Shown: positions 1 through 64,000 of the stretch, one piece after another
How positions within the stretch are numbered: position 1 is the stretch's first letter
How the letters are laid out: every line of letters begins with the position of its first letter
Source: Eledone cirrhosa
Taxonomy: Eukaryota
Direction of reading: 5' to 3'
Assembly (NCBI GenBank): GCA_964016885.1
Contig: OZ024748.1
Coordinates: 39,122,001-39,186,000, forward strand
Length of the DNA stretch: 64,000 nucleotides
Notes under the pieces: model-generated
What the model was told of the DNA's origin: nothing
What the model saw: the letters and a program-made list of their open reading frames with translations, nothing else
The model's database searches: none
Made by a program: the position numbers and the translations under genes

Positions 1-416
1 ATCTGCAACATCGTCAGTGGTGTTATATTTTCCTCCTGTTGTGTTGTATGTCTACGCCATTTTTATTCAGTCTGTCTATATATTTATTTATTTATTTGCT
101 TGTTTGTTTATTTTATTTCGTCTTCTTTGCGTATGCGTTTGCGTGTGTGTATAGTGTTATGTTTGCTGTGTGATGGGTGACTAGTGTGTGTTTATGTGCT
201 TGTTGTTATTGTGCTTGTGTATGTATTTATTTATTTATTTATCTTATTTTATTTACTTATTTATACTTCTCTTAGGTCAGTATTGTTTGTTTGGGTGTTG
301 TTGTTATTCCATTCATTCTTTCTGTTTAGCTTTGGTCTTCTAATTTCTATTTCACTGGCCTCTCTGATTTGCCTATCTGCTGGGTCATTTCTATGTTTAG
401 ATATTATTCTAATTTC

Positions 417-521
417 TATGTTGTCTATGTTACCGTCATGTTGTTGTCTAGCATGTTCGTATAGTACTGAGTACTATACGAACATGCTAGACAACAACAT
501 GACGGTAACATAGATAACATA
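417..521. repeat. Near-perfect 105-bp palindrome (52-bp arms, 1-nt centre)
   Basis: 417-468 is the reverse complement of 470-521 with one mismatch; the centre is g469 (…atagtact-g-agtactat…). Confidence 0.9.
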
Positions 522-552
522 TTCTGGCAATATTACACAAATATGACCCTCC

Positions 553-554
<2 letters not shown>

Positions 555-602
<48 letters not shown>

Positions 603-627
603 ATATATATATGTATATATGTATATA

Positions 628-721
<94 letters not shown>

Positions 722-725
722 CATA
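555..725. repeat. (TA)n/(TG)n microsatellite
   Basis: Read directly. Similar tracts at 1342-1455, 1630-1818, 3193-3258, 18419-18500 and 20565-20640. Confidence 0.95.
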
Positions 726-1338
726 CAGGGGTTGGACAAAATAATGGAAACACCTAGCATCATAGAATCATAATTTTGAAATATCTATAAAACCGTCAAA
801 AGCTTGTTTATTTTTATTGTTCTCGAGGTGGTCATTAATTTTGGTAGTAATTTTGGTAGTAATTTTGGTAGTAATTTTGGTAGTAATTTGGCAGTAATTT
901 TGGGAGCTGTACTTTTGTGATCCTTTCTAACAATTCGCGTAAGAGGCCGACGGTATCTATCTGAAAGTTTTGGTTTTCTTCCGGAGTTTTGTTTCGACGA
1001 GGAGGTTTTTCCCTCTTTCTCAAAGACTGTCATTACTTTCGAGACAGTACTTCTTGATACACCAAACATTTCGGCTGTTTTCGTTACGCTAGCGCCTGCC
1101 ATACGAGCACCAACAATTTGACCTCTTTGAAAGTCCGATAGATCTGTCATTTTAATGAATTTTAATTACCTTTTTCTGATGATATCTGGAGAGAAACAGC
1201 AATTTAAACAAATCATATTAAGCAACACTAATAATAAATTAAAAAAAACATAAAAATAAACAATCTTTTGACGGTTTTATAGATATTTCAAAATTATGAT
1301 GCTATGATGCGAGGTGTTTCCATTATTTTGTCCAACCC

Positions 1339-1341
<3 letters not shown>
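726..1341 (-). mobile_element. Internally deleted Tc1/mariner DNA transposon
   Basis: TIRs of about 80-90 bp (CAGGGGTTGGACAAAATAATGGAAACACC… at 726; reverse complement ending at 1341) with TA on both flanks. Minus-strand ORF 785-1150 (MTDLSDFQRGQIVGARMAGASVTKTAEMFGVSRSTVSKV…SGRKPKLS) is a Tc1-type HTH N-terminus with no DDE domain. A 12-bp tandem repeat (aattttggtagt) lies at about 837-895. Confidence 0.9.
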
Positions 1342-1375
<34 letters not shown>

Positions 1376-1381
1376 ATGTAT

Positions 1382-1455
<74 letters not shown>

Positions 1456-1500
1456 GTGACGAAACATAAGTCAATTGCATGAACTCATAATCCTTTATTT

Positions 1501-1556
1501 ACTGCTATATATATTTCGATGATAGCCATTGAGTGGCTATGACCTCATCAGGCAGT
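1501..1556 (-). ncRNA. Minimal type I hammerhead ribozyme
   Basis: Minus strand reads ACTGC-CTGATGA-GGTCATAGCCA CTCAA TGGCTATCATC-GAAA-TATAT-ATA-GCAGT. Stem I is ACTGC/GCAGT, the core is intact, stem II is present, stem III is short and palindromic, and the cleavage triplet is AUA. Confidence 0.8.
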
Positions 1557-1624
1557 TAGTAAGTTCTTAGATATGCCAGCTCTGTGCTTATGGTGTTGAT
1601 TCTTTCAGAGCCTTGGGGCATATC

Positions 1625-1686
<62 letters not shown>

Positions 1687-1755
1687 TATATAGATATATA
1701 TAATGTATAATGTATATATATAATGTATAGCTATACACTGTATATATAATCATAC

Positions 1756-1821
<66 letters not shown>

Positions 1822-1825
1822 CATA

Positions 1826-1970
1826 TTCCAGCATAGCTACGTCCGTTAACGATCTTAGTTCAAATCCCGACGAGGTTGACTTTGCCTTTCATCCTTACGG
1901 GGTCGATAAAATAAAGAAGCAGTAATGCACTGGGTAATTGCTGGCCTTGTGCCAAAAAAATGAAACAATT
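1826..1970 (+). mobile_element. tRNA-derived SINE (partial)
   Basis: B-box-like AGTTCAAATCCC followed by GACTTTGCCTTTCATCCTTACGGGGTCGATAAAATAAAG; same family as the copies at 13820-14010 and 18607-18783. Confidence 0.7.
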
Positions 1971-2365
1971 ATATATAATATATAATATAGATATGTAATA
2001 TCTAATATAGATATAATAATATAGATATAATATAATATAATAATATATAATATAGATATATAATATATAATTATATATAATATATAATATAGATATGTAT
2101 ATATATAACGTAGTGTGTGCTAGTGTGTATATATGTATGTATATATATATACATATGTGTGTGTGTGTGTAACAATTGTTCTCGGTATGGTGAACTAACT
2201 GTTGTGTTAAAGGGTGAAAGCAGCGATTCTTTGCTTAAACTTTAATCTGTTATTTTAATAAATATTTCCTCTAGGGTTCTTATATATTTGATATATATTT
2301 ATCCTTATCGAGCCCTCTTTGGATTTTAGTCTTCATATTTATTATTATTATTACTATATATATAT

Positions 2366-3192
2366 ACTAGCTGAGGTACCCGGTAATACCCGGGAGCGGG
2401 AGTATTCCCAGTTCCCATTAAAATGCCCAATGCCTCTCAGACTAAAAATGAAATACAAATATAGGACAGATAATCAAAAGCGAAGACAAATTCATTTACG
2501 AAACAATAATACAAACAAATATTGTTGATTACATTGGTCAGGTGAAAATATGTTCGTCAGAGAAGTTGAGTGTTGCTATAAATAAACAAATAGAACCCCA
2601 TTAGGGTGTCTCAATATTATTGACATTTGCTGAAATTTTGTGAATAGGTATCATATCTTGTCATTTACCTATGATTTAAATTTCATATAAATCGAAGGGA
2701 AAACATTTTCAGTGGGGGTGTTCAACGGGGTTTTGTGCCCCTAGGGACCCTTTGATTAAAATGAAATATACTTATCGAAGTACCCTGGGCAATGTAGTTT
2801 TAAAATATATATGGTTATGGGGGTCTATCTCCAAAAGCATAGGAGGAGTTCGTGAAATCTTGTTCCATTTATTGGCCAAAATGTTCACTATAGGGGGTTT
2901 AACCCCCAATAGGGTGTCTCAATATTATTGAAATTTGCTGAATTTTTGTGAATAGGCATCATATCTTGTCATTTACCTATGGTTTAAATTTCTTATAAAT
3001 CGATGGGAAAAAATTAAGCGGGGGTTTTCAGCAGAGGTTTGAACACCCGGGGAACCCTTTGATTAAAATGAAATATACGTAAGAAATCAAATGGGCATGA
3101 GCCCCCACACACGTGTCAAGCTACATCAAGATCCGTTTGTTAGTTTTTGAGTTTTAGGTTCACAAACAAACAAACAGAGAGAAATTGCCATT

Positions 3193-3200
<8 letters not shown>
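2366..3200. mobile_element. Non-autonomous Helitron/Helentron-like repeat with internal ~308-bp duplication
   Basis: Begins TACTAG…CCCGGTAATACCCGGG (hairpin-like) and ends ACAAACAAACAAACAGAG…TTTATATATA. 2600-2770 is duplicated at about 2908-3080, and a partial copy lies at 13440-13690. Confidence 0.55.
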
Positions 3201-3256
<56 letters not shown>

Positions 3257-3259
<3 letters not shown>

Positions 3260-4332
3260 TATAAAGCTAACGGCCGTATGTATGTAACAAACTTTTCGCC
3301 AAACGGCTGGACCAAACAGCACCAAATTTGCACTATAGATGTAACTTTTTCCAAGTAAAAAAGTGAGGGTATTTTTGTCTACTGAATTTTGTTAAAAGAT
3401 TAAAGACATTATTTAAATATTCACTTCTTTAAAATTTCAAATGTCAACACTTCCTGTTATACGACATTCCTCACTTTTTTTCGTCGCACAACATTCCCCT
3501 CTTTTTCTTAGTCTGTCTTTTTAGATAGATATAGGGCTATAACGTAGCGTCTTTATAATATGTCTCTGTATGTCTGGCTGTCTGTATTAGATAACGTTTT
3601 TCGAAATATTTACTTCTGGGTTCACAGATTGATTTTTTTTAGTTTCAGAAGTTAAGGGTGAAAGCCTTTGCTTAAACATTGTTATTTTAATATATATATT
3701 CGTGTACAGATATTTTGCATACACAAAAACAAAAACCTATTTATTTCACTAAAGCACAGACGGCTTATCGTCATTGTTACTGTTCGAGGTTAGAGGACCA
3801 CAGTCTTTCCAAGATCTGAGAACCATCAATAGCCATCAATGTTCCACTTACCGTTTGGCTTGCCAGATGCGTGGTTTGTTACACGATGACACCTATTGGC
3901 ACCTCACCCTGCAAGAAGCAGCAACTGCTAAAGTCCCTTCTCAGCTGCGAAAACCTTTTGCTATTATGCTGCACAACTGTGATCTCGCCACCCCGAAAGT
4001 CTAGTTGAGGACAACCTCCACCGCACACGCAGATACAATCCGAGCGTAACATACGATGTCGTTTTCAATGAGGCGCTCATCTGTCTTGAAAACAGTGTCC
4101 TGGAGATTGGTGGTAGGCTTCTAAGTCACTACAGCTTACCTGCTCCTGGCAGGAGTGTCCTGAGGTCAATGTCTACAGAGCTTCTCCGCGAGACGAGCTA
4201 CGAGATCAGTGCTTCTCCAGTGGTCAATTGTATGTAGGATGCTCTAGGGTGAGCTCGCCAAACAATCTCTTCATCTTTGCTCCGGAGGGCCGAACAAAAA
4301 ATATTGTATACTCTGAGGCTCTAACAATGTAA
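3257..4332 (+). mobile_element. Degraded Helitron with RepHel (Pif1-like helicase) fragments
   Basis: ORF 3774-4004 (LLFEVRGPQSFQDLRTIN…TYRLACQMRGLLHDDTYWHLTLQEAA…SQLRKPFAIMLHNC) matches a conserved Helitron RepHel block. About 4222-4332 encodes GQLYVGCSRVSS…TKNIVYSEAL, the Helitron helicase C-terminus. There are stops and a large internal deletion. Confidence 0.8.
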
Positions 4333-4840
4333 TTTAAATATTTTCTGTTACTTGGAATTTTCATTTTGGTTGTACAAATTATTGTTTGTTAAAAAATGTG
4401 TTCTCTGTTCAGCCTTTATTGTTGTAACTCTCAATTATCTTTAACGTACTGGCTGCTGAACTGGGGAATCCTAAAACTATTCAAACCCAACATCAGAGCA
4501 CGTTAACCATTTGGATAGTGAAAGAAAAAGAGAAAAATTTTAAATCTTTTATGAGGGATATGCAAATGAAGTATAAGAGTAGACTGAAAATATCGTTATA
4601 TTTAGACGCCAGGTACATTTAAATAATTATTAGGATACTTTATAAAAGAAGATGAAGCAGAAGAAGGAAGAAAGATAGGCTCATATTATTATTAGGGTGC
4701 AAGTAGATTTAAAAATTTAAAATGTGTTGAAGTGGTAGAATACTAAACCAAAAAGTTTTCAATATATAACCAAATCATGAGTTATAATATATATATAATG
4801 TATATAATTATATTTTAAGGAATTAAGGTTGTAGGTACAC

Positions 4841-4952
4841 TTTAGCTTATTATATTGCAACCAGTCAATTTAGCTTATTATATTGAAACCAGTCAATTTA
4901 GCTTATTATATGGAAACCAGTCAATTTAGCTTATTATATTGCAACCAGTCAA
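4841..4952. repeat. 28-bp minisatellite x4
   Basis: TTTAGCTTATTATATTGCAACCAGTCAA repeated four times. Confidence 0.9.
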
Positions 4953-5121
4953 TTATATACATATTTATATAAATAGATAAAAATATATACATGCTGTTAT
5001 TAATTCAAATATAATTTAAGGTTTACGAAGGATATGTGTTTACATTTTCAATATATAGTTAAGAAAAAAAAGTCCAAGATGGCACGGATGGGGTGGGCAG
5101 GAAGGAGACGTCCATACCATA

Positions 5122-5129
5122 ATGCCAAT
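5122..5129 (+). CDS. Candidate short first coding exon of the TIL-like gene (M-P-I)
   Basis: ATG CCA AT|GTAAGA: purine at -3 and a strong phase-2 donor matching the phase-2 acceptor at 5687. The spliced N-terminus would be MPISDFIEPFKIH, similar in length to bacterial TnaA/TPL N-termini. Speculative. Confidence 0.35.
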
Positions 5130-5229
5130 GTAAGACAGTAGCTATTGTCATTTTATCGTGTCAGTTGATATTACGTTAAATATAATTCCGGTTTTATCTG
5201 TGATTTACTGATATAGCTTACGTCAATTG

Positions 5230-5620
5230 TTTCTTCTTCGTCCAGTTATTTCTGAGAGGGTCGTGGGGTCAGAGTCCTCCAACACTCCTTCCAGCAAGTC
5301 ATGTCAGAAGCAACCGTTTCCATCTGATCCGGCTGGATCTCCCAAGCATGACCAGCCAAGCTCATGGATCTTAGCAAACCATCTTACTCAGGGTGGGTCG
5401 ATCCCTGGGTCTCTTGTCGGTTTGTTTTGCCCGTAAAATCTGTCCGGTGATTCTTTCCTGAGACATTCTAACCACATGTCCATAGTATCAGAGCTGTGAT
5501 CTCTCAATTCGGAGAAGTAGCGGCTCTACCTGGAGTAACTCTCTGATCTCAGAACTACGCACCCTATCGAGTAACATTACTCCAAAGACCCTTTAGAGGA
5601 ATCCCATTTCGGCCGCTTGT
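5230..5620 (-). mobile_element. RTE-like LINE 3' fragment
   Basis: Similar to 8700-9100 (TTCTGAGAGGGTCGTGGGG…AACACTCCTTCCAGCAAGTCATGTCAGAAGCAA…AGGAATCCCATTTCGGCC) with a (TTC)n tail; degenerate RT C-terminus. Confidence 0.65.
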
Positions 5621-5687
5621 ATTGTTTCTATTTACGAAATAACACAACTGAGGATTTTAATAGTGTCAAATTTTCGTTTCCTTTCAG

Positions 5688-7185
5688 TTCCGACTTTATC
5701 GAACCATTTAAAATACATATTGTAGAGAACATAAAGATCAATAACCGTAACGACAGATTAATTGCTCTCGAGAAAGCTGACTACAACATCTTTAAATTAC
5801 AACCTGAAGATGTCATGATCGATTTCCTTACAGATGCTGGCACTAATGCTTTCAGTCTTGAACAAAACGCAAGAATATGGATGGGTGATGAAAGTTATGC
5901 CGGATCTACTAGTTATGAAACTTTGAAAGACACGGCAACATATATTTCTGGTTTTGAAAACATTCTGCCAGTTTTTTCTGAATGTATCAGCGAAGAGATT
6001 GTCGCTTCTTATTTCACAAAAGCTGGAGATAAGGTTATTGGGAATACTTTTACTTATTCACTTGAGAAGCATATAAAGGATCTTCATGCTGAAGCGATTT
6101 CTTTGTTAGATTGGTCAGATAATAATTTTGCAGGAAATCTAGATGTTCAAGCACTCAAAAACTTATTGGCAGAAAATGATAAAAAATCAATTTCCTTTCT
6201 TATAATGAATGTACCAGCAAAAAGTAGTGGTGGCCAACCAGTTAGTATGTCAAACATGAAAGCAGTTTCTGATCTCTGTCGCGAACATTCGATTCCGATA
6301 TACATCGAAAGTAGTATGTATGGTGAGAACTGTTGGCTCAATAAAATGTACGAAGAGGCTTACTTCAATAAATCGTTAGTTGAGATATCGCAAGAAATGT
6401 TTTCTTTTTTCGATGGCTGCATTATTTCTGCTAAAAGAGATGGTAGAAGTGAGATTGGAAGTGTCATTTGTCTTCAAGACAAAGAAATGACTCGAAAATT
6501 GGGCACTGTTATTACTCTTAAAGCAGGTTTCATAACTTATGGTGGGATGGCTGGCCGAGATATGGAAATTGTAGCGGTTGGCATGCGAGATGCTTTGGAT
6601 GAACAACTGCAAGACTATCGACAAAAACAATTGGCATTTTTCAAAAAATCCCTGAAGGAATTTGGTGTTCCGATTGTGGAGCCAGTCGGTTGTAATACCA
6701 TCTTCATTGATGCCGAAAATGCTTTTCCTAACTGTAAACACGCGTTTTATCCAGCCTGGTCTTTATCTTGTGCTGTTTATATCGTCGGGGGTATCCGATG
6801 CGCAGAGTTTGGTCAAGTTACCCGTCCAACAAGCAGCTTACCCACTAATCATTTTCTGAAAGACCGAGAATTACTAAAGCTAGAGATACCTCGTTTCATC
6901 TATACGACTTGTCACATTTTCTATGTTGCCTATGTTTTCGCTCAGCTTATTTCACATGAAATGCTTTCTGGAATGAAACGTATTGCCTGCTCCGAAGACC
7001 AAATAAAAATCGTGAAAATAAAAATGAAACCAAATCATTCTCTGGAATATGACGATATCCAACTCCTTCCGGTACAAGACTGTGAACACAATCACTTCTT
7101 TAAAAACATATCTAATCAAAGAGTTATGAAAAGAAATTCAATCGCCGAGGCATCTTCTATATGGTCAGTCGACATTCCTTCTTAA
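5688..7185 (+). CDS. tnaA: Tryptophan indole-lyase (tryptophanase)/beta-eliminating lyase-like, copy 1: PLP site degenerate, catalytic Tyr retained; probably an exon
   Basis: Motifs EPFKI, YNIFKLQPEDVMIDFLTDAGT, MGDESYAGS, GGQPVSMSN, SAKRDG, GFITYGGMAGRDME and EIPRFIYT align with TnaA/TPL. The ORF-track start (5617) is TTG and there is no early ATG. A polypyrimidine tract with CAG ends at 5687, just before the homology begins. Possible donor TG|GTCAGT at 7163/7164. Confidence 0.88.
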
Positions 7186-7380
7186 AAAGGGGACAAACAC
7201 GTTAGATAATGTAATCGTAGACACAAAAAAGACGTGGTGGTCATGATTGGAACGTCCCTGATCATATAATTGCTCTGTCAATGTTGACCTGAACTTAAAC
7301 AACAGCAACAACAACACAGAAATTTTTTTTTTGTTGCACCCAAACAGGGTTCTGTAAATTCTAGATTGTACATTCTTTTA

Positions 7381-7523
7381 TTCTTTTACTGGTTTCAGTC
7401 ATTAGACTGTGGCCATGCTGGGGCACTGTTCTTTTACTGGTTTCAGTTATTAGACTGTGGCCATGCTGGGGCAGTGGTCTTTTACTGGATTCAGTGATTC
7501 TACTGTGGCCATGCTAGGGCACC
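7381..7523. repeat. 48-bp x3 tandem repeat, probably derived from a SINE end
   Basis: TTCTTTTACTGGTTTCAGTCATTAGACTGTGGCCATGCTGGGGCACTG, three diverged copies. Confidence 0.8.
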
Positions 7524-8699
7524 AATTGATTGTTAGTTTATTTTTTTTAATTGGTTTTATTACCAACAATTAAACTATTGAACATGATTTTGAATAGAAA
7601 GTAGGGGAAAACATTGACAGTCTTGTCAAATATAGTTTTAATATTATGTTAACAAACCATGAAATAAAATATCTTTGGAAACTTAAATATATTTCTTGTG
7701 ATGTTCTTTTTACAATTATTTCACCAATATATAATTAATATGAAACATTGTGATGTATGTTTCACCAATATATAATTAATATGAAACATTGTGATGTGGT
7801 TGTGATAATTCGGGGAAAGATGGTACAACGAATATTAGATAAACTAAGGTGAAAAGATACAACAAATCAGCATTTTAAACTTTTGTCTTATATTTCTTGA
7901 TATTTTGAGGTGAAAAACTTTTTTCAAAAGAAAGAAATGGAGTCTGGTGTTGTCAACGCCCAAAGAAATGTTGATAAACGATTTATTTACATCAACTTAT
8001 TATTGATGGTGACATGCTTTTGTTTCACTTTAAAAAAATATTATAATAAGGTGACATACTAATATAAATATTATTTTAAAAATAAAAAACAAATCTTGAA
8101 ACATCTTATGACTGTGGCAGTGGCAAGGTTTATAGAGTTAAGAAGCCTCACAACCATCTGATTTCCGGTTCCTTTAGACTACATGGCATCTTAAAGAAGT
8201 GTCTTTCTGCCATAGGTTCGAGTCAACAAAACGGACAGTTTGCCCTTTTCGGCTTGGCGGGCAGCAGGGCCTGTACTGGTGGTGGAATGCACCAGGTTGG
8301 CACTTGCAATTAATTGTAATATTACTGATAGATGTTGTTTCAATTCTGTGCCATTAATTGTAGATCAACGACAACATTGTTGCAGTAGTTATTTCAATTC
8401 TGTGCCATTAATAATCTGTGTTACGAACACTACATAAATAGTCTACAGGTGTTACCTTGATTTCACCAGATGGAAATATCAAAATCAAAATTGATTATGT
8501 AATTGTTCCAAACAATATTCTCGAAATGCTGAAAAACTGCCATGTGTATATTTCTACAGATATTGGTCTAGAATATTTCAACTTAGAGGCTGGAAAACAC
8601 AAACGTTATTATCATAAATGTACTGTGATTGTGTGAGGCTTAATTATTAAAGATTGTAAAATCCATTCCCAGTGAATTGGTCAAACTATATCCAAGAAT

Positions 8700-9530
8700 T
8701 TTCTTTTTCTTCCTTCACTTATTCCTGAGAAGGTCGTGGGGGAAGAGTCTTCAAACACTCCTTCTAGCAGGTCCTGTCAGAAGCAATCATCTCCAACTGA
8801 TTTGGCTGGATCCCCAAGCGAGACCTGCCAAGCTTATGGATGTTATCCAACTATCTTGCTCAGGGTCTACTCCTGGGTCTCCTGCTGGTTGGTTTTGCCA
8901 ATAAAATCTGTCCAGTATTTCCTTGGACATTCTAGCCATATAATATGTAATATCAGAGCTATGATTTCTCAATTCGGAGAAGTATCAATTCTAACAGGAG
9001 TGATTCACAAGTCTCCAAGCTACACACACTATCGAGTAATGATACTCCAAATACCCTTTTGGAGGAACCCCATTTTGGCCACTTGTATTTGCGATTGTAT
9101 TCTTTCAGTCATTACACAAGATTCATGACCATAGGTAAGGGTTGGCACGAAAACCGAATTGAAGATAGTGAGTTTGGTGTTTACACCTACCTCCCTTCTT
9201 CTGATTACCAAATGCCAAAGCTGTCACATTACTGCAGCAGCTCCTGCAATTATTGCACTTAATTCGGCCTCCTGCCTTCCATCACTCGTGACCATGGCCC
9301 TGAGATACTTGAACTTCTCTACCAACTTCAGTAGAACTCCCTTCGCATGTAGAATGCACTGCGCAGGCTTCCTTTAGAAGACGAGTGTCTCAGTTTTCAC
9401 AGCACTGAATTTCATTCCAGCCATGCAGCACTCTGCATCAAACCTATCAAGTGCAAGTCAGAGATCACCTTTTGTTGAGTTTGTAACACCATGTTGTCTG
9501 CAAATTCCAGCCACAAATTGCTGGCCATGT
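8700..9530 (-). mobile_element. RTE-like LINE 3' fragment (RT C-terminal region, frameshifted)
   Basis: Minus-strand peptides TKLTIFNSVFVPTLTYGHESCVMTERIQSQIQVAKMGFL (9029-9211) and EKFKYLRA (about 9295-9320) are typical of LINE ORF2 downstream of the RT core. Confidence 0.8.
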
Positions 9531-9594
9531 GCCTAAATTAGAAAACCTTATTCCTGCAAAAGGTCCTGTTAATCCTTAATTATTATTAAATATA

Positions 9595-9766
9595 ACATAT
9601 ATACAAACTGGAGCTGTGTCAGGGACCAGTCCGCAAACATATATACAAACTGGAGCTGTGTCAGGGACCAGCCTGCAAACATATATACAAACTGGAGCTG
9701 TGTCAGGGACCAGTCCGCAAACATATATACAAACTGGAGCTGTGTCAGTGACAATGTCTGCAAACA
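9595..9766. repeat. 42-bp minisatellite x~4
   Basis: ACATATATACAAACTGGAGCTGTGTCAGGGACCAGTCCGCAA in tandem; this explains the repetitive ORFs at 9569-9862. Confidence 0.9.
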
Positions 9767-10090
9767 ATGAGTTGAACATTTTAACACCAAGAATATATGA
9801 TAAATAAAAACTACAGTTAACAGATTTTTGTGTTTTGAATTACTAAAGTGACTCGTGTACAATGTAATTGGTATATATATATATACTCACTCTATATGTA
9901 TGTGTTTTTATATAAATATGTAAATATTTGTGTATATATATATATATATAGTTGTTATATAGTAAGGTGTATTATTGGTTGTGTCATACGGTCCAATAAA
10001 CTTTTGTTAGCAATATTAAGTTCTCCACGCTTTTGTATATCTCCAATTCCATTTAAGGGAACAGCTAGATGATGTAAAATGGAGTATTTG

Positions 10091-11688
10091 TATCAAAATA
10101 AAGATCCGAAAGCATGGTATAAATTTCCAATCATTTTAATCACAACACGTTTCAATAAGGGATAGATCGATCGTGTGGTCATGATCGATTATCACTGATT
10201 TCATCATTTTTAACTGAGTGTGTAATACGTCTATTTACTAACTGAGAGAACTCTATGGTTAGGGTATTCTAAACCTTCCTCAGGATTTTTGGAAAGTAAC
10301 CTACCACTAACTCCTCCCTTTTTACCTTAGCCATAGAGTTCTCTCAATTAGCAAAAAATAGACAATCACACACTCAGGTAGTAGACAGCTAAGATCGTTT
10401 GCGCACCTACACACTGTACTCGGTATGTTTCCACAGAGTTCTCACAGCTGAGTGCATATTTACCATTACTTTAGAATACCTAGTTAGTAAATAGTTAGAA
10501 CAATTACACTCGCAGTTAAGACCGATTACGCGCATTCACCATTACTTTAGAATACCCTAACCATAGAGTTCTCTCAGTTAGGAAATAGACGTATTACACA
10601 CTCAGTTAAGAACGTTACGCTCTTTATACATAATTCTACACAGTACCCGGTTTCTTTAGACACAGAGTTGCCACAGTTATGACCAGTCATGATCTTGTCG
10701 ATTGAATACTACACTAGGTTTTGGTCTGTGATCCTCTAACCAAGGAGTGCTCACAGTTTGCTGAATGGACAATACTACTTACACGCCATCAATGGACTTA
10801 CACACATCCCCGGTGTTTTGTTATTTTATTTTGTGTTGGGTAACACACCTCCACCACTCAAACACTTATCTTAAAGGCCCGAGGGCCCATTTGACGGGAA
10901 AACGCACACACTGACAGCTTAACTCAAATACCCAACCCTATATGGAGCCCCTTGTTGGCCTACATGGCAGGTGCTTGCACGCACAGACTCGGGGACCCAG
11001 ATTCTCAACGGGACAACGGCACATATAGAGTTCGATACGAGCTGACTACTTGCTCTACACATGGATGTGTATATACCAAAACATACACTATTTAGACGAT
11101 ACAGATGTTACAATTCAATCGATACACGTATAGCAGAACGTTGAAGGGAATTTACTTGCGTGTGTATAGTGTTGTGGTTGACCCAATTTTTTTCTAATTT
11201 ACATCGTGAAAATTGAGATTTGACCAATATAACGTTTGTTGTTTTGTAACCTAACTTTTGGTGCATACTGTGTTGCTGTGTATATTTTTTTTTCTCTGAC
11301 CTCGCGTCGGTGTGTGTGAGTGTGTGTGCACTCAATAAAACTAATTGTGACGGACCAAAATTCTACAGATCTGGTGCTGAGATTAGACCTGTCCAGCGTC
11401 TTTTACAGCTATTGAGAGATAGAGACTTGATAGATTTATGACCCTGACTGAAGACAATAGCAGTTGTCGTGTTTGGCTGCTGATTATTCATATGGGGAAC
11501 AAAACTCCAGTGAGTGAACATCGTTAGTTTTTCCTCCCTCATATCAAAGATTTGAAGACATTTCATTATTCACCTGATGAGATCAGTGATAATCGATCAT
11601 GACCACACGATCGATCCCTTATTGAAACATGTGTCGTGATTAAAATGATTGGAAATGTATACCATGCCTTCGGATCTTTATTTTGATA
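10091..11688. mobile_element. Element bounded by ~115-bp inverted repeats carrying a hammerhead motif (Penelope-like pLTR type, non-coding)
   Basis: 10091-10206 is the near reverse complement of 11575-11688. A nested inverted repeat pairs about 10210-10273 with about 10546-10609. Confidence 0.6.
11570..11639 (+). ncRNA. Type I hammerhead ribozyme
   Basis: TCAC-CTGATGA-[GAT…ATCGATC…GATCGAT…ATT]-GAAA-C-ATGT-GTC-GTGA. Stem I is TCAC/GTGA, the core is intact, stem III carries palindromic ACATGT, and the GUC triplet is at 11633-11635. Confidence 0.7.
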
Positions 11689-11735
11689 TATATATATAAA
11701 ACTGAATTTACATTTTTTTTTCCAGTCTCCAAGCA

Positions 11736-13115
11736 ATGGAACCTTACAGGATTAAGGTATTTTATCCAGTCAATTTAATCCCCAAGTCTGACCGTATTGC
11801 ATGTCTAAAAGCTGCCAACTACAACCCCTTTCTACTTAAATCGAAAGACATATTTATAGATTTGCTAACAGATTCTGGTACAGGAAGTCAAAGCAGTGCC
11901 CAGTGGTCGGCTATGACTAAAGCCGGCTATTCAACTATTAATTCCGAATACGTTAAAGAATTTGTACGTACAATTCAACACATTACCAATTTCAAACATG
12001 TATTTCCAGTTCATCAAGGTCGAGGAGCCGAAGATTTGTTGGCAAAACTCCTACTGAATAAAGAGAGTGTTGTACTGAGTAATTCTCTGTTTGACACAAC
12101 ACGAGCACACGTTGAGTCATCTGGTGCAATTGGAATAGATTTGGCAACAAAGTCTTCAAAATTCTTAGGTGATGCCGATGTGGAAAACTTTGAAGAAACA
12201 CTGGATAAATATGGTTCTAGAGTTCATCTTGTAATAATAACCTGCACCAATAATGTGGTAGCCGGAGCTCCTGTGAGCATGCAAAATATAGAAATCATAA
12301 CAAAATTATGTCGAAACAAGAATATCCCAGTTATAATGGACGCATGCCGTTTTGTTGAAAATGCTTATTTTATCAAGACCTTAGACGAAAAATATTCTAA
12401 ACACACAATCTTAGATATTGCCAGCGAAATGTTTTCTTATTTTGATGGTGCAACTATGTCTTTAAAGAAAGATGGTATGAGCAATGGAGGTGGGTTTATA
12501 GCTTTCAACAACGACAAATGGGCCACCAAAATATTTGACATAATCGAATATAAAAGTGGTTATTCAACTTACGGGGGAATAACTGGATCAAATCTTGTAG
12601 CATGTACTGTCGGAATTTCTGAGGCTATGAACGAAAATTACCTCCGATCAAGAATCTATCAGGCTAAATTACTGGCTGATTTCTTGGAAGATAATAATAT
12701 TCCCGTATTTAAACCAGTAGGGGCCCATGCCGTCTACGTGAAAGCAAACAAAGTCTTGCCACACCTTGATTTCTTGAAGTATCCAGCATGGTCCCTTAAT
12801 TGTGCCGTATATATCGAAGGTGGTATTCGATGTGGAGAAATTGGCAATGTAATGTTTGGTGGAAATTCAGATGGAACTAAACAAATTCATCCCTTTGAAT
12901 ATGTGCGTTTGGCTTTACCCAGAAGAACCTATACGGTCAACCATCTGCATTTTGTGGCCAAAACTTTTGGTTTTGTTGCCAAAAAAGCCCATTTAATCCA
13001 CGGAATGGAAATTGTCAAATCTTCGCATCTCCTGAGACATTTCTCAATTTGGATGAGACCATTAAATGAATACCACCTTGAAAAGAATAATAATCAGAAA
13101 AAAATAAACTGTTGA
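11736..13115 (+). CDS. tnaA: Tryptophan indole-lyase (tryptophanase)-like, copy 2: PLP site intact, catalytic Tyr motif degenerate
   Basis: 459 aa with EPYRIK, IDLLTDSGTG, HQGRGAE, FDTTRAH, TCTNN, MDACRFVENAYFIK, SLKKDG (PLP Lys codon 12468), RLALPRRTYT and LRHFS. FDTT and LRHF are TIL-type (TPL has FTTT and LRFF). An acceptor TTTTTTTTTCCAG ends at 11725, so the exon may start at 11726. Confidence 0.92.
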   Translation: MEPYRIKVFYPVNLIPKSDRIACLKAANYNPFLLKSKDIFIDLLTDSGTGSQSSAQWSAMTKAGYSTINSEYVKEFVRTIQHITNFKHVFPVHQGRGAEDLLAKLLLNKESVVLSNSLFDTTRAHVESSGAIGIDLATKSSKFLGDADVENFEETLDKYGSRVHLVIITCTNNVVAGAPVSMQNIEIITKLCRNKNIPVIMDACRFVENAYFIKTLDEKYSKHTILDIASEMFSYFDGATMSLKKDGMSNGGGFIAFNNDKWATKIFDIIEYKSGYSTYGGITGSNLVACTVGISEAMNENYLRSRIYQAKLLADFLEDNNIPVFKPVGAHAVYVKANKVLPHLDFLKYPAWSLNCAVYIEGGIRCGEIGNVMFGGNSDGTKQIHPFEYVRLALPRRTYTVNHLHFVAKTFGFVAKKAHLIHGMEIVKSSHLLRHFSIWMRPLNEYHLEKNNNQKKINC

Positions 13116-13439
13116 AGTTTGCCATAAATTACGATGTCAGTTATCTCTTGTGTACAGAAGAAGTTCATTAGAAGTATATATCACACTGGCCAAATTACCC
13201 ACACCTTGCTGCGTTTCACACTTTTTTTTTTTTTAAAGAAAATGATGAATGATTTTAAATCAGCGATATAATTTATAGAGAAAAACTCTGCATTTCAATA
13301 TTACTCAATGTAAAATGTAATGCATGAAAAATTGGAAAACATTATTTTTTGTTATATATCAAATCAAAATTACATCATTAAATCTGATTCTTATTTTGTT
13401 TCTTGTAAATAATTTTTTTCAAAATATCAATTCAAAACT

Positions 13440-13690
13440 TTTGTGAATAGGGCATCATATCTTGTCATTTACCTATGGTTTAAATTTCATATAAATCGAA
13501 AGGAAAAAATTTTCAGCAGGGATTTGTGCCTCCGGGGAACCCTTTGATTAAAATGAAATATACTTATCCAAGTAACCTGGGAAATGTAGTTTCAGAATAT
13601 ATATGGTTATGGGGATCTAGCTCCAAAACTATAGGAGGAGTTCATGAACAAACAAACAGACAGGAACTACAACTTTATATATATAGATTA
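13440..13690. mobile_element. Partial copy of the 2366-3200 Helitron-like repeat
   Basis: Shares GTGAATAGG…CATATCTTGTCATTTACCTATGGTTTAAATTTC…CCCTTTGATTAAAATGAAATATAC with the first copy, and has an ACAAACAAACAGACAG tail. Confidence 0.65.
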
Positions 13691-13819
13691 CTACCTACGT
13701 TTAAATGGGTTTTATATAAATGAATTTAAATGGCTTTTAATGGGTACATGTGTGTGCTTATATTAGTGAAGAAGTGCTTGCTTAATAACTATGACATATG
13801 ACTTCATAACACATATTAT

Positions 13820-14010
13820 TGTGGTGGATTGGCAGTATTGGGAGAGGGTCGGATGCCATGCTTTGACGTATAGAGTTACGGCCCTTGCCATTCTGAGTTC
13901 AAATCCCGCCGAGGTTAACTTTGCCTTTCATCCTTACGGGGTCGATAAAATAAAGTACCAGTAATGCACTGGATATTTGCTGACCGTGTGCCTAACTTAG
14001 AAACAATTAT
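13820..14010 (+). mobile_element. tRNA-derived SINE
   Basis: A-box-like TGGATTGGCAG and B-box GAGTTCAAATCCC, then the conserved body TTTGCCTTTCATCCTTACGGGGTCGATAAAATAAAGTACCAGT. Confidence 0.75.
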
Positions 14011-14599
14011 AAAGAGAAATTCGTATTTTCTTGCATGTTTACATGCCTACATATTAAATATATGTATAGTTCTACACACAGTCTCAGCTACACACTCTGT
14101 ATTTATACAGATATAATTTTATCATTCACTATGGCTGTTAGCATACTTCTTAATATATATATATTAAATAAGTACCAATACAAACGCTAATTAAATGCAA
14201 ATTAATTTCATTGGTACAAGAGATTTCAACACATTCTGCTTTTCAACTCGGCAAAAATACAGAGAGTTTGGCTAATATAGCAACATAGCTACACACACTT
14301 GCTAACCCTAACCCCTGCCGAAATTGAAACTAGCTGAGTTTGCTTCACAGGTTACTAAATATCACGACTATGTATTCTACAATTGCACACACAATATACT
14401 GCATGTATACTTGCACCTTTTTCTGTTTTCATTGCTGCACCTTAACAACGAAGTAAATCATTTTATAAATAAAAATATTTAAATTAGCAGTGTCTTGTTT
14501 ATTTGTTAATTCTTATCCACGTGATTTGGAAAAATCATCTTACCCAGGGTAATATCACTTCACAGTACACATCAGGAGTGGTTTATTTGACCAATACGG

Positions 14600-14815
14600 T
14601 CAAACTTCTCTGGACTCGCAGACATACTTGGCATTGCTTCACCAACATAGTAAAACCAACCAGCAGGAGTCCCAGGGGTAGACCCCAAGCAGGATGGATG
14701 GATAACATCCATGAGCTTGGCTGGTCTTGCTTGGGGATCGAGCCAGATCAGTTGGAAACGGTTGCTTCTGACAGAACCTGCTGGAAGGAGTGTCTGAGGA
14801 TTCTGCAACAGCATT
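14600..14815 (+). mobile_element. RTE-like LINE 3' fragment
   Basis: RSPRGRPQAGWMDNI…LETVASDRTCWK is the LINE ORF2 C-terminal motif; it is the reverse-complement homologue of about 8740-8910. Confidence 0.7.
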
Positions 14816-15182
14816 TGGAAGATTATACTGAAGACTTGGGCATGTGGAAGAGCTGCATGAAGCTACTTAATGATGAGCAGAAAGAGCGACATGTGCAGGT
14901 GCGTAAGCACATCCTCAAGCATTTTGAAATCAAACCAGACATTTTCCTTTTCCCCAAGCTGAAGAGGGTCATCAGAGGAACCTGAGGTAGAAGCCATGAA
15001 GAGGGCTATATTAGCAGAGCTATGGAAAATTCTGGGTGAATCCATCCAAGAGTGCAGGGAGAAGAAAGATGGGAAATTGTGTTTGACCCAAGGGGGATTA
15101 TTCTGAAAAGGAAAACTTCTAGTTCGGATTTAAAATATTTTATTTTGCAACTTCTGTCCTGTTTCTTTTCTGTCACTCCATA
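14816..15182 (+). mobile_element. Degraded mariner-like transposase fragment
   Basis: Peptides KLLNDEQKERHVQV and PDIFLFPKLKRVIRG resemble mariner transposase motifs; deleted and frameshifted. Confidence 0.55.
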
Positions 15183-15195
15183 TATATATATATAC

Positions 15196-15525
15196 ATGGC
15201 TTAGTGGTTAGAGCATTTTCCTTGCAATCGAAAGGTTTGAGTTCAATTCTCAGACCGGGTGATGTGTTGTTTCCTTGAGCAAGACACTTTATTTCACATT
15301 GCTCCAGTTTACTCAGCTGTAGAAATGAGATGATAGGGACTGGGGTCCCTATCATTCCACTGCAAAGTGGTCATGGAGGTGCCACGGCAAAAAAGCACCC
15401 AGCACTCACTGTAAATGAGGTTGGTGTTAGGAAGGGCATCCAGCTGTAGAAATCAAGCCAGAATCAGTTCCCGTCCTACCCTTGCAAGCAGGGAAAAGTG
15501 GACGTAAAATGATGATGATGATGAT
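15196..15525 (+). mobile_element. tRNA-derived SINE(s), second family
   Basis: GGCTTAGTGGTTAGAGC (A box) and GAGTTCAATTC (B box), followed by CCTTGAGCAAGACACTTTATTTCAC, GGAAGGGCATCCAGCTGTAGAAA and an (ATG)n tail. Confidence 0.7.
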
Positions 15526-16288
15526 ATATATGGATAATAGGATGAATTTGGTACAACCAATAAATTATAAAGGCAACAAATATTTTCTTGTTTTAATATT
15601 GCAGTTTATACATATCTTAAGAAGCAGTATAAGAAAAGCTTACATTTCATTTTCAAACTTAAGTAAAAAATAAAATATATATTTATTTTCAATTTTTAAA
15701 ATGCGAGCAAAAACATAAAATCGATTTCAATATTCATCACACACACATATATATACATGTATATTATTTGGAAAAAAAAAGGGGGTGGGGTAAAGTTTTA
15801 TACAAAAAAATGATGACCAGTTCGAATATTTGAGAGAAAACTCAAGTATATTCGAACTGCTCAGATATTAAAAAATTTTTTTTTATTAATATTCAATATT
15901 TAACATCTAATATTTGATAAAATTGTTTTACCAATCGAAACCAGTTATATTTAATGCAACAATTATAAAATTATTCATTCTGTCAGATTAAAGAAAAAAT
16001 AATCTTTTAATATTCCCTGGACTTTGGCAATTTCAACCCCCTACCAACAGTACTGCTGGTTCACTCTGGGTCACAGCGTTTGAGACAAGTCAGAGCGTAG
16101 AGGCCAAATAATTATTTTAAATTATTCTATGAAAAATAAAAATTAATTACACGTATCTAAATATCACAATTTATTTTGTTGGATGATCTACCAACTTTGC
16201 CATCAACCAGTCATTTCTATCAAATAATTTCCAATAATATTTGTGAATATGAAAAGGTAAAGAAAGATCTATATATGTGTGTGTATAT

Positions 16289-17317
16289 ATAACGTCTGAA
16301 TAGCTCAGGCTGTCATAACTGATAGTCCTCGGTGAAATGTGTATAACGTCTGAAGAGCTCAGGCTGTCATAACTGATAGTCCTCAGTGAAATATGTATAA
16401 CGTCTGAAGAGCTCAGGCTGTCATAACTGATAGTCCTCAGTGAAATATGTATAACGTCTGAAGAGCTCAGGCTGTCATAACTGATAGTCCTCAGTGAAAT
16501 GTGTATAACGTCTGAAGAGCTCAGGCTGTCATAACTGATTGTCCTCGGTGAAATGTGTATAACGTCTGAAGAGCTCAGGCTGTCATAACTGATAGTCCTC
16601 AGTGAAATATGTATAACGTCTGAAGAGCTCAGGCTGTCATAACTGATAGTCCTCAGTGAAATATGTATAACGCCTGAAGAGCTCAGGCTGTCATAACTGA
16701 TAGTCCTCGGTGAAATGTGTATAACGTCTGAAGAGCTCAGGCTGTCATAACTGATAGTCCTCAGTGAAATATGTATAACGTCTGAAGAGCTCAGGCTGTC
16801 ATAACTGATAGTCCTCAGTGAAATATGTATAACGTCTGAAGAGCTCAGGCTGTCATAACTGATAGTCCTCAGTGAAATGAGTATAACGTCTGAAGAGCTC
16901 AGATTGTCATAACTGATAGTCCTCGGTGAAATGTGTATAACGTCTGAAGAGCTCAGGCTGTCATAACTGATAGTCCTCAGTGTAATATGTATAACGTCTG
17001 AAGAGCTCAGGCTGTCATAACTGATAGTCCTCAGTGAAATATGTATAACGTCTGAAGAGCTCAGGCTGTCATAACTGATAGTCCTCAGTGAAATGAGTAT
17101 AACGTCTGAAGAGCTCAGGCTGTCATAACTGATAGTCCTCGGTGAAATGTGTATAACGTCTGAAGAGCTCAGGCTGTCATAACTGATAGTCCTCGGTGAA
17201 ATGTGTATAACGTCTGAAGAGCTCAGGCTGTCATAACTGATAGTCCTCAGTGAAATATGTATAACGTCTGAAGAGCTCAGGCTGTCATACCTGATAGTCC
17301 TCAGTGAAATGTGTATA
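16289..17317 (+). repeat. 54-bp x19 tandem array; each monomer is a minimal hammerhead ribozyme
   Basis: Unit ATAACGT-CTGAAGA-GCTCAGGCTGTCA TAAC TGATAGTCCTCAGT-GAAA-TATGT/TGTGT; units start at 16289+54n for n=0-18. Confidence 0.9.
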
Positions 17318-17547
17318 GCAGAGTTTTAAATAAATCTGAATCGACTGATAATGGCCTCCAACCTTTTAATAGTGTGTGTATACAAATGAGATTGTTTAGC
17401 CTTATATACCTTTCCACAATAATATATATATATATATAAGTAGAAGTGGTATTTAATTTGTTGGAAGTCCGACAAACATAGATGTTTATAACTGATTTAG
17501 AGCACTCAACAAATTACTGGAGTAAATATTCAATGATATTAAATAAA

Positions 17548-18230
17548 TGGAAACTATATTTATAAAACTATATTTATAAACTATAGTTTTATAAATATAG
17601 TTTTTTAAATATAGTTTTTTAAATATAGTTTTATAAATATAGTTTATAAATATAGTTTTATAAACTATATTTATAAAACTATATTTATAAAACTATATTT
17701 ATAAAACTATATTTATAAAACTATTTTATAAAACTATTTTATAAAACTATTTTATAAAACTATATTTATAAAACTATATTTATAAAACTATATTTATAAA
17801 ACTATATTTATAAAACTATATTTATAAAACTATTTTATAAAACTATTTTATAAAATTATATTTATAAAACTATATTTATAAAACTATATTTATAAAACTA
17901 TATTTATAAAACTATATTTATAAAACTATATTTATAAAACTATATTTATAAAACTATTTTATAAAACTATTTTATAAAACTATATTTATAAAACTATATT
18001 TATAAAACTATATTTATAAAACTATATTTATAAAACTATTTTATAAAACCATATTTATAAAACTATATTTATAAAATTATATTTATAAAACCATATTTAT
18101 AAAATTATATTTATAAAACTATTTTATAAAACTATATTTATAAAACTATATTTATAAAACTATATTTATAAAACTATATTTATAAAACCATATTTATAAA
18201 ACTATATTTATAAAACTATATTTATAAAAT
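17548..18230. repeat. AT-rich 13-14-bp minisatellite (AAAACTATATTTAT)n with a short inverted block
   Basis: Read directly; about 17582-17660 is in the opposite orientation (ATAGTTTTATAAAT). Confidence 0.9.
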
Positions 18231-18304
18231 TCCCTATCCAGTGAATTTCCCACCGATAAGGTATGCTTTTCGTGGGTATGTCTCTATTTATAAAACAAAC
18301 TTTG

Positions 18305-18369
18305 TATTTTATCTGATGAAAGCATACCAATGTTGTCTTGGTTACCCTTGAAATATATATAATAAAATA
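18305..18369 (+). ncRNA. Minimal type I hammerhead ribozyme
   Basis: TATTTTAT-CTGATGA-AAGCATACCAA…TTGGTTACCCTT-GAAA-TATAT-ATA-ATAAAATA, with an 8-bp stem I and an intact core. Confidence 0.7.
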
Positions 18370-18413
18370 AATATGGTTTTATAAATATAGTTTCCATTTA
18401 TTTAATATCATAT

Positions 18414-18504
<91 letters not shown>

Positions 18505-18606
18505 TTAGTTAAGCAAAACAAGACAACAAATTTCACAAGGAAGACATTATTAAAAGATTGTCAACATATTTTAATTTGATGTAAGGAATGTAGAGAATAA
18601 TAATAA

Positions 18607-18783
18607 TTTCTACTTTAGGCACAAAGCCAGCTATTACCCAGTACATTACTGGTACTTTATTTTATCGACCCCGTAAGGATGAAAGGCAAAGTTAACCTCG
18701 GCGGGATTTGAACTCAAACCGTAAAGGGACGTAACTATGCTAGAAAGTATGGCGTTCAACCCTCTGCCAATCCACCGCCCTTT
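18607..18783 (-). mobile_element. tRNA-derived SINE inserted in the left pLTR
   Basis: Reverse complement of the 13820-14010 family; flanked by (AAT)n and absent from the right arm. Confidence 0.8.
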
Positions 18784-18813
18784 TATATAATAATATTAAT
18801 AATAATAATGTCC

Positions 18814-18932
18814 GTTTACAATTGTTTCGCTACTCCATATAATATTTCTGGATCAAATGATTATATATCATTATTGATCTGGTTCAGTTGAAAATAATTA
18901 CTATAGGTAAAGATAGAGCAGCTCATCGGAAC
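18814..18932 (-). ncRNA. Hammerhead-like motif in the pLTR (CCGAUGA core variant, long stem II)
   Basis: Minus strand reads GTT-CCGATGA-GCTGCTCTA…TGGAGTAGC-GAAA-C-AATT-GTA-AAC; the inverted copy is at 20158-20276. Confidence 0.55.
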
Positions 18933-20562
18933 TTCAAAAGGAATATAAATTAAAATAAGGAAAGAATGTTACATAAATGTAATGTTCCATATATTGGTAT
19001 TTCACTATGGTGACCTGGGTATATCAATTGTCTGCCATAGTCGAGCAGTATTCTTCTGTCGAGGCTGCATTGTGTGAGATCTGCCTATGGGTAACAAGAT
19101 GGTCGCCAATGGACATATTTACCTTACTAATTAGAGGGTGGTTTCAGGGGAAGTAACTCCTCGAGAGATTAGAAATTGTGGGTAGTTTATAGTTAAGTGC
19201 TAATTTTTTTATTTTGAGACAATGTAAGGGAGGTAACTTATAATTATTTAAGTTAGTTATAGCTATTTAACTTATTAGCTACAAGTAAAAATGGGGCTAG
19301 ATGACTATGTTGGCGAAGGAATTAGCCCTTCGATGTTGACAGCTAATAGTTACCTTCGTTCTATCATTAATCAGTTGAGGTTGTGATAGAGTTATGTAAT
19401 ATGCTTCGGTAAGACAGAGGTCACAAGATTTTCTTCGTCCATTGAACGGTTGGGCCCTGAGTGTTAGTGAGTGTTCAATGTTGGTTAATTTAAGGTTTTT
19501 AATGAGCCTAGCTAGAGATGTCGAACATCTGTTGTTAGGGTCTCAGAAGGAAAAAGAGTGCGCGTTATAGCGTACATTAAAAGGTTTAGAGGTAGACCCA
19601 ATATAGGAGCTGGTATGCGAAGCAGTTTTAACTGTGCATCTATAGACTATGTTGGGTGTCAGGCAATGTCCATTTAGTGGGCATGCATTAGGGTAACGGC
19701 AGTTACAGTTACTTCTGCGGTTAGTGAGAGTAGGGTTGTTTAACCTAAGCGGTTGGTCAGTGCTAGAAGGATTAGATGGGGGAGGTGTGCTACTAGAGTA
19801 AGTATTGGTGTAGTGGCGTGGTGTATCCGATGGGGGGTGGTGGTACCGCGGTGTGGGAGTTATACTGTCTTAGTTTATCATGGTTACTGAATGTGATGTG
19901 GCAAGCTAAGTTAGGTGTTGTGGAGAATGAGATTTTAATGTTATTTTTATTAAAGAGTTTGTAATATCTATGGTGGGGGGGGGGTTTAGATAGGATAGAC
20001 AAGAAGCATTTAGGGATATTAGTGGCTAGATTAGATGAGAATGGGGGGTTAAGCCAGGTGATATTTCTAGGCATATTCCTTCTAGGGGTTCTAGTGGAGT
20101 TGGAACATTACATTTATGTAACATTCTTTCCTTATTTTAATTTATATTCCTTTTGAAGTTCCGATGAGCTGCTCTATCTTTACCTATGTTAATTATTTTC
20201 AACTGAACCAGATCAATAATGATATATAATCATTTGATCCAGAAATATTATATGGAGTAGAGAAACAATTGTAAACGGACATTATTATTATTAATATTAT
20301 TATTATTAGTCTCTACATTCCTTACATCAAACTAAAATATGTTGACAATCTTTTAATAATGTCTTCCTTGTGAAATGTGTGGTCTTGTTTCACTTAACTA
20401 ATGAATATTTCCAGCTCTGTGCACCTAACCTCTGCATGAACCCAGCCACCTAGCTGCTTTCTACTGCATATTGCACATTGAGCACATGCCTTTACGCTTT
20501 GGCTTCTAACTAATTCACCAATCTCTCCTTTATCTCTCTCTTTAAGATTGGTTACTCTTGAA

Positions 20563-20644
<82 letters not shown>

Positions 20645-20904
20645 TCGTTCACAGAATACATAAAAAATTTTTCTATATTTCATATTTATTAAGATTGTTA
20701 TACTAATCGAAACTGATTATAATAAATGTAACAATTATAAAATTATTCCTTCCGTCGGATTAAAGAAAAAAGTATTCGGCGGCGTCGTCGTCGTCATCGT
20801 CATCTATATATATATAATAGAAAAAATGAGGAAGTTTCATTTACATATGAAAATATATATAAATAGGGATAGAGAGAGGTATGTAGATAGATAGAGAAAC
20901 ACAT

Positions 20905-20944
<40 letters not shown>

Positions 20945-21351
20945 CTAAGACAAAATACAGGTCTGTACCAGCAAGACATGGTCTCCTGACCCAAGTTATC
21001 TCATAACGCAACAAGCCATCTAACATCCAACACATGCATGTGTGGAAAATGGACCTTAAATGATGATGATTGTAATGATGACGCACACAGACACACAATT
21101 TAACATCTGTCTTATGAAAACATGTTAAAGGGTTAGTATGCAATCATTTTGATGTCTTTGAAATGCACAAAACAGGATTATATAATTTTGTTATTAAAAT
21201 AATATATGTTATTTCTCTGAGGAACTGGAATCATATGATTCCGGTTCTTCTAAGAGAAATAACAACCCAACCAGGAGGTGGGCATATCGGAGTATTGACA
21301 GAGTTAAACACCTCAACAACATGTGTACCCGTCTCTACCACACCAATTCGG

Positions 21352-21409
21352 ACTGCCTGAAGAGGAGGTCACAGCCAAAGATGGCTGTCACCGAAATATA
21401 TATAGCAGT
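21352..21409 (+). ncRNA. Minimal type I hammerhead ribozyme (same family as 1501-1556)
   Basis: ACTGC-CTGAAGA-GGAGGTCACAGCCA AAGA TGGCTGTCACC-GAAA-TATAT-ATA-GCAGT; there is an extra GGA at the base of stem II. Confidence 0.7.
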
Positions 21410-21459
21410 ACACCGTTAATAAACGAAGCCAAATTTTAAATATTTGACTAATTTATTTT

Positions 21460-21507
<48 letters not shown>

Positions 21508-22167
21508 TACAAAGAAGAGAGACGGTTTTATGTATACATCCTCTGCGTATTATATAATCCTGTTTTGTGTATTTCAAAGACATCAAAGTCATTGTATAAT
21601 AACTCTTTAACAGATATATATATAGATATATATATATAAATATAATGAACCAGTTGTCCAAGAGAGTTAATTTATTTCAGGTAAGATATCATAGTTAGTT
21701 TGGACCAAGCCGTTACTATCAAACATGTGATCAAAATCATATTCATAGTTGGGAGAAAAGTCTTCTAAATTCAGATCCGCAATGCTGAAAAGTATGGAAG
21801 GAAAACACAGAAAAAAGACAAATCAATGTTTATGAAGGAACAAGAAAATAAGAGAGGCAAGTTAAAACAATTATATTTCAAAGACTCAATGTATAGTCAT
21901 GACACAAGTATTATAACGGGGAATTGGTAGAGACATTTACTCTTAACGCCTGTTTTACATGAAACCACATTAGTAAGACACTCTTGAAAAGTTCAAAACA
22001 AGACTATGACTGCATCATATTAAGTATTCAAGTCTTTAGTTTACAGCAAATTTTCACAACAGTGTGTCCAATTGTAAAGACACTATAAACATTGGAATAA
22101 ACAAACCAGTTTTTAGATATTTTCTATTGAAGAATTGCAAGATGTTAAGAGTTCAATGTCAGCTTAA

Positions 22168-25100
22168 TTCATTACCATATTTCTCACAAAAGACACTGTA
22201 TGTCATTACCATATTTGTAATGAAAGACAAAGTCTATGTCATTAACCCTTTCATTACCATATTTCTAATGAAAGACACTGTCTATGTCATTAACCCTTTC
22301 ATTACAATATTTCTAATGAAAGACAGTCTATGTCATTAACCCTTTCATTACCATATTTCTAATGAAAGACACTGTCTATGCAATTAACCCTTTCATTAAC
22401 ATATTTCTCACAAAAGCCACTGTTTGTGTCATTGACCATTTCATTACCATATTTCTAATGAAAGACACTGCCTATGTCATTAACCCTTTATTATCATATT
22501 TCTAATGAAAGACACTGTCTATGTCATTAACCCTTTATTATCATATTTCTAATGAAAGACGCTGTCTATGTCATTAACCCTTTCATTAACATATTTCTCA
22601 CAAAAGACACTGCCTATGTCCATATTACCATATATCTAATGAAAGACACTGTCTATGTCATTAACTCTTTCATTACCATATTTCTAATGAAAGACACTGT
22701 CTATTTCATTAACCCTTTCATTACCATATTTCTAATGAAAGACACTGCCAATGTCATTAACCCTTTCATTACCATATTTCTGACACTGTCTATGTCATTA
22801 ACCCTTTGATTATCATATTTCTAATAAAAGACACTGTTTATGTCATTAACCCTATCATTACCTTATTTCTAATGAAAGACACTGTCTATTTCATTAACCC
22901 TTTCATTACCATATTTCTAATGAAAGACACTGTCTATTTCATTAAACCTTTCATTACCATATTTCTAATGAAAGACACTGTCTATGTCATTAACCCTTTC
23001 ATTACCATATTTCTAATGAAAGACACTGTCTATGTCATAAACCCTTTCATTACCATATTTCTAATGAAAGTCACTGTCTATGTCATTAACACTTTCATTA
23101 CCATATTTCTAATGAAAGACACTGTCTATTTCATTAACCCTTTCATTACCATATTTCTAATGAAAGACACTGCCAATGTCATTAACCCTTTCATTACCAT
23201 ATTTCTGACACTGTCTATGTCATTAACCCTTTCATTATCATATTTCTAATAAAAGACACTGTTTATGTCATTAACACTATCATTACCTTATTTCTAATGA
23301 AAGACACTGTCTATGTCATTAACCCTGTCATTACCATATTTCTAATGAAAGACACTGCCAATGTCATTAACCCTTTCATTACCATATTTCTAATGAAAGA
23401 CACTGTCTATGTCATTAACCCTTTCATTACCATATTTCTAATGAAAGACACTGTCTATTTCATTAACACTTTCATTACCATATTTCTAATGAAAGACACT
23501 GGTCTATTTCATTAACCCTTTCATTACCATATTTCTAATGAAAGACACTGTCTATTTCATTAACCCTTTCATTACCATATTTCTAATGAAAGACACTGTC
23601 TATTTCATTAACCCTTTCATTACCATATTTCTAATGAAAGACACTGTCTATTTCATTAAGCCTTTCATTACCATATTTCTAATGAAAGACACTGTCTATT
23701 TCATTAACCCTTTCATTACCATATTTCTAATGAAAGACACTGTCTATTTCATTAAACCTTTCATTACCATATATCTAATGAAAGACACTGTCTATGTCAT
23801 TAACCCTTTCATTACCATATTTCTAATGAACGTCACTGTCTATGTCATTAACACTTTCATTACCATATTTCTAATGAAAGTCACTGTCTATGTCATTAAC
23901 CCTTTCATTACCATATTTCTAATGAAAGTCACTGTCTATGTCATTAACCCTTTCATTACCATATTTCTAATGAAAGTCACTGTCTATGTCATTAACCCTT
24001 TCATTACCATATTTCTAATGAAAGACACTGTCTATGTCATTAACCCTTTCATTACCATATTTCTAATGAAAGTCACTGTCTATGTCATTAAGCCTTTCAT
24101 TGCCATATTTCTAATGAAAGTCACTGTCTATGTCATTAACCCTTTCATTACCATATTTCTAAGGAAAGTCACTGTCTATTTCATTAACCCTTTCATTACC
24201 ATATTTCTAATGAAAGACACTGTCTATGTCATTAACCCTTTCATTACCATATTTCTAATGAAAGTCACTGTCTATGTCATTAACCCTTTCATTACCATAT
24301 TTCTAATAAAATCACTTTCTATGTCATTAACCCTTTCATTACCATATTTCTAATGAAAGACACTGTCTATGTCATTAACCCTTTCATTACCATATTTCTA
24401 ATAAAAGTCACTGTCTATGTCATTAACCCTTTCATTACCATATTTCTAATAAAAGTCACTGTCTATGTCATTAACACTTTCATTACCATATTTCTAATGA
24501 AAGACACTGTCTATTTCATTAACCCTTTCATTACCATATTTCTAATGAAAGACACTGCCAATGTCATTAACCCTTTCATTACCATATTTCTGACACTGTC
24601 TATGTCATTAACCCTTTCATTATCATATTTCTAATAAAAGACACTGTTTATGTCATTAACCCTATCATTACCTTATTTCTAATGAAAGACACTGTCTATG
24701 TCATTAACCCTGTCATTACCATATTTCTAATGAAAGACACTGCCGATGTCATTAACCCTTTCATTACCATATTTCTAATGAAAGACACTGTCTATGTCAT
24801 TAACCCTTTCATTACCATATTTCTAATGAAAGACACTGTCTATTTCATTAACCCTTTCATTACCATATTTCTAATGAAAGACACTGCCAATGTCATTAAC
24901 CCTTTCATTACCATATTTCTGACACTGTCTATGTCATTAACCCTTTCATTATCATATTTCTAATAAAAGACACTGTTTATGTCATTAACACTATCATTAC
25001 CTTATTTCTAATGAAAGACACTGTCTATGTCATTAACCCTGTCATTACCATATTTCTAATGAAAGACACTGCCAATGTCATTAACCCTTTCATTACCATA

Positions 25101-28100
25101 TTTCTAATGAAAGACACTGTCTATGTCATTAACCCTTTCATTACCATATTTCTAATGAAAGACACTGTCTATTTCATTAACACTTTCATTACCATATTTC
25201 TAATGAAAGACACTGGTCTATTTCATTAACCCTTTCATTACCATATTTCTAATGAAAGACACTGTCTATTTCATTAACCCTTTCATTACCATATTTCTAA
25301 TGAAAGACACTGTCTATTTCATTAACCCTTTCATTACCATATTTCTAATGAAAGACACTGTCTATTTCATTAAGCCTTTCATTACCATATTTCTAATGAA
25401 AGACACTGTCTATTTCATTAACCCTTTCATTACCATATTTCTAATGAAAGACACTGTCTATTTCATTAAACCTTTCATTACCATATATCTAATGAAAGAC
25501 ACTGTCTATGTCATTAACCCTTTCATTACCATATTTCTAATGAACGTCACTGTCTATGTCATTAACACTTTCATTACCATATTTCTAATGAAAGTCACTG
25601 TCTATGTCATTAACCCTTTCATTACCATATTTCTAATGAAAGTCACTGTCTATGTCATTAACCCTTTCATTACCATATTTCTAATGAAAGTCACTGTCTA
25701 TGTCATTAACCCTTTCATTACCATATTTCTAATGAAAGACACTGTCTATGTCATTAACCCTTTCATTACCATATTTCTAATGAAAGTCACTGTCTATGTC
25801 ATTAAGCCTTTCATTGCCATATTTCTAATGAAAGTCACTGTCTATGTCATTAACCCTTTCATTACCATATTTCTAAGGAAAGTCACTGTCTATTTCATTA
25901 ACCCTTTCATTACCATATTTCTAATGAAAGACACTGTCTATGTCATTAACCCTTTCATTACCATATTTCTAATGAAAGTCACTGTCTATGTCATTAACCC
26001 TTTCATTACCATATTTCTAATAAAATCACTTTCTATGTCATTAACCCTTTCATTACCATATTTCTAATGAAAGACACTGTCTATGTCATTAACCCTTTCA
26101 TTACCATATTTCTAATAAAAGTCACTGTCTATGTCATTAACCCTTTCATTACCATATTTCTAATAAAAGTCACTGTCTATGTCATTAACACTTTCATTAC
26201 CATATTTCTAATGAAAGACACTGTCTATTTCATTAACCCTTTCATTACCATATTTCTAATGAAAGACACTGCCAATGTCATTAACCCTTTCATTACCATA
26301 TTTCTGACACTGTCTATGTCATTAACCCTTTCATTATCATATTTCTAATAAAAGACACTGTTTATGTCATTAACCCTATCATTACCTTATTTCTAATGAA
26401 AGACACTGTCTATGTCATTAACCCTGTCATTACCATATTTCTAATGAAAGACACTGCCGATGTCATTAACCCTTTCATTACCATATTTCTAATGAAAGAC
26501 ACTGTCTATGTCATTAACCCTTTCATTACCATATTTCTAATGAAAGACACTGTCTATTTCATTAACCCTTTCATTACCATATTTCTAATGAAAGACACTG
26601 GTCTATTTCATTAACCCTTTCATTACCTTATTTCTAATGAAAGACACTGTCTATTTCATTAAACCTTTCATTACCATATTTCTAATGAAAGACACTGTCT
26701 AAGTCATTAACCCTTTCATTACCATATTTCTAATGAAAGACACTGTCTATGTCATTAACCCTTTCATTACCATATTTCTAATGAACGTCACTGTCTATGT
26801 CATTAACACTTTCATTACCATATTTCTAATGAAAGTCACTGTCTATGTCATTAACCCTTTCATTACCATATTTCTAATGAAAGTCACTGTCTATGTCATT
26901 AACCCTTTCATTACCATATTTCGAATGAAAGTCACTGTCTATGTCATTAACCCTTTCATTACCATATTTCTAATGAAAGACACTGTCTATGTCATTAACC
27001 CTTTCATTACCATATTTCTAATGAAAGTCACTGTCTATGTCATTAAGCCTTTCATTGCCATATTTCTAATGAAAGTCACTGTCTATGTCATTAACCCTTT
27101 CATTACCATATTTCTAAGGAAAGTCACTGTCTATTTCATTAACCCTTTCATTACCATATTTCTAATGAAAGACACTGTCTATGTCATTAACCCTTTCATT
27201 ACCATATTTCTAATAAAAGTCACTGTCTATGTCATTAACCCTTTCATTACCATATTTCTAATGAAAGTCACTGTCTATGTCATTAACCCTTTCATTACCA
27301 TATCTCCAATGAAAGACACATTCTATGTCATTAATCCTTTCATTACCATATTTCTAATAGAAGTCACTGTCTATGTCATTAACCCTTTCATTACCATATT
27401 TCTAATGAAAGTCACTGTCTATGTCATTAACCCTTTCATTACCATATCTCCAATGAAAGACACATTCTATGTCATTAATCCTTTCATTACCATATTTCTA
27501 ATAGAAGTCACTGTCTATGTCATTAACCCTTTCATTACCATATTTCTAATGAAAGACACATTCTATGTCATTAATCCATTCATTACCATATTTCTAATGG
27601 AAGTCACTGTCTATGTCATTAACCCTTTCATTACCATATTTCTAATGAAAGACACTCTCTATGTGATTAACCCTGTCATTACCATATTTCTTTATGAAAG
27701 TTACTGTCTATGTCACTAACCCTGTCATTACCATATTTCTAATGAAAGTCACTGTCTATGTCATTAACCCTTTCATTACCATATTTCAAACAAAAGCCAC
27801 TGTTTATGTCATTGACCATTTCATTACCATATTTCTAATGAAAGACATTGTCTATGTCAATAACACATTCATTACCATATTTCTAATGAAAGACACTGCC
27901 TATGTCATTAAAACTTTCATTGCCATATTTCTAATGAAAGACACTGTCTATGTCATTAACCCTGTCATTACTATATTTCTAATGAAAGACACTGCCTATG
28001 TCATTAACCCTTTCATTACCATATTTCTTATGAAAGACACTGTCTATGTCATTAACACTTTATTATCATATTTCTAATGAAAGGCACTGTCTATGTCATT

Positions 28101-31100
28101 AACCCTTTATTATCATATTTCTAATGAGAGACACTGTCTATGTCATTAACCCTTTCATTAACATATTTCTCACAAAAGACACTGCCTATGTCCATATTAC
28201 CATATATCTAATGAAAGACACTGTCTATGTCATTAACCCTTTCATTACCATATTTCTAATGAACGTCACTGTCTATGTCATTAACACTTTCATTACCATA
28301 TTTCTAATGAAAGTCACTGTCTATGTCATTAACCCTTTCATTACCATATTTCTAATGAAAGTCACTGTCTATGTCATTAACCCTTTCATTACCATATTTC
28401 TAATGAAAGACACTGTCTATGTCATTAACCCTTTCATTACCATATTTCTAATGAACGTCACTGTCTATGTCATTAAGCATTTCATTGCCATATTTCTAAG
28501 GAAAGTCACTGTCTATTTCATTAACCCTTTCATTACCATATTTCTAATGAAAGACACTGTCTATATCATTAACCCTTTCATTACCATATTTCTAATGAAA
28601 GTCACTGTCTATGTCATTAACCCTTTCATTACCATATTTCTAATAAAAGTCACTGTCTATGTCATTAACCCTTTCATTACCATATTTCTAATGAAAGACA
28701 CTGTCTATGTCATTAACCCTTTCATTACCACCATATTTCTAATAAAAGTCACTGTCTATGTCATTAACCCTTTCATTACCATATTTCTAATGAAAGTCAC
28801 TGTCTATGTCATTAACCCTTTCATTACCATATCTCCAATGAAAGACACATTCTATGTCATTAATCCTTTCATTACCATATTTCTAATAGAAGTCACTGTC
28901 TATGTCATTAACCCTTTCATTACCATATTTCTAATGAAAGACACTGTCCATGTCATTAACCCTTTCATTACCATATTTCTAATAAAAGTCACTCTCTATG
29001 TCATTAACCCTTTCATTACCATATTTCTAATGAAAGACACTGTCTATTTCATTAAACCTTTCATTACCATATTTCTAATGAAAGACACTGTCTATGTCAT
29101 TAACCCTTTCATTACCATATTTCTAATGAAAGACACTATCTATGTCATAAACCCTTTCATTACCATATTTCTAATGAAAGTCACTGTCTATGTCATTAAC
29201 ACTTTCATTACCATATTTCTAATGAAAGACACTGTCTATTTCATTAACCCTTTCATTACCATATTTCTAATGAATGACACTGCCAATGTCATTAACCCTT
29301 TCATTACCATATTTCTGACACTGTCTATGTCATTAACCCTTTCATTATCATATTTCTAATAAAAGACACTGTTTATGTCATTAACCCTATCATTACCTTA
29401 TTTCTAATGAAAGACACTGTCTATGTCATTAACCCTGTCATTACCATATTTCTAATGAAAGACACTGCCGATGTCATTAACCCTTTCATTACCATATTTC
29501 TAACGAAAGACACTGTCTATGTCATTAACCCTTTCATTACCATATTTCTAATGAAAGACACTGTCTATTTCATTAACCCTTTCATTACTATATTTCTAAT
29601 GAAAGACACTGGTCTATTTCATTAACCCTTTCATTACCATATTTCTAATGAAAGACACTGTCTATTTCATTAACCCTTTCATTACCATATTTCTAATGAA
29701 AGACACTGTCTATTTCATTAACCCTTTCATTACCATATTTTTAATGAACGTCACTGTCTATGTCATTAACACTTTCATTACCATATTTCTAGTGAAAGTC
29801 ACTGTCTATGTCATTAACCCTTTCATTACCATATTTCTAATGAAAGTCACTGTCTATGTCATTAACCCTTTCATTACCATATTTCGAATGAAAGTCACTG
29901 TCTATGTCATTAACCCTTTCATTACCATATTTCTAATGAAAGACACTGTCTATGTCATTAACCCTTTCATTACCATATTTCTAATGAAAGTCACTGTCTA
30001 TGTCATTAAGCCTTTCATTGCCATATTTCTAATGAAAGTCACTGTCTATGTCATTAACCCTTTCATTACCATATTTCTAAGGAAAGTCACTGTCTATTTC
30101 ATTAACCCTTTCATTACCATATTTCTAATGAAAGACACTGTCTATGTCATTAACCCTTTCATTACCATATTTCTAATGAAAGTCACTGTCTATGTCATTA
30201 ACCCTTTCATTACCATATTTCTAATAAAAGTCACTGTCTATGTCATTAACCCTTTCATTACCATATTTCTAATGAAAGACACTGTCTATGTCATTAACCC
30301 TTTCATTACCATATTTCTAATAAAAGTCACTGTCTATGTCATTAACCCTTTCATTACCATATTTCTAATGAAAGTCACTGTCTATGTCATTAACCCTTTC
30401 ATTACCATATCTCCAATGAAAGACACATTCTATGTCATTAATCCTTTCATTACCATATTTCTAATAGAAGTCACTGTCTATGTCATTAACCCTTTCATTA
30501 CCATATTTCTAATGAAAGTCACTGTCTATGTCATTAACCCTTTCATTACCATATTTCTAATGAAAGACACATTCTATGTCATTAATCCATTCATTACCAT
30601 ATTTCTAATGGAAGTCACTGTCTATGTCATTAACCCTTTCATTACCATATTTCTAATAAAAGTCACTGTCTATGTCATTAACCCTTTCATTACCATATTT
30701 CTAATGAAAGTCACTGTCTATGTCATTAACCCTTTCATTACCATATCTCCAATGAAAGACACATTCTATGTCATTAATCCTTTCATTACCATATTTCTAA
30801 TAGAAGTCACTGTCTATGTCATTAACCCTTTCATTACCATATTTCTAATGAAAGTCACTGTCTATGTCATTAACCCTTTCATTACCATATTTCTAATGAA
30901 AGACACTGTCTATGTCATTAACCCTTTCATTACCATATTTCTAATGAAAGTCACTGTCTATGTCATTAACCCTTTCATTACCATATTTCTAATAAAAGTC
31001 ACTGTCTATGTCATTAACCCTTTCATTACCATATTTCTAATGAAAGACTCTGTCTATGTCATTAACCCTTTCATTACCATATTTCTAATAAAAGTCACTG

Positions 31101-34100
31101 TCTATGTCATTAACCCTTTCATTACCATATTTCTAATGAAAGTCACTGTCTATGTCATTAACCCTTTCATTACCATATCTCCAATGAAAGACACATTCTA
31201 TGTCATTAATCCTTTCATTACCATATTTCTAATAGAAGTCACTGTCTATGTCATTAACCCTTTCATTACCATATTTCTAATGAAAGTCACTGTCTATGTC
31301 ATTAACCATTTCATTACCATATTTCTAATGAAAGACACATTCTATGTCATTAATCCATTCATTACCATATTTCTAATGGAAGTCACTGTCTATGTCATTA
31401 ACCCTTTCATTACCATATTTCTAATGAAAGACACTGTCTATGTCATTAACCCTTTCATTACCATATTTCTAATGAAAGTCACTGTCTATGTCATTAACCC
31501 TTTCATTACCATATTTCTAATAAAAGTCACTGTCTATGTCATTAACCCTTTCATTACCATATTTCTAATGAAAGACTCTGTCTATGTCATTAACCCTTTC
31601 ATTACCATATTTCTAATAAAAGTCACTGTCTATGTCATTAACCCTTTCATTACCATATTTCTAATGAAAGTCACTGTCTATGTCATTAACCCTTTCATTA
31701 CCATATCTCCAATGAAAGACACATTCTATGTCATTAATCCTTTCATTACCATATTTCTAATAGAAGTCACTGTCTATGTCATTAACCCTTTCATTACCAT
31801 ATTTCTAATGAAAGTCACTGTCTATGTCATTAACCATTTCATTACCATATTTCTAATGAAAGACACATTCTATGTCATTAATCCATTCATTACCATATTT
31901 CTAATGGAAGTCACTGTCTATGTCATTAACCCTTTCATTACCATATTTCTAATGAAAGACACTGTCTATGTGATTAACCCTGTCATTACCATATTTCTTT
32001 ATGAAAGTTACTGTCTATGTCACTAACCCTGTCATTACCATATTTCTAATGAAAGTCACTGTCTATGTCATTAACCCTTTCATTACCATATTTCAAACAA
32101 AAGCCACTGTTTATGTCATTGACCATTTCATTACCATATTTCTAATGAAAGACATTGTCTATGTCAATAACACATTCATTACCATATTTCTAATGAAAGA
32201 CACTGCCTATGTCATTAAAACTTTCATTGCCATATTTCTAATGAAAGACACTGTCTATGTCATTAACCCTGTCATTACTATATTTCTAATGAAAGACACT
32301 GCCTATGTCATTAACCCTTTCATTACCATATTTCTTATGAAAGACACTGTCTATGTCATTAACACTTTATTATCATATTTCTAATGAAAGGCACTGTCTA
32401 TGTCATTAACCCTTTATTATCATATTTCTAATGAGAGACACTGTCTATGTCATTAACCCTTTCATTAACATATTTCTCACAAAAGACACTGCCTATGTCC
32501 ATATTACCATATATCTAATGAAAGACACTGTCTATGTCATTAACCCTTTCATTACCATATTTCTAATGAACGTCACTGTCTATGTCATTAACACTTTCAT
32601 TACCATATTTCTAATGAAAGTCACTGTCTATGTCATTAACCCTTTCATTACCATATTTCTAATGAAAGTCACTGTCTATGTCATTAACCCTTTCATTACC
32701 ATATTTCTAATGAAAGTCACTGTCTATGTCATTAACCCTTTCATTACCATATTTCTAATAAAAGTCACTGTCTATGTCATTAACCCTTTCATTACCATAT
32801 TTCTAATGAAAGACACTGTCTATGTCATTAACCCTTTCATTACCATATTTCTAATAAAAGTCACTGTCTATGTCATTAACCCTTTCATTACCATATTTCT
32901 AATGAAAGTCACTGTCTATGTCATTAACCCTTTCATTACCATATCTCCAATGAAAGACACTTTCTATGTCATTAATCCTTTCATTACCATATTTCTAATA
33001 GAAGTCACTGTCTATGTCATTAACCCTTTCATTACCATATTTCTAATGAAAGACACTGTCCATGTCATTAACCCTTTCATTACCATATTTCTAATAAAAG
33101 TCACTCTCTATGTCATTAACCCTTTCATTACCATATTTCTAATGAAAGACACTGTCTATTTCATTAAACCTTTCATTACCATATTTCTAATGAAAGACAC
33201 TGTCTATGTCATTAACCCTTTCATTACCATATTTCTAATGAAAGACACTGTCTATGTCATAAACCCTTTCATTACCATATTTCTAATGAAAGTCACTGTC
33301 TATGTCATTAACACTTTCATTACCATATTTCTAATGAAAGACACTGTCTATTTCATTAACCCTTTCATTACCATATTTCTAATGAAAGACACTGCCAATG
33401 TCATTAACCCTTTCATTACCATATTTCTGACACTGTCTATTTCATTAACCCTTTCATTATCATATTTCTAATAAAAGACACTGTTTATGTCATTAACCCT
33501 ATCATTACCTTATTTCTAATGAAAGACACTGTCTATGTCATTAACCCTGTCATTACCATATTTCTAATGAAAGACACTGCCGATGTCATTAACCCTTTCA
33601 TTACCATATTTCTAATGAAAGACACTGTCTATGTCATTAACCCTTTCATTACCATATTTCTAATGAAAGACACTGTCTATTTCATTAACCCTTTCATTAC
33701 CATATTTCTAATGAAAGACACTGGTCTATTTCATTAACCCTTTCATTACCATATTTCTAATGAAAGACACTGTCTATTTCATTAACCCTTTCATTACCAT
33801 ATTTCTAATGAAAGACACTGTCTATTTCATTAACCCTTTCATTACCATATTTTTAATGAAAGACACTGTCTATTTCATTAAGCCTTTCATTACCATATTT
33901 CTAATGAAAGACACTGTCTATTTCATTAACCCTTTCATTACCATATTTCTAATGAAAGACACTGTCTATTTCATTAAACCTTTCATTACCATATTTCTAA
34001 TGAAAGACACTGTCTATTTCATTAACCCTTTCATTACCATATTTCTAATGAAAGACACTGTCTATGTCATTAACCCTTTCATTACCATATTTCTAATGAA

Positions 34101-37100
34101 CGTCACTGTCTATGTCATTAACACTTTCATTAACATATTTCTAATGAAAGTCACTGTCTATGTCATTAACCCTTTCATTACCATATTTCGAATGAAAGTC
34201 ACTGTCTATGTCATTAACCCTTTCATTACCATATTTCTAATGAAAGACACTGTCTATGTCATTAACCCTTTCATTACCATATTTCTAATGAAAGTCACTG
34301 TCTACGTCATTAAGCCTTTCATTGCCATATTTCTAATGAAAGTCACTGTCTATGTCATTAACCCTTTCATTACCATATTTCTAAGGAAAGTCACTGTCTA
34401 TTTCATTAACCCTTTCATTACCATATTTCTAATGAAAGACACTGTCTATGTCATTAACCCTTTCATTACCATATTTCTAATGAAAGTCACTGTCTATGTC
34501 ATTAACCCTTTCATTACCATATTTCTAATAAAAGTCACTGTCTATGTCATTAACCCTTTCATTACCATATTTCTAATGAAAGTCACTGTCTATGTCATTA
34601 ACCCTTTCATTACCATATCTCCAATGAAAGACACATTCTATGTCATTAATCCTTTCATTACCATATTTCTAATAGAAGTCACTGTCTATGTCATTAACCC
34701 TTTCATTACCATATTTCTAATGAAAGTCACTGTCTATGTCATTAACCATTTCATTACCATATTTCTAATGAAAGACACATTCTATGTCATTAATCCATTC
34801 ATTACCATATTTCTAATGGAAGTCACTGTCTATGTCATTAACCCTTTCATTACCATATTTCTAATGAAAGACACTGTCTATGTGATTAACCCTGTCATTA
34901 CCATATTTCTTTATGAAAGTTACTGTCTATGTCACTAACCCTGTCATTACCATATTTCTAATGAAAGTCACTGTCTATGTCATTAACCCTTTCATTACCA
35001 TATTTCAAACAAAAGCCACTGTTTATGTCATTGACCATTTCATTACCATATTTCTAATGAAAGACATTGTCTATGTCAATAACACATTCATTACCATATT
35101 TCTAATGAAAGACACTGCCTATGTCATTAAAACTTTCATTGCCATATTTCTAATGAAAGACACTGTCTATGTCATTAACCCTGTCATTACTATATTTCTA
35201 ATGAAAGACACTGCCTATGTCATTAACCCTTTCATTACCATATTTCTTATGAAAGACACTGTCTATGTCATTAACACTTTATTATCATATTTCTAATGAA
35301 AGGCACTGTCTATGTCATTAACCCTTTATTATCATATTTCTAATGAGAGACACTGTCTATGTCATTAACCCTTTCATTAACATATTTCTCACAAAAGACA
35401 CTGCCTATGTCCATATTACCATATATCTAATGAAAGACACTGTCTATGTCATTAACCCTTTCATTACCATATTTCTAATGAACGTCACTGTCTATGTCAT
35501 TAACACTTTCATTACCATATTTCTAATGAAAGTCACTGTCTATGTCATTAACCCTTTCATTACCATATTTCTAATGAAAGTCACTGTCTATGTCATTAAC
35601 CCTTTCATTACCATATTTCTAATGAAAGTCACTGTCTATGTCATTAACCCTTTCATTACCATATTTCTAATAAAAGTCACTGTCTATGTCATTAACCCTT
35701 TCATTACCATATTTCTAATGAAAGACACTGTCTATGTCATTAACCCTTTCATTACCATATTTCTAATAAAAGTCACTGTCTATGTCATTAACCCTTTCAT
35801 TACCATATTTCTAATGAAAGTCACTGTCTATGTCATTAACCCTTTCATTACCATATCTCCAATGAAAGACACTTTCTATGTCATTAATCCTTTCATTACC
35901 ATATTTCTAATAGAAGTCACTGTCTATGTCATTAACCCTTTCATTACCATATTTCTAATGAAAGACACTGTCCATGTCATTAACCCTTTCATTACCATAT
36001 TTCTAATAAAAGTCACTCTCTATGTCATTAACCCTTTCATTACCATATTTCTAATGAAAGACACTGTCTATTTCATTAAACCTTTCATTACCATATTTCT
36101 AATGAAAGACACTGTCTATGTCATTAACCCTTTCATTACCATATTTCTAATGAAAGACACTGTCTATGTCATAAACCCTTTCATTACCATATTTCTAATG
36201 AAAGTCACTGTCTATGTCATTAACACTTTCATTACCATATTTCTAATGAAAGACACTGTCTATTTCATTAACCCTTTCATTACCATATTTCTAATGAAAG
36301 ACACTGCCAATGTCATTAACCCTTTCATTACCATATTTCTGACACTGTCTATTTCATTAACCCTTTCATTATCATATTTCTAATAAAAGACACTGTTTAT
36401 GTCATTAACCCTATCATTACCTTATTTCTAATGAAAGACACTGTCTATGTCATTAACCCTGTCATTACCATATTTCTAATGAAAGACACTGCCGATGTCA
36501 TTAACCCTTTCATTACCATATTTCTAATGAAAGACACTGTCTATGTCATTAACCCTTTCATTACCATATTTCTAATGAAAGACACTGTCTATTTCATTAA
36601 CCCTTTCATTACCATATTTCTAATGAAAGACACTGGTCTATTTCATTAACCCTTTCATTACCATATTTCTAATGAAAGACACTGTCTATTTCATTAACCC
36701 TTTCATTACCATATTTCTAATGAAAGACACTGTCTATTTCATTAACCCTTTCATTACCATATTTTTAATGAAAGACACTGTCTATTTCATTAAGCCTTTC
36801 ATTACCATATTTCTAATGAAAGACACTGTCTATTTCATTAACCCTTTCATTACCATATTTCTAATGAAAGACACTGTCTATTTCATTAAACCTTTCATTA
36901 CCATATTTCTAATGAAAGACACTGTCTATTTCATTAACCCTTTCATTACCATATTTCTAATGAAAGACACTGTCTATGTCATTAACCCTTTCATTACCAT
37001 ATTTCTAATGAACGTCACTGTCTATGTCATTAACACTTTCATTAACATATTTCTAATGAAAGTCACTGTCTATGTCATTAACCCTTTCATTACCATATTT

Positions 37101-40100
37101 CGAATGAAAGTCACTGTCTATGTCATTAACCCTTTCATTACCATATTTCTAATGAAAGACACTGTCTATGTCATTAACCCTTTCATTACCATATTTCTAA
37201 TGAAAGTCACTGTCTACGTCATTAAGCCTTTCATTGCCATATTTCTAATGAAAGTCACTGTCTATGTCATTAACCCTTTCATTACCATATTTCTAAGGAA
37301 AGTCACTGTCTATTTCATTAACCCTTTCATTACCATATTTCTAATGAAAGACACTGTCTATGTCATTAACCCTTTCATTACCATATTTCTAATGAAAGTC
37401 ACTGTCTATGTCATTAACCCTTTCATTACCATATTTCTAATAAAAGTCACTGTCTATGTCATTAACCCTTTCATTACCATATTTCTAATGAAAGACACTG
37501 TCTATGTCATTAACCCTTTCATTACCATATTTCTAATAAAAGTCACTGTCTATGTCATTAACCCTTTCATTACCATATTTCTAATGAAAGTCACTGTCTA
37601 TGTCATTAACCCTTTCATTACCATATCTCCAATGAAAGACACATTCTATGTCATTAATCCTTTCATTACCATATTTCTAATAGAAGTCACTGTCTATGTC
37701 ATTAACCCTTTCATTACCATATTTCTAATGAAAGTCACTGTCTATGTCATTAACCCTTTCATTACCATATTTCTAATGAAAGACACATTCTATGTCATTA
37801 ATCCATTCATTACCATATTTCTAATGGAAGTCACTGTCTATGTCATTAACCCTTTCATTACCATATTTCTAATGAAAGACACTGTCTATGTGATTAACCC
37901 TGTCATTACCATATTTCTTTATGAAAGTTACTGTCTATGTCACTAACCCTGTCATTACCATATTTCTAATGAAAGTCACTGTCTATGTCATTAACCCTTT
38001 CATTACCATATTTCAAACAAAAGCCACTGTTTATGTCATTGACCATTTCATTACCATATTTCTAATGAAAGACACTGCCTATGTCATTAAAACTTTCATT
38101 GCCATATTTCTAATGAAAGACACTGTCTATGTCATTAACACTTTATTATCATATTTCTAATGAAAGGCACTGTCTATGTCATTAACCCTTTATTATCATA
38201 TTTCTAATGAGAGACACTGTCTATGTCATTAACCCTTTCATTAACATATTTCTCACAAAAGACACTGCCTATGTCCATATTACCATATATCTAATGAAAG
38301 ACACTGTCTATGTCATTAACTCTTTCATTACCATATTTCTAATGAAAGACACTGTCTATTTCATTAACCCTTTCATTACCATATTTCTAATGAAAGACAC
38401 TGCCAATGTCATTAACCCTTTCATTACCATATTTCTGACACTGTCTATGTTATTAACCCTTTCATCATCATATTTCTAATAAAAGACACTGTTTATGTCA
38501 TTAACCCTATCATTACCATATTTCTAATGAAAGACACTGCCGATGTCATTAACCCTTTCATTACCATATTTCTGAGACTGTCTATTTCATTAACCCTTTC
38601 ATTACCATATTTCTAATGAAAGACACTGTCTATGTTATTAACCCTTTCATTACCAGATTTCTAATGAAAGACACTGTCTATTTCATTAACCCTTTCATTA
38701 CCATATTTCTAATGAAAGACACTGTCTATTTCATTAACCCTTTCATTACCATATTTCTAATGAAAGACACTGTCTATTTCATTAAACCTTTCATTACCAT
38801 ATTTCTAATGAAAGACACTGTCTATGTCATTAACCCTTTCATTACCATATTTCTAATGAAAGACACTGTCTATGTCAGTAACCCTTTCATTACCATATTT
38901 CTAATGAAAGTCACTGTCTATTTCATTAACCCTTTCATTACCACATTTTTAATGAAAGTCACTGTCTATGTCATTAACCCTTTCATTACCATATTTCTAA
39001 TGAAAGTCACTGTCTATGTCATTAACCCTTTCATTACCATATTTCTAATGAAAGACACTGTCTATGTCATTAACCCTTTCATTACCATATTTCTAATGAA
39101 AGTCACTGTCTATGTCATTAACCCTTTCATTACCATATTTCTAATGAAAGTCACTGTCTATTTCATTAACCTTTCATTACCATATTTCTAATGAAAGACA
39201 CTGTCTATGTGATTAACCCTTTGATTACCATATTTCTAATGAAAGTCACTGTCTATGTCATTAACCCTTTCATTACCATATTTCTAATGAAAGACACTGT
39301 CTATGTCATTAACCCTTTCATTACCATATTTCTAATAAACGTCACTGTCTATGTCATTAACCCTTTCATTACCATATTTCTAATGAAAGTCACTGTCTAT
39401 GTCATTAACCCTTTCATTACCATATTTCTAATGAAAGACACATTCTATGTCATTAATCCTTTCATTACCATATATCTAATGGAAGTCACTGTCTATGTCA
39501 TTAACCCTTTCATTAACATATTTCTAATGAAAGTCACTGTCTATGTCATTAACCCTTTCATTACCATATTTCTAATGAAAGTCACTGTCTATGTCATTAA
39601 CCCTTTCATTACCATATTTCTAATGAAAGACACAGTCTATGTCATTAATCCTTTCATTACCATATTTCTAATGAAAGACAATGTCTATGTCATTAACCCT
39701 TTCATTACCATGTTTCTAATGAAAGTCACTGTCTATGTCATTAACCCTTTCATTACCATATTTCTAATGAAAGACACTGTCTATGTCATTAACCCTTTCA
39801 TTAACATATTTCTCACAAAAGACACTGCCTATGTCCATATTACCATATATCTAATGAAAGACACTGTCTATGTCATTAACTCTTTCATTACCATATTTCT
39901 AATGAAAGACACTGTCTATGTCATTAACTCTTTCATTACCATATTTCTAATAAAAGACACTGTTTATGTCATTAACCCTATCATTACCTTATTTCTAATG
40001 AAAGGCACTGTCTATTTCATTAACCCTTTCATTACCATATTTCTAATGAAAGACACTGTCTATTTCATTAAACCTTTCATTACCATATTTCTAATGAAAG

Positions 40101-43100
40101 ACACTGTCTATGTCATTAACCCTTTCATTACCATATTTCTAATGAAAGACACTGTCTATGTCATAAACCCTTTCATTACCATATTTCTAATGAAAGTCAC
40201 TGTCTATGTCATTAACACTTTCATTACCATATTTCTAATGAAAGACACAGTCTATTTCATTAACCCTTTCATTACCATATTTCTAATGAAAGACACTGCC
40301 AATGTCATTAACCCTTTCATTGCCATATTTCTGACACTGTCTATGTCATTAACCCTTTCATTATCATATTTCTAATAAAAGACACTGTTTATGTCATTAA
40401 CCCTATCATTACCTTATTTCTAATGAAAGACACTGTCTATGTCATTAACCCTGTCATTACCATATTTCTAATGAAAGACACTGCCGATGTCATTAACCCT
40501 TTCATTACCATATTTCTAATGAAAGACACTGTCTATGTCATTAACCCTTTCATTACCATATTTCTAATGAAAGACACTGTCTATTTCATTAACCCTTTCA
40601 TTACCATATTTCTAATGAAAGACACTGGTCTATTTCATTAACCCTTTCATTACCATATTTCTAATGAAAGACACTGTCTATTTCATTAACCCTTTCATTA
40701 CCATATTTCTAATGAAAGACACTGTCTATTTCATTAACCCTTTCATTACCATATTTCTAATGAAAGACACTGTCTATTTCATTAAGCCTTTCATTACCAT
40801 ATTTCTAATGAAAGACACTGTCTATTTCATTAACCCTTTCATTACCATATTTCTAATGAAAGACACTGTCTATGTCATTAACCCTTTCATTACCATATTT
40901 CTAATGAAAGACACTGTCTATGTCATTAACCCTTTCATTACCATATTTCTAATGAACGTCACTGTCTATGTCATTAACCCTTTCATTACCATATTTCTAA
41001 TGAAAGACACTGTCTATGTCATTAACCCTTTCATTACCATATTTCTAATAAAAGTCACTGTCTATGTCATTAACCCTTTCATTACCATATTTCTAATGAA
41101 AGTCACTGTCTATGTCATTAACCCTTTCATTACCATATCTCCAATGAAAGACACATTCTATGTCATTAATCCTTTCATTACCATATTTCTAATAGAAGTC
41201 ACTGTCTATGTCATTAACCCTTTCATTACCATATTTCTAATGAAAGTCACTGTCTATGTCATTAACCCTTTCATTACCATATTTCTAATGAAAGACACAT
41301 TCTATGTCATTAATCCATTCATTACCATATTTCTAATGGAAGTCACTGTCTATGTCATTAACCCTTTCATTACCATATTTCTAATGAAAGACACTGTCTA
41401 TGTGATTAACCCTGTCATTACCATATTTCTTTATGAAAGTTACTGTCTATGTCACTAACCCTGTCATTACCATATTTCTAATGAAAGTCACTGTCTATGT
41501 CATTAACCCTTTCATTACCATATTTCAAACAAAAGCCACTGTTTATGTCATTGACCATTTCATTACCATATTTCTAATGAAAGACACTGCCTATGTCATT
41601 AAAACTTTCATTGCCATATTTCTAATGAAAGACACTGTCTATGTCATTAACACTTTATTATCATATTTCTAATGAAAGGCACTGTCTATGTCATTAACCC
41701 TTTATTATCATATTTCTAATGAGAGACACTGTCTATGTCATTAACCCTTTCATTAACATATTTCTCACAAAAGACACTGCCTATGTCCATATTACCATAT
41801 ATCTAATGAAAGACACTGTCTATGTCATTAACTCTTTCATTACCATATTTCTAATGAAAGACACTGTCTATTTCATTAACCCTTTCATTACCATATTTCT
41901 AATGAAAGACACTGCCAATGTCATTAACCCTTTCATTACCATATTTCTGACACTGTCTATGTTATTAACCCTTTCATCATCATATTTCTAATAAAAGACA
42001 CTGTTTATGTCATTAACCCTATCATTACCATATTTCTAATGAAAGACACTGCCGATGTCATTAACCCTTTCATTACCATATTTCTGAGACTGTCTATTTC
42101 ATTAACCCTTTCATTACCATATTTCTAATGAAAGACACTGTCTATGTTATTAACCCTTTCATTACCAGATTTCTAATGAAAGACACTGTCTATTTCATTA
42201 ACCCTTTCATTACCATATTTCTAATGAAAGACACTGTCTATTTCATTAACCCTTTCATTACCATATTTCTAATGAAAGACACTGTCTATTTCATTAAACC
42301 TTTCATTACCATATTTCTAATGAAAGACACTGTCTATGTCATTAACCCTTTCATTACCATATTTCTAATGAAAGACACTGTCTATGTCAGTAACCCTTTC
42401 ATTACCATATTTCTAATGAAAGTCACTGTCTATTTCATTAACCCTTTCATTACCACATTTTTAATGAAAGTCACTGTCTATGTCATTAACCCTTTCATTA
42501 CCATATTTCTAATGAAAGTCACTGTCTATGTCATTAACCCTTTCATTACCATATTTCTAATGAAAGACACTGTCTATGTCATTAACCCTTTCATTACCAT
42601 ATTTCTAATGAAAGTCACTGTCTATGTCATTAACCCTTTCATTACCATATTTCTAATGAAAGTCACTGTCTATTTCATTAACCTTTCATTACCATATTTC
42701 TAATGAAAGACACTGTCTATGTGATTAACCCTTTGATTACCATATTTCTAATGAAAGTCACTGTCTATGTCATTAACCCTTTCATTACCATATTTCTAAT
42801 GAAAGACACTGTCTATGTCATTAACCCTTTCATTACCATATTTCTAATAAACGTCACTGTCTATGTCATTAACCCTTTCATTACCATATTTCTAATGAAA
42901 GTCACTGTCTATGTCATTAACCCTTTCATTACCATATTTCTAATGAAAGACACATTCTATGTCATTAATCCTTTCATTACCATATATCTAATGGAAGTCA
43001 CTGTCTATGTCATTAACCCTTTCATTAACATATTTCTAATGAAAGTCACTGTCTATGTCATTAACCCTTTCATTACCATATTTCTAATGAAAGTCACTGT

Positions 43101-46100
43101 CTATGTCATTAACCCTTTCATTACCATATTTCTAATGAAAGACACAGTCTATGTCATTAATCCTTTCATTACCATATTTCTAATGAAAGACAATGTCTAT
43201 GTCATTAACCCTTTCATTACCATGTTTCTAATGAAAGTCACTGTCTATGTCATTAACCCTTTCATTACCATATTTCTAATGAAAGACACTGTCTATGTCA
43301 TTAACCCTTTCATTAACATATTTCTCACAAAAGACACTGCCTATGTCCATATTACCATATATCTAATGAAAGACACTGTCTATGTCATTAACTCTTTCAT
43401 TACCATATTTCTAATGAAAGACACTGTCTATGTCATTAACTCTTTCATTACCATATTTCTAATAAAAGACACTGTTTATGTCATTAACCCTATCATTACC
43501 TTATTTCTAATGAAAGGCACTGTCTATTTCATTAACCCTTTCATTACCATATTTCTAATGAAAGACACTGTCTATTTCATTAAACCTTTCATTACCATAT
43601 TTCTAATGAAAGACACTGTCTATGTCATTAACCCTTTCATTACCATATTTCTAATGAAAGACACTGTCTATGTCATAAACCCTTTCATTACCATATTTCT
43701 AATGAAAGTCACTGTCTATGTCATTAACACTTTCATTACCATATTTCTAATGAAAGACACAGTCTATTTCATTAACCCTTTCATTACCATATTTCTAATG
43801 AAAGACACTGCCAATGTCATTAACCCTTTCATTGCCATATTTCTGACACTGTCTATGTCATTAACCCTTTCATTATCATATTTCTAATAAAAGACACTGT
43901 TTATGTCATTAACCCTATCATTACCTTATTTCTAATGAAAGACACTGTCTATGTCATTAACCCTGTCATTACCATATTTCTAATGAAAGACACTGCCGAT
44001 GTCATTAACCCTTTCATTACCATATTTCTAATGAAAGACACTGTCTATGTCATTAACCCTTTCATTACCATATTTCTAATGAAAGACACTGTCTATTTCA
44101 TTAACCCTTTCATTACCATATTTCTAATGAAAGACACTGGTCTATTTCATTAACCCTTTCATTACCATATTTCTAATGAAAGACACTGTCTATTTCATTA
44201 ACCCTTTCATTACCATATTTCTAATGAAAGACACTGTCTATTTCATTAACCCTTTCATTACCATATTTCTAATGAAAGACACTGTCTATTTCATTAAGCC
44301 TTTCATTACCATATTTCTAATGAAAGACACTGTCTATTTCATTAACCCTTTCATTACCATATTTCTAATGAAAGACACTGTCTATGTCATTAACCCTTTC
44401 ATTACCATATTTCTAATGAAAGACACTGTCTATGTCATTAACCCTTTCATTACCATATTTCTAATGAACGTCACTGTCTATGTCATTAACACTTTCATTA
44501 CCATATTTCTAATGAAAGTCACTGTCTATGTCATTAACCCTTTCATTACCATATTTCTAATGAAAGTCACTGTCTATGTCATTAACCCTTTCATTACCAT
44601 ATTTCTAATGAAAGTCACTGTCTATGTCATTAACCCTTTCATTACCATATTTCTAATGAAAGACACTGTCTATGTCATTAACCCTTTCATTACCATATTT
44701 CTAATGAAAGACACTGTCTATGTCATTAACCCTTTCATTACCATATTTCTAATGAAAGTCACTGTCTATGTCATTAAGCATTTCATTGCCATATTTCTAA
44801 GGAAAGTCACTGTCTATTTCATTAACCCTTTCATTACCATATTTCTAATGAAAGACACTGTCTATGTCATTAACCCTTTCATTACCATATTTCTAATGAA
44901 AGTCACTGTCTATGTCATTAACCCTTTCATTACCATATTTCTAATAAAAGTCACTGTCTATGTCATTAACCCTTTCATTACCATATTTCTAATGAAAGAC
45001 ACTGTCTATGTCATTAACCCTTTCATTACCATATTTCTAATAAAAGTCACTGTCTATGTCATTAACCCTTTCATTACCATATTTCTAATGAAAGTCACTG
45101 TCTATGTCATTAACCCTTTCATTACCATATCTCCAATGAAAGACACATTCTATGTCATTAATCCTTTCATTACCATATTTCTAATAGAAGTCACTGTCTA
45201 TGTCATTAACCCTTTCATTACCATATTTCTAATGAAAGACACTGTCCATGTCATTAACCCTTTCATTACCATATTTCTAATAAAAGTCACTCTCTATGTC
45301 ATTAACCCTTTCATTACCATATTTCTAATTAAAAAGACACTGTCTATTTCATTAAACCTTTCATTACCATATTTCTAATGAAAGACACTGTCTATGTCAT
45401 TAACCCTTTCATTACCATATTTCTAATGAAAGACACTATCTATGTCATAAACCCTTTCATTACCATAGTTCTAATGAAAGTCACTGTCTATGTCATTAAC
45501 ACTTTCATTACCATATTTCTAATGAAAGACACTGTCTATTTCATTAACCCTTTCATTACCATATTTCTAATGAATGACACTGCCAATGTCATTAACCCTT
45601 TCATTACCATATTTCTGACACTGTCTATGTCATTAACCCTTTCATTATCATATTTCTAATAAAAGACACTGTTTATGTCATTAACCCTATCATTACCTTA
45701 TTTCTAATGAAAGACACTGTCTATGTCATTAACCCTGTCATTACCATATTTCTAATGAAAGACACTGCCGATGTCATTAACCCTTTCATTACCATATTTC
45801 TAATGAAAGACACTGTCTATGTCATTAACCCTTTCATTACCATATTTCTAATGAAAGACACTGTCTATTTCATTAACCCTTTCATTACTATATTTCTAAT
45901 GAAAGACACTGGTCTATTTCATTAACCCTTTCATTACCATATTTCTAATGAAAGACACTGTCTATTTCATTAACCCTTTCATTACCATATTTCTAATGAA
46001 AGACACTGTCTATTTCATTAACCCTTTCATTACCATATTTTTAATGAACGTCACTGTCTATGTCATTAACACTTTCATTACCATATTTCTAGTGAAAGTC

Positions 46101-49100
46101 ACTGTCTATGTCATTAACCCTTTCATTACCATATTTCTAATGAAAGTCACTGTCTATGTCATTAACCCTTTCATTACCATATTTCGAATGAAAGTCACTG
46201 TCTATGTCATTAACCCTTTCATTACCATATTTCTAATGAAAGACACTGTCTATGTCATTAACCCTTTCATTACCATATTTCTAATGAAAGTCAGTGTCTA
46301 TGTCATTAAGCCTTTCATTGCCATATTTCTAATGAAAGTCACTGTCTATGTCATTAACCCTTTCATTACCATATTTCTAAGGAAAGTCACTGTCTATTTC
46401 ATTAACCCTTTCATTACCATATTTCTAATGAAAGACACTGTCTATGTCATTAACCCTTTCATTACCATATTTCTAATGAAAGTCACTGTCTATGTCATTA
46501 ACCCTTTCATTACCATATTTCTAATAAAAGTCACTGTCTATGTCATTAACCCTTTCATTACCATATTTCTAATGAAAGACACTGTCTATGTCATTAACCC
46601 TTTCATTACTATATTTCTAATGAAAGTCACTGTCTATGTCATTAACCCTTTCATTACCATATCTCCAATGAAAGACACATTCTATGTCATTAATCCTTTC
46701 ATTACCATATTTCTAATAGAAGTCACTGTCTATGTCATTAACCCTTTCATTACCATATTTCTAATGAAAGTCACTGTCTATGTCATTAACCCTTTCATTA
46801 CCATATTTCTAATGAAAGACACATTCTATGTCATTAATCCATTCATTACCATATTTCTAATGGAAGTCACTGTCTATGTCATTAACCCTTTCATTACCAT
46901 ATTTCTAATAAAAGTCACTGTCTATGTCATTAACCCTTTCATTACCATATTTCTAATGAAAGTCACTGTCTATGTCATTAACCCTTTCATTACCATATCT
47001 CCAATGAAAGACACATTCTATGTCATTAATCCTTTCATTGCCATATTTCTAATAGAAGTCACTGTCTATGTCATTAACCCTTTCATTACCATATTTCTAA
47101 TGAAAGTCACTGTCTATGTCATTAACCCTTTCATTTCCATATTTCTAATGAAAGGCACTGTCTATGTCATTAACCCTTTCATTACCATATTTCTAATGAA
47201 AGTCACTGTCTATGTCATTAACCCTTTCATTACCATATTTCCAATAAAAGTCACTGTCTATGTCATTAACCCTTTCATTACCATATTTCTAATGAAAGAC
47301 TCTGTCTATGTCATTAACCCTTTCATTACCATATTTCTAATAAAAGTCACTGTCTATGTCATTAACCCTTTCATTACCATATTTCTAATGAAAGTCACTG
47401 TCTATGTCATTAACCCTTTCATTACCATATCTCCAATGAAAGACACATTCTATGTCATTAATCCTTTCATTACCATATTTCTAATAGAAGTCACTGTCTA
47501 TGTCATTAACCCTTTCATTACCATATTTCTAATGAAAGTCACTGTCTATGTCATTAACCATTTCATTACCATATTTCTAATGAAAGACACATTCTATGTC
47601 ATTAATCCATTCATTACCATATTTCTAATGGAAGTCACTGTCTATGTCATTAACCCTTTCATTACCATATTTCTAATGAAAGACACTGTCTATGTGATTA
47701 ACCCTGTCATTACCATATTTCTTTATGAAAGTTACTGTCTATGTCACTAACCCTGTCATTACCATATTTCTAATGAAAGTCACTGTCTATGTCATTAACC
47801 CTTTCATTACCATATTTCAAACAAAAGCCACTGTTTATGTCATTGACCATTTCATTACCATATTTCTAATGAAAGACATTGTCTATGTCAATAACACATT
47901 CATTACCATATTTCTAATGAAAGACACTGCCTATGTCATTAAAACTTTCATTGCCATATTTCTAATGAAAGACACTGCCTATGTCATTAACCCTTTCATT
48001 ACCATATTTCTTATGAAAGACACTGTCTATGTCATTAACACTTTATTATCATATTTCTAATGAAAGGCACTGTCTATGTCATTAACCCTTTATTATCATA
48101 TTTCTAATGAGAGACACTGTCTATGTCATTAACCCTTTCATTAACATATTTCTCACAAAAGACACTGCCTATGTCCATATTACCATATATCTAATGAAAG
48201 ACACTGTCTATGTCATTAACCCTTTCATTACCATATTTCTAATGAACGTCACTGTCTATGTCATTAACACTTTCATTACCATATTTCTAATGAAAGTCAC
48301 TGTCTATGTCATTAACCCTTTCATTACCATATTTCTAATGAAAGTCACTGTCTATGTCATTAACCCTTTCATTACCATATTTCTAATGAAAGTCACTGTC
48401 TATGTCATTAACCCTTTCATTACCATATTTCTAATGAAAGACACTGTCTATGTCATTAACCCTTTCATTACCATATTTCTAATGAAAGTCACTGTCTATG
48501 TCATTAAGCCTTTCATTGCCATATTTCTAATGAAAGTCACTGTCTATGTCATTAACCCTTTCATTACCATATTTCTAAGGAAAGTCACTGTCTATTTCAT
48601 TAACCCTTTCATTACCATATTTCTAATGAAAGACACTGTCTATGTCATTAACCCTTTCATTACCATATTTCTAATGAAAGTCACTGTCTATGTCATTAAC
48701 CCTTTCATTACCATATTTCTAATGAAAGACACTGTCTATGTCATTAACCCTTTCATTACCATATTTCTAATAAAAGTCACTGTCTATGTCATTAACCCTT
48801 TCATTACCATATTTCTAATGAAAGTCACTGTCTATGTCATTAACCCTTTCATTACCATATCTCCAATGAAAGACACTTTCTATGTCATTAATCCTTTCAT
48901 TACCATATTTCTAATAGAAGTCACTGTCTATGTCATTAACCCTTTCATTACCATATTTCTAATGAAAGAAACTGTCCATGTCATTAACCCTTTCATTACC
49001 ATATTTCTAATAAAAGTCACTCTATATGTCATTAACCCTTTCATTACCATATTTCTAATGAAAGACACTGTCTATTTCATTAAACCTTTCATTACCATAT

Positions 49101-52100
49101 TTCTAATGAAAGACACTGTCTATGTCATTAACCCTTTCATTACCATATTTCTAATGAAAGACACTGTCTATGTCATAAACCCTTTCATTACCATATTTCT
49201 AATGAAAGTCACTGTCTATGTCATTAACACTTTCATTACCATATTTCTAATGAAAGACACTGTCTATTTCATTAACCCTTTCATTACCATATTTCTAATG
49301 AAAGACACTGCCAATGTCATTAACCCTTTCATTACCATATTTCTGACACTGTCTATTTCATTAACCCTTTCATTATCATATTTCTAATAAAAGACACTGT
49401 TTATGTCATTAACCCTATCATTACCTTATTTCTAATGAAAGACACTGTCTATGTCATTAACCCTGTCATTACCATATTTCTAATGAAAGACACTGCCGAT
49501 GTCATTAACCCTTTCATTACCATATTTCTAATGAAAGACACTGTCTATGTCATTAACCCTTTCATTACCATATTTCTAATGAAAGACACTGTCTATTTCA
49601 TTAACCCTTTCATTACCATATTTCTAATGAAAGACACTGGTCTATTTCATTAACCCTTTCATTACCATATTTCTAATGAAAGACACTGTCTATTTCATTA
49701 ACCCTTTCATTACCATATTTCTAATGAAAGACACTGTCTATTTCATTAACCCTTTCATTACCATATTTTTAATGAAAGACACTGTCTATTTCATTAAGCC
49801 TTTCATTACCATATTTCTAATGAAAGACACTGTCTATTTCATTAACCCTTTCATTACCATATTTCTAATGAAAGACACTGTCTATTTCATTAAACCTTTC
49901 ATTACCATATTTCTAATGAAAGACACTGTCTATTTCATTAACCCTTTCATTACCATATTTCTAATGAAAGACACTGTCTATGTCATTAACCCTTTCATTA
50001 CCATATTTCTAATGAACGTCACTGTCTATGTCATTAACACTTTCATTACCATATTTCTAATGAAAGTCACTGTCTATGTCATTAACCCTTTCATTACCAT
50101 ATTTCGAATGAAAGTCACTGTCTATGTCATTAACCCTTTCATTACCATATTTCTAATGAAAGACACTGTCTATGTCATTAACCCTTTCATTACCATATTT
50201 CTAATGAAAGTCACTGTCTATGTCATTAAGCCTTTCATTGCCATATTTCTAATGAAAGTCACTGTCTATGTCATTAACCCTTTCATTACCATATTTCTAA
50301 GGAAAGTCACTGTCTATTTCATTAACCCTTTCATTACCATATTTCTAATGAAAGACACTGTCTATGTCATTAACCCTTTCATTACCATATTTCTAATGAA
50401 AGTCACTGTCTATGTCATTAACCCTTTCATTACCATATTTCTAATAAAAGTCACTGTCTATGTCATTAACCCTTTCATTACCATATTTCTAATGAAAGAC
50501 ACTGTCTATGTCATTGACCCTTTCATTACCATATTTCTAATAAAAGTCACTGTCTATGTCATTAACCCTTTCATTACCATATTTCTAATGAAAGTCACTG
50601 TCTATGTCATTAACCCTTTCATTACCATATCTCCAATGAAAGACACATTCTATGTCATTAATCCTTTCATTACCATATTTCTAATAGAAGTCACTGTCTA
50701 TGTCATTAACCCTTTCATTACCATATTTCTAATGAAAGTCACTGTCTATGTCATTAACCCTTTCATTACCATATTTCTAATGAAAGACACATTCTATGTC
50801 ATTAATCCATTCATTACCATATTTCTAATGGAAGTCACTGTCTATGTCATTAACCCTTTCATTACCATATTTCTAATGAAAGACACTGTCTATGTGATTA
50901 ACCCTGTCATTACCATATTTCTTTATGAAAGTTACTGTCTATGTCACTAACCCTGTCATTACCATATTTCTAATGAAAGTCACTGTCTATGTCATTAACC
51001 CTTTCATTACCATATTTCAAACAAAAGCCACTGTTTATGTCATTGACCATTTCATTACCATATTTCTAATGAAAGACACTGCCTATGTCATTAAAACTTT
51101 CATTGCCATATTTCTAATGAAAGACACTGTCTATGTTATTAACACTTTATTATCATATTTCTAATGAAAGGCACTGTCTATGTCATTAACCCTTTATTAT
51201 CATATTTCTAATGAGAGACACTGTCTATGTCATTAACCCTTTCATTAACATATTTCTCACAAAAGACACTGCCTATGTCCATATTACCATATATCTAATG
51301 AAAGACACTGTCTATGTCATTAACTCTTTCATTTCCATATTTCTAATGAAAGGCACTGTCTATGTCATTAACCCTTTCATTACCATATTTCTAATGAAAG
51401 TCACTGTCTATGTCATTAACCCTTTCATTACCATATTTCTAATAAAAGTCACTGTCTATGTCATTAACCCTTTCATTACCATATTTCTAATGAAAGACTC
51501 TGTCTATGTCATTAACCCTTTCATTACCATATTTCTAATAAAAGTCACTGTCTATGTCATTAACCCTTTCATTACCATATTTCTAATGAAAGTCACTGTC
51601 TATGTCATTAACCCTTTCATTACCATATCTCCAATGAAAGACACATTCTATGTCATTAATCCTTTCATTACCATATTTCTAATAGAAGTCACTGTCTATG
51701 TCATTAACCCTTTCATTACCATATTTCTAATGAAAGTCACTGTCTATGTCATTAACCATTTCATTACCATATTTCTAATGAAAGACACATTCTATGTCAT
51801 TAATCCATTCCTTACCATATTTCTAATGGAAGTCACTGTCTATGTCATTAACCCTTTCATTACCATATTTCTAATGAAAGACACTGTCTATGTGATTAAC
51901 CCTGTCATTACCATATTTCTTTATGAAAGTTACTGTCTATGTCACTAACCCTGTCATTACCATATTTCTAATGAAAGTCACTGTCTATGTCATTAACCCT
52001 TTCATTACCATATTTCAAACAAAAGCCACTGTTTATGTCATTGACCATTTCATTACCATATTTCTAATGAAAGACATTGTCTATGTCAATAACACATTCA

Positions 52101-55100
52101 TTACCATATTTCTAATGAAAGACACTGCCTATGTCATTAAAACTTTCATTGCCATATTTCTAATGAAAGACACTGCCTATGTCATTAACCCTTTCATTAC
52201 CATATTTCTTATGAAAGACACTGTCTATGTCATTAACACTTTATTATCATATTTCTAATGAAAGGCACTGTCTATGTCATTAACCCTTTATTATCATATT
52301 TCTAATGAGAGACACTGTCTATGTCATTAACCCTTTCATTAACATATTTCTCACAAAAGACACTGCCTATGTCCATATTACCATATATCTAATGAAAGAC
52401 ACTGTCTATGTCATTAACCCTTTCATTACCATATTTCTAATGAACGTCACTGTCTATGTCATTAACACTTTCATTACCATATTTCTAATGAAAGTCACTG
52501 TCTATGTCATTAACCCTTTCATTACCATATTTCTAATGAAAGTCACTGTCTATGTCATTAACCCTTTCATTACCATATTTCTAATGAAAGTCACTGTCTA
52601 TGTCATTAACCCTTTCATTACCATATTTCTAATGAAAGACACTGTCTATGTCATTAACCCTTTCATTACCATATTTCTAATGAAAGTCACTGTCTATGTC
52701 ATTAAGCCTTTCATTGCCATATTTCTAATGAAAGTCACTGTCTATGTCATTAACCCTTTCATTACCATATTTCTAAGGAAAGTCACTGTCTATTTCATTA
52801 ACCCTTTCATTACCATATTTCTAATGAAAGACACTGTCTATGTCATTAACCCTTTCATTACCATATTTCTAATGAAAGTCACTGTCTATGTCATTAACCC
52901 TTTCATTACCATATTTCTAATAAAAGTCACTGTCTATGTCATTAACCCTTTCATTACCATATTTCTAATGAAAGACACTGTCTATGTCATTAACCCTTTC
53001 ATTACCATATTTCTAATAAAAGTCACTGTCTATGTCATTAACCCTTTCATTACCATATTTCTAATGAAAGTCACTGTCTATGTCATTAACCCTTTCATTA
53101 CCATATCTCCAATGAAAGACACTTTCTATGTCATTAATCCTTTCATTACCATATTTCTAATAGAAGTCACTGTCTATGTCATTAACCCTTTCATTACCAT
53201 ATTTCTAATGAAAGAAACTGTCCATGTCATTAACCCTTTCATTACCATATTTCTAATAAAAGTCACTCTCTATGTCATTAACCCTTTCATTACCATATTT
53301 CTAATGAAAGACACTGTCTATTTCATTAAACCTTTCATTACCATATTTCTAATGAAAGACACTGTCTATGTCATTAACCCTTTCATTACCATATTTCTAA
53401 TGAAAGACACTGTCTATGTCATAAACCCTTTCATTACCATATTTCTAATGAAAGTCACTGTCTATGTCATTAACACTTTCATTACCATATTTCTAATGAA
53501 AGACACTGTCTATTTCATTAACCCTTTCATTACCATATTTCTAATGAAAGACACTGCCAATGTCATTAACCCTTTCATTACCATATTTATGACACTGTCT
53601 ATTTCATTAACCCTTTCATTATCATATTTCTAATAAAAGACACTGTTTATGTCATTAACCCTATCATTACCTTATTTCTAATGAAAGACACTGTCTATGT
53701 CATTAACCCTGTCATTACCATATTTCTAATGAAAGACACTGCCGATGTCATTAACCCTTTCATTACCATATTTCTAATGAAAGACACTGTCTATGTCATT
53801 AACCCTTTCATTACCATATTTCTAATGAAAGACACTGTCTATTTCATTAACCCTTTCATTACCATATTTCTAATGAAAGACACTGGTCTATTTCATTAAC
53901 CCTTTCATTACCATATTTCTAATGAAAGACACTGTCTATTTCATTAACCCTTTCATTACCATATTTCTAATGAAAGACACTGTCTATTTCATTAAACCTT
54001 TCATTACCATATTTTTAATGAAAGACACTGTCTATTTCATTAAGCCTTTCATTACCATATTTCTAATGAAAGACACTGTCTATTTCATTAACCCTTTCAT
54101 TACCATATTTCTAATGAAAGACACTGTCTATTTCATTAAACCTTTCATTACCATATTTCTAATGAAAGACACTGTCTATTTCATTAACCCTTTCATTACC
54201 ATATTTCTAATGAAAGACACTGTCTATGTCATTAACCCTTTCATTACCATATTTCTAATGAACGTCACTGTCTATGTCATTAACACTTTCATTACCATAT
54301 TTCTAATGAAAGTCACTGTCTATGTCATTAACCCTTTCATTACCATATTTCGAATGAAAGTCACTGTCTATGTCATTAACCCTTTCATTACCATATTTCT
54401 AATGAAAGACACTGTCTATGTCATTAACCCTTTCATTACCATATTTCTAATGAAAGTCACTGTCTATGTCATTAAGCCTTTCATTGCCATATTTCTAATG
54501 AAAGTCACTGTCTATGTCATTAACCCTTTCATTACCATATTTCTAAGGAAAGTCACTGTCTATTTCATTAACCCTTTCATTACCATATTTCTAATGAAAG
54601 ACACTGTCTATGTCATTAACCCTTTCATTACCATATTTCTAATGAAAGTCACTGTCTATGTCATTAACCCTTTCATTACCATATTTCTAATAAAAGTCAC
54701 TGTCTATGTCATTAACCCTTTCATTACCATATTTCTAATGAAAGACACTGTCTATGTCATTAACCCTTTCATTACCATATTTCTAATAAAAGTCACTGTC
54801 TATGTCATTAACCCTTTCATTACCATATTTCTAATGAAAGTCACTGTCTATGTCATTAACCCTTTCATTACCATATCTCCAATGAAAGACACATTCTATG
54901 TCATTAATCCTTTCATTACCATATTTCTAATAGAAGTCACTGTCTATGTCATTAACCCTTTCATTACCATATTTCTAATGAAAGTCACTGTCTATGTCAT
55001 TAACCCTTTCATTACCATATTTCTAATGAAAGACACATTCTATGTCATTAATCCATTCATTACCATATTTCTAATGGAAGTCACTGTCTATGTCATTAAC

Positions 55101-58100
55101 CCTTTCATTACCATATTTCTAATGAAAGACACTGTCTATGTGATTAACCCTGTCATTACCATATTTCTTTATGAAAGTTACTGTCTATGTCACTAACCCT
55201 GTCATTACCATATTTCTAATGAAAGTCACTGTCTATGTCATTAACCCTTTCATTACCATATTTCAAACAAAAGCCACTGTTTATGTCATTGACCATTTCA
55301 TTACCATATTTCTAATGAAAGACACTGCCTATGTCATTAAAACTTTCATTGCCATATTTCTAATGAAAGACACTGTCTATGTCATTAACCCTTTATTATC
55401 ATATTTCTAATGAGAGACACTGTCTATGTCATTAACCCTTTCATTAACATATTTCTCACAAAAGACACTGCCTATGTCCATATTACCATATATCTAATGA
55501 AAGACACTGTCTATGTCATTAACTCTTTCATTACCATATTTCTAATGAAAGACACTGTCTATTTCATTAACCCTTTCATTACCATATTTCTAATGAAAGA
55601 CACTGCCAATGTCATTAACCCTTTCATTACCATATTTCTGACACTGTCTATGTTATTAACCCTTTCATCATCATATTTCTAATAAAAGACACTGTTTATG
55701 TCATTAACCCTATCATTAACTTATTTCTAATGAAAGACACTGTCTATGTCATTAACCCTGTCATTACCATATTTCTAATGAAAGACACTGCCGATGTCAT
55801 TAACCCTTTCATTACCATATTTCTGAGACTGTCTATTTCATTAACCCTTTCATTACCATATTTCTAATGAAAGACACTGTCTATGTTATTAACCCTTTCA
55901 TTACCAGATTTCTAATGAAAGACACTGTCTATTTCATTAACCCTTTCATTACCATATTTCTAATGAAAGACACTGTCTATTTCATTAACCCTTTCATTAC
56001 CATATTTCTAATGAAAGACACTGTCTATTTCATTAAACCTTTCATTACCATATTTCTAATGAAAGACACTGTCTATGTCATTAACCCTTTCATTACCATA
56101 TTTCTAATGAAAGACACTGTCTATGTCAGTAACCCTTTCATTACCATATTTCTAATGAAAGTCACTGTCTATTTCATTAACCCTTTCATTACCACATTTT
56201 TAATGAAAGTCACTGTCTATGTCATTAACCCTTTCATTACCATATTTCTAATGAAAGTCACTGTCTATGTCATTAACCCTTTCATTACCATATTTCTAAT
56301 GAAAGACACTGTCTATGTCATTAACCCTTTCATTACCATATTTCTAATGAAAGTCACTGTCTATGTCATTAACCCTTTCATTACCATATTTCTAATGAAA
56401 GTCACTGTCTATGTCATTAACCCTTTCATTACCATATTTCTAATGAAAGTCACTGTCTATTTCATTAACCTTTCATTACCATATTTCTAATGAAAGATAC
56501 TGTCTATGTGATTAACCCTTTCATTACCATATTTCTAATGAAAGTCACTGTCTATGTCATTAACCCTTTCATTACCATATTTCTAATGAAAGACACTGTC
56601 TATGTCATTAACCCTTTCATTACCATATTTCTAATAAACGTCACTGTCTATGTCATTAACCCTTTCATTACCATATTTCTAATGAAAGTCACTGTCTATG
56701 TCATTAACCCTTTCATTACCATATTTCTAATGAAAGACACATTCTATGTCATTAATCCTTTCATTACCATATTTCTAATGGAAGTCACTGTCTATGTCAT
56801 TAACACTTTCATTACCATATTTCTAATGAAAGTCACTGTCTATGTCATTAACCCTTTCATTACCATATTTCTAATGAAAGACACATTCTATGTCATTAAT
56901 CCATTCATTACCATATTTCTAATGGAAGTCACTGTCTATGTCATTAACCCTTTCATTACCATATTTCTAATGAAAGACACTGTCTATGTGATTAACCCTG
57001 TCATTACCATATTTCTTTATGAAAGTTACTGTCTATGTCACTAACCCTGTCATTACCATATTTCTAATGAAAGTCACTGTCTATGTCATTAACCCTTTCA
57101 TTACCATATTTCAAACAAAAGCCACTGTTTATGTCATTGACCATTTCATTACCATATTTCTAATGAAAGACACTGCCTATGTCATTAAAACTTTCATTGC
57201 CATATTTCTAATGAAAGACACTGTCTATGTCATTAACACTTTATTATCATATTTCTAATGAAAGGCACTGTCTATGTCATTAACCCTTTATTATCATATT
57301 TCTAATGAGAGACACTGTCTATGTCATTAACCCTTTCATTAACATATTTCTCACAAAAGACACTGCCTATGTCCATATTACCATATATCTAATGAAAGAC
57401 ACTGTCTATGTCATTAACTCTTTCATTACCATATTTCTAATGAAAGACACTGTCTATTTCATTAACCCTTTCATTACCATATTTCTAATGAAAGACACTG
57501 CCAATGTCATTAACCCTTTCATTACCATATTTCTAACACTGTCTATGTTATTAACCCTTTCATCATCATATTTCTAATAAAAGACACTGTTTATGTCATT
57601 AACCCTATCATTAACTTATTTCTAATGAAAGACACTGTCTATGTCATTAACCCTTTCATTACCATATTTCTAATGAAAGACACTGCCGATGTCATTAACC
57701 CTTTCATTACCATATTTCTGAGACTGTCTATTTCATTAACCCTTTCATTACCATATTTCTAATGAAAGACACTGTCTATGTTATTAACCCTTTCATTACC
57801 AGATTTCTAATGAAAGACACTGTCTATTTCATTAACCCTTTCATTACCATATTTCTAATGAAAGACACTGTCTATTTCATTAACCCTTTCATTACCATAT
57901 TTCTAATGAAAGACACTGTCTATTTCATTAAACCTTTCATTACCATATTTCTAATGAAAGACACTGTCTATGTCATTAACCCTTTCATTACCATATTTCT
58001 AATGAAAGACACTGTCTATGTCAGTAACCCTTTCATTACCATATTTCTAATGAAAGTCACTGTCTATTTCATTAACCCTTTCATTACCACATTTTTAATG

Positions 58101-61100
58101 AAAGTCACTGTCTATGTCATTAACCCTTTCATTACCATATTTCTAATGAAAGTCACTGTCTATGTCATTAACCCTTTCATTACCATATTTCTAATGAAAG
58201 ACACTGTCTATGTCATTAACCCTTTCATTACCATATTTCTAATGAAAGTCACTGTCTATGTCATTAACCCTTTCATTACCATATTTCTAATGAAAGTCAC
58301 TGTCTATGTCATTAACCCTTTCATTACCATATTTCTAATGAAAGTCACTGTCTATTTCATTAACCTTTCATTACCATATTTCTAATGAAAGACACTGTCT
58401 ATGTGATTAACCCTTTGATTACCATATTTCTAATGAAAGTCACTGTCTATGTCATTAACCCTTTCATTACCATATTTCTAATGAAAGACACTGTCTATGT
58501 CATTAACCCTTTCATTACCATATTTCTAATAAACGTCACTGTCTATGTCATTAACCCTTTCATTACCATATTTCTAATGAAAGTCACTGTCTATTTCATT
58601 AAACCTTTCATTACCATATTTCTAATGAAAGACACATTCTATGTCATTAATCCTTTCATTACCATATTTCTAATGGAAGTCACTGTCTATGTCATTAACC
58701 CTTTCATTAACATATTTCTAATGAAAGTCACTGTCTATGTCATTAACCCTTTCATTACCATATTTCTAATGAAAGTCACTGTCTATGTCATTAACCCTTT
58801 CATTACCATATTTCTAATGAAAGACACAGTCTATGTCATTAATCCTTTCATTACCATATTTCTAATGAAAGACAATGTCTATGTCATTAACCCTTTCATT
58901 ACCATGTTTCTAATGAAAGTCACTGTCTATGTCATTAACCCTTTCATTACCATATTTCTAATGAAAGACACTGTCTATGTCATTAACCCTTTCATTAACA
59001 TATTTCTCACAAAAGACACTGCCTATGTCCATATTACCATATATCTAATGAAAGACACTGTCTATGTCATTAACTCTTTCATTACCATATTTCTAATGAA
59101 AGACACTGTCTATTTCATTAACCCTTTCATTACCATATTTCTAATGAAAGACACTGCCAATGTCATTAACCCTTTCATTACCATATTTCTGACACTGTCT
59201 ATGTCATTAACCCTTTGATTATCATATTTCTAATAAAAGACACTGTTTATGTCATTAACCCTATCATTACCTTATTTCTAATGAAAGGCACTGTCTATTT
59301 CATTAACCCTTTCATTACCATATTTCTAATGAAAGACACTGTCTATTTCATTAAACCTTTCATTACCATATTTCTAATGAAAGACACTGTCTATGTCATT
59401 AACCCTTTCATTACCATATTTCTAATGAAAGACACTGTCTATGTCATAAACCCTTTCATTACCATATTTCTAATGAAAGTCACTGTCTATGTCATTAACA
59501 CTTTCATTACCATATTTCTAATGAAAGACACAGTCTATTTCATTAACCCTTTCATTACCATATTTCTAATGAAAGACACTGCCAATGTCATTAACCCTTT
59601 CATTACCATATTTCTAATGAACGTCACTGTCTATGTCATTAACACTTTCATTACCATATTTCTAATGATAGTCACTGTCTATGTCATTAACCCTTTCATT
59701 ATCATATTTCTAATAAAAGACACTGTTTATGTCATTAACCCTATCATTACCTTATTTCTAATGAAAGACACTGTCTATGTCATTAACCCTGTCATTACCA
59801 TATTTCTAATGAAAGACACTGCCGATGTCATTAACCCTTTCATTACCATATTTCTAATGAAAGACACTGTCTATGTCATTAACCCTTTCATTACCATATT
59901 TCTAATGAAAGACACTGGTCTATTTCATTAACCCTTTCATTACCATATTTCTAATGAAAGACACTGTCTATTTCATTAACCCTTTCATTACCATATTTCT
60001 AATGAAAGACACTGTCTATTTCATTAACCCTTTCATTACCATATTTCTAATGAAAGACACTGTCTATTTCATTAAGCCTTTCATTACCATATTTCTAATG
60101 AAAGACACTGTCTATTTCATTAACCCTTTCATTACCATATTTCTAATGAAAGACACTGTCTATGTCATTAACCCTTTCATTACCATATTTCTAATGAAAG
60201 ACACTGTCTATGTCATTAACCCTTTCATTACCATATTTCTAATGAACGTCACTGTCTATGTCATTAACACTTTCATTACCATATTTCTAATGATAGTCAC
60301 TGTCTATGTCATTAACCCTTTCATTACCATATTTCTAATGAAAGTCACTGTCTATGTCATTAACCCTTTCATTACCATATTTCTAATGAAAGTCACTGTC
60401 TATGTCATTAACCCTTTCATTACCATATTTCTAATGAAAGACACTGTCTATGTCATTAACCCTTTCATTACCATATTTCTAATGAAAGTCACTGTCTATG
60501 TCATTAAGCCTTTCATTGCCATATTTCTAATGAAAGTCACTGTCTATGTCATTAACCCTTTCATTACCATATTTCTAAGGAAAGTCACTGTCTATTTCAT
60601 TAACCCTTTCATTACCATATTTCTAATGAAAGACACTGTCTATGTCATTAACCCTTTCATTACCATATTTCTAATGAAAGTCACTGTCTATGTAATTAAC
60701 CCTTTCATTACCATATTTCTAATGAAAGACACTGTCTATGTCATTAACCCTTTCATTACCATATTTCTAATAAAAGTCACTGTCTATGTCATTAACCCTT
60801 TCATTACCATATTTCTAATGAAAGACACTGTCTATGTCATTAACCCTTTCATTACCATATTTCTAATAAAAATCACTGTCTATGTCATTAACCCTTTCAT
60901 TACCATATTTCTAATGAAAGTCACTGTCTATGTCATTAACCCTTTCATTACCATATTTCTAATGAAAGACACATTCTATGTCATTAATCCATTCATTACC
61001 ATATTTCTAATGGAAGTCACTGTCTATGTCATTAACCCTTTCATTACCATATTTCTAATGAAAGTCACTGTTTATGTCATTAACCCTTTCATTACCATAT

Positions 61101-64000
61101 TTCTAATGAAAGACACTGTCTATGTGATTAACCCTGTCATTACCATATTTCTAATGAAAGTCACTGTCTATGTCATTAACCCTTTCATTACCATATTTCT
61201 AATGAAAGACACTGTCTATGTCATTAACCCTTTCATTACCATATTTCTAATGAAAGACACTGTCTATGCAATTAACCCTTTCATTAACATATTTCTCACA
61301 AAAGCCACTGTTTATGTCATTGACCATTTCATTACCATATTTCTAATGAAAGACATTGTCTATGTCAATAACACATTCATTACCATATTTCTAATGAAAG
61401 ACACTGCCTATGTCATTAAAACTTTCATTACCATATTTCTAATGAAAGACACTGTCTATGTCATTAACCCTGTCATTACTATATTTCTAATGAAAGACAC
61501 TGCCTATGTCATTAACCCTTTCATTACCATATTTCTTATGAAAGACACTGTCTATGTCATTAACACTTTATTATCATATTTCTAATAAAAGGCACTGTCT
61601 ATGTCATTAACCCTTTATTATCATATTTCTAATGAGAGACACTGTCTATGTCATTAACCCTTTCATTAACATATTTCTCACAAAAGACGCTGCCTATGTC
61701 CATATTACCATATATCTAATGAAAGACACTGTCTATGTCATTAACTCTTTCATTACCATATTTCTAATGAAAGACACTGCCAATGTCATTAACCCTTTCA
61801 TTACCATATTTCTGACACTGTCTATGTTATTAACCCTTTCATCATCATATTTCTAATAAAAGACACTGTTTATGTCATTAACCCTGTCATTACCATATTT
61901 CTAATGAAAGACACTGCCGATGTCATTAACCCTTTCATTACCATATTTCTGAGACTGTCTATTTCATTAACCCTTTCATTACCATATTTCTAATGAAAGA
62001 CACTGTATATGTCATTAACCCTTTCATTACCAGATTTCTAATGAAAGACACTCTCTATTTCATTAACCCTTTCATTACCATATTTCTAATGAAAGACACT
62101 GTCTATTTCATTAACCCTTTCATTACCATATTTCTAATGAAAGACACTGTCTATTTCATTAAACCTTTCATTACCATATTTCTAATGAAAGACACTGTCT
62201 ATGTCATTAACTCTTTCATTACCATATTTCTAATGAAAGACACTGTCTATGTCATTAACCCTTTCATTACCATATTTTTAATGAAAGTCACTGTCTATGT
62301 CATTAACACTTTCATTACCATATTTCTAATGAAAGACACTGTCTATGTCAGTAACCCTTTCATTACCATATTTCTAATGAAAGTCACTGTCTATGTCATT
62401 AACCCTTTCATTACCATATTTCTAATGAAAGTCACTGTCTATGTCATTAACCCTTTCATTACCATATTTCTAATGAAAGACACTGTCTATGTCATTAACC
62501 TTTCATTACCATATTTCTAATGAAAGACACTGTCTATGTGATTAACCCTTTCATTACCATATTTCTAATGAAAGTCACTGTCTATGTCATTAACCCTTTC
62601 ATTACCATATTTCTAATGAAAGACACTGTCTATGTCATTAACCCTTTCATTACCATATTTCTAATAAACGTCACTGTCTATGTCATTAACCCTTTCATTA
62701 CCATATTTCTAATGAAAGTTACTGTCTATGTCATTAACCCTTTCATTACCATATTTCTAATGAAAGACACATTCTATGTCATTAATCCTTTCATTACCAT
62801 ATTTCTAATGGAAGTCACTGTCTATGTCATTAACCCTTTCATTACCATATTTCTAATGAAAGTCACTGTCTATGTCATTAAACCTTTCATTACCATATTT
62901 CTAATGAAAGTCACTGTCTATGTAATTAACCCTTTCATTACCATATTTCTAATGAAAGACACTGTCTATGTCATTAACCCTTTCATTACCATATTTCTAA
63001 TGAAAGTCACTGTCTATGTCATTAACCCTTTCATTACCATATTTCTAATGAAAGACACTGTCTATGTCATTAACCCTTTCATTACCATATTTCTAATAAA
63101 AGTCACTGTCTATGTCATTAACCCTTTCATTACCATATTTCTAATGAAAGTCACTGTCTATGTCATTAACCCTTTCATTACCATATTTCTAATGAAAGAC
63201 ACATTCTATGTCATTAATCCATTCATTACCATATTTCTAATGGAAGTCACTGTCTATGTCATTAACCCTTTCATTACCATATTTCTAATGAAAGTCACTG
63301 TTTATGTCATTAACCCTTTCATTACCATATTTCTAATGAAAGACACTGTCTATGTGATTAACCCTGTCATTACCATATTTCTAATGAAAGTCACTGTCTA
63401 TGTCATTAACCCTTTCATTACCATATTTCTAATGAAAGACACTGTCTATGTCATTAACCCTGTCATTACTATATTTCTAATGAAAGACACTGCCTATGTC
63501 ATTAACCCTTTCATTATCATATTTCTTATGAAAGACACTGTCTATGTCATTAACACTTTATTATCATATTTCTAATGAAAGGCACTGTCTATGTCATTAA
63601 CCCTTTATTATCATATTTCTAATGAGAGACACTGTCTATGTCATTAACCCTTTCATTAACATATTTCTCACAAAAGACACTGCCTGTGTCCATATTACCA
63701 TATATCTAATGAAAGACACTGTCTATGTCATTAACTCTTTCATTACCATATTTCTAATGAAAGACACTGCCAATGTCATTAACCCTTTCATTACCATATT
63801 TCTGACACTGTCTATGTTATTAACCCTTTCATCATCATATTTCTAATAAAAAACACTGTCTATGTCATTAACCCTGTCATTACCATATTTCTAATGAAAG
63901 ACACTGCCGATGTCATTAACCCTTTCATTACCATATTTCTGAGACTGTCTATTTCATTAACCCTTTCATTACCATATTTCTAATGAAAGACACTGTCTAT
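22168..64000. repeat. 48-bp satellite DNA array (about 870 monomers, runs to the window end) with higher-order duplications
   Basis: Consensus TTTCTAATGAAAGACACTGTCTATGTCATTAACCCTTTCATTACCATA. Variant monomers recur in blocks offset by 1714, 2912, 3512, 4198/4246 and 1895 bp, read from identical ORF-track translations. Confidence 0.97.

What the first reader, a model, noticed from the sequence alone, without database searches (positions are those of the whole stretch)
5122..13115. Phase-matched splice sites predict a single fused two-domain TIL polypeptide of about 957 aa
Seen: both coding blocks are preceded by clean polypyrimidine-CAG acceptors (ending at 5687 and 11725) in the same phase, one nt before the next codon. 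Near the end of copy 1 there is a phase-2 donor, TG|GTCAGT (7163/7164). Splicing 7163 to 11726 gives in-frame …EASSI-C-LQA-MEPYRIK and skips the stop at 7183-7185. Copy 1 has about 40 aa beyond the normal TIL C-terminus that could act as a linker. A candidate first exon, ATG CCA AT|GTAAGA (5122-5129), is also phase 2, giving 8+1476+1390 = 2874 nt. Because exon 5688-7163 is symmetric, alternative splicing could produce the fusion, copy 2 alone (skipping) or copy 1 alone (read-through to the stop). Inference: covalent fusion would enforce pairing of the two complementary half-enzymes.
Basis: partly seen in the sequence, partly recalled or inferred. Interest (0 to 1): 0.85.

Follow-up and report, generated by a model that had tools for sequence, protein, structure and literature searches.

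The report
One gene, two complementary half-enzymes
In this octopus-type genome a tiny first exon just outside the window is likely spliced to either of two whole tryptophanase-coding exons, one keeping the catalytic tyrosine and the other the cofactor lysine, so two separate proteins would pair into one working enzyme; the proposed fused protein fits on paper but has no support.

Summary
The splice signals and reading frames are as described, but the fusion is not the best reading. The real first coding exon (MDFSD-CT|GTAAG) lies 421 bases before the window. With it, copy 1 and copy 2 give exactly the N-termini of RefSeq isoforms X1 and X2 of one Octopus bimaculoides gene (likewise O. sinensis): one gene, two alternative last exons, two separate proteins. 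The acceptors match in phase because they are duplicates, both 10 nt before the (M/I)EP codon. Copy 1 keeps the residues lent across the dimer (Tyr71, Tyr291) and lacks the PLP lysine; copy 2 is the reverse. This pair appears published (Yuasa 2023; title seen, content recalled). In 6 of 6 other octopod records copy 1 stops before the proposed donor; here a lost stop adds 24 residues, and a donor this good arises there by chance 5-10% of the time. No RNA could be examined, so a third, fused isoform remains possible (about 10%). New here: the unit is amplified about tenfold in 1 Mb, half the copies broken, and bacteria carry an independent, truly fused tyrosine phenol-lyase with the same division of labour.

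The parts
1..5687 (+). In-window part of intron 1 (6091 nt in all, GT..AG). It begins after the shared first coding exon, which lies OUTSIDE the window at G000:C8:39121580-39121596 (window base 1 = 39122001, so the exon starts 421 bases before it): M-D-F-S-D + CT, start context GCCATGG, donor GTAAGA, phase 2, with a TATA-like ATAAATA 51 nt upstream of its ATG
   Evidence: (9 pattern hits in the genome, all in this array, control 0); matches the N-termini of XP_014791032.1 and XP_014791033.1
5122..5129 (+).
5671..5687 (+). Acceptor A (pyrimidine tract + CAG), 10 nt before the IEP codons
5688..7185 (+). Last exon A, coding part: tryptophanase-fold subunit without its own active site; 504 aa with exon 1
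5896..5898 (+). Copy A Tyr (Tyr71 of TPL / Tyr72 / Tyr74 of TIL), the general acid lent to the partner subunit; kept
   Evidence: role from PMC11301627
6436..6438 (+). Copy A Arg in place of the PLP lysine (Lys257)
6538..6540 (+). Copy A Tyr291 equivalent, second residue lent across the dimer; kept
   Evidence: role from PMC2770544
7111..7185 (+). 24-codon extension found only in this genome; relatives stop at 7110; a TAA lies out of frame at 7113-7115 (stop loss inferred)
7161..7169 (+). Candidate donor ATG|GTCAGT, phase 2; present in 10 of 10 full-length A copies; use untested
7663..7668 (+). AATAAA followed by a T/GT-rich tract: likely poly(A) signal of isoform A; present in 10 of 10 units
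11709..11725 (+). Acceptor B (pyrimidine tract + CAG), 10 nt before the MEP codons
11726..13115 (+). Last exon B, coding part: PLP-binding subunit lacking Tyr71; 468 aa with exon 1
11934..11936 (+). Copy B Thr in place of Tyr71
12468..12470 (+). Copy B PLP lysine (Lys257); kept, with Asp at 124 (12093-12095), Arg404 (12906-12908) and His at 448 (13038-13040), the tryptophanase-type set

Best explanation
A 17-base first coding exon 421 bases before the window is likely spliced to either exon A (5688) or exon B (11726), giving two separate proteins of 504 and 468 residues that would pair into one tryptophanase active site, B holding the PLP lysine and A lending the catalytic tyrosine. Shown: the exon, both acceptors, open frames, the complementary loss of residues, the same two N-termini in RefSeq isoforms of two Octopus species. 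Inferred: the splicing in this genome (from those records), choice between last exons by proximal splicing plus cleavage at the 7663 signal versus skipping to the distal acceptor, and the origin by tandem duplication of the large exon with its acceptor behind one promoter. One promoter would co-express the two halves without fusing them. Inferred from known structures: an A-B dimer has one working site where the bacterial homodimer has two; A-A and B-B have none. Substrate is likely tryptophan (Asp124, non-Arg381, His448 in B). The in-phase donor at 7163 is likely a chance site in old 3' UTR that became coding when the stop was lost in this lineage.
For: O. bimaculoides XP_014791032.1 'isoform X1' starts MDFSDL-SDFIEPF and XP_014791033.1 'isoform X2' starts MDFSDL-LQAMEPY; O. 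sinensis XP_036366181.1 (X1) and XP_029647098.2 (X2) likewise; each pair lies on a contig of the same length. The back-translated exon is found with a GT donor 9 times in 3.0 Gb, all in this array, control 0; none lies between A and B of this unit. Exon 1 + A and exon 1 + B reproduce both N-termini letter for letter. Both acceptors are 10 nt before the (I/M)EP codon. Residue table: 7 of 7 A rows keep Glu69, Tyr71, Tyr291, Arg297 and lack Lys257, Asp214, Arg217, Asn185, Arg404; 9 of 9 B rows keep Lys257, Asp214, Arg217, Asn185 and lack Tyr71 and Glu69. Tyr-72* comes from the other chain of the catalytic dimer (PMC11301627, passages); Tyr74 and Tyr307 bind the neighbour's PLP (PMC2770544, passages). 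6 of 6 other octopod A records end at the FFxxx motif; two more distant A proteins (P0061, P0314) also end on their own. Poly(A) signal after A in 10 of 10 units. In the 810-2310 aa search 1 of 58 hits was cephalopod-like, and it is not A-then-B.
Against: No RNA from this organism was examined, so no junction is shown here. RefSeq XP models are predictions; that X1 and X2 share one gene is read from their labels, consecutive accessions and identical first six residues, not from coordinates. The O. vulgaris A model has another N-terminus (P0179), and the distant A protein P0314 starts MDSANAIYL, unlike distant B proteins (MNFDEL, MDFNEM), so the shared exon is supported only for Octopus-like species. 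B keeps its own in-frame ATG (11736) and two strong GT sites lie upstream of it (9135, 11510), so a second promoter is possible. The stop loss is exactly the change a fusion would need, and the donor is in all 10 copies (but these are about 99% identical). On my rough matrix the true exon-1 donor scores lower (-0.95) than the candidate donor (2.28), so a weak score cannot dismiss the candidate. B keeps Tyr291 in this genome (Phe in O. bimaculoides and O. sinensis), so complementarity at that site is partial.
Confidence: 0.82

Rival explanations
1. Besides the two separate isoforms, this lineage makes a third, fused isoform (exon 1 - A - B, 960 aa): loss of A's stop opened old 3' UTR up to an in-phase donor, turning the last exon A into an optional internal exon and giving a single-chain heterodimer.
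For: Frame is open end to end. The stop loss and the donor are in 10 of 10 full-length A copies. Chance of so good an in-phase donor in the 72-nt extension is only 0.05-0.10. Bacteria have a natural fusion in the same order, Tyr donor first and Lys carrier second: 16 of 18 two-domain proteins and 9 single ORFs among 80 loci; the octopus linker would be about 30 residues longer than theirs (137 versus 99-107 between two motifs in the 6 of 9 proteins measured), so it is long enough.
Against: Not conserved: 6 of 6 other octopod A records stop 53 nt before the donor position. A 1476-nt internal exon must outcompete a poly(A) signal 499 nt downstream. The extension shows 3 amino-acid-changing and 0 silent differences among 8 copies (too few to test). 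No A-then-B cephalopod protein among 58 long hits (the tool calls a blank weak evidence). One promoter already co-expresses both halves.
Confidence: 0.1
2. A and B are in effect two genes here: A uses exon 1, B is mainly made from its own promoter between the copies and starts at its own ATG (11736).
For: B has an in-frame ATG; strong GT sites at 9135 and 11510; several B records begin at MEP (P0300, P0309, P0183).
Against: RefSeq X2 proteins of two Octopus species carry the six upstream residues and three distant unnamed B proteins a similar leader; acceptor B is in phase with exon 1; no exon-1 pattern between A and B.
Confidence: 0.06
3. One reading: exon 5122-5129 starts a 957-aa fused protein that is the main product.
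For: The model is open and in phase.
Against: The conserved first exon lies elsewhere; 5122-5129 is 1 of 5 equal chance candidates, has a poor start context (CCATA-ATG-C) and is missing upstream of 2 of 10 copies; stand-alone A and B proteins are annotated in relatives.
Confidence: 0.02

Closest known systems
Cephalopod TIL-alpha / TIL-beta (Yuasa 2023, J Mol Evol 91:912, PMID 38007709; title seen in the reference list of PMC12980246; paper not held; content recalled)
   Same: As recalled: two cephalopod tryptophan indole-lyase paralogues older than the octopus-squid split, each inactive alone, weakly active together as a heterotetramer. Matches A and B.
   Different: I could not see whether that paper reports the shared first exon. 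The tenfold array, the broken copies and the stop loss with an in-phase donor are features of this genome. Which of A and B is alpha was not determined.
RefSeq tryptophanase isoforms X1/X2 of Octopus bimaculoides (XP_014791032.1, XP_014791033.1) and O. sinensis (XP_036366181.1, XP_029647098.2)
   Same: Orthologues, 76-77% (A) and 82-83% (B) identical; same shared N-terminus and same residue losses.
   Different: Their A proteins end 24 residues earlier; no fused isoform among the cluster members listed (3 of 3 A, 4 of 4 B).
Bacterial tryptophan indole-lyase and tyrosine phenol-lyase (PF01212; PDB 1AX4, 2EZ1)
   Same: Fold type I PLP lyase; active site built from two subunits.
   Different: Homotetramers in which every subunit holds both the lysine and the tyrosine; neither octopus subunit reaches the equivalog cut-offs.
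Engineered E. coli H463F + Y74F hybrid dimers (Phillips 2002, PMID 11900544; title only)
   Same: Two defective subunits rescue activity by sharing one site.
   Different: Made in vitro from point mutants; here the division is natural and A and B are only 30% identical.
Two-domain bacterial tyrosine phenol-lyases of about 900 aa
   Same: Same division of labour: N half keeps Tyr71 and Tyr291, C half keeps Lys257 and Arg404.
   Different: Truly one chain; TPL-type (Thr124, Arg381, Phe448); separate from the cephalopod pair in the tree, so an independent origin is inferred.

Membership tests
Tryptophanase / TPL family (PF01212, NF009709) | Profile score above the curated cut-off | tested here: met
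   PF01212 127.6 and 177 bits (cut-off 27); NF009709 399 and 490 bits (cut-off 285)
Bacterial TnaA or TPL equivalogs (TIGR02617, NF053783, TIGR02618) | Equivalog cut-off | tested here: not met
   282-383 bits against cut-offs of 721-826
Canonical homo-oligomeric TIL | PLP lysine and its partners (Lys257, Asp214, Arg217, Asn185, Arg404) in the subunit | tested here: not met
   Met by B, not by A (Arg, Glu, Met, Lys, Lys)
Canonical homo-oligomeric TIL | Tyr71/72/74 in the same polypeptide as the PLP lysine | tested here: not met
   A has it, B has Thr
TIL rather than TPL specificity | Asp at 124 (Asp133), His at 448 (His458), no Arg381 | tested here: met
   B has Asp, His, Ile; roles of Asp133 and His458 from PMC11301627; the Arg381 rule is recalled
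Cephalopod TIL-alpha/beta pair (definition recalled) | Two ancient paralogues, each with disabling substitutions, complementary | tested here: met
   A and B each form a clade (100/100) with the same two subgroups
Cephalopod TIL-alpha/beta pair (definition recalled) | Inactive alone, active as a hetero-oligomer | not testable with these tools
   needs enzyme assay
One gene with alternative last exons | Shared first exon in frame with both acceptors, each last exon with its own stop and poly(A) signal | tested here: met
   orthologous RefSeq isoforms
One gene with alternative last exons | Junction reads for both isoforms in this organism | not tested
   no reads were laid
   open in silico; no transcript or protein record
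   6 of 6 other octopod A records stop before the donor position

The most novel reading that the evidence does not exclude
In this octopus lineage a gene that already encodes both halves of an obligate heterodimeric tryptophanase as alternative last exons has, by losing one stop codon, gained a third splice form that joins the halves into one 960-residue chain, and the unit was then amplified tenfold. It would be a fusion caught at birth, repeating a solution that bacteria reached independently in a two-domain tyrosine phenol-lyase with the same domain order.
Probability: 0.1. Interest if true: 0.72.

Novelty: new variant of a known kind. Interest (0 to 1): 0.42.

Why it matters
The complementary cephalopod pair seems already published, and the shared first exon is already in RefSeq, so the core is known. 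What this locus adds: (1) a plain genetic reason why two individually dead paralogues stay co-expressed, namely one promoter and one first exon; (2) a recent tenfold amplification with about half the units broken, which suggests a dosage change for an enzyme whose role in octopuses is open; (3) a one-step route to a fused enzyme that one RT-PCR can test; (4) an apparently undescribed bacterial family that has the fused form for real, making 'shared active site, then complementary decay, then fusion' a repeated evolutionary path in PLP lyases.

Tried and rejected
RNA evidence: the look-up of sequencing runs listed 4 runs of one study, no RNA holder listed (no evidence either way); no reads were laid, so all junctions stay untested. 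Fold of A: submitted, not finished at the last collection, no result used; a fold of the bacterial two-domain protein was not run. Phase match as a sign of fusion: rejected, explained by duplication. Argonauta hians model GAB1609293.1 (P0001, 847 aa) looked like a fusion but is a truncated B joined to A's acceptor, with A ending at the usual place and separate B models numbered on both sides; I read it as a gene-prediction join, coordinates not checked. Donor scoring used approximate frequencies recalled from memory, not an octopus-trained model, and it ranks the true exon-1 donor below the candidate, so it was used only for chance counts. Selection among array copies: A core 18 amino-acid-changing and 10 silent (pN/pS 0.47; 8 of 10 copies, U5 and U10 left out for indels), B 11 and 4 (0.76; 7 of 9, U2 and U3 left out), extension 3 and 0: too few to decide. 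Trees: whether A and B are sisters against the chiton enzymes is unresolved (support 51; open fork and unfinished test); one search is the quick tree, 2 of 75 rows dropped (P0022, P0044). Literature: 10 searches found no held paper on the shared exon, a cephalopod fusion or the bacterial two-domain enzyme; most subscription papers, including Yuasa's J Mol Evol paper, are not in the library. Earlier findings of the scan: 3 look-ups, nothing.
Full report
Observation. Both blocks are tryptophanase-family proteins (PF01212, NF009709 above cut-off), 30% identical to each other. Their closest named relatives are from Octopus and Argonauta (70-83% identity), so the genome is an octopod's; I did not identify it further.

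The real gene structure. The homologue searches returned both halves as separate proteins of one gene. O. bimaculoides XP_014791032.1 ('tryptophanase 1 isoform X1', copy-1 type, here A) begins MDFSDL-SDFIEPF and XP_014791033.1 ('isoform X2', copy-2 type, here B) begins MDFSDL-LQAMEPY; O. sinensis has the same X1/X2 pair. Back-translating those six residues plus a donor found a perfect exon 9 times in the 3.0-Gb genome, all inside this locus, with 0 control hits. It has a GCCATGG start context and an ATAAATA 51 nt upstream. Spliced to 5688 it gives 504 aa and to 11726 it gives 468 aa, with N-termini identical to X1 and X2. That X1 and X2 share an exon is inferred from labels, consecutive accessions, contig length and sequence; RefSeq models are predictions. 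More distant unnamed B proteins carry a similar leader (MNFDEL, MDFNEM), but the one distant full-length A protein (P0314) does not match it, so the shared exon is supported for Octopus-like species only.

Why the acceptors match. Both lie exactly 10 nt before the (I/M)EP codon that starts the conserved fold. They are, by inference, one ancestral acceptor duplicated with its exon, so the phase match is expected and says nothing about fusion.

The half-enzymes. With TPL numbering (recalled, and checked by counting along the PDB chains), 7 of 7 A rows keep Glu69, Tyr71, Tyr291 and Arg297 and have lost Lys257 (Arg), Asp214, Arg217, Asn185, His343 and Arg404; 9 of 9 B rows keep Lys257, Asp214, Arg217, Asn185 and His343 and have lost Tyr71 and Glu69 (alignment). 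In solved TIL, Tyr-72* comes from the other chain of the catalytic dimer and donates the proton for indole release (PMC11301627, passages), and Tyr74 and Tyr307 bind the neighbouring subunit's PLP (PMC2770544, passages). So A keeps what is lent and B keeps what is used at home; an A-B dimer would have one complete site. B has Asp124 and His448, the tryptophan-specific pair described. A and B each form a fully supported clade with the same two subgroups, so the duplication is older than the split between octopods and the more distant relatives; the chiton and coral enzymes tested are intact. This is very probably the TIL-alpha/TIL-beta pair of Yuasa 2023, whose title I saw in the reference list of PMC12980246 (passages and introduction read); the paper is not held and its content (inactive alone, weakly active as a heterotetramer) is recalled. 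A second Yuasa paper on metazoan TIL was seen as a reference entry only (PMC13342648). PMC8537960 (passages) lists octopus among tnaA carriers; the passages seen give no such detail. No supplements were read.

The proposed fusion donor. In 6 of 6 other octopod A records the protein ends at the FFxxx motif (window 7110); here it runs 24 residues further, a TAA sits two bases out of frame at 7113, and the donor is 53 nt past the old stop position. In relatives a splice there would follow a stop codon, so a fused protein cannot be conserved. An in-phase GT at least as good is expected 0.05-0.10 times in those 72 nt and 0.10-0.18 times in 135 nt (rough recalled matrix and consensus match). An AATAAA with a T/GT-rich tract follows about 499 nt after the donor in 10 of 10 units, as expected of a last exon. 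Among 58 long homologues (810-2310 aa) only one is cephalopod-like, the Argonauta model P0001, which is a truncated B joined to A, not A to B. Against my reading: the stop loss is exactly what a fusion would need, the chance figure is low enough to give a real likelihood ratio, the donor is in 10 of 10 copies (though these are about 99% identical), and the true exon-1 donor scores worse than the candidate on the same matrix. No reads were laid, so the junction is untested. I put a real third isoform (960 aa with the true exon 1) at about 10%.

The array. The unit is repeated: 12 A-type and 9 B-type matches among 21 (29 candidates scored) between 39.12 and 40.13 Mb of contig C8. Of 10 units with a full-length A region, 6 have exon 1 upstream on the same strand; 4 (this one, U4, U7, U9) have exon 1, a 498-codon A and a 462-codon B, and a fifth (U8) differs only by a further read-through of A; B is frameshifted in two and has a premature stop in one, A is frameshifted in one, one A has no B within the 13 kb fetched downstream, and two inverted fragments carry exon 1 and a truncated A. 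Coding parts differ by 0.82-0.88 per 100 bases and spacer or UTR by 1.15-1.33, so the amplification is recent and came after the stop loss. Copy number was not checked by read depth.

A natural fused counterpart. The long-protein search returned many proteins of about 900 aa with two lyase domains. In 16 of 18 examined, the N half keeps Tyr71 and Tyr291 and lacks Lys257, and the C half keeps Lys257 and Arg404 and lacks both tyrosines (P0002 and P0015 do not fit). They are TPL-type and lie apart from the cephalopod proteins in the quick tree. Two searches found no paper on this family in the held library.

Verdict. Observation confirmed; interpretation partly supported. Best reading (0.82): one gene, a shared first exon, two alternative last exons, two separate complementary subunits, a known cephalopod enzyme pair in a recently amplified array. 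Interest 0.42; new variant of a known kind.

Noticed in passing
P0003-P0013, P0019, P0020, P0035, P0062, P0068, P0315, P0316; loci L053-L058, L064, L069, L123: Bacterial family of about 900-aa two-domain tyrosine phenol-lyases with complementary halves (N half Tyr71/Tyr291, C half Lys257/Arg404) in one ORF, in several phyla; no paper found. Possibly the most novel thing seen here.
   Followed up: partly
G000:C8:39.12-40.13 Mb: About ten 99%-identical exon 1-A-B units over 1 Mb, half broken, with two inverted fragments (exon 1 + truncated A) and one inverted exon 1 at 39975909 with no A in the stretch fetched.
   Followed up: partly
L051, L060, L062, L091, L111, L113, L118, L122: 8 of 80 bacterial loci carry an apparently intact tryptophanase-type gene directly next to a TPL-type gene (three are cut by the locus edge); such tandems could be the raw material for complementary decay.
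   Followed up: no
P0318, P0319, P0015, P0002: Two-domain proteins that do not fit the complementary pattern (both halves keep the lysine); they may be earlier stages or a separate fusion.
   Followed up: no
P0001, P0186, P0309 (Argonauta hians, GAB1609292-294): Three consecutive models hold three B-type and one A-type sequence, suggesting tandem duplication of the locus in Argonauta too; its A keeps an ATG (SEFMEPF) where Octopus-like A copies have Ile.
   Followed up: no
P0185/P0305/P0306 versus P0303: One cluster of distant B proteins holds two near-identical types, one with changes in the C-terminal active-site region (PNRT for PRRT, RHL for RHF), hinting at further decay or a new substrate.
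   Followed up: no
P0064 and P0462 (Liolophura sinensis): The chiton has two tryptophanase-like paralogues on a contig of the same length; P0064 keeps all tested catalytic residues.
   Followed up: partly
window 22700-64000: About 41 kb of a strand-skewed (GC skew near -0.47) satellite with a unit of about 48 bases and higher-order repeats, giving long spurious ORFs.
   Followed up: no
window 5231-5594 and 8704-9059: Two 78%-identical copies of a dispersed repeat, one in intron 1 and one between A and B, with a third partial inverted copy near 14652-14805.
   Followed up: no
window 785-1165 (-), 19543-20107 (-), 16171-17325 (-): A Tc1/mariner-like transposase fragment, a retroelement-like fragment and a minisatellite of about 54 bases, judged by eye from the ORF list; family names recalled, not tested.
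   Followed up: no

Follow-up and report, generated by a model that had tools for sequence, protein, structure and literature searches.

Tryptophan indole-lyase (TIL) of cephalopods is reportedly assembled from two defective paralogues, each inactive alone, with low activity when co-expressed as a heterotetramer. TnaA (E. coli, Proteus vulgaris; PDB 2OQX, 1AX4) and TPL (Citrobacter; PDB 2EZ1) are fold-type I PLP beta-eliminating lyases in which two subunits build each active site, and both are homotetramers with four complete sites. E. coli Tyr74 and Tyr307 contact the PLP of the neighbouring subunit, and Y74F gave 0.2 vs 45.7 U/mg (PMC2770544). Hybrid dimers made in vitro from the E. coli TIL point mutants H463F and Y74F are reported to rescue activity on L-Trp (Phillips 2002, Biochemistry 41:4012), and yeast Fcy1 is reported as a homomer that became an obligate heteromer after duplication, by constructive neutral evolution (PMC10888846).

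The locus described here lies in a window of 64,000 nucleotides of the octopod Eledone cirrhosa (GCA_964016885.1, contig OZ024748.1, positions 39,122,001 to 39,186,000, forward strand), and holds two copies of the same kind of lyase, referred to below as alpha (copy 1) and beta (copy 2). As in TnaA and TPL, two subunits are predicted to build each active site, but here each chain carries half of the residue set. The pair follows the logic of the engineered hybrid dimers, although it is natural and carries dozens of fixed complementary changes, and resembles Fcy1 in that complementary loss-of-function changes would turn a homomer into an obligate heteromer, whereas the Fcy1 case was produced in the laboratory, in another enzyme, with the duplicates as separate genes. 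The sequence-only reading of this DNA had mentioned a possible report of cephalopod TIL alpha and beta subunits, and that report exists (Yuasa 2023, J Mol Evol 91:912, PMID 38007709); the labels alpha and beta were assigned here, and its usage may differ. Compared with the enzyme of that report, the present locus belongs to another octopod lineage, has a longer alpha C-terminus, and is present as ten cassette copies.

Family assignment and active-site residues

Full-length PDB matches place both copies in the tryptophanase / beta-eliminating lyase family. In NCBIfam, both exceed the 285-bit cut-off of the tryptophanase subfamily NF009709 (399 bits for copy 1, 490 bits for copy 2) and neither reaches those of the equivalog models for TnaA and TPL (TIGR02617, NF053783); they share 30% identity with each other. 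Neither chain combines the PLP Lys with the lent catalytic Tyr, which departs from a canonical homomeric TnaA. Beta carries FDTT and LRHF, TIL-type by PDB alignments, rather than the TPL-type FTTT and LRFF; by these specificity motifs the PLP-bearing chain is a TIL rather than a TPL.

Identity to the Octopus orthologues is 76–77% for alpha and 82% for beta, and best matches together with the tree indicate that the two copies are orthologous to both Octopus TIL types. The alpha and beta clades each have a support of 100, and both fall inside the animal TIL group (support 98, FastTree), beside chiton and bivalve enzymes; monophyly of alpha plus beta is weakly supported (79 in a quick IQ-TREE run, 86 in another tree). 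A metagenome scan with the alpha alignment, covering 23 of 64 parts, gave no cephalopod-like locus, and the 80 loci kept were 29–36% identical.

Coordinates of all features are collected in Table 1, and residue numbers of alpha and beta are counted from the start of the exon. The motif patterns described by the sequence-only reading were confirmed in both copies. For copy 1, every named motif was present at its coordinate, with Tyr (TAT) at codon 5896, Arg (AGA) replacing the PLP Lys at codon 6436, and IKIV replacing LRHF; the PLP site of alpha itself is dead (K250R, D207E, R210M, N178K, R397K), and the chain would contribute Glu68, Tyr70 and the Tyr284 loop to its partner. For copy 2, the PLP and substrate motifs are kept (Lys248, Asp205, Arg208, Asn176, Arg394, FDTT, LRHF), the lent Tyr is absent (Thr70; ACT at codon 11934), as is Glu68, and a Tyr (TAT, codon 11928) lies two residues before the Thr. 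This earlier Tyr was rejected as a catalytic substitute, since it is not conserved: six of the seven betas have H, F or V there. Copy 1 was considered as a decaying pseudogene and rejected as such on its open frame, its 76–77% identity to Octopus orthologues, and the invariance of its lent residues.

Table 1. Positions of exon, motif and signal features (window positions unless marked otherwise; motifs by first base)
Feature	Position	Strand	Remark
Putative shared first exon, coding part	assembly 39121580-39121596		pattern search and direct reading
Predicted intron 1, 3' part	1..5687	+	6,091 bases overall; polypyrimidine tract and CAG at end
Predicted alpha last exon (copy 1), coding part	5688..7185	+	own PLP site dead, lends loops
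GDESYAGS	5884		copy 1
FSECISE	5974		copy 1
TYSL	6052		copy 1
NVPAKSSGGQPVS	6208		copy 1
ESSMY	6307		copy 1
SAKRD	6427		copy 1
TYGGMAGRDME	6535		copy 1
Candidate alpha poly(A) signal	7663..7668	+	first AATAAA past stop; weak, such hexamers frequent here
Predicted beta last exon (copy 2), coding part	11726..13115	+	PLP site kept, lent Tyr lost
AGYST	11922		copy 2
HQGRGAE	12012		copy 2
FDTT	12090		copy 2
TCTNN	12240		copy 2
DACRF	12339		copy 2
SLKKD	12459		copy 2
LRHF	13032		copy 2

Mirror-image losses and proposed pairing of the two chains

Eight alpha and seven beta sequences were compared. Lent loops were retained at 123/144 positions (85%) in alpha vs 43/126 (34%) in beta, and own-site motifs at 132/376 (35%) in alpha vs 280/329 (85%) in beta, where the ranges were picked from known motifs and the sequence rows are related to each other. 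In a column test on 123 columns, each at least 95% conserved among 338 non-cephalopod homologues, 23 were lost in the alpha clade only, 13 in the beta clade only, and 2 in both, with 52 kept in both clades and 33 mixed. The 2 columns lost in both, vs approximately 4 expected under independence, are not significantly below chance, and the signal of complementarity, as read from these alignments, lies in which residues are lost rather than in the both-lost count. The disruptive substitutions are complementary, as in cephalopod TIL alpha/beta.

An alpha-beta complex model reached 0.78 vs 0.00 for the best of three controls, a result that may reflect likeness to solved dimers; of 78 solved complexes 51 attained the mark used, as did 2 of 108 mismatched pairs, and the model is silent on heterodimer vs homodimer preference. 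Runs agreed in at least 94% of contacts, with a partner pLDDT of at least 88, and 21 of the 25 tightest pairs joined alpha residues 67–74 or 286–290 with beta residues 35–52, 253–254 or 289. The split-site heteromer proposed by the sequence-only reading is consistent with the residue pattern within and across species, with the modelled contacts, and with the role of Tyr74 and Tyr307 given in PMC2770544. The copies are likely the alpha and beta chains of a cephalopod tryptophan indole-lyase, probably encoded by one gene and predicted to pair so that the tyrosine loops of alpha complete the PLP site of beta.

In the proposed catalytic dimer, beta would bind PLP (Lys248) and substrate, and alpha would give the general-acid Tyr70, together with Tyr284 and Glu68, to the site of beta, the second site being dead. 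An alpha2-beta2 tetramer would then hold two functional sites rather than four, and would split L-Trp slowly into indole, pyruvate and ammonia. The pair likely descends from an ancestral homomeric animal TIL whose single body exon was duplicated in tandem, the two copies then undergoing complementary losses.

Beta, which keeps the entire PLP site, could instead be a working homomeric lyase, perhaps acting on S-substituted cysteines or other substrates with good leaving groups, with alpha as a non-catalytic regulator or scaffold. Replacements in the dead site of alpha are unusually fixed, with 13 of 28 lost-site columns invariant in the eight alphas vs 4 of 94 background columns, a comparison biased because lost sites are buried; the alpha pocket may therefore have a role of its own. 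We consider a beta enzyme acting alone very unlikely: where the Tyr should be, the orthologues have T, S, G or N and the preceding Tyr offers no conserved substitute, all eight alphas retain Glu68, Tyr70 and Tyr284, and neither cephalopod subunit is reported to be active alone.

Proposed shared first exon, alternative last exons and the ten-unit array

The first exon starts 421 bases upstream of window base 1, outside the window, and codes for M-D-F-S-D plus two bases of a Leu codon, followed by a GTAAG donor. Both acceptors read CAG|T, in the phase matching the CT|GTAAG donor. The open frame of copy 1 (5689-7185) gives 498 aa past the acceptor, and that of copy 2 (11727-13115) 462 aa, for predicted proteins of 504 and 468 aa with the first exon. 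Since the first Met of copy 1 is at residue 43, and none occurs in the 38 open codons upstream, this copy needs an upstream exon. The RefSeq isoforms X1 and X2 of O. bimaculoides (XP_014791032.1 and XP_014791033.1) and of O. sinensis, all predicted models, start with MDFSDL, the six residues given by the first exon here. Distant alpha proteins start with other peptides, and a shared exon may therefore be less than universal.

Both copies probably serve as alternative last exons of a single gene with a common first exon. The sequence-only reading had described two paralogues, of which the two copies stand and their status as stand-alone genes likely does not, copy 1 having no start of its own. 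Exon 1 would be joined either to the alpha exon across a 6.1 kb intron, with the transcript ending before beta, or, with the alpha exon skipped, to the beta exon across an intron of 12.1 kb (12,129 bases), and one promoter would therefore feed both chains.

If the heteromer is right and the genes are nevertheless separate, beta would have its own promoter and start at an in-frame ATG within its exon (11736), from which it could be translated without exon 1; this ATG sits in good context, Argonauta models begin at it, and the sequence leaves room for a non-coding private exon within 7186-11725. Against this, the beta exon opens at a canonical acceptor, in the phase of alpha, in 9/9 array copies, the betas of two Octopus RefSeq models start with MDFSDLL and two distant betas with MNFDELL and MDFNEML, and a scan of window 1-11726 for a mini-exon carrying both an ATG and a matching donor found none. 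Separate genes are accordingly held to be quite improbable.

The genome assembly carries ten copies of the cassette within 1 Mb, four of them fully intact and exon 1 found 6.1–7.0 kb before alpha in 6 of the 10 units. Large satellite blocks adjoin the array. Among array copies, broken ones included, pN/pS was 0.49 for alpha (23 N, 13 S, p 0.04) and 1.17 for beta (16 N, 4 S), so the extra beta copies give no sign of purifying selection. The array could be an assembly artefact, formed by uncollapsed haplotypes or a mis-resolved repeat in an animal with one or two cassettes, as the identical beta exons of units 4, 7 and 8, the differences of 1–3 bases among several others, and the neighbouring satellite would suggest. 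The ten alpha exons are, however, all distinct (3–16 bases apart), and the units show private frameshifts, one nonsense codon, exon-1 deletions, inversions and varied intron lengths, amounting to more haplotypes than one diploid holds, and we regard an artefact as unlikely.

Bacterial fusions and biological meaning

A related split was found in fused two-domain bacterial TPL-like proteins: in one half GDE[AT]YAG and YGG are intact and the PLP Lys is mostly missing, and in the other the Lys is retained and both Tyr are mostly missing. Compared with the octopod pair, these are single chains that carry the specificity motifs of TPL and branch outside the animal clade in the tree; their sequences indicate that they reached the same split independently of cephalopods. 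The ESM Atlas, queried with one fused protein, returned single-domain clusters only. A literature search, with most subscription journals outside its scope, gave no text on the heteromer, nor on exon sharing, the array or the fused bacterial proteins; the core split-subunit arrangement appears to be already in print.

Taken jointly, and as a tentative reading somewhat short of probable, a body-exon duplication behind one promoter and start exon would have produced mutually exclusive last exons with complementary half-site losses, splice and poly(A) choice would set subunit ratio and enzyme level, and the whole gene would have been amplified tenfold in this lineage, perhaps raising the indole output of a slow enzyme. 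Splicing in octopods and fusion in bacteria would then be two independent ways to keep complementary half-enzymes together.

The core claim, a natural transition from homomer to obligate heteromer, is of textbook quality, and the added value lies in how the gene is laid out. Should a single promoter and start exon serve both subunits, splicing would solve the usual problem of co-expressing duplicated subunits, and their ratio would become a regulatory dial open to testing. The independent bacterial fusions allow two origins of the same split to be compared, and the ten-copy array points to a lineage-specific change in the dosage of an indole-producing enzyme in this octopod.

Complementary losses in alpha and beta

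The labels alpha (copy 1, which keeps the Tyr loops lent to the partner subunit's site) and beta (copy 2, which keeps the PLP site) are those of this analysis, and residues were numbered from the exon start. Every codon and motif given for the two copies in the sequence-only reading was confirmed in the window sequence. The two proteins are 30% identical to each other, and 76–77% (alpha) and 82% (beta) identical to their Octopus orthologues, identities from which the window is taken to be octopod DNA.

Eight alpha-type and 7 beta-type proteins (from the window, O. bimaculoides, O. sinensis, Argonauta, and Logan and ENA records; near-duplicate cephalopod cluster members excluded) were aligned with 338 non-cephalopod homologues of 420–500 aa. 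The references gave 123 columns with conservation of 95% or more, of which 52 were kept in both clades, 33 were mixed, 23 were lost in alpha only, 13 in beta only, and 2 in both. The PLP Lys is Arg in 8/8 alphas, a clade also lacking Asp207, Arg210, Asn178, Arg397, and the FD of FDTT, and the beta clade lacks Asp67, Glu68, Tyr70, Ala71, and Gly72. Lent-loop residues were retained at 123/144 in alpha versus 43/126 in beta, and own-site motif residues at 132/376 versus 280/329, counts that describe the pattern and are no independent test, as known motifs guided the choice of ranges and the sequences are relatives of one another. For the E. coli enzyme, PMC2770544 has Tyr74 and Tyr307 hydrogen-bonded to the neighbouring subunit's PLP, and gives Y74F an activity of 0.2 versus 45.7 U/mg. 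The alpha/beta split is judged from the alignment to be old and conserved.

The Tyr that precedes the catalytic position by two residues in beta was rejected as a stand-in, the other six betas having H, F or V there. Replacements were invariant at 13/28 dead-site columns in alpha versus 4/94 background columns, and at 5/20 lost-site columns in beta versus 12/95; those of alpha, often invariant, may plug the pocket or form a ligand site of its own. In the window lineage, alpha codon 99 (window 5983) is Cys where the remaining 7 alphas keep Arg, codon 441 (window 7009) is Ile or Leu where they keep His, and the C-terminus is longer; these changes are read as further erosion of the dead site.

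Alpha and beta each formed a clade with support of 100, with matching inner splits (octopod versus more distant sequences), and both were nested in an animal TIL group (98, FastTree) that also takes in chiton, bivalve, and coral enzymes; Tyr and Lys are both present in the chiton one. Alpha and beta together likely form one clade (support 79 in a quick IQ-TREE run, 86 in the FastTree tree). Three distant beta-type proteins (P0126, P0250, P0251) diverge in their C-terminal third (VRLSVPNR or VRLCVPNR; FRHL or LRHL), and may represent another beta paralogue of altered specificity.

Gene layout and the array

In O. bimaculoides, XP_014791032.1 (X1, alpha type) and XP_014791033.1 (X2, beta type) both start MDFSDL, as do X1 and X2 of O. 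sinensis. CAG|T acceptors of equal phase lie at 5688 (alpha) and 11726 (beta). A peptide-plus-donor pattern for the start exon (exon 1) matched at 12 places in the genome, of which 9 fall in the locus region; the first of these precedes the window by 421 bases. A longer exon-1 pattern matched those 9 and no others in the genome. Alpha needs exon 1, since its first Met is residue 43; beta carries an additional ATG of its own at 11736. The alpha and beta exons are thus likely the two last exons of one gene with a shared exon 1, and putative introns of 6,091 bases (to alpha) and 12,129 bases (to beta). Distant betas begin MNFDEL or MDFNEM, and distant alphas have an apparent intron at the equivalent place; because these alphas start with other peptides, exon sharing may be octopod-specific.

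Genome search placed 10 alpha exons and 9 beta exons on the + strand at C8:39.127–40.132 Mb (C8 holds the window), with DNA identity of about 99%, and found two inverted alpha fragments in addition. pN/pS among the array copies, broken ones counted, came to 0.49 in alpha (23 N, 13 S) against 1.17 in beta (16 N, 4 S), which is read as a recent expansion that may not be under selection; there is some probability that the array is instead an assembly artefact. The 48-base satellite (878 copies in the window, 91% matches, strong GC skew of about −0.47) was found in 8/8 samples out to at least C8 39.534 Mb and recurs near 39.978–40.05 Mb (L030, L031–L038, L049); the block, of apparent length about 390 kb, parts unit 1 from unit 2 and the rest of the array. 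The 54-base repeat belongs to the repeated unit (L008, L011), spanning about 1 kb in unit 1 and about 4.5–5 kb in units 2 and 3, where it adjoins their inversions. In Argonauta hians, three adjacent TIL models, Ahia01_001214700, _001214800, and _001214900 (P0127, P0003, P0244; beta partial, beta and alpha joined, beta), suggest a tandem repeat there or a mis-joined gene model.

Features of the locus, its array units, and the bacterial fusions (window coordinates)
Feature	Position	Strand	Description
Alpha open frame	5689-7185	+	tryptophanase-family protein
Beta open frame	11727-13115	+	tryptophanase-family protein
Intron 1 frame	785-1165	-	presumably resembles Tc1/mariner transposase start
Intron 1 frame	about 3750-4330	+	presumably resembles Helitron helicase fragment
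54-base tandem repeat	16288-17317		downstream of beta
48-base tandem satellite	22203-64000		fills interval
Unit 1	in window	+	array member
Units 1, 4, 7, 9			exon 1 present, both frames open
Units 2, 3			no + strand start exon; beta frameshift; then inverted exon 1 and alpha fragment
Unit 5			no exon 1; alpha frameshift
Unit 6			no exon 1, no beta
Unit 8			2-base insertion beside alpha stop (517 codons)
Unit 10			beta frame interrupted by a stop (codon 368)
P0007, P0013, P0388-P0394, P0397, P0398, P0408, P0423			bacterial two-domain proteins, TPL-like, single chain

Bacterial two-domain lyases

Two lyase domains were found in 13 of the 14 non-cephalopod proteins of 780–1000 aa examined. The first domain keeps GDE[AT]YAG and YGG in 13/13, its PLP Lys being gone in 8/13, and the second keeps KKD in 13/13, having lost the YGG Tyr in 13/13 and the catalytic Tyr in 11/13; first domains that keep Lys look like intermediates. 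A genome-collection scan covering 2/64 parts yielded 80 kept loci: 9 single-ORF fusions with the complementary split (L051–L054, L078, L095–L098), 64 single-domain loci, and 7 bacterial loci (L055, L068, L086, L100, L102, L121, L130) with two ordinary genes, TIL-type and TPL-type, adjacent. Key motifs in these pairs are intact wherever the gene lies wholly on the contig, and such pairs may represent the state from which the fusions arose. Fusion halves fall outside the animal clade, most with TPL-type motifs, and the bacterial split is an independent parallel to that of cephalopods.

Model and reading of the probable heteromer

With alpha 1–439, beta, and PLP as input, ESMFold2 gave the complex 0.78 versus 0.00 for the best of 3 controls, a pass that may come from likeness to solved homodimers of the tryptophanase family; the mark was reached by 51/78 solved and 2/108 mismatched pairs. 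Runs agreed in at least 94% of contacts, with partner pLDDT of at least 88. In 21 of the 25 tightest model pairs, alpha 67–74 or 286–290 lies on beta 35–52, 253–254 or 289, these beta residues being on the side where the working site is predicted to lie. The orthologue residue pattern bears out the earlier claim: the complementary loss is real, and its reading as a split heteromer is probably correct.

The sources consulted describe a general route from homomer to heteromer via duplication (PMC10888846), list Octopus tnaA genes (PMC8537960), and link whelk tryptophanase to indole pigments (PMC4962025). The heteromer itself is probably already published. In Yuasa's 2023 work, each cephalopod subunit is reportedly inactive alone, and co-expression is said to give a weakly active heterotetramer. 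The literature searched yielded no account of exon sharing, of the array, or of the two-domain fusions, and Yuasa 2023 with its supplementary material could be relevant to all three. Three points go beyond the earlier reading: alpha and beta likely belong to one gene, the unit is repeated in an array of ten, and bacteria show an independent parallel. The best explanation, held with good confidence, is that these are the cephalopod TIL alpha and beta, likely of one gene and predicted to pair with complementary half-sites.

Follow-up and report, generated by a model that had tools for sequence, protein, structure and literature searches.

The window analysed here, a 64-kb stretch of DNA taken as a whole, carries a tandem array of hammerhead ribozyme cores within a segmental duplication. 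The features on which the following depends are these, in window positions:

14901 to 17545, no strand assigned: segmental duplication carrying the array, with flanks common to eight further loci on the same contig (upstream ~98-99% alike)
16277 to 16287, + strand: 11-bp low-complexity word upstream of the array, possible target-site duplication
16292 to 17317, + strand: hammerhead array with a period of 54 bp and 19 units, in which a minimal type I core alternates with a 4-nt linker (TRF and unit cutting)
16292 to 16295, + strand: first ACGT linker, starting at the predicted cleavage site and recurring every 54 bp (unit cutting and comparison with the parent arms)
16350 to 16399, + strand: reference core of unit 2, with CUGAAGA, stem II (8 bp inner and 3 bp outer, first pair G-U), GAAA, a palindromic stem III and the AUA triplet
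17318 to 17371, + strand: 3' sequence of the parent family, in which a stem I arm decayed to GCAG is followed by AATAAA (17329-17334) and a short tail
17372 to 17382, + strand: second copy of the 11-bp word, downstream of the array, possible target-site duplication

Two intronless ORFs lie on the + strand of the window (5575-7185 and 11706-13115; 536 and 469 codons from stop to stop, 30% identical) and have strong Pfam matches to beta-eliminating lyase (E 1e-36 and 7e-52), which we take to resemble bacterial tryptophanase or tyrosine phenol-lyase. They may have been acquired horizontally into the animal genome. There is no further lyase copy in the 20 kb upstream, and the depth in one run is similar, ~81-85, over the second ORF and over unique DNA on the side of the array.

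The array is a real feature. TRF placed the repeat at 16288-17317 with a period of 54, 19.1 copies and 96% matches, and cutting at the linker gave 19 units of 54 bp (16292-17317; 10 distinct sequences, 8 units identical), as proposed in a preliminary description made from the letters of the window alone. That description had also assigned a minimal hammerhead to each unit, and its elements are indeed there: a unit reads linker ACGU, CUGAAGA, the stem II hairpin, GAAA and AUAUGUAU, the last overlapping the AUA cleavage triplet. The linker is ACGU in 18 of the 19 units and ACGC in one. Cores are intact in 17/19; besides unit 1 (16292), already recognised as broken, unit 13 (16940, GAAA to GUAA) is broken too and had been overlooked. 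The type I core CUGAnGA...GAAA...UH of the minimal hammerheads found in the pLTRs of Penelope-like elements (PLEs) thus occurs in 17/19 units, and the long helix II, the helix I of 4-5 bp and the palindromic helix III of that class are all present. As had been pointed out, the array has no stem I arms other than its successive ACGU linkers, and only these can pair to close that stem. Two readings of the other stems have to be revised. The first pair of stem II is G-U and not G-C, and stem III, taken as minimal, is a palindrome: AUAUGUAU can form 2 bp inside a unit and 8 bp across a pair of them. A unit of the array thus probably needs its neighbour for stem III as well as for stem I. The last unit does continue into GCAGAG and AATAAA (17318-17334), but the likeness then drawn to the solo hammerheads at 1501 and 21352 does not hold: both exist and belong to other sequence families. 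These two (1501-1556 on the - strand and 21352-21409 on the + strand) have a 5-bp stem I and a G-C pair at the base of stem II, and are followed by AATAAA. The covariance search proposed at the time was run with Rfam, and none of its 12 hits at E<=1 is to a hammerhead. The 11-bp word occurs four times within window positions 1-22200 and is hence weak as a target-site duplication. Contigs from two runs of unrecorded kind align at 17258-17560 and 10600-16340, both covering the last unit and the tail; we draw no conclusion on expression from them.

The window belongs to a genome of 3.0 Gb in 1796 contigs, the repeats of which have a cephalopod-like look. Searching DNA with the unit plus its tail retrieved dispersed solo copies across many contigs. 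The earlier mention of a pLTR fragment as the source is supported, and the fragment is of Penelope type. The same core, with a 4-bp stem I, was found in 44 solo copies from 33 loci (duplicate loci and array loci are excluded from the solo counts). In this parent, stem I is CCGU/ACGG; the commonest 5' arm is GCCGT (15/44 solos) and the commonest 3' arm ACGG, most of the others being CpG-decay variants. The linker ACGT is the parent's 3' arm ACGG fused with its 5' arm CCGT at the CG that they share. The first pair of stem II, which has no extra base before it, contains U in 41/44 solos, which makes the G-U pair a trait of the family. An exact 24-letter pattern of the parent's 3' boundary has 291 matches genome-wide and is matched by 24 of 62 sampled solos, from which we estimate a family of ~750 hammerhead copies, the solo samples having been gathered with queries from the commoner flank type and being biased towards it.

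Copies of this family are 5'-truncated, are often accompanied by an inverted second copy, and have a tail at TA repeats; the family also forms head-to-tail units of ~1.8 kb, one of them with internal deletions. This fits the insertion anatomy that the available text of a study of Penelope-like elements describes, namely partial tandems, an inverted 5'-truncated copy, a tail and microsatellite targets (10.1101/2021.04.23.441226). Two co-inserted end repeats carry a common private deletion, so variants common to both units of a dimer need no later duplication. One inverted end repeat (L136:2146-2397, + strand) reads from its ATG, without a change of frame, into a GIY-YIG piece of 84 aa (21.1 bits, under the Pfam cut-off of 22.6; E 4e-4) that is absent from every other fetched locus, and is possibly a chimera with an autonomous element. 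Walking upstream did not reveal an RT gene of the family, the unit there being ~1.8 kb long and mostly non-coding. We also considered the family tail as a decayed GIY-YIG domain because of a likeness by eye, and dropped the idea when tblastn gave it no support. In the window itself, broken ORF pieces at 19543-20107 (- strand) combine a Cys-rich motif with YIG and have no Pfam hit; they look like remains of the C-terminal region of a Penelope-like protein.

Genome-wide, 382 sites match the exact junction pattern, all within 14 loci, and its reversed control has 0. With the core recurring in 44 solo copies that have a 4-bp stem I, this shows that the hammerhead array is not due to chance. When any linker of 0-4 nt was allowed, 396 matches were obtained, every one with a 4-nt linker and in the same 14 loci; linkers of 5-30 nt gave one match genome-wide, outside the family. 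The element also offers GTTTT, a 5-bp microhomology that is longer than CG and would give a period of 65, and no such 65-bp product was found in the genome. The 14 loci fall into six flank settings. The first comprises nine loci of one segmental duplication, the window array included, with upstream flanks ~98-99% alike and 12-93 scored units; this duplication spans 39.1-40.1 Mb of the window's contig, C8 (L110-L117), in at least nine copies, mostly ~50-90 kb apart. Settings two to five are four small arrays with ACGT joints (two dimers, a trimer and a 12-mer) that retain the flanks of the parent on both sides. The sixth is a satellite of at least 757 units, 41 kb long and running off its contig (C1765:1-40900). 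The whole series, from solo copies through dimer, trimer, 12-mer and 93-mer to a satellite, is thus present in a single genome and has a single joint, which lies inside stem I; the arrays occur on two flank types. One of the dimers (L045, at 424.87 Mb of C1) has an extra duplication of 7-8 bp across the cleavage site, after its second unit. Sister arrays of the window array contain units of 58 and 52 bp, which break the frame of a minus-strand open frame of 384 codons with 18-residue repeats; as this frame also has no upstream Met and only a sub-threshold Pfam hit, we rejected a protein-coding repeat. Hammerheads whose core is C-GAAA did not yield a similar joint (of 2 matches, one belongs to this family and the other is not a tandem).

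We favour, with a probability of roughly 0.55, the view that the array is a minisatellite of a Penelope end-repeat hammerhead, whose seed joint arose by a template switch of the reverse transcriptase across stem I and which then grew by unequal DNA exchange in a segmental duplication, without a selected ribozyme role. Where a transcript carries two end repeats, the downstream hammerhead would pair its 5' arm (CCGU) with the 3' arm of the upstream one (ACGG), in the manner of a double hammerhead; the enzyme, which copies from 3' to 5', would change template at the CG common to both arms, omit the interior of ~1.8 kb and write core-ACGT-core. Once two copies adjoin, their number would be altered by DNA slippage and unequal crossing-over, and indeed copy number differs between duplicated loci with common flanks, which places the expansion after the dimer at the level of DNA. 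In favour of the switch, the joint lies always in stem I despite the longer microhomology, and tandem copies with internal deletions, as well as inverted 5' copies, are among the known products of the family. When two parent copies form a double hammerhead, it is predicted to lie 4.6 kcal/mol below two monomers and 4.1 kcal/mol above the competing dimer fold. The reciprocal deletion of the core has 0 matches, a weak result because the search covers only the commoner flank type (2/6 settings). It is likely that the RNA fold guides where the copying enzyme slips, giving the same joint in six settings. More tentatively, and with less than even odds in our judgement, the core-ACGT-core joint could be the genomic fossil of a double-hammerhead fold adopted in vivo: the end repeats of a Penelope transcript would cross-pair via stem I, a telomerase-like RT would switch strand there, and this would seed tandem repeats made of ribozyme only, in which a shared palindromic linker rebuilds stem I and some of whose multimers would be retrotransposable again.

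The joint might instead have arisen purely in DNA. The new strand of a solo copy would fold back via stems I and II, re-prime at the 2-bp CG and duplicate 54 bp, several times over, with neutral expansion afterwards. On both strands, the DNA fold of lowest energy has stem I closed (pair probability ~0.23 and 0.45). In each of the two dimers, both units have 2 variants seldom met in solos, and these dimers look younger than inverted pairs. The end units of the three smallest arrays differ at 3/50 positions each, compared with a mean of 4.9 in 16 co-inserted inverted pairs, 5/16 of which are at <=3; the chance of three arrays at <=3 differences is ~0.03, calculated post hoc, and the evidence leans towards duplication after insertion. 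Yet DNA folding does not single out the CG/54 joint among 1363 microhomology pairs in the element, neither the reciprocal deletion nor the 65-bp product of the longer microhomology turned up, and 62 solos contain no internal tandem duplication, a comparison of low power. Moreover, six exact events among ~750 copies are, by estimate, far above the ordinary rates of 54-bp duplication. We rank the enzyme switch first and DNA slippage second as the source of the seed joint, and regard the second as a serious competitor that is nevertheless improbable. A single origin of the joint, followed by its spread to other solos through gene conversion or through small DNA circles or cDNA that an array gives off and that integrate elsewhere, would account for the stem II variant 21G, which is enriched in joint-bearing loci (4/5 non-satellite settings against 6/62 solos, p ~0.005, for one site chosen post hoc) and hints at exchange between them; it would also account for the trimer, whose first unit is of a different type from the next two. 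It sits badly with the two dimers, which have their own variants in both units and one of which is without 21G, and with the scatter of the settings on the tree. In a phylogeny of 63 solos with both family flanks and 6 arrays, the array label needs 5 changes for six settings and a single clade is marginally rejected (p-AU 0.0455), whereas with only the four arrays that have both flanks it is not (p-AU 0.099), and support is poor throughout (4 starred of 66 branches). Judging from these sequences, the joint likely had several origins, and a single one followed by spread seems to us quite improbable.

The preliminary description had gone further and suggested that the array could be an ultra-minimal retrozyme-like unit whose transcripts process themselves into 54-nt monomers or multimers, possibly circular. 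A fuller version would have array transcripts cut themselves into units of 54 or 108 nt, which form circles and are retrotransposed by a Penelope enzyme. In its favour, 299 of the 322 units of the duplicated loci have an intact core, a poly(A)-like signal lies downstream of the array, and the array begins at a joint, without the parent's 5' flank and between two 11-bp words, as a retrocopied multimer would. The founder of the window array may in fact be the retrocopy of a multimer, and the flanking words are compatible with this. The 11-bp repeat is, however, confined to one of the six settings; four arrays lie inside intact parent flanks, and the 5' end of the satellite is beyond its contig. 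The spectrum of variants is also neutral. The 11 catalytic positions hold 7/32 of the distinct variants in the nine duplicated loci and 12/54 in the satellite, against 22% expected, so the core is not depleted of variants in either. In the satellite, GAAA is GGAA in 491/757 units, and only 254/757 cores are intact, 503/757 being broken. In the duplicated loci the frequency-weighted variant load is lower in the core (0.007 vs 0.025), an average that rests on few high-frequency variants, chiefly one in the loop of stem III. Copy number varies between duplicates. Minimal PLE hammerheads are, in the available text, poor cutters in vitro (PMC4209133), cleaving weakly or else needing protein (PMC4209133; PMC11167929); out of 9 predicted retrozyme dimers, 8 showed no cleavage (Li et al. 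2026, 10.64898/2026.07.22.740005). Everything considered, an active retrozyme is the reading that we think least probable, and very much so. The fallback offered beside it, an expansion of a pLTR fragment, fits better, except that it does not foresee a seed joint that is recurrent and exact.

Folding points in the same direction. In models without tertiary and Mg2+ terms, the cleaving form lies above the ensemble by 5.6 kcal/mol in the monomer, 5.0 in an isolated dimer and 10-12 in longer multimers, against 4.8 in the parent solo; the larger gap in longer multimers comes from a GAGCUC palindrome, overlapping the core, through which different units pair and which is predicted to cause misfolding. 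A full double hammerhead is impossible in adjacent units, where a single ACGU would have to serve as both of its own partners. A site that combines the core of one unit, n, with the triplet of the next, n+1, is predicted to be able to form, and since it needs both units a ladder in cis would likely favour 108 nt, so that the stable product of any cis cleavage would likely be a 108-nt dimer and not a 54-nt monomer. Any cleavage would likely be weak, with two units per active site. Given the undepleted core, the mostly broken largest array and the predicted misfolding of multimers, the array likely expands as DNA and not as replicating RNA, and the window array is most likely passive repeat DNA. 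Two patterns among the variants were set aside. A-to-I editing as a source of variants was rejected, A>G and T>C sites being equal (5 and 5) in the duplicated arrays. A T>C change in stem II, in 10/12 units at one locus, looks compensatory, and we did not use it as evidence, since such changes can arise by palindrome repair in DNA.

The family shares with the minimal hammerheads of PLE pLTRs, as far as the available text describes them (PMC4209133), the core, the long helix II, the 4-bp helix I and a palindromic helix III, which is there the mark of hammerheads acting as dimers, with dimeric action presumed; it shares also the prevalence of solo copies from truncated elements and the inverted pairs a few hundred bp apart. 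It differs from that description in the G-U first pair of stem II, in place of the conserved G10.1-C11.1, without an extra base before the pair, and the array differs in that nothing but the core is repeated in tandem, the self-complementary stem I being common to neighbouring units. Like the metazoan non-LTR retrozymes of PMC7229834, in the text available, the array consists of tandem repeats of low GC with one type I hammerhead per unit, from dimers to long multimers. Canonical retrozymes, described in the same source as having units of 150-450 bp and abundant circular RNA, combine that length with a canonical hammerhead and a contact between loops 1 and 2, and the array falls outside on these counts (54 bp, a 4-bp stem I and no Rfam hammerhead match). 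By the operational definition of Li et al. (2026, 10.64898/2026.07.22.740005), in the text available, the array counts as a non-LTR retrozyme. Their PLE-derived retrozymes resemble it in having at least 2 complete motifs in tandem and a pLTR origin, and in local amplification, which they propose to start from PLE terminal sequence; their consensus lengths of 51-972 bp include 54 bp.

What is already known from the available text of that study, then, is that tandem hammerhead repeats with units down to 51 bp come from Penelope ends; what is new is the recurrent, exact joint in stem I. The same text does not describe the joint, its exact recurrence or the shared stem I; cephalopod-like genomes are outside its sample, and its supplementary tables may hold families of 51-60 bp. 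In a literature search that covered few subscription papers and no bioRxiv supplements, we found no account of a recurrent joint in stem I or of a G10.1-U11.1 pair. Judging from the available text of these sources (PMC4209133; Li et al. 2026), it is open in the field whether the minimal Penelope hammerheads of animals really associate as dimers inside cells, and by what route Penelope ends give rise to retrozymes and satellites. A series from solo to satellite with one joint offers a cheap test of the dimer model, the recurrent joint being the testable part.

The array is one of several repeats in the window. At 17551-18229 lies a 14-bp AT-rich minisatellite of 49 copies; a 48-bp satellite of ~878 copies with a strong C-over-G skew fills 22203-64000, and a Tc1/mariner-like helix-turn-helix remnant lies at 785-1165 on the - strand.
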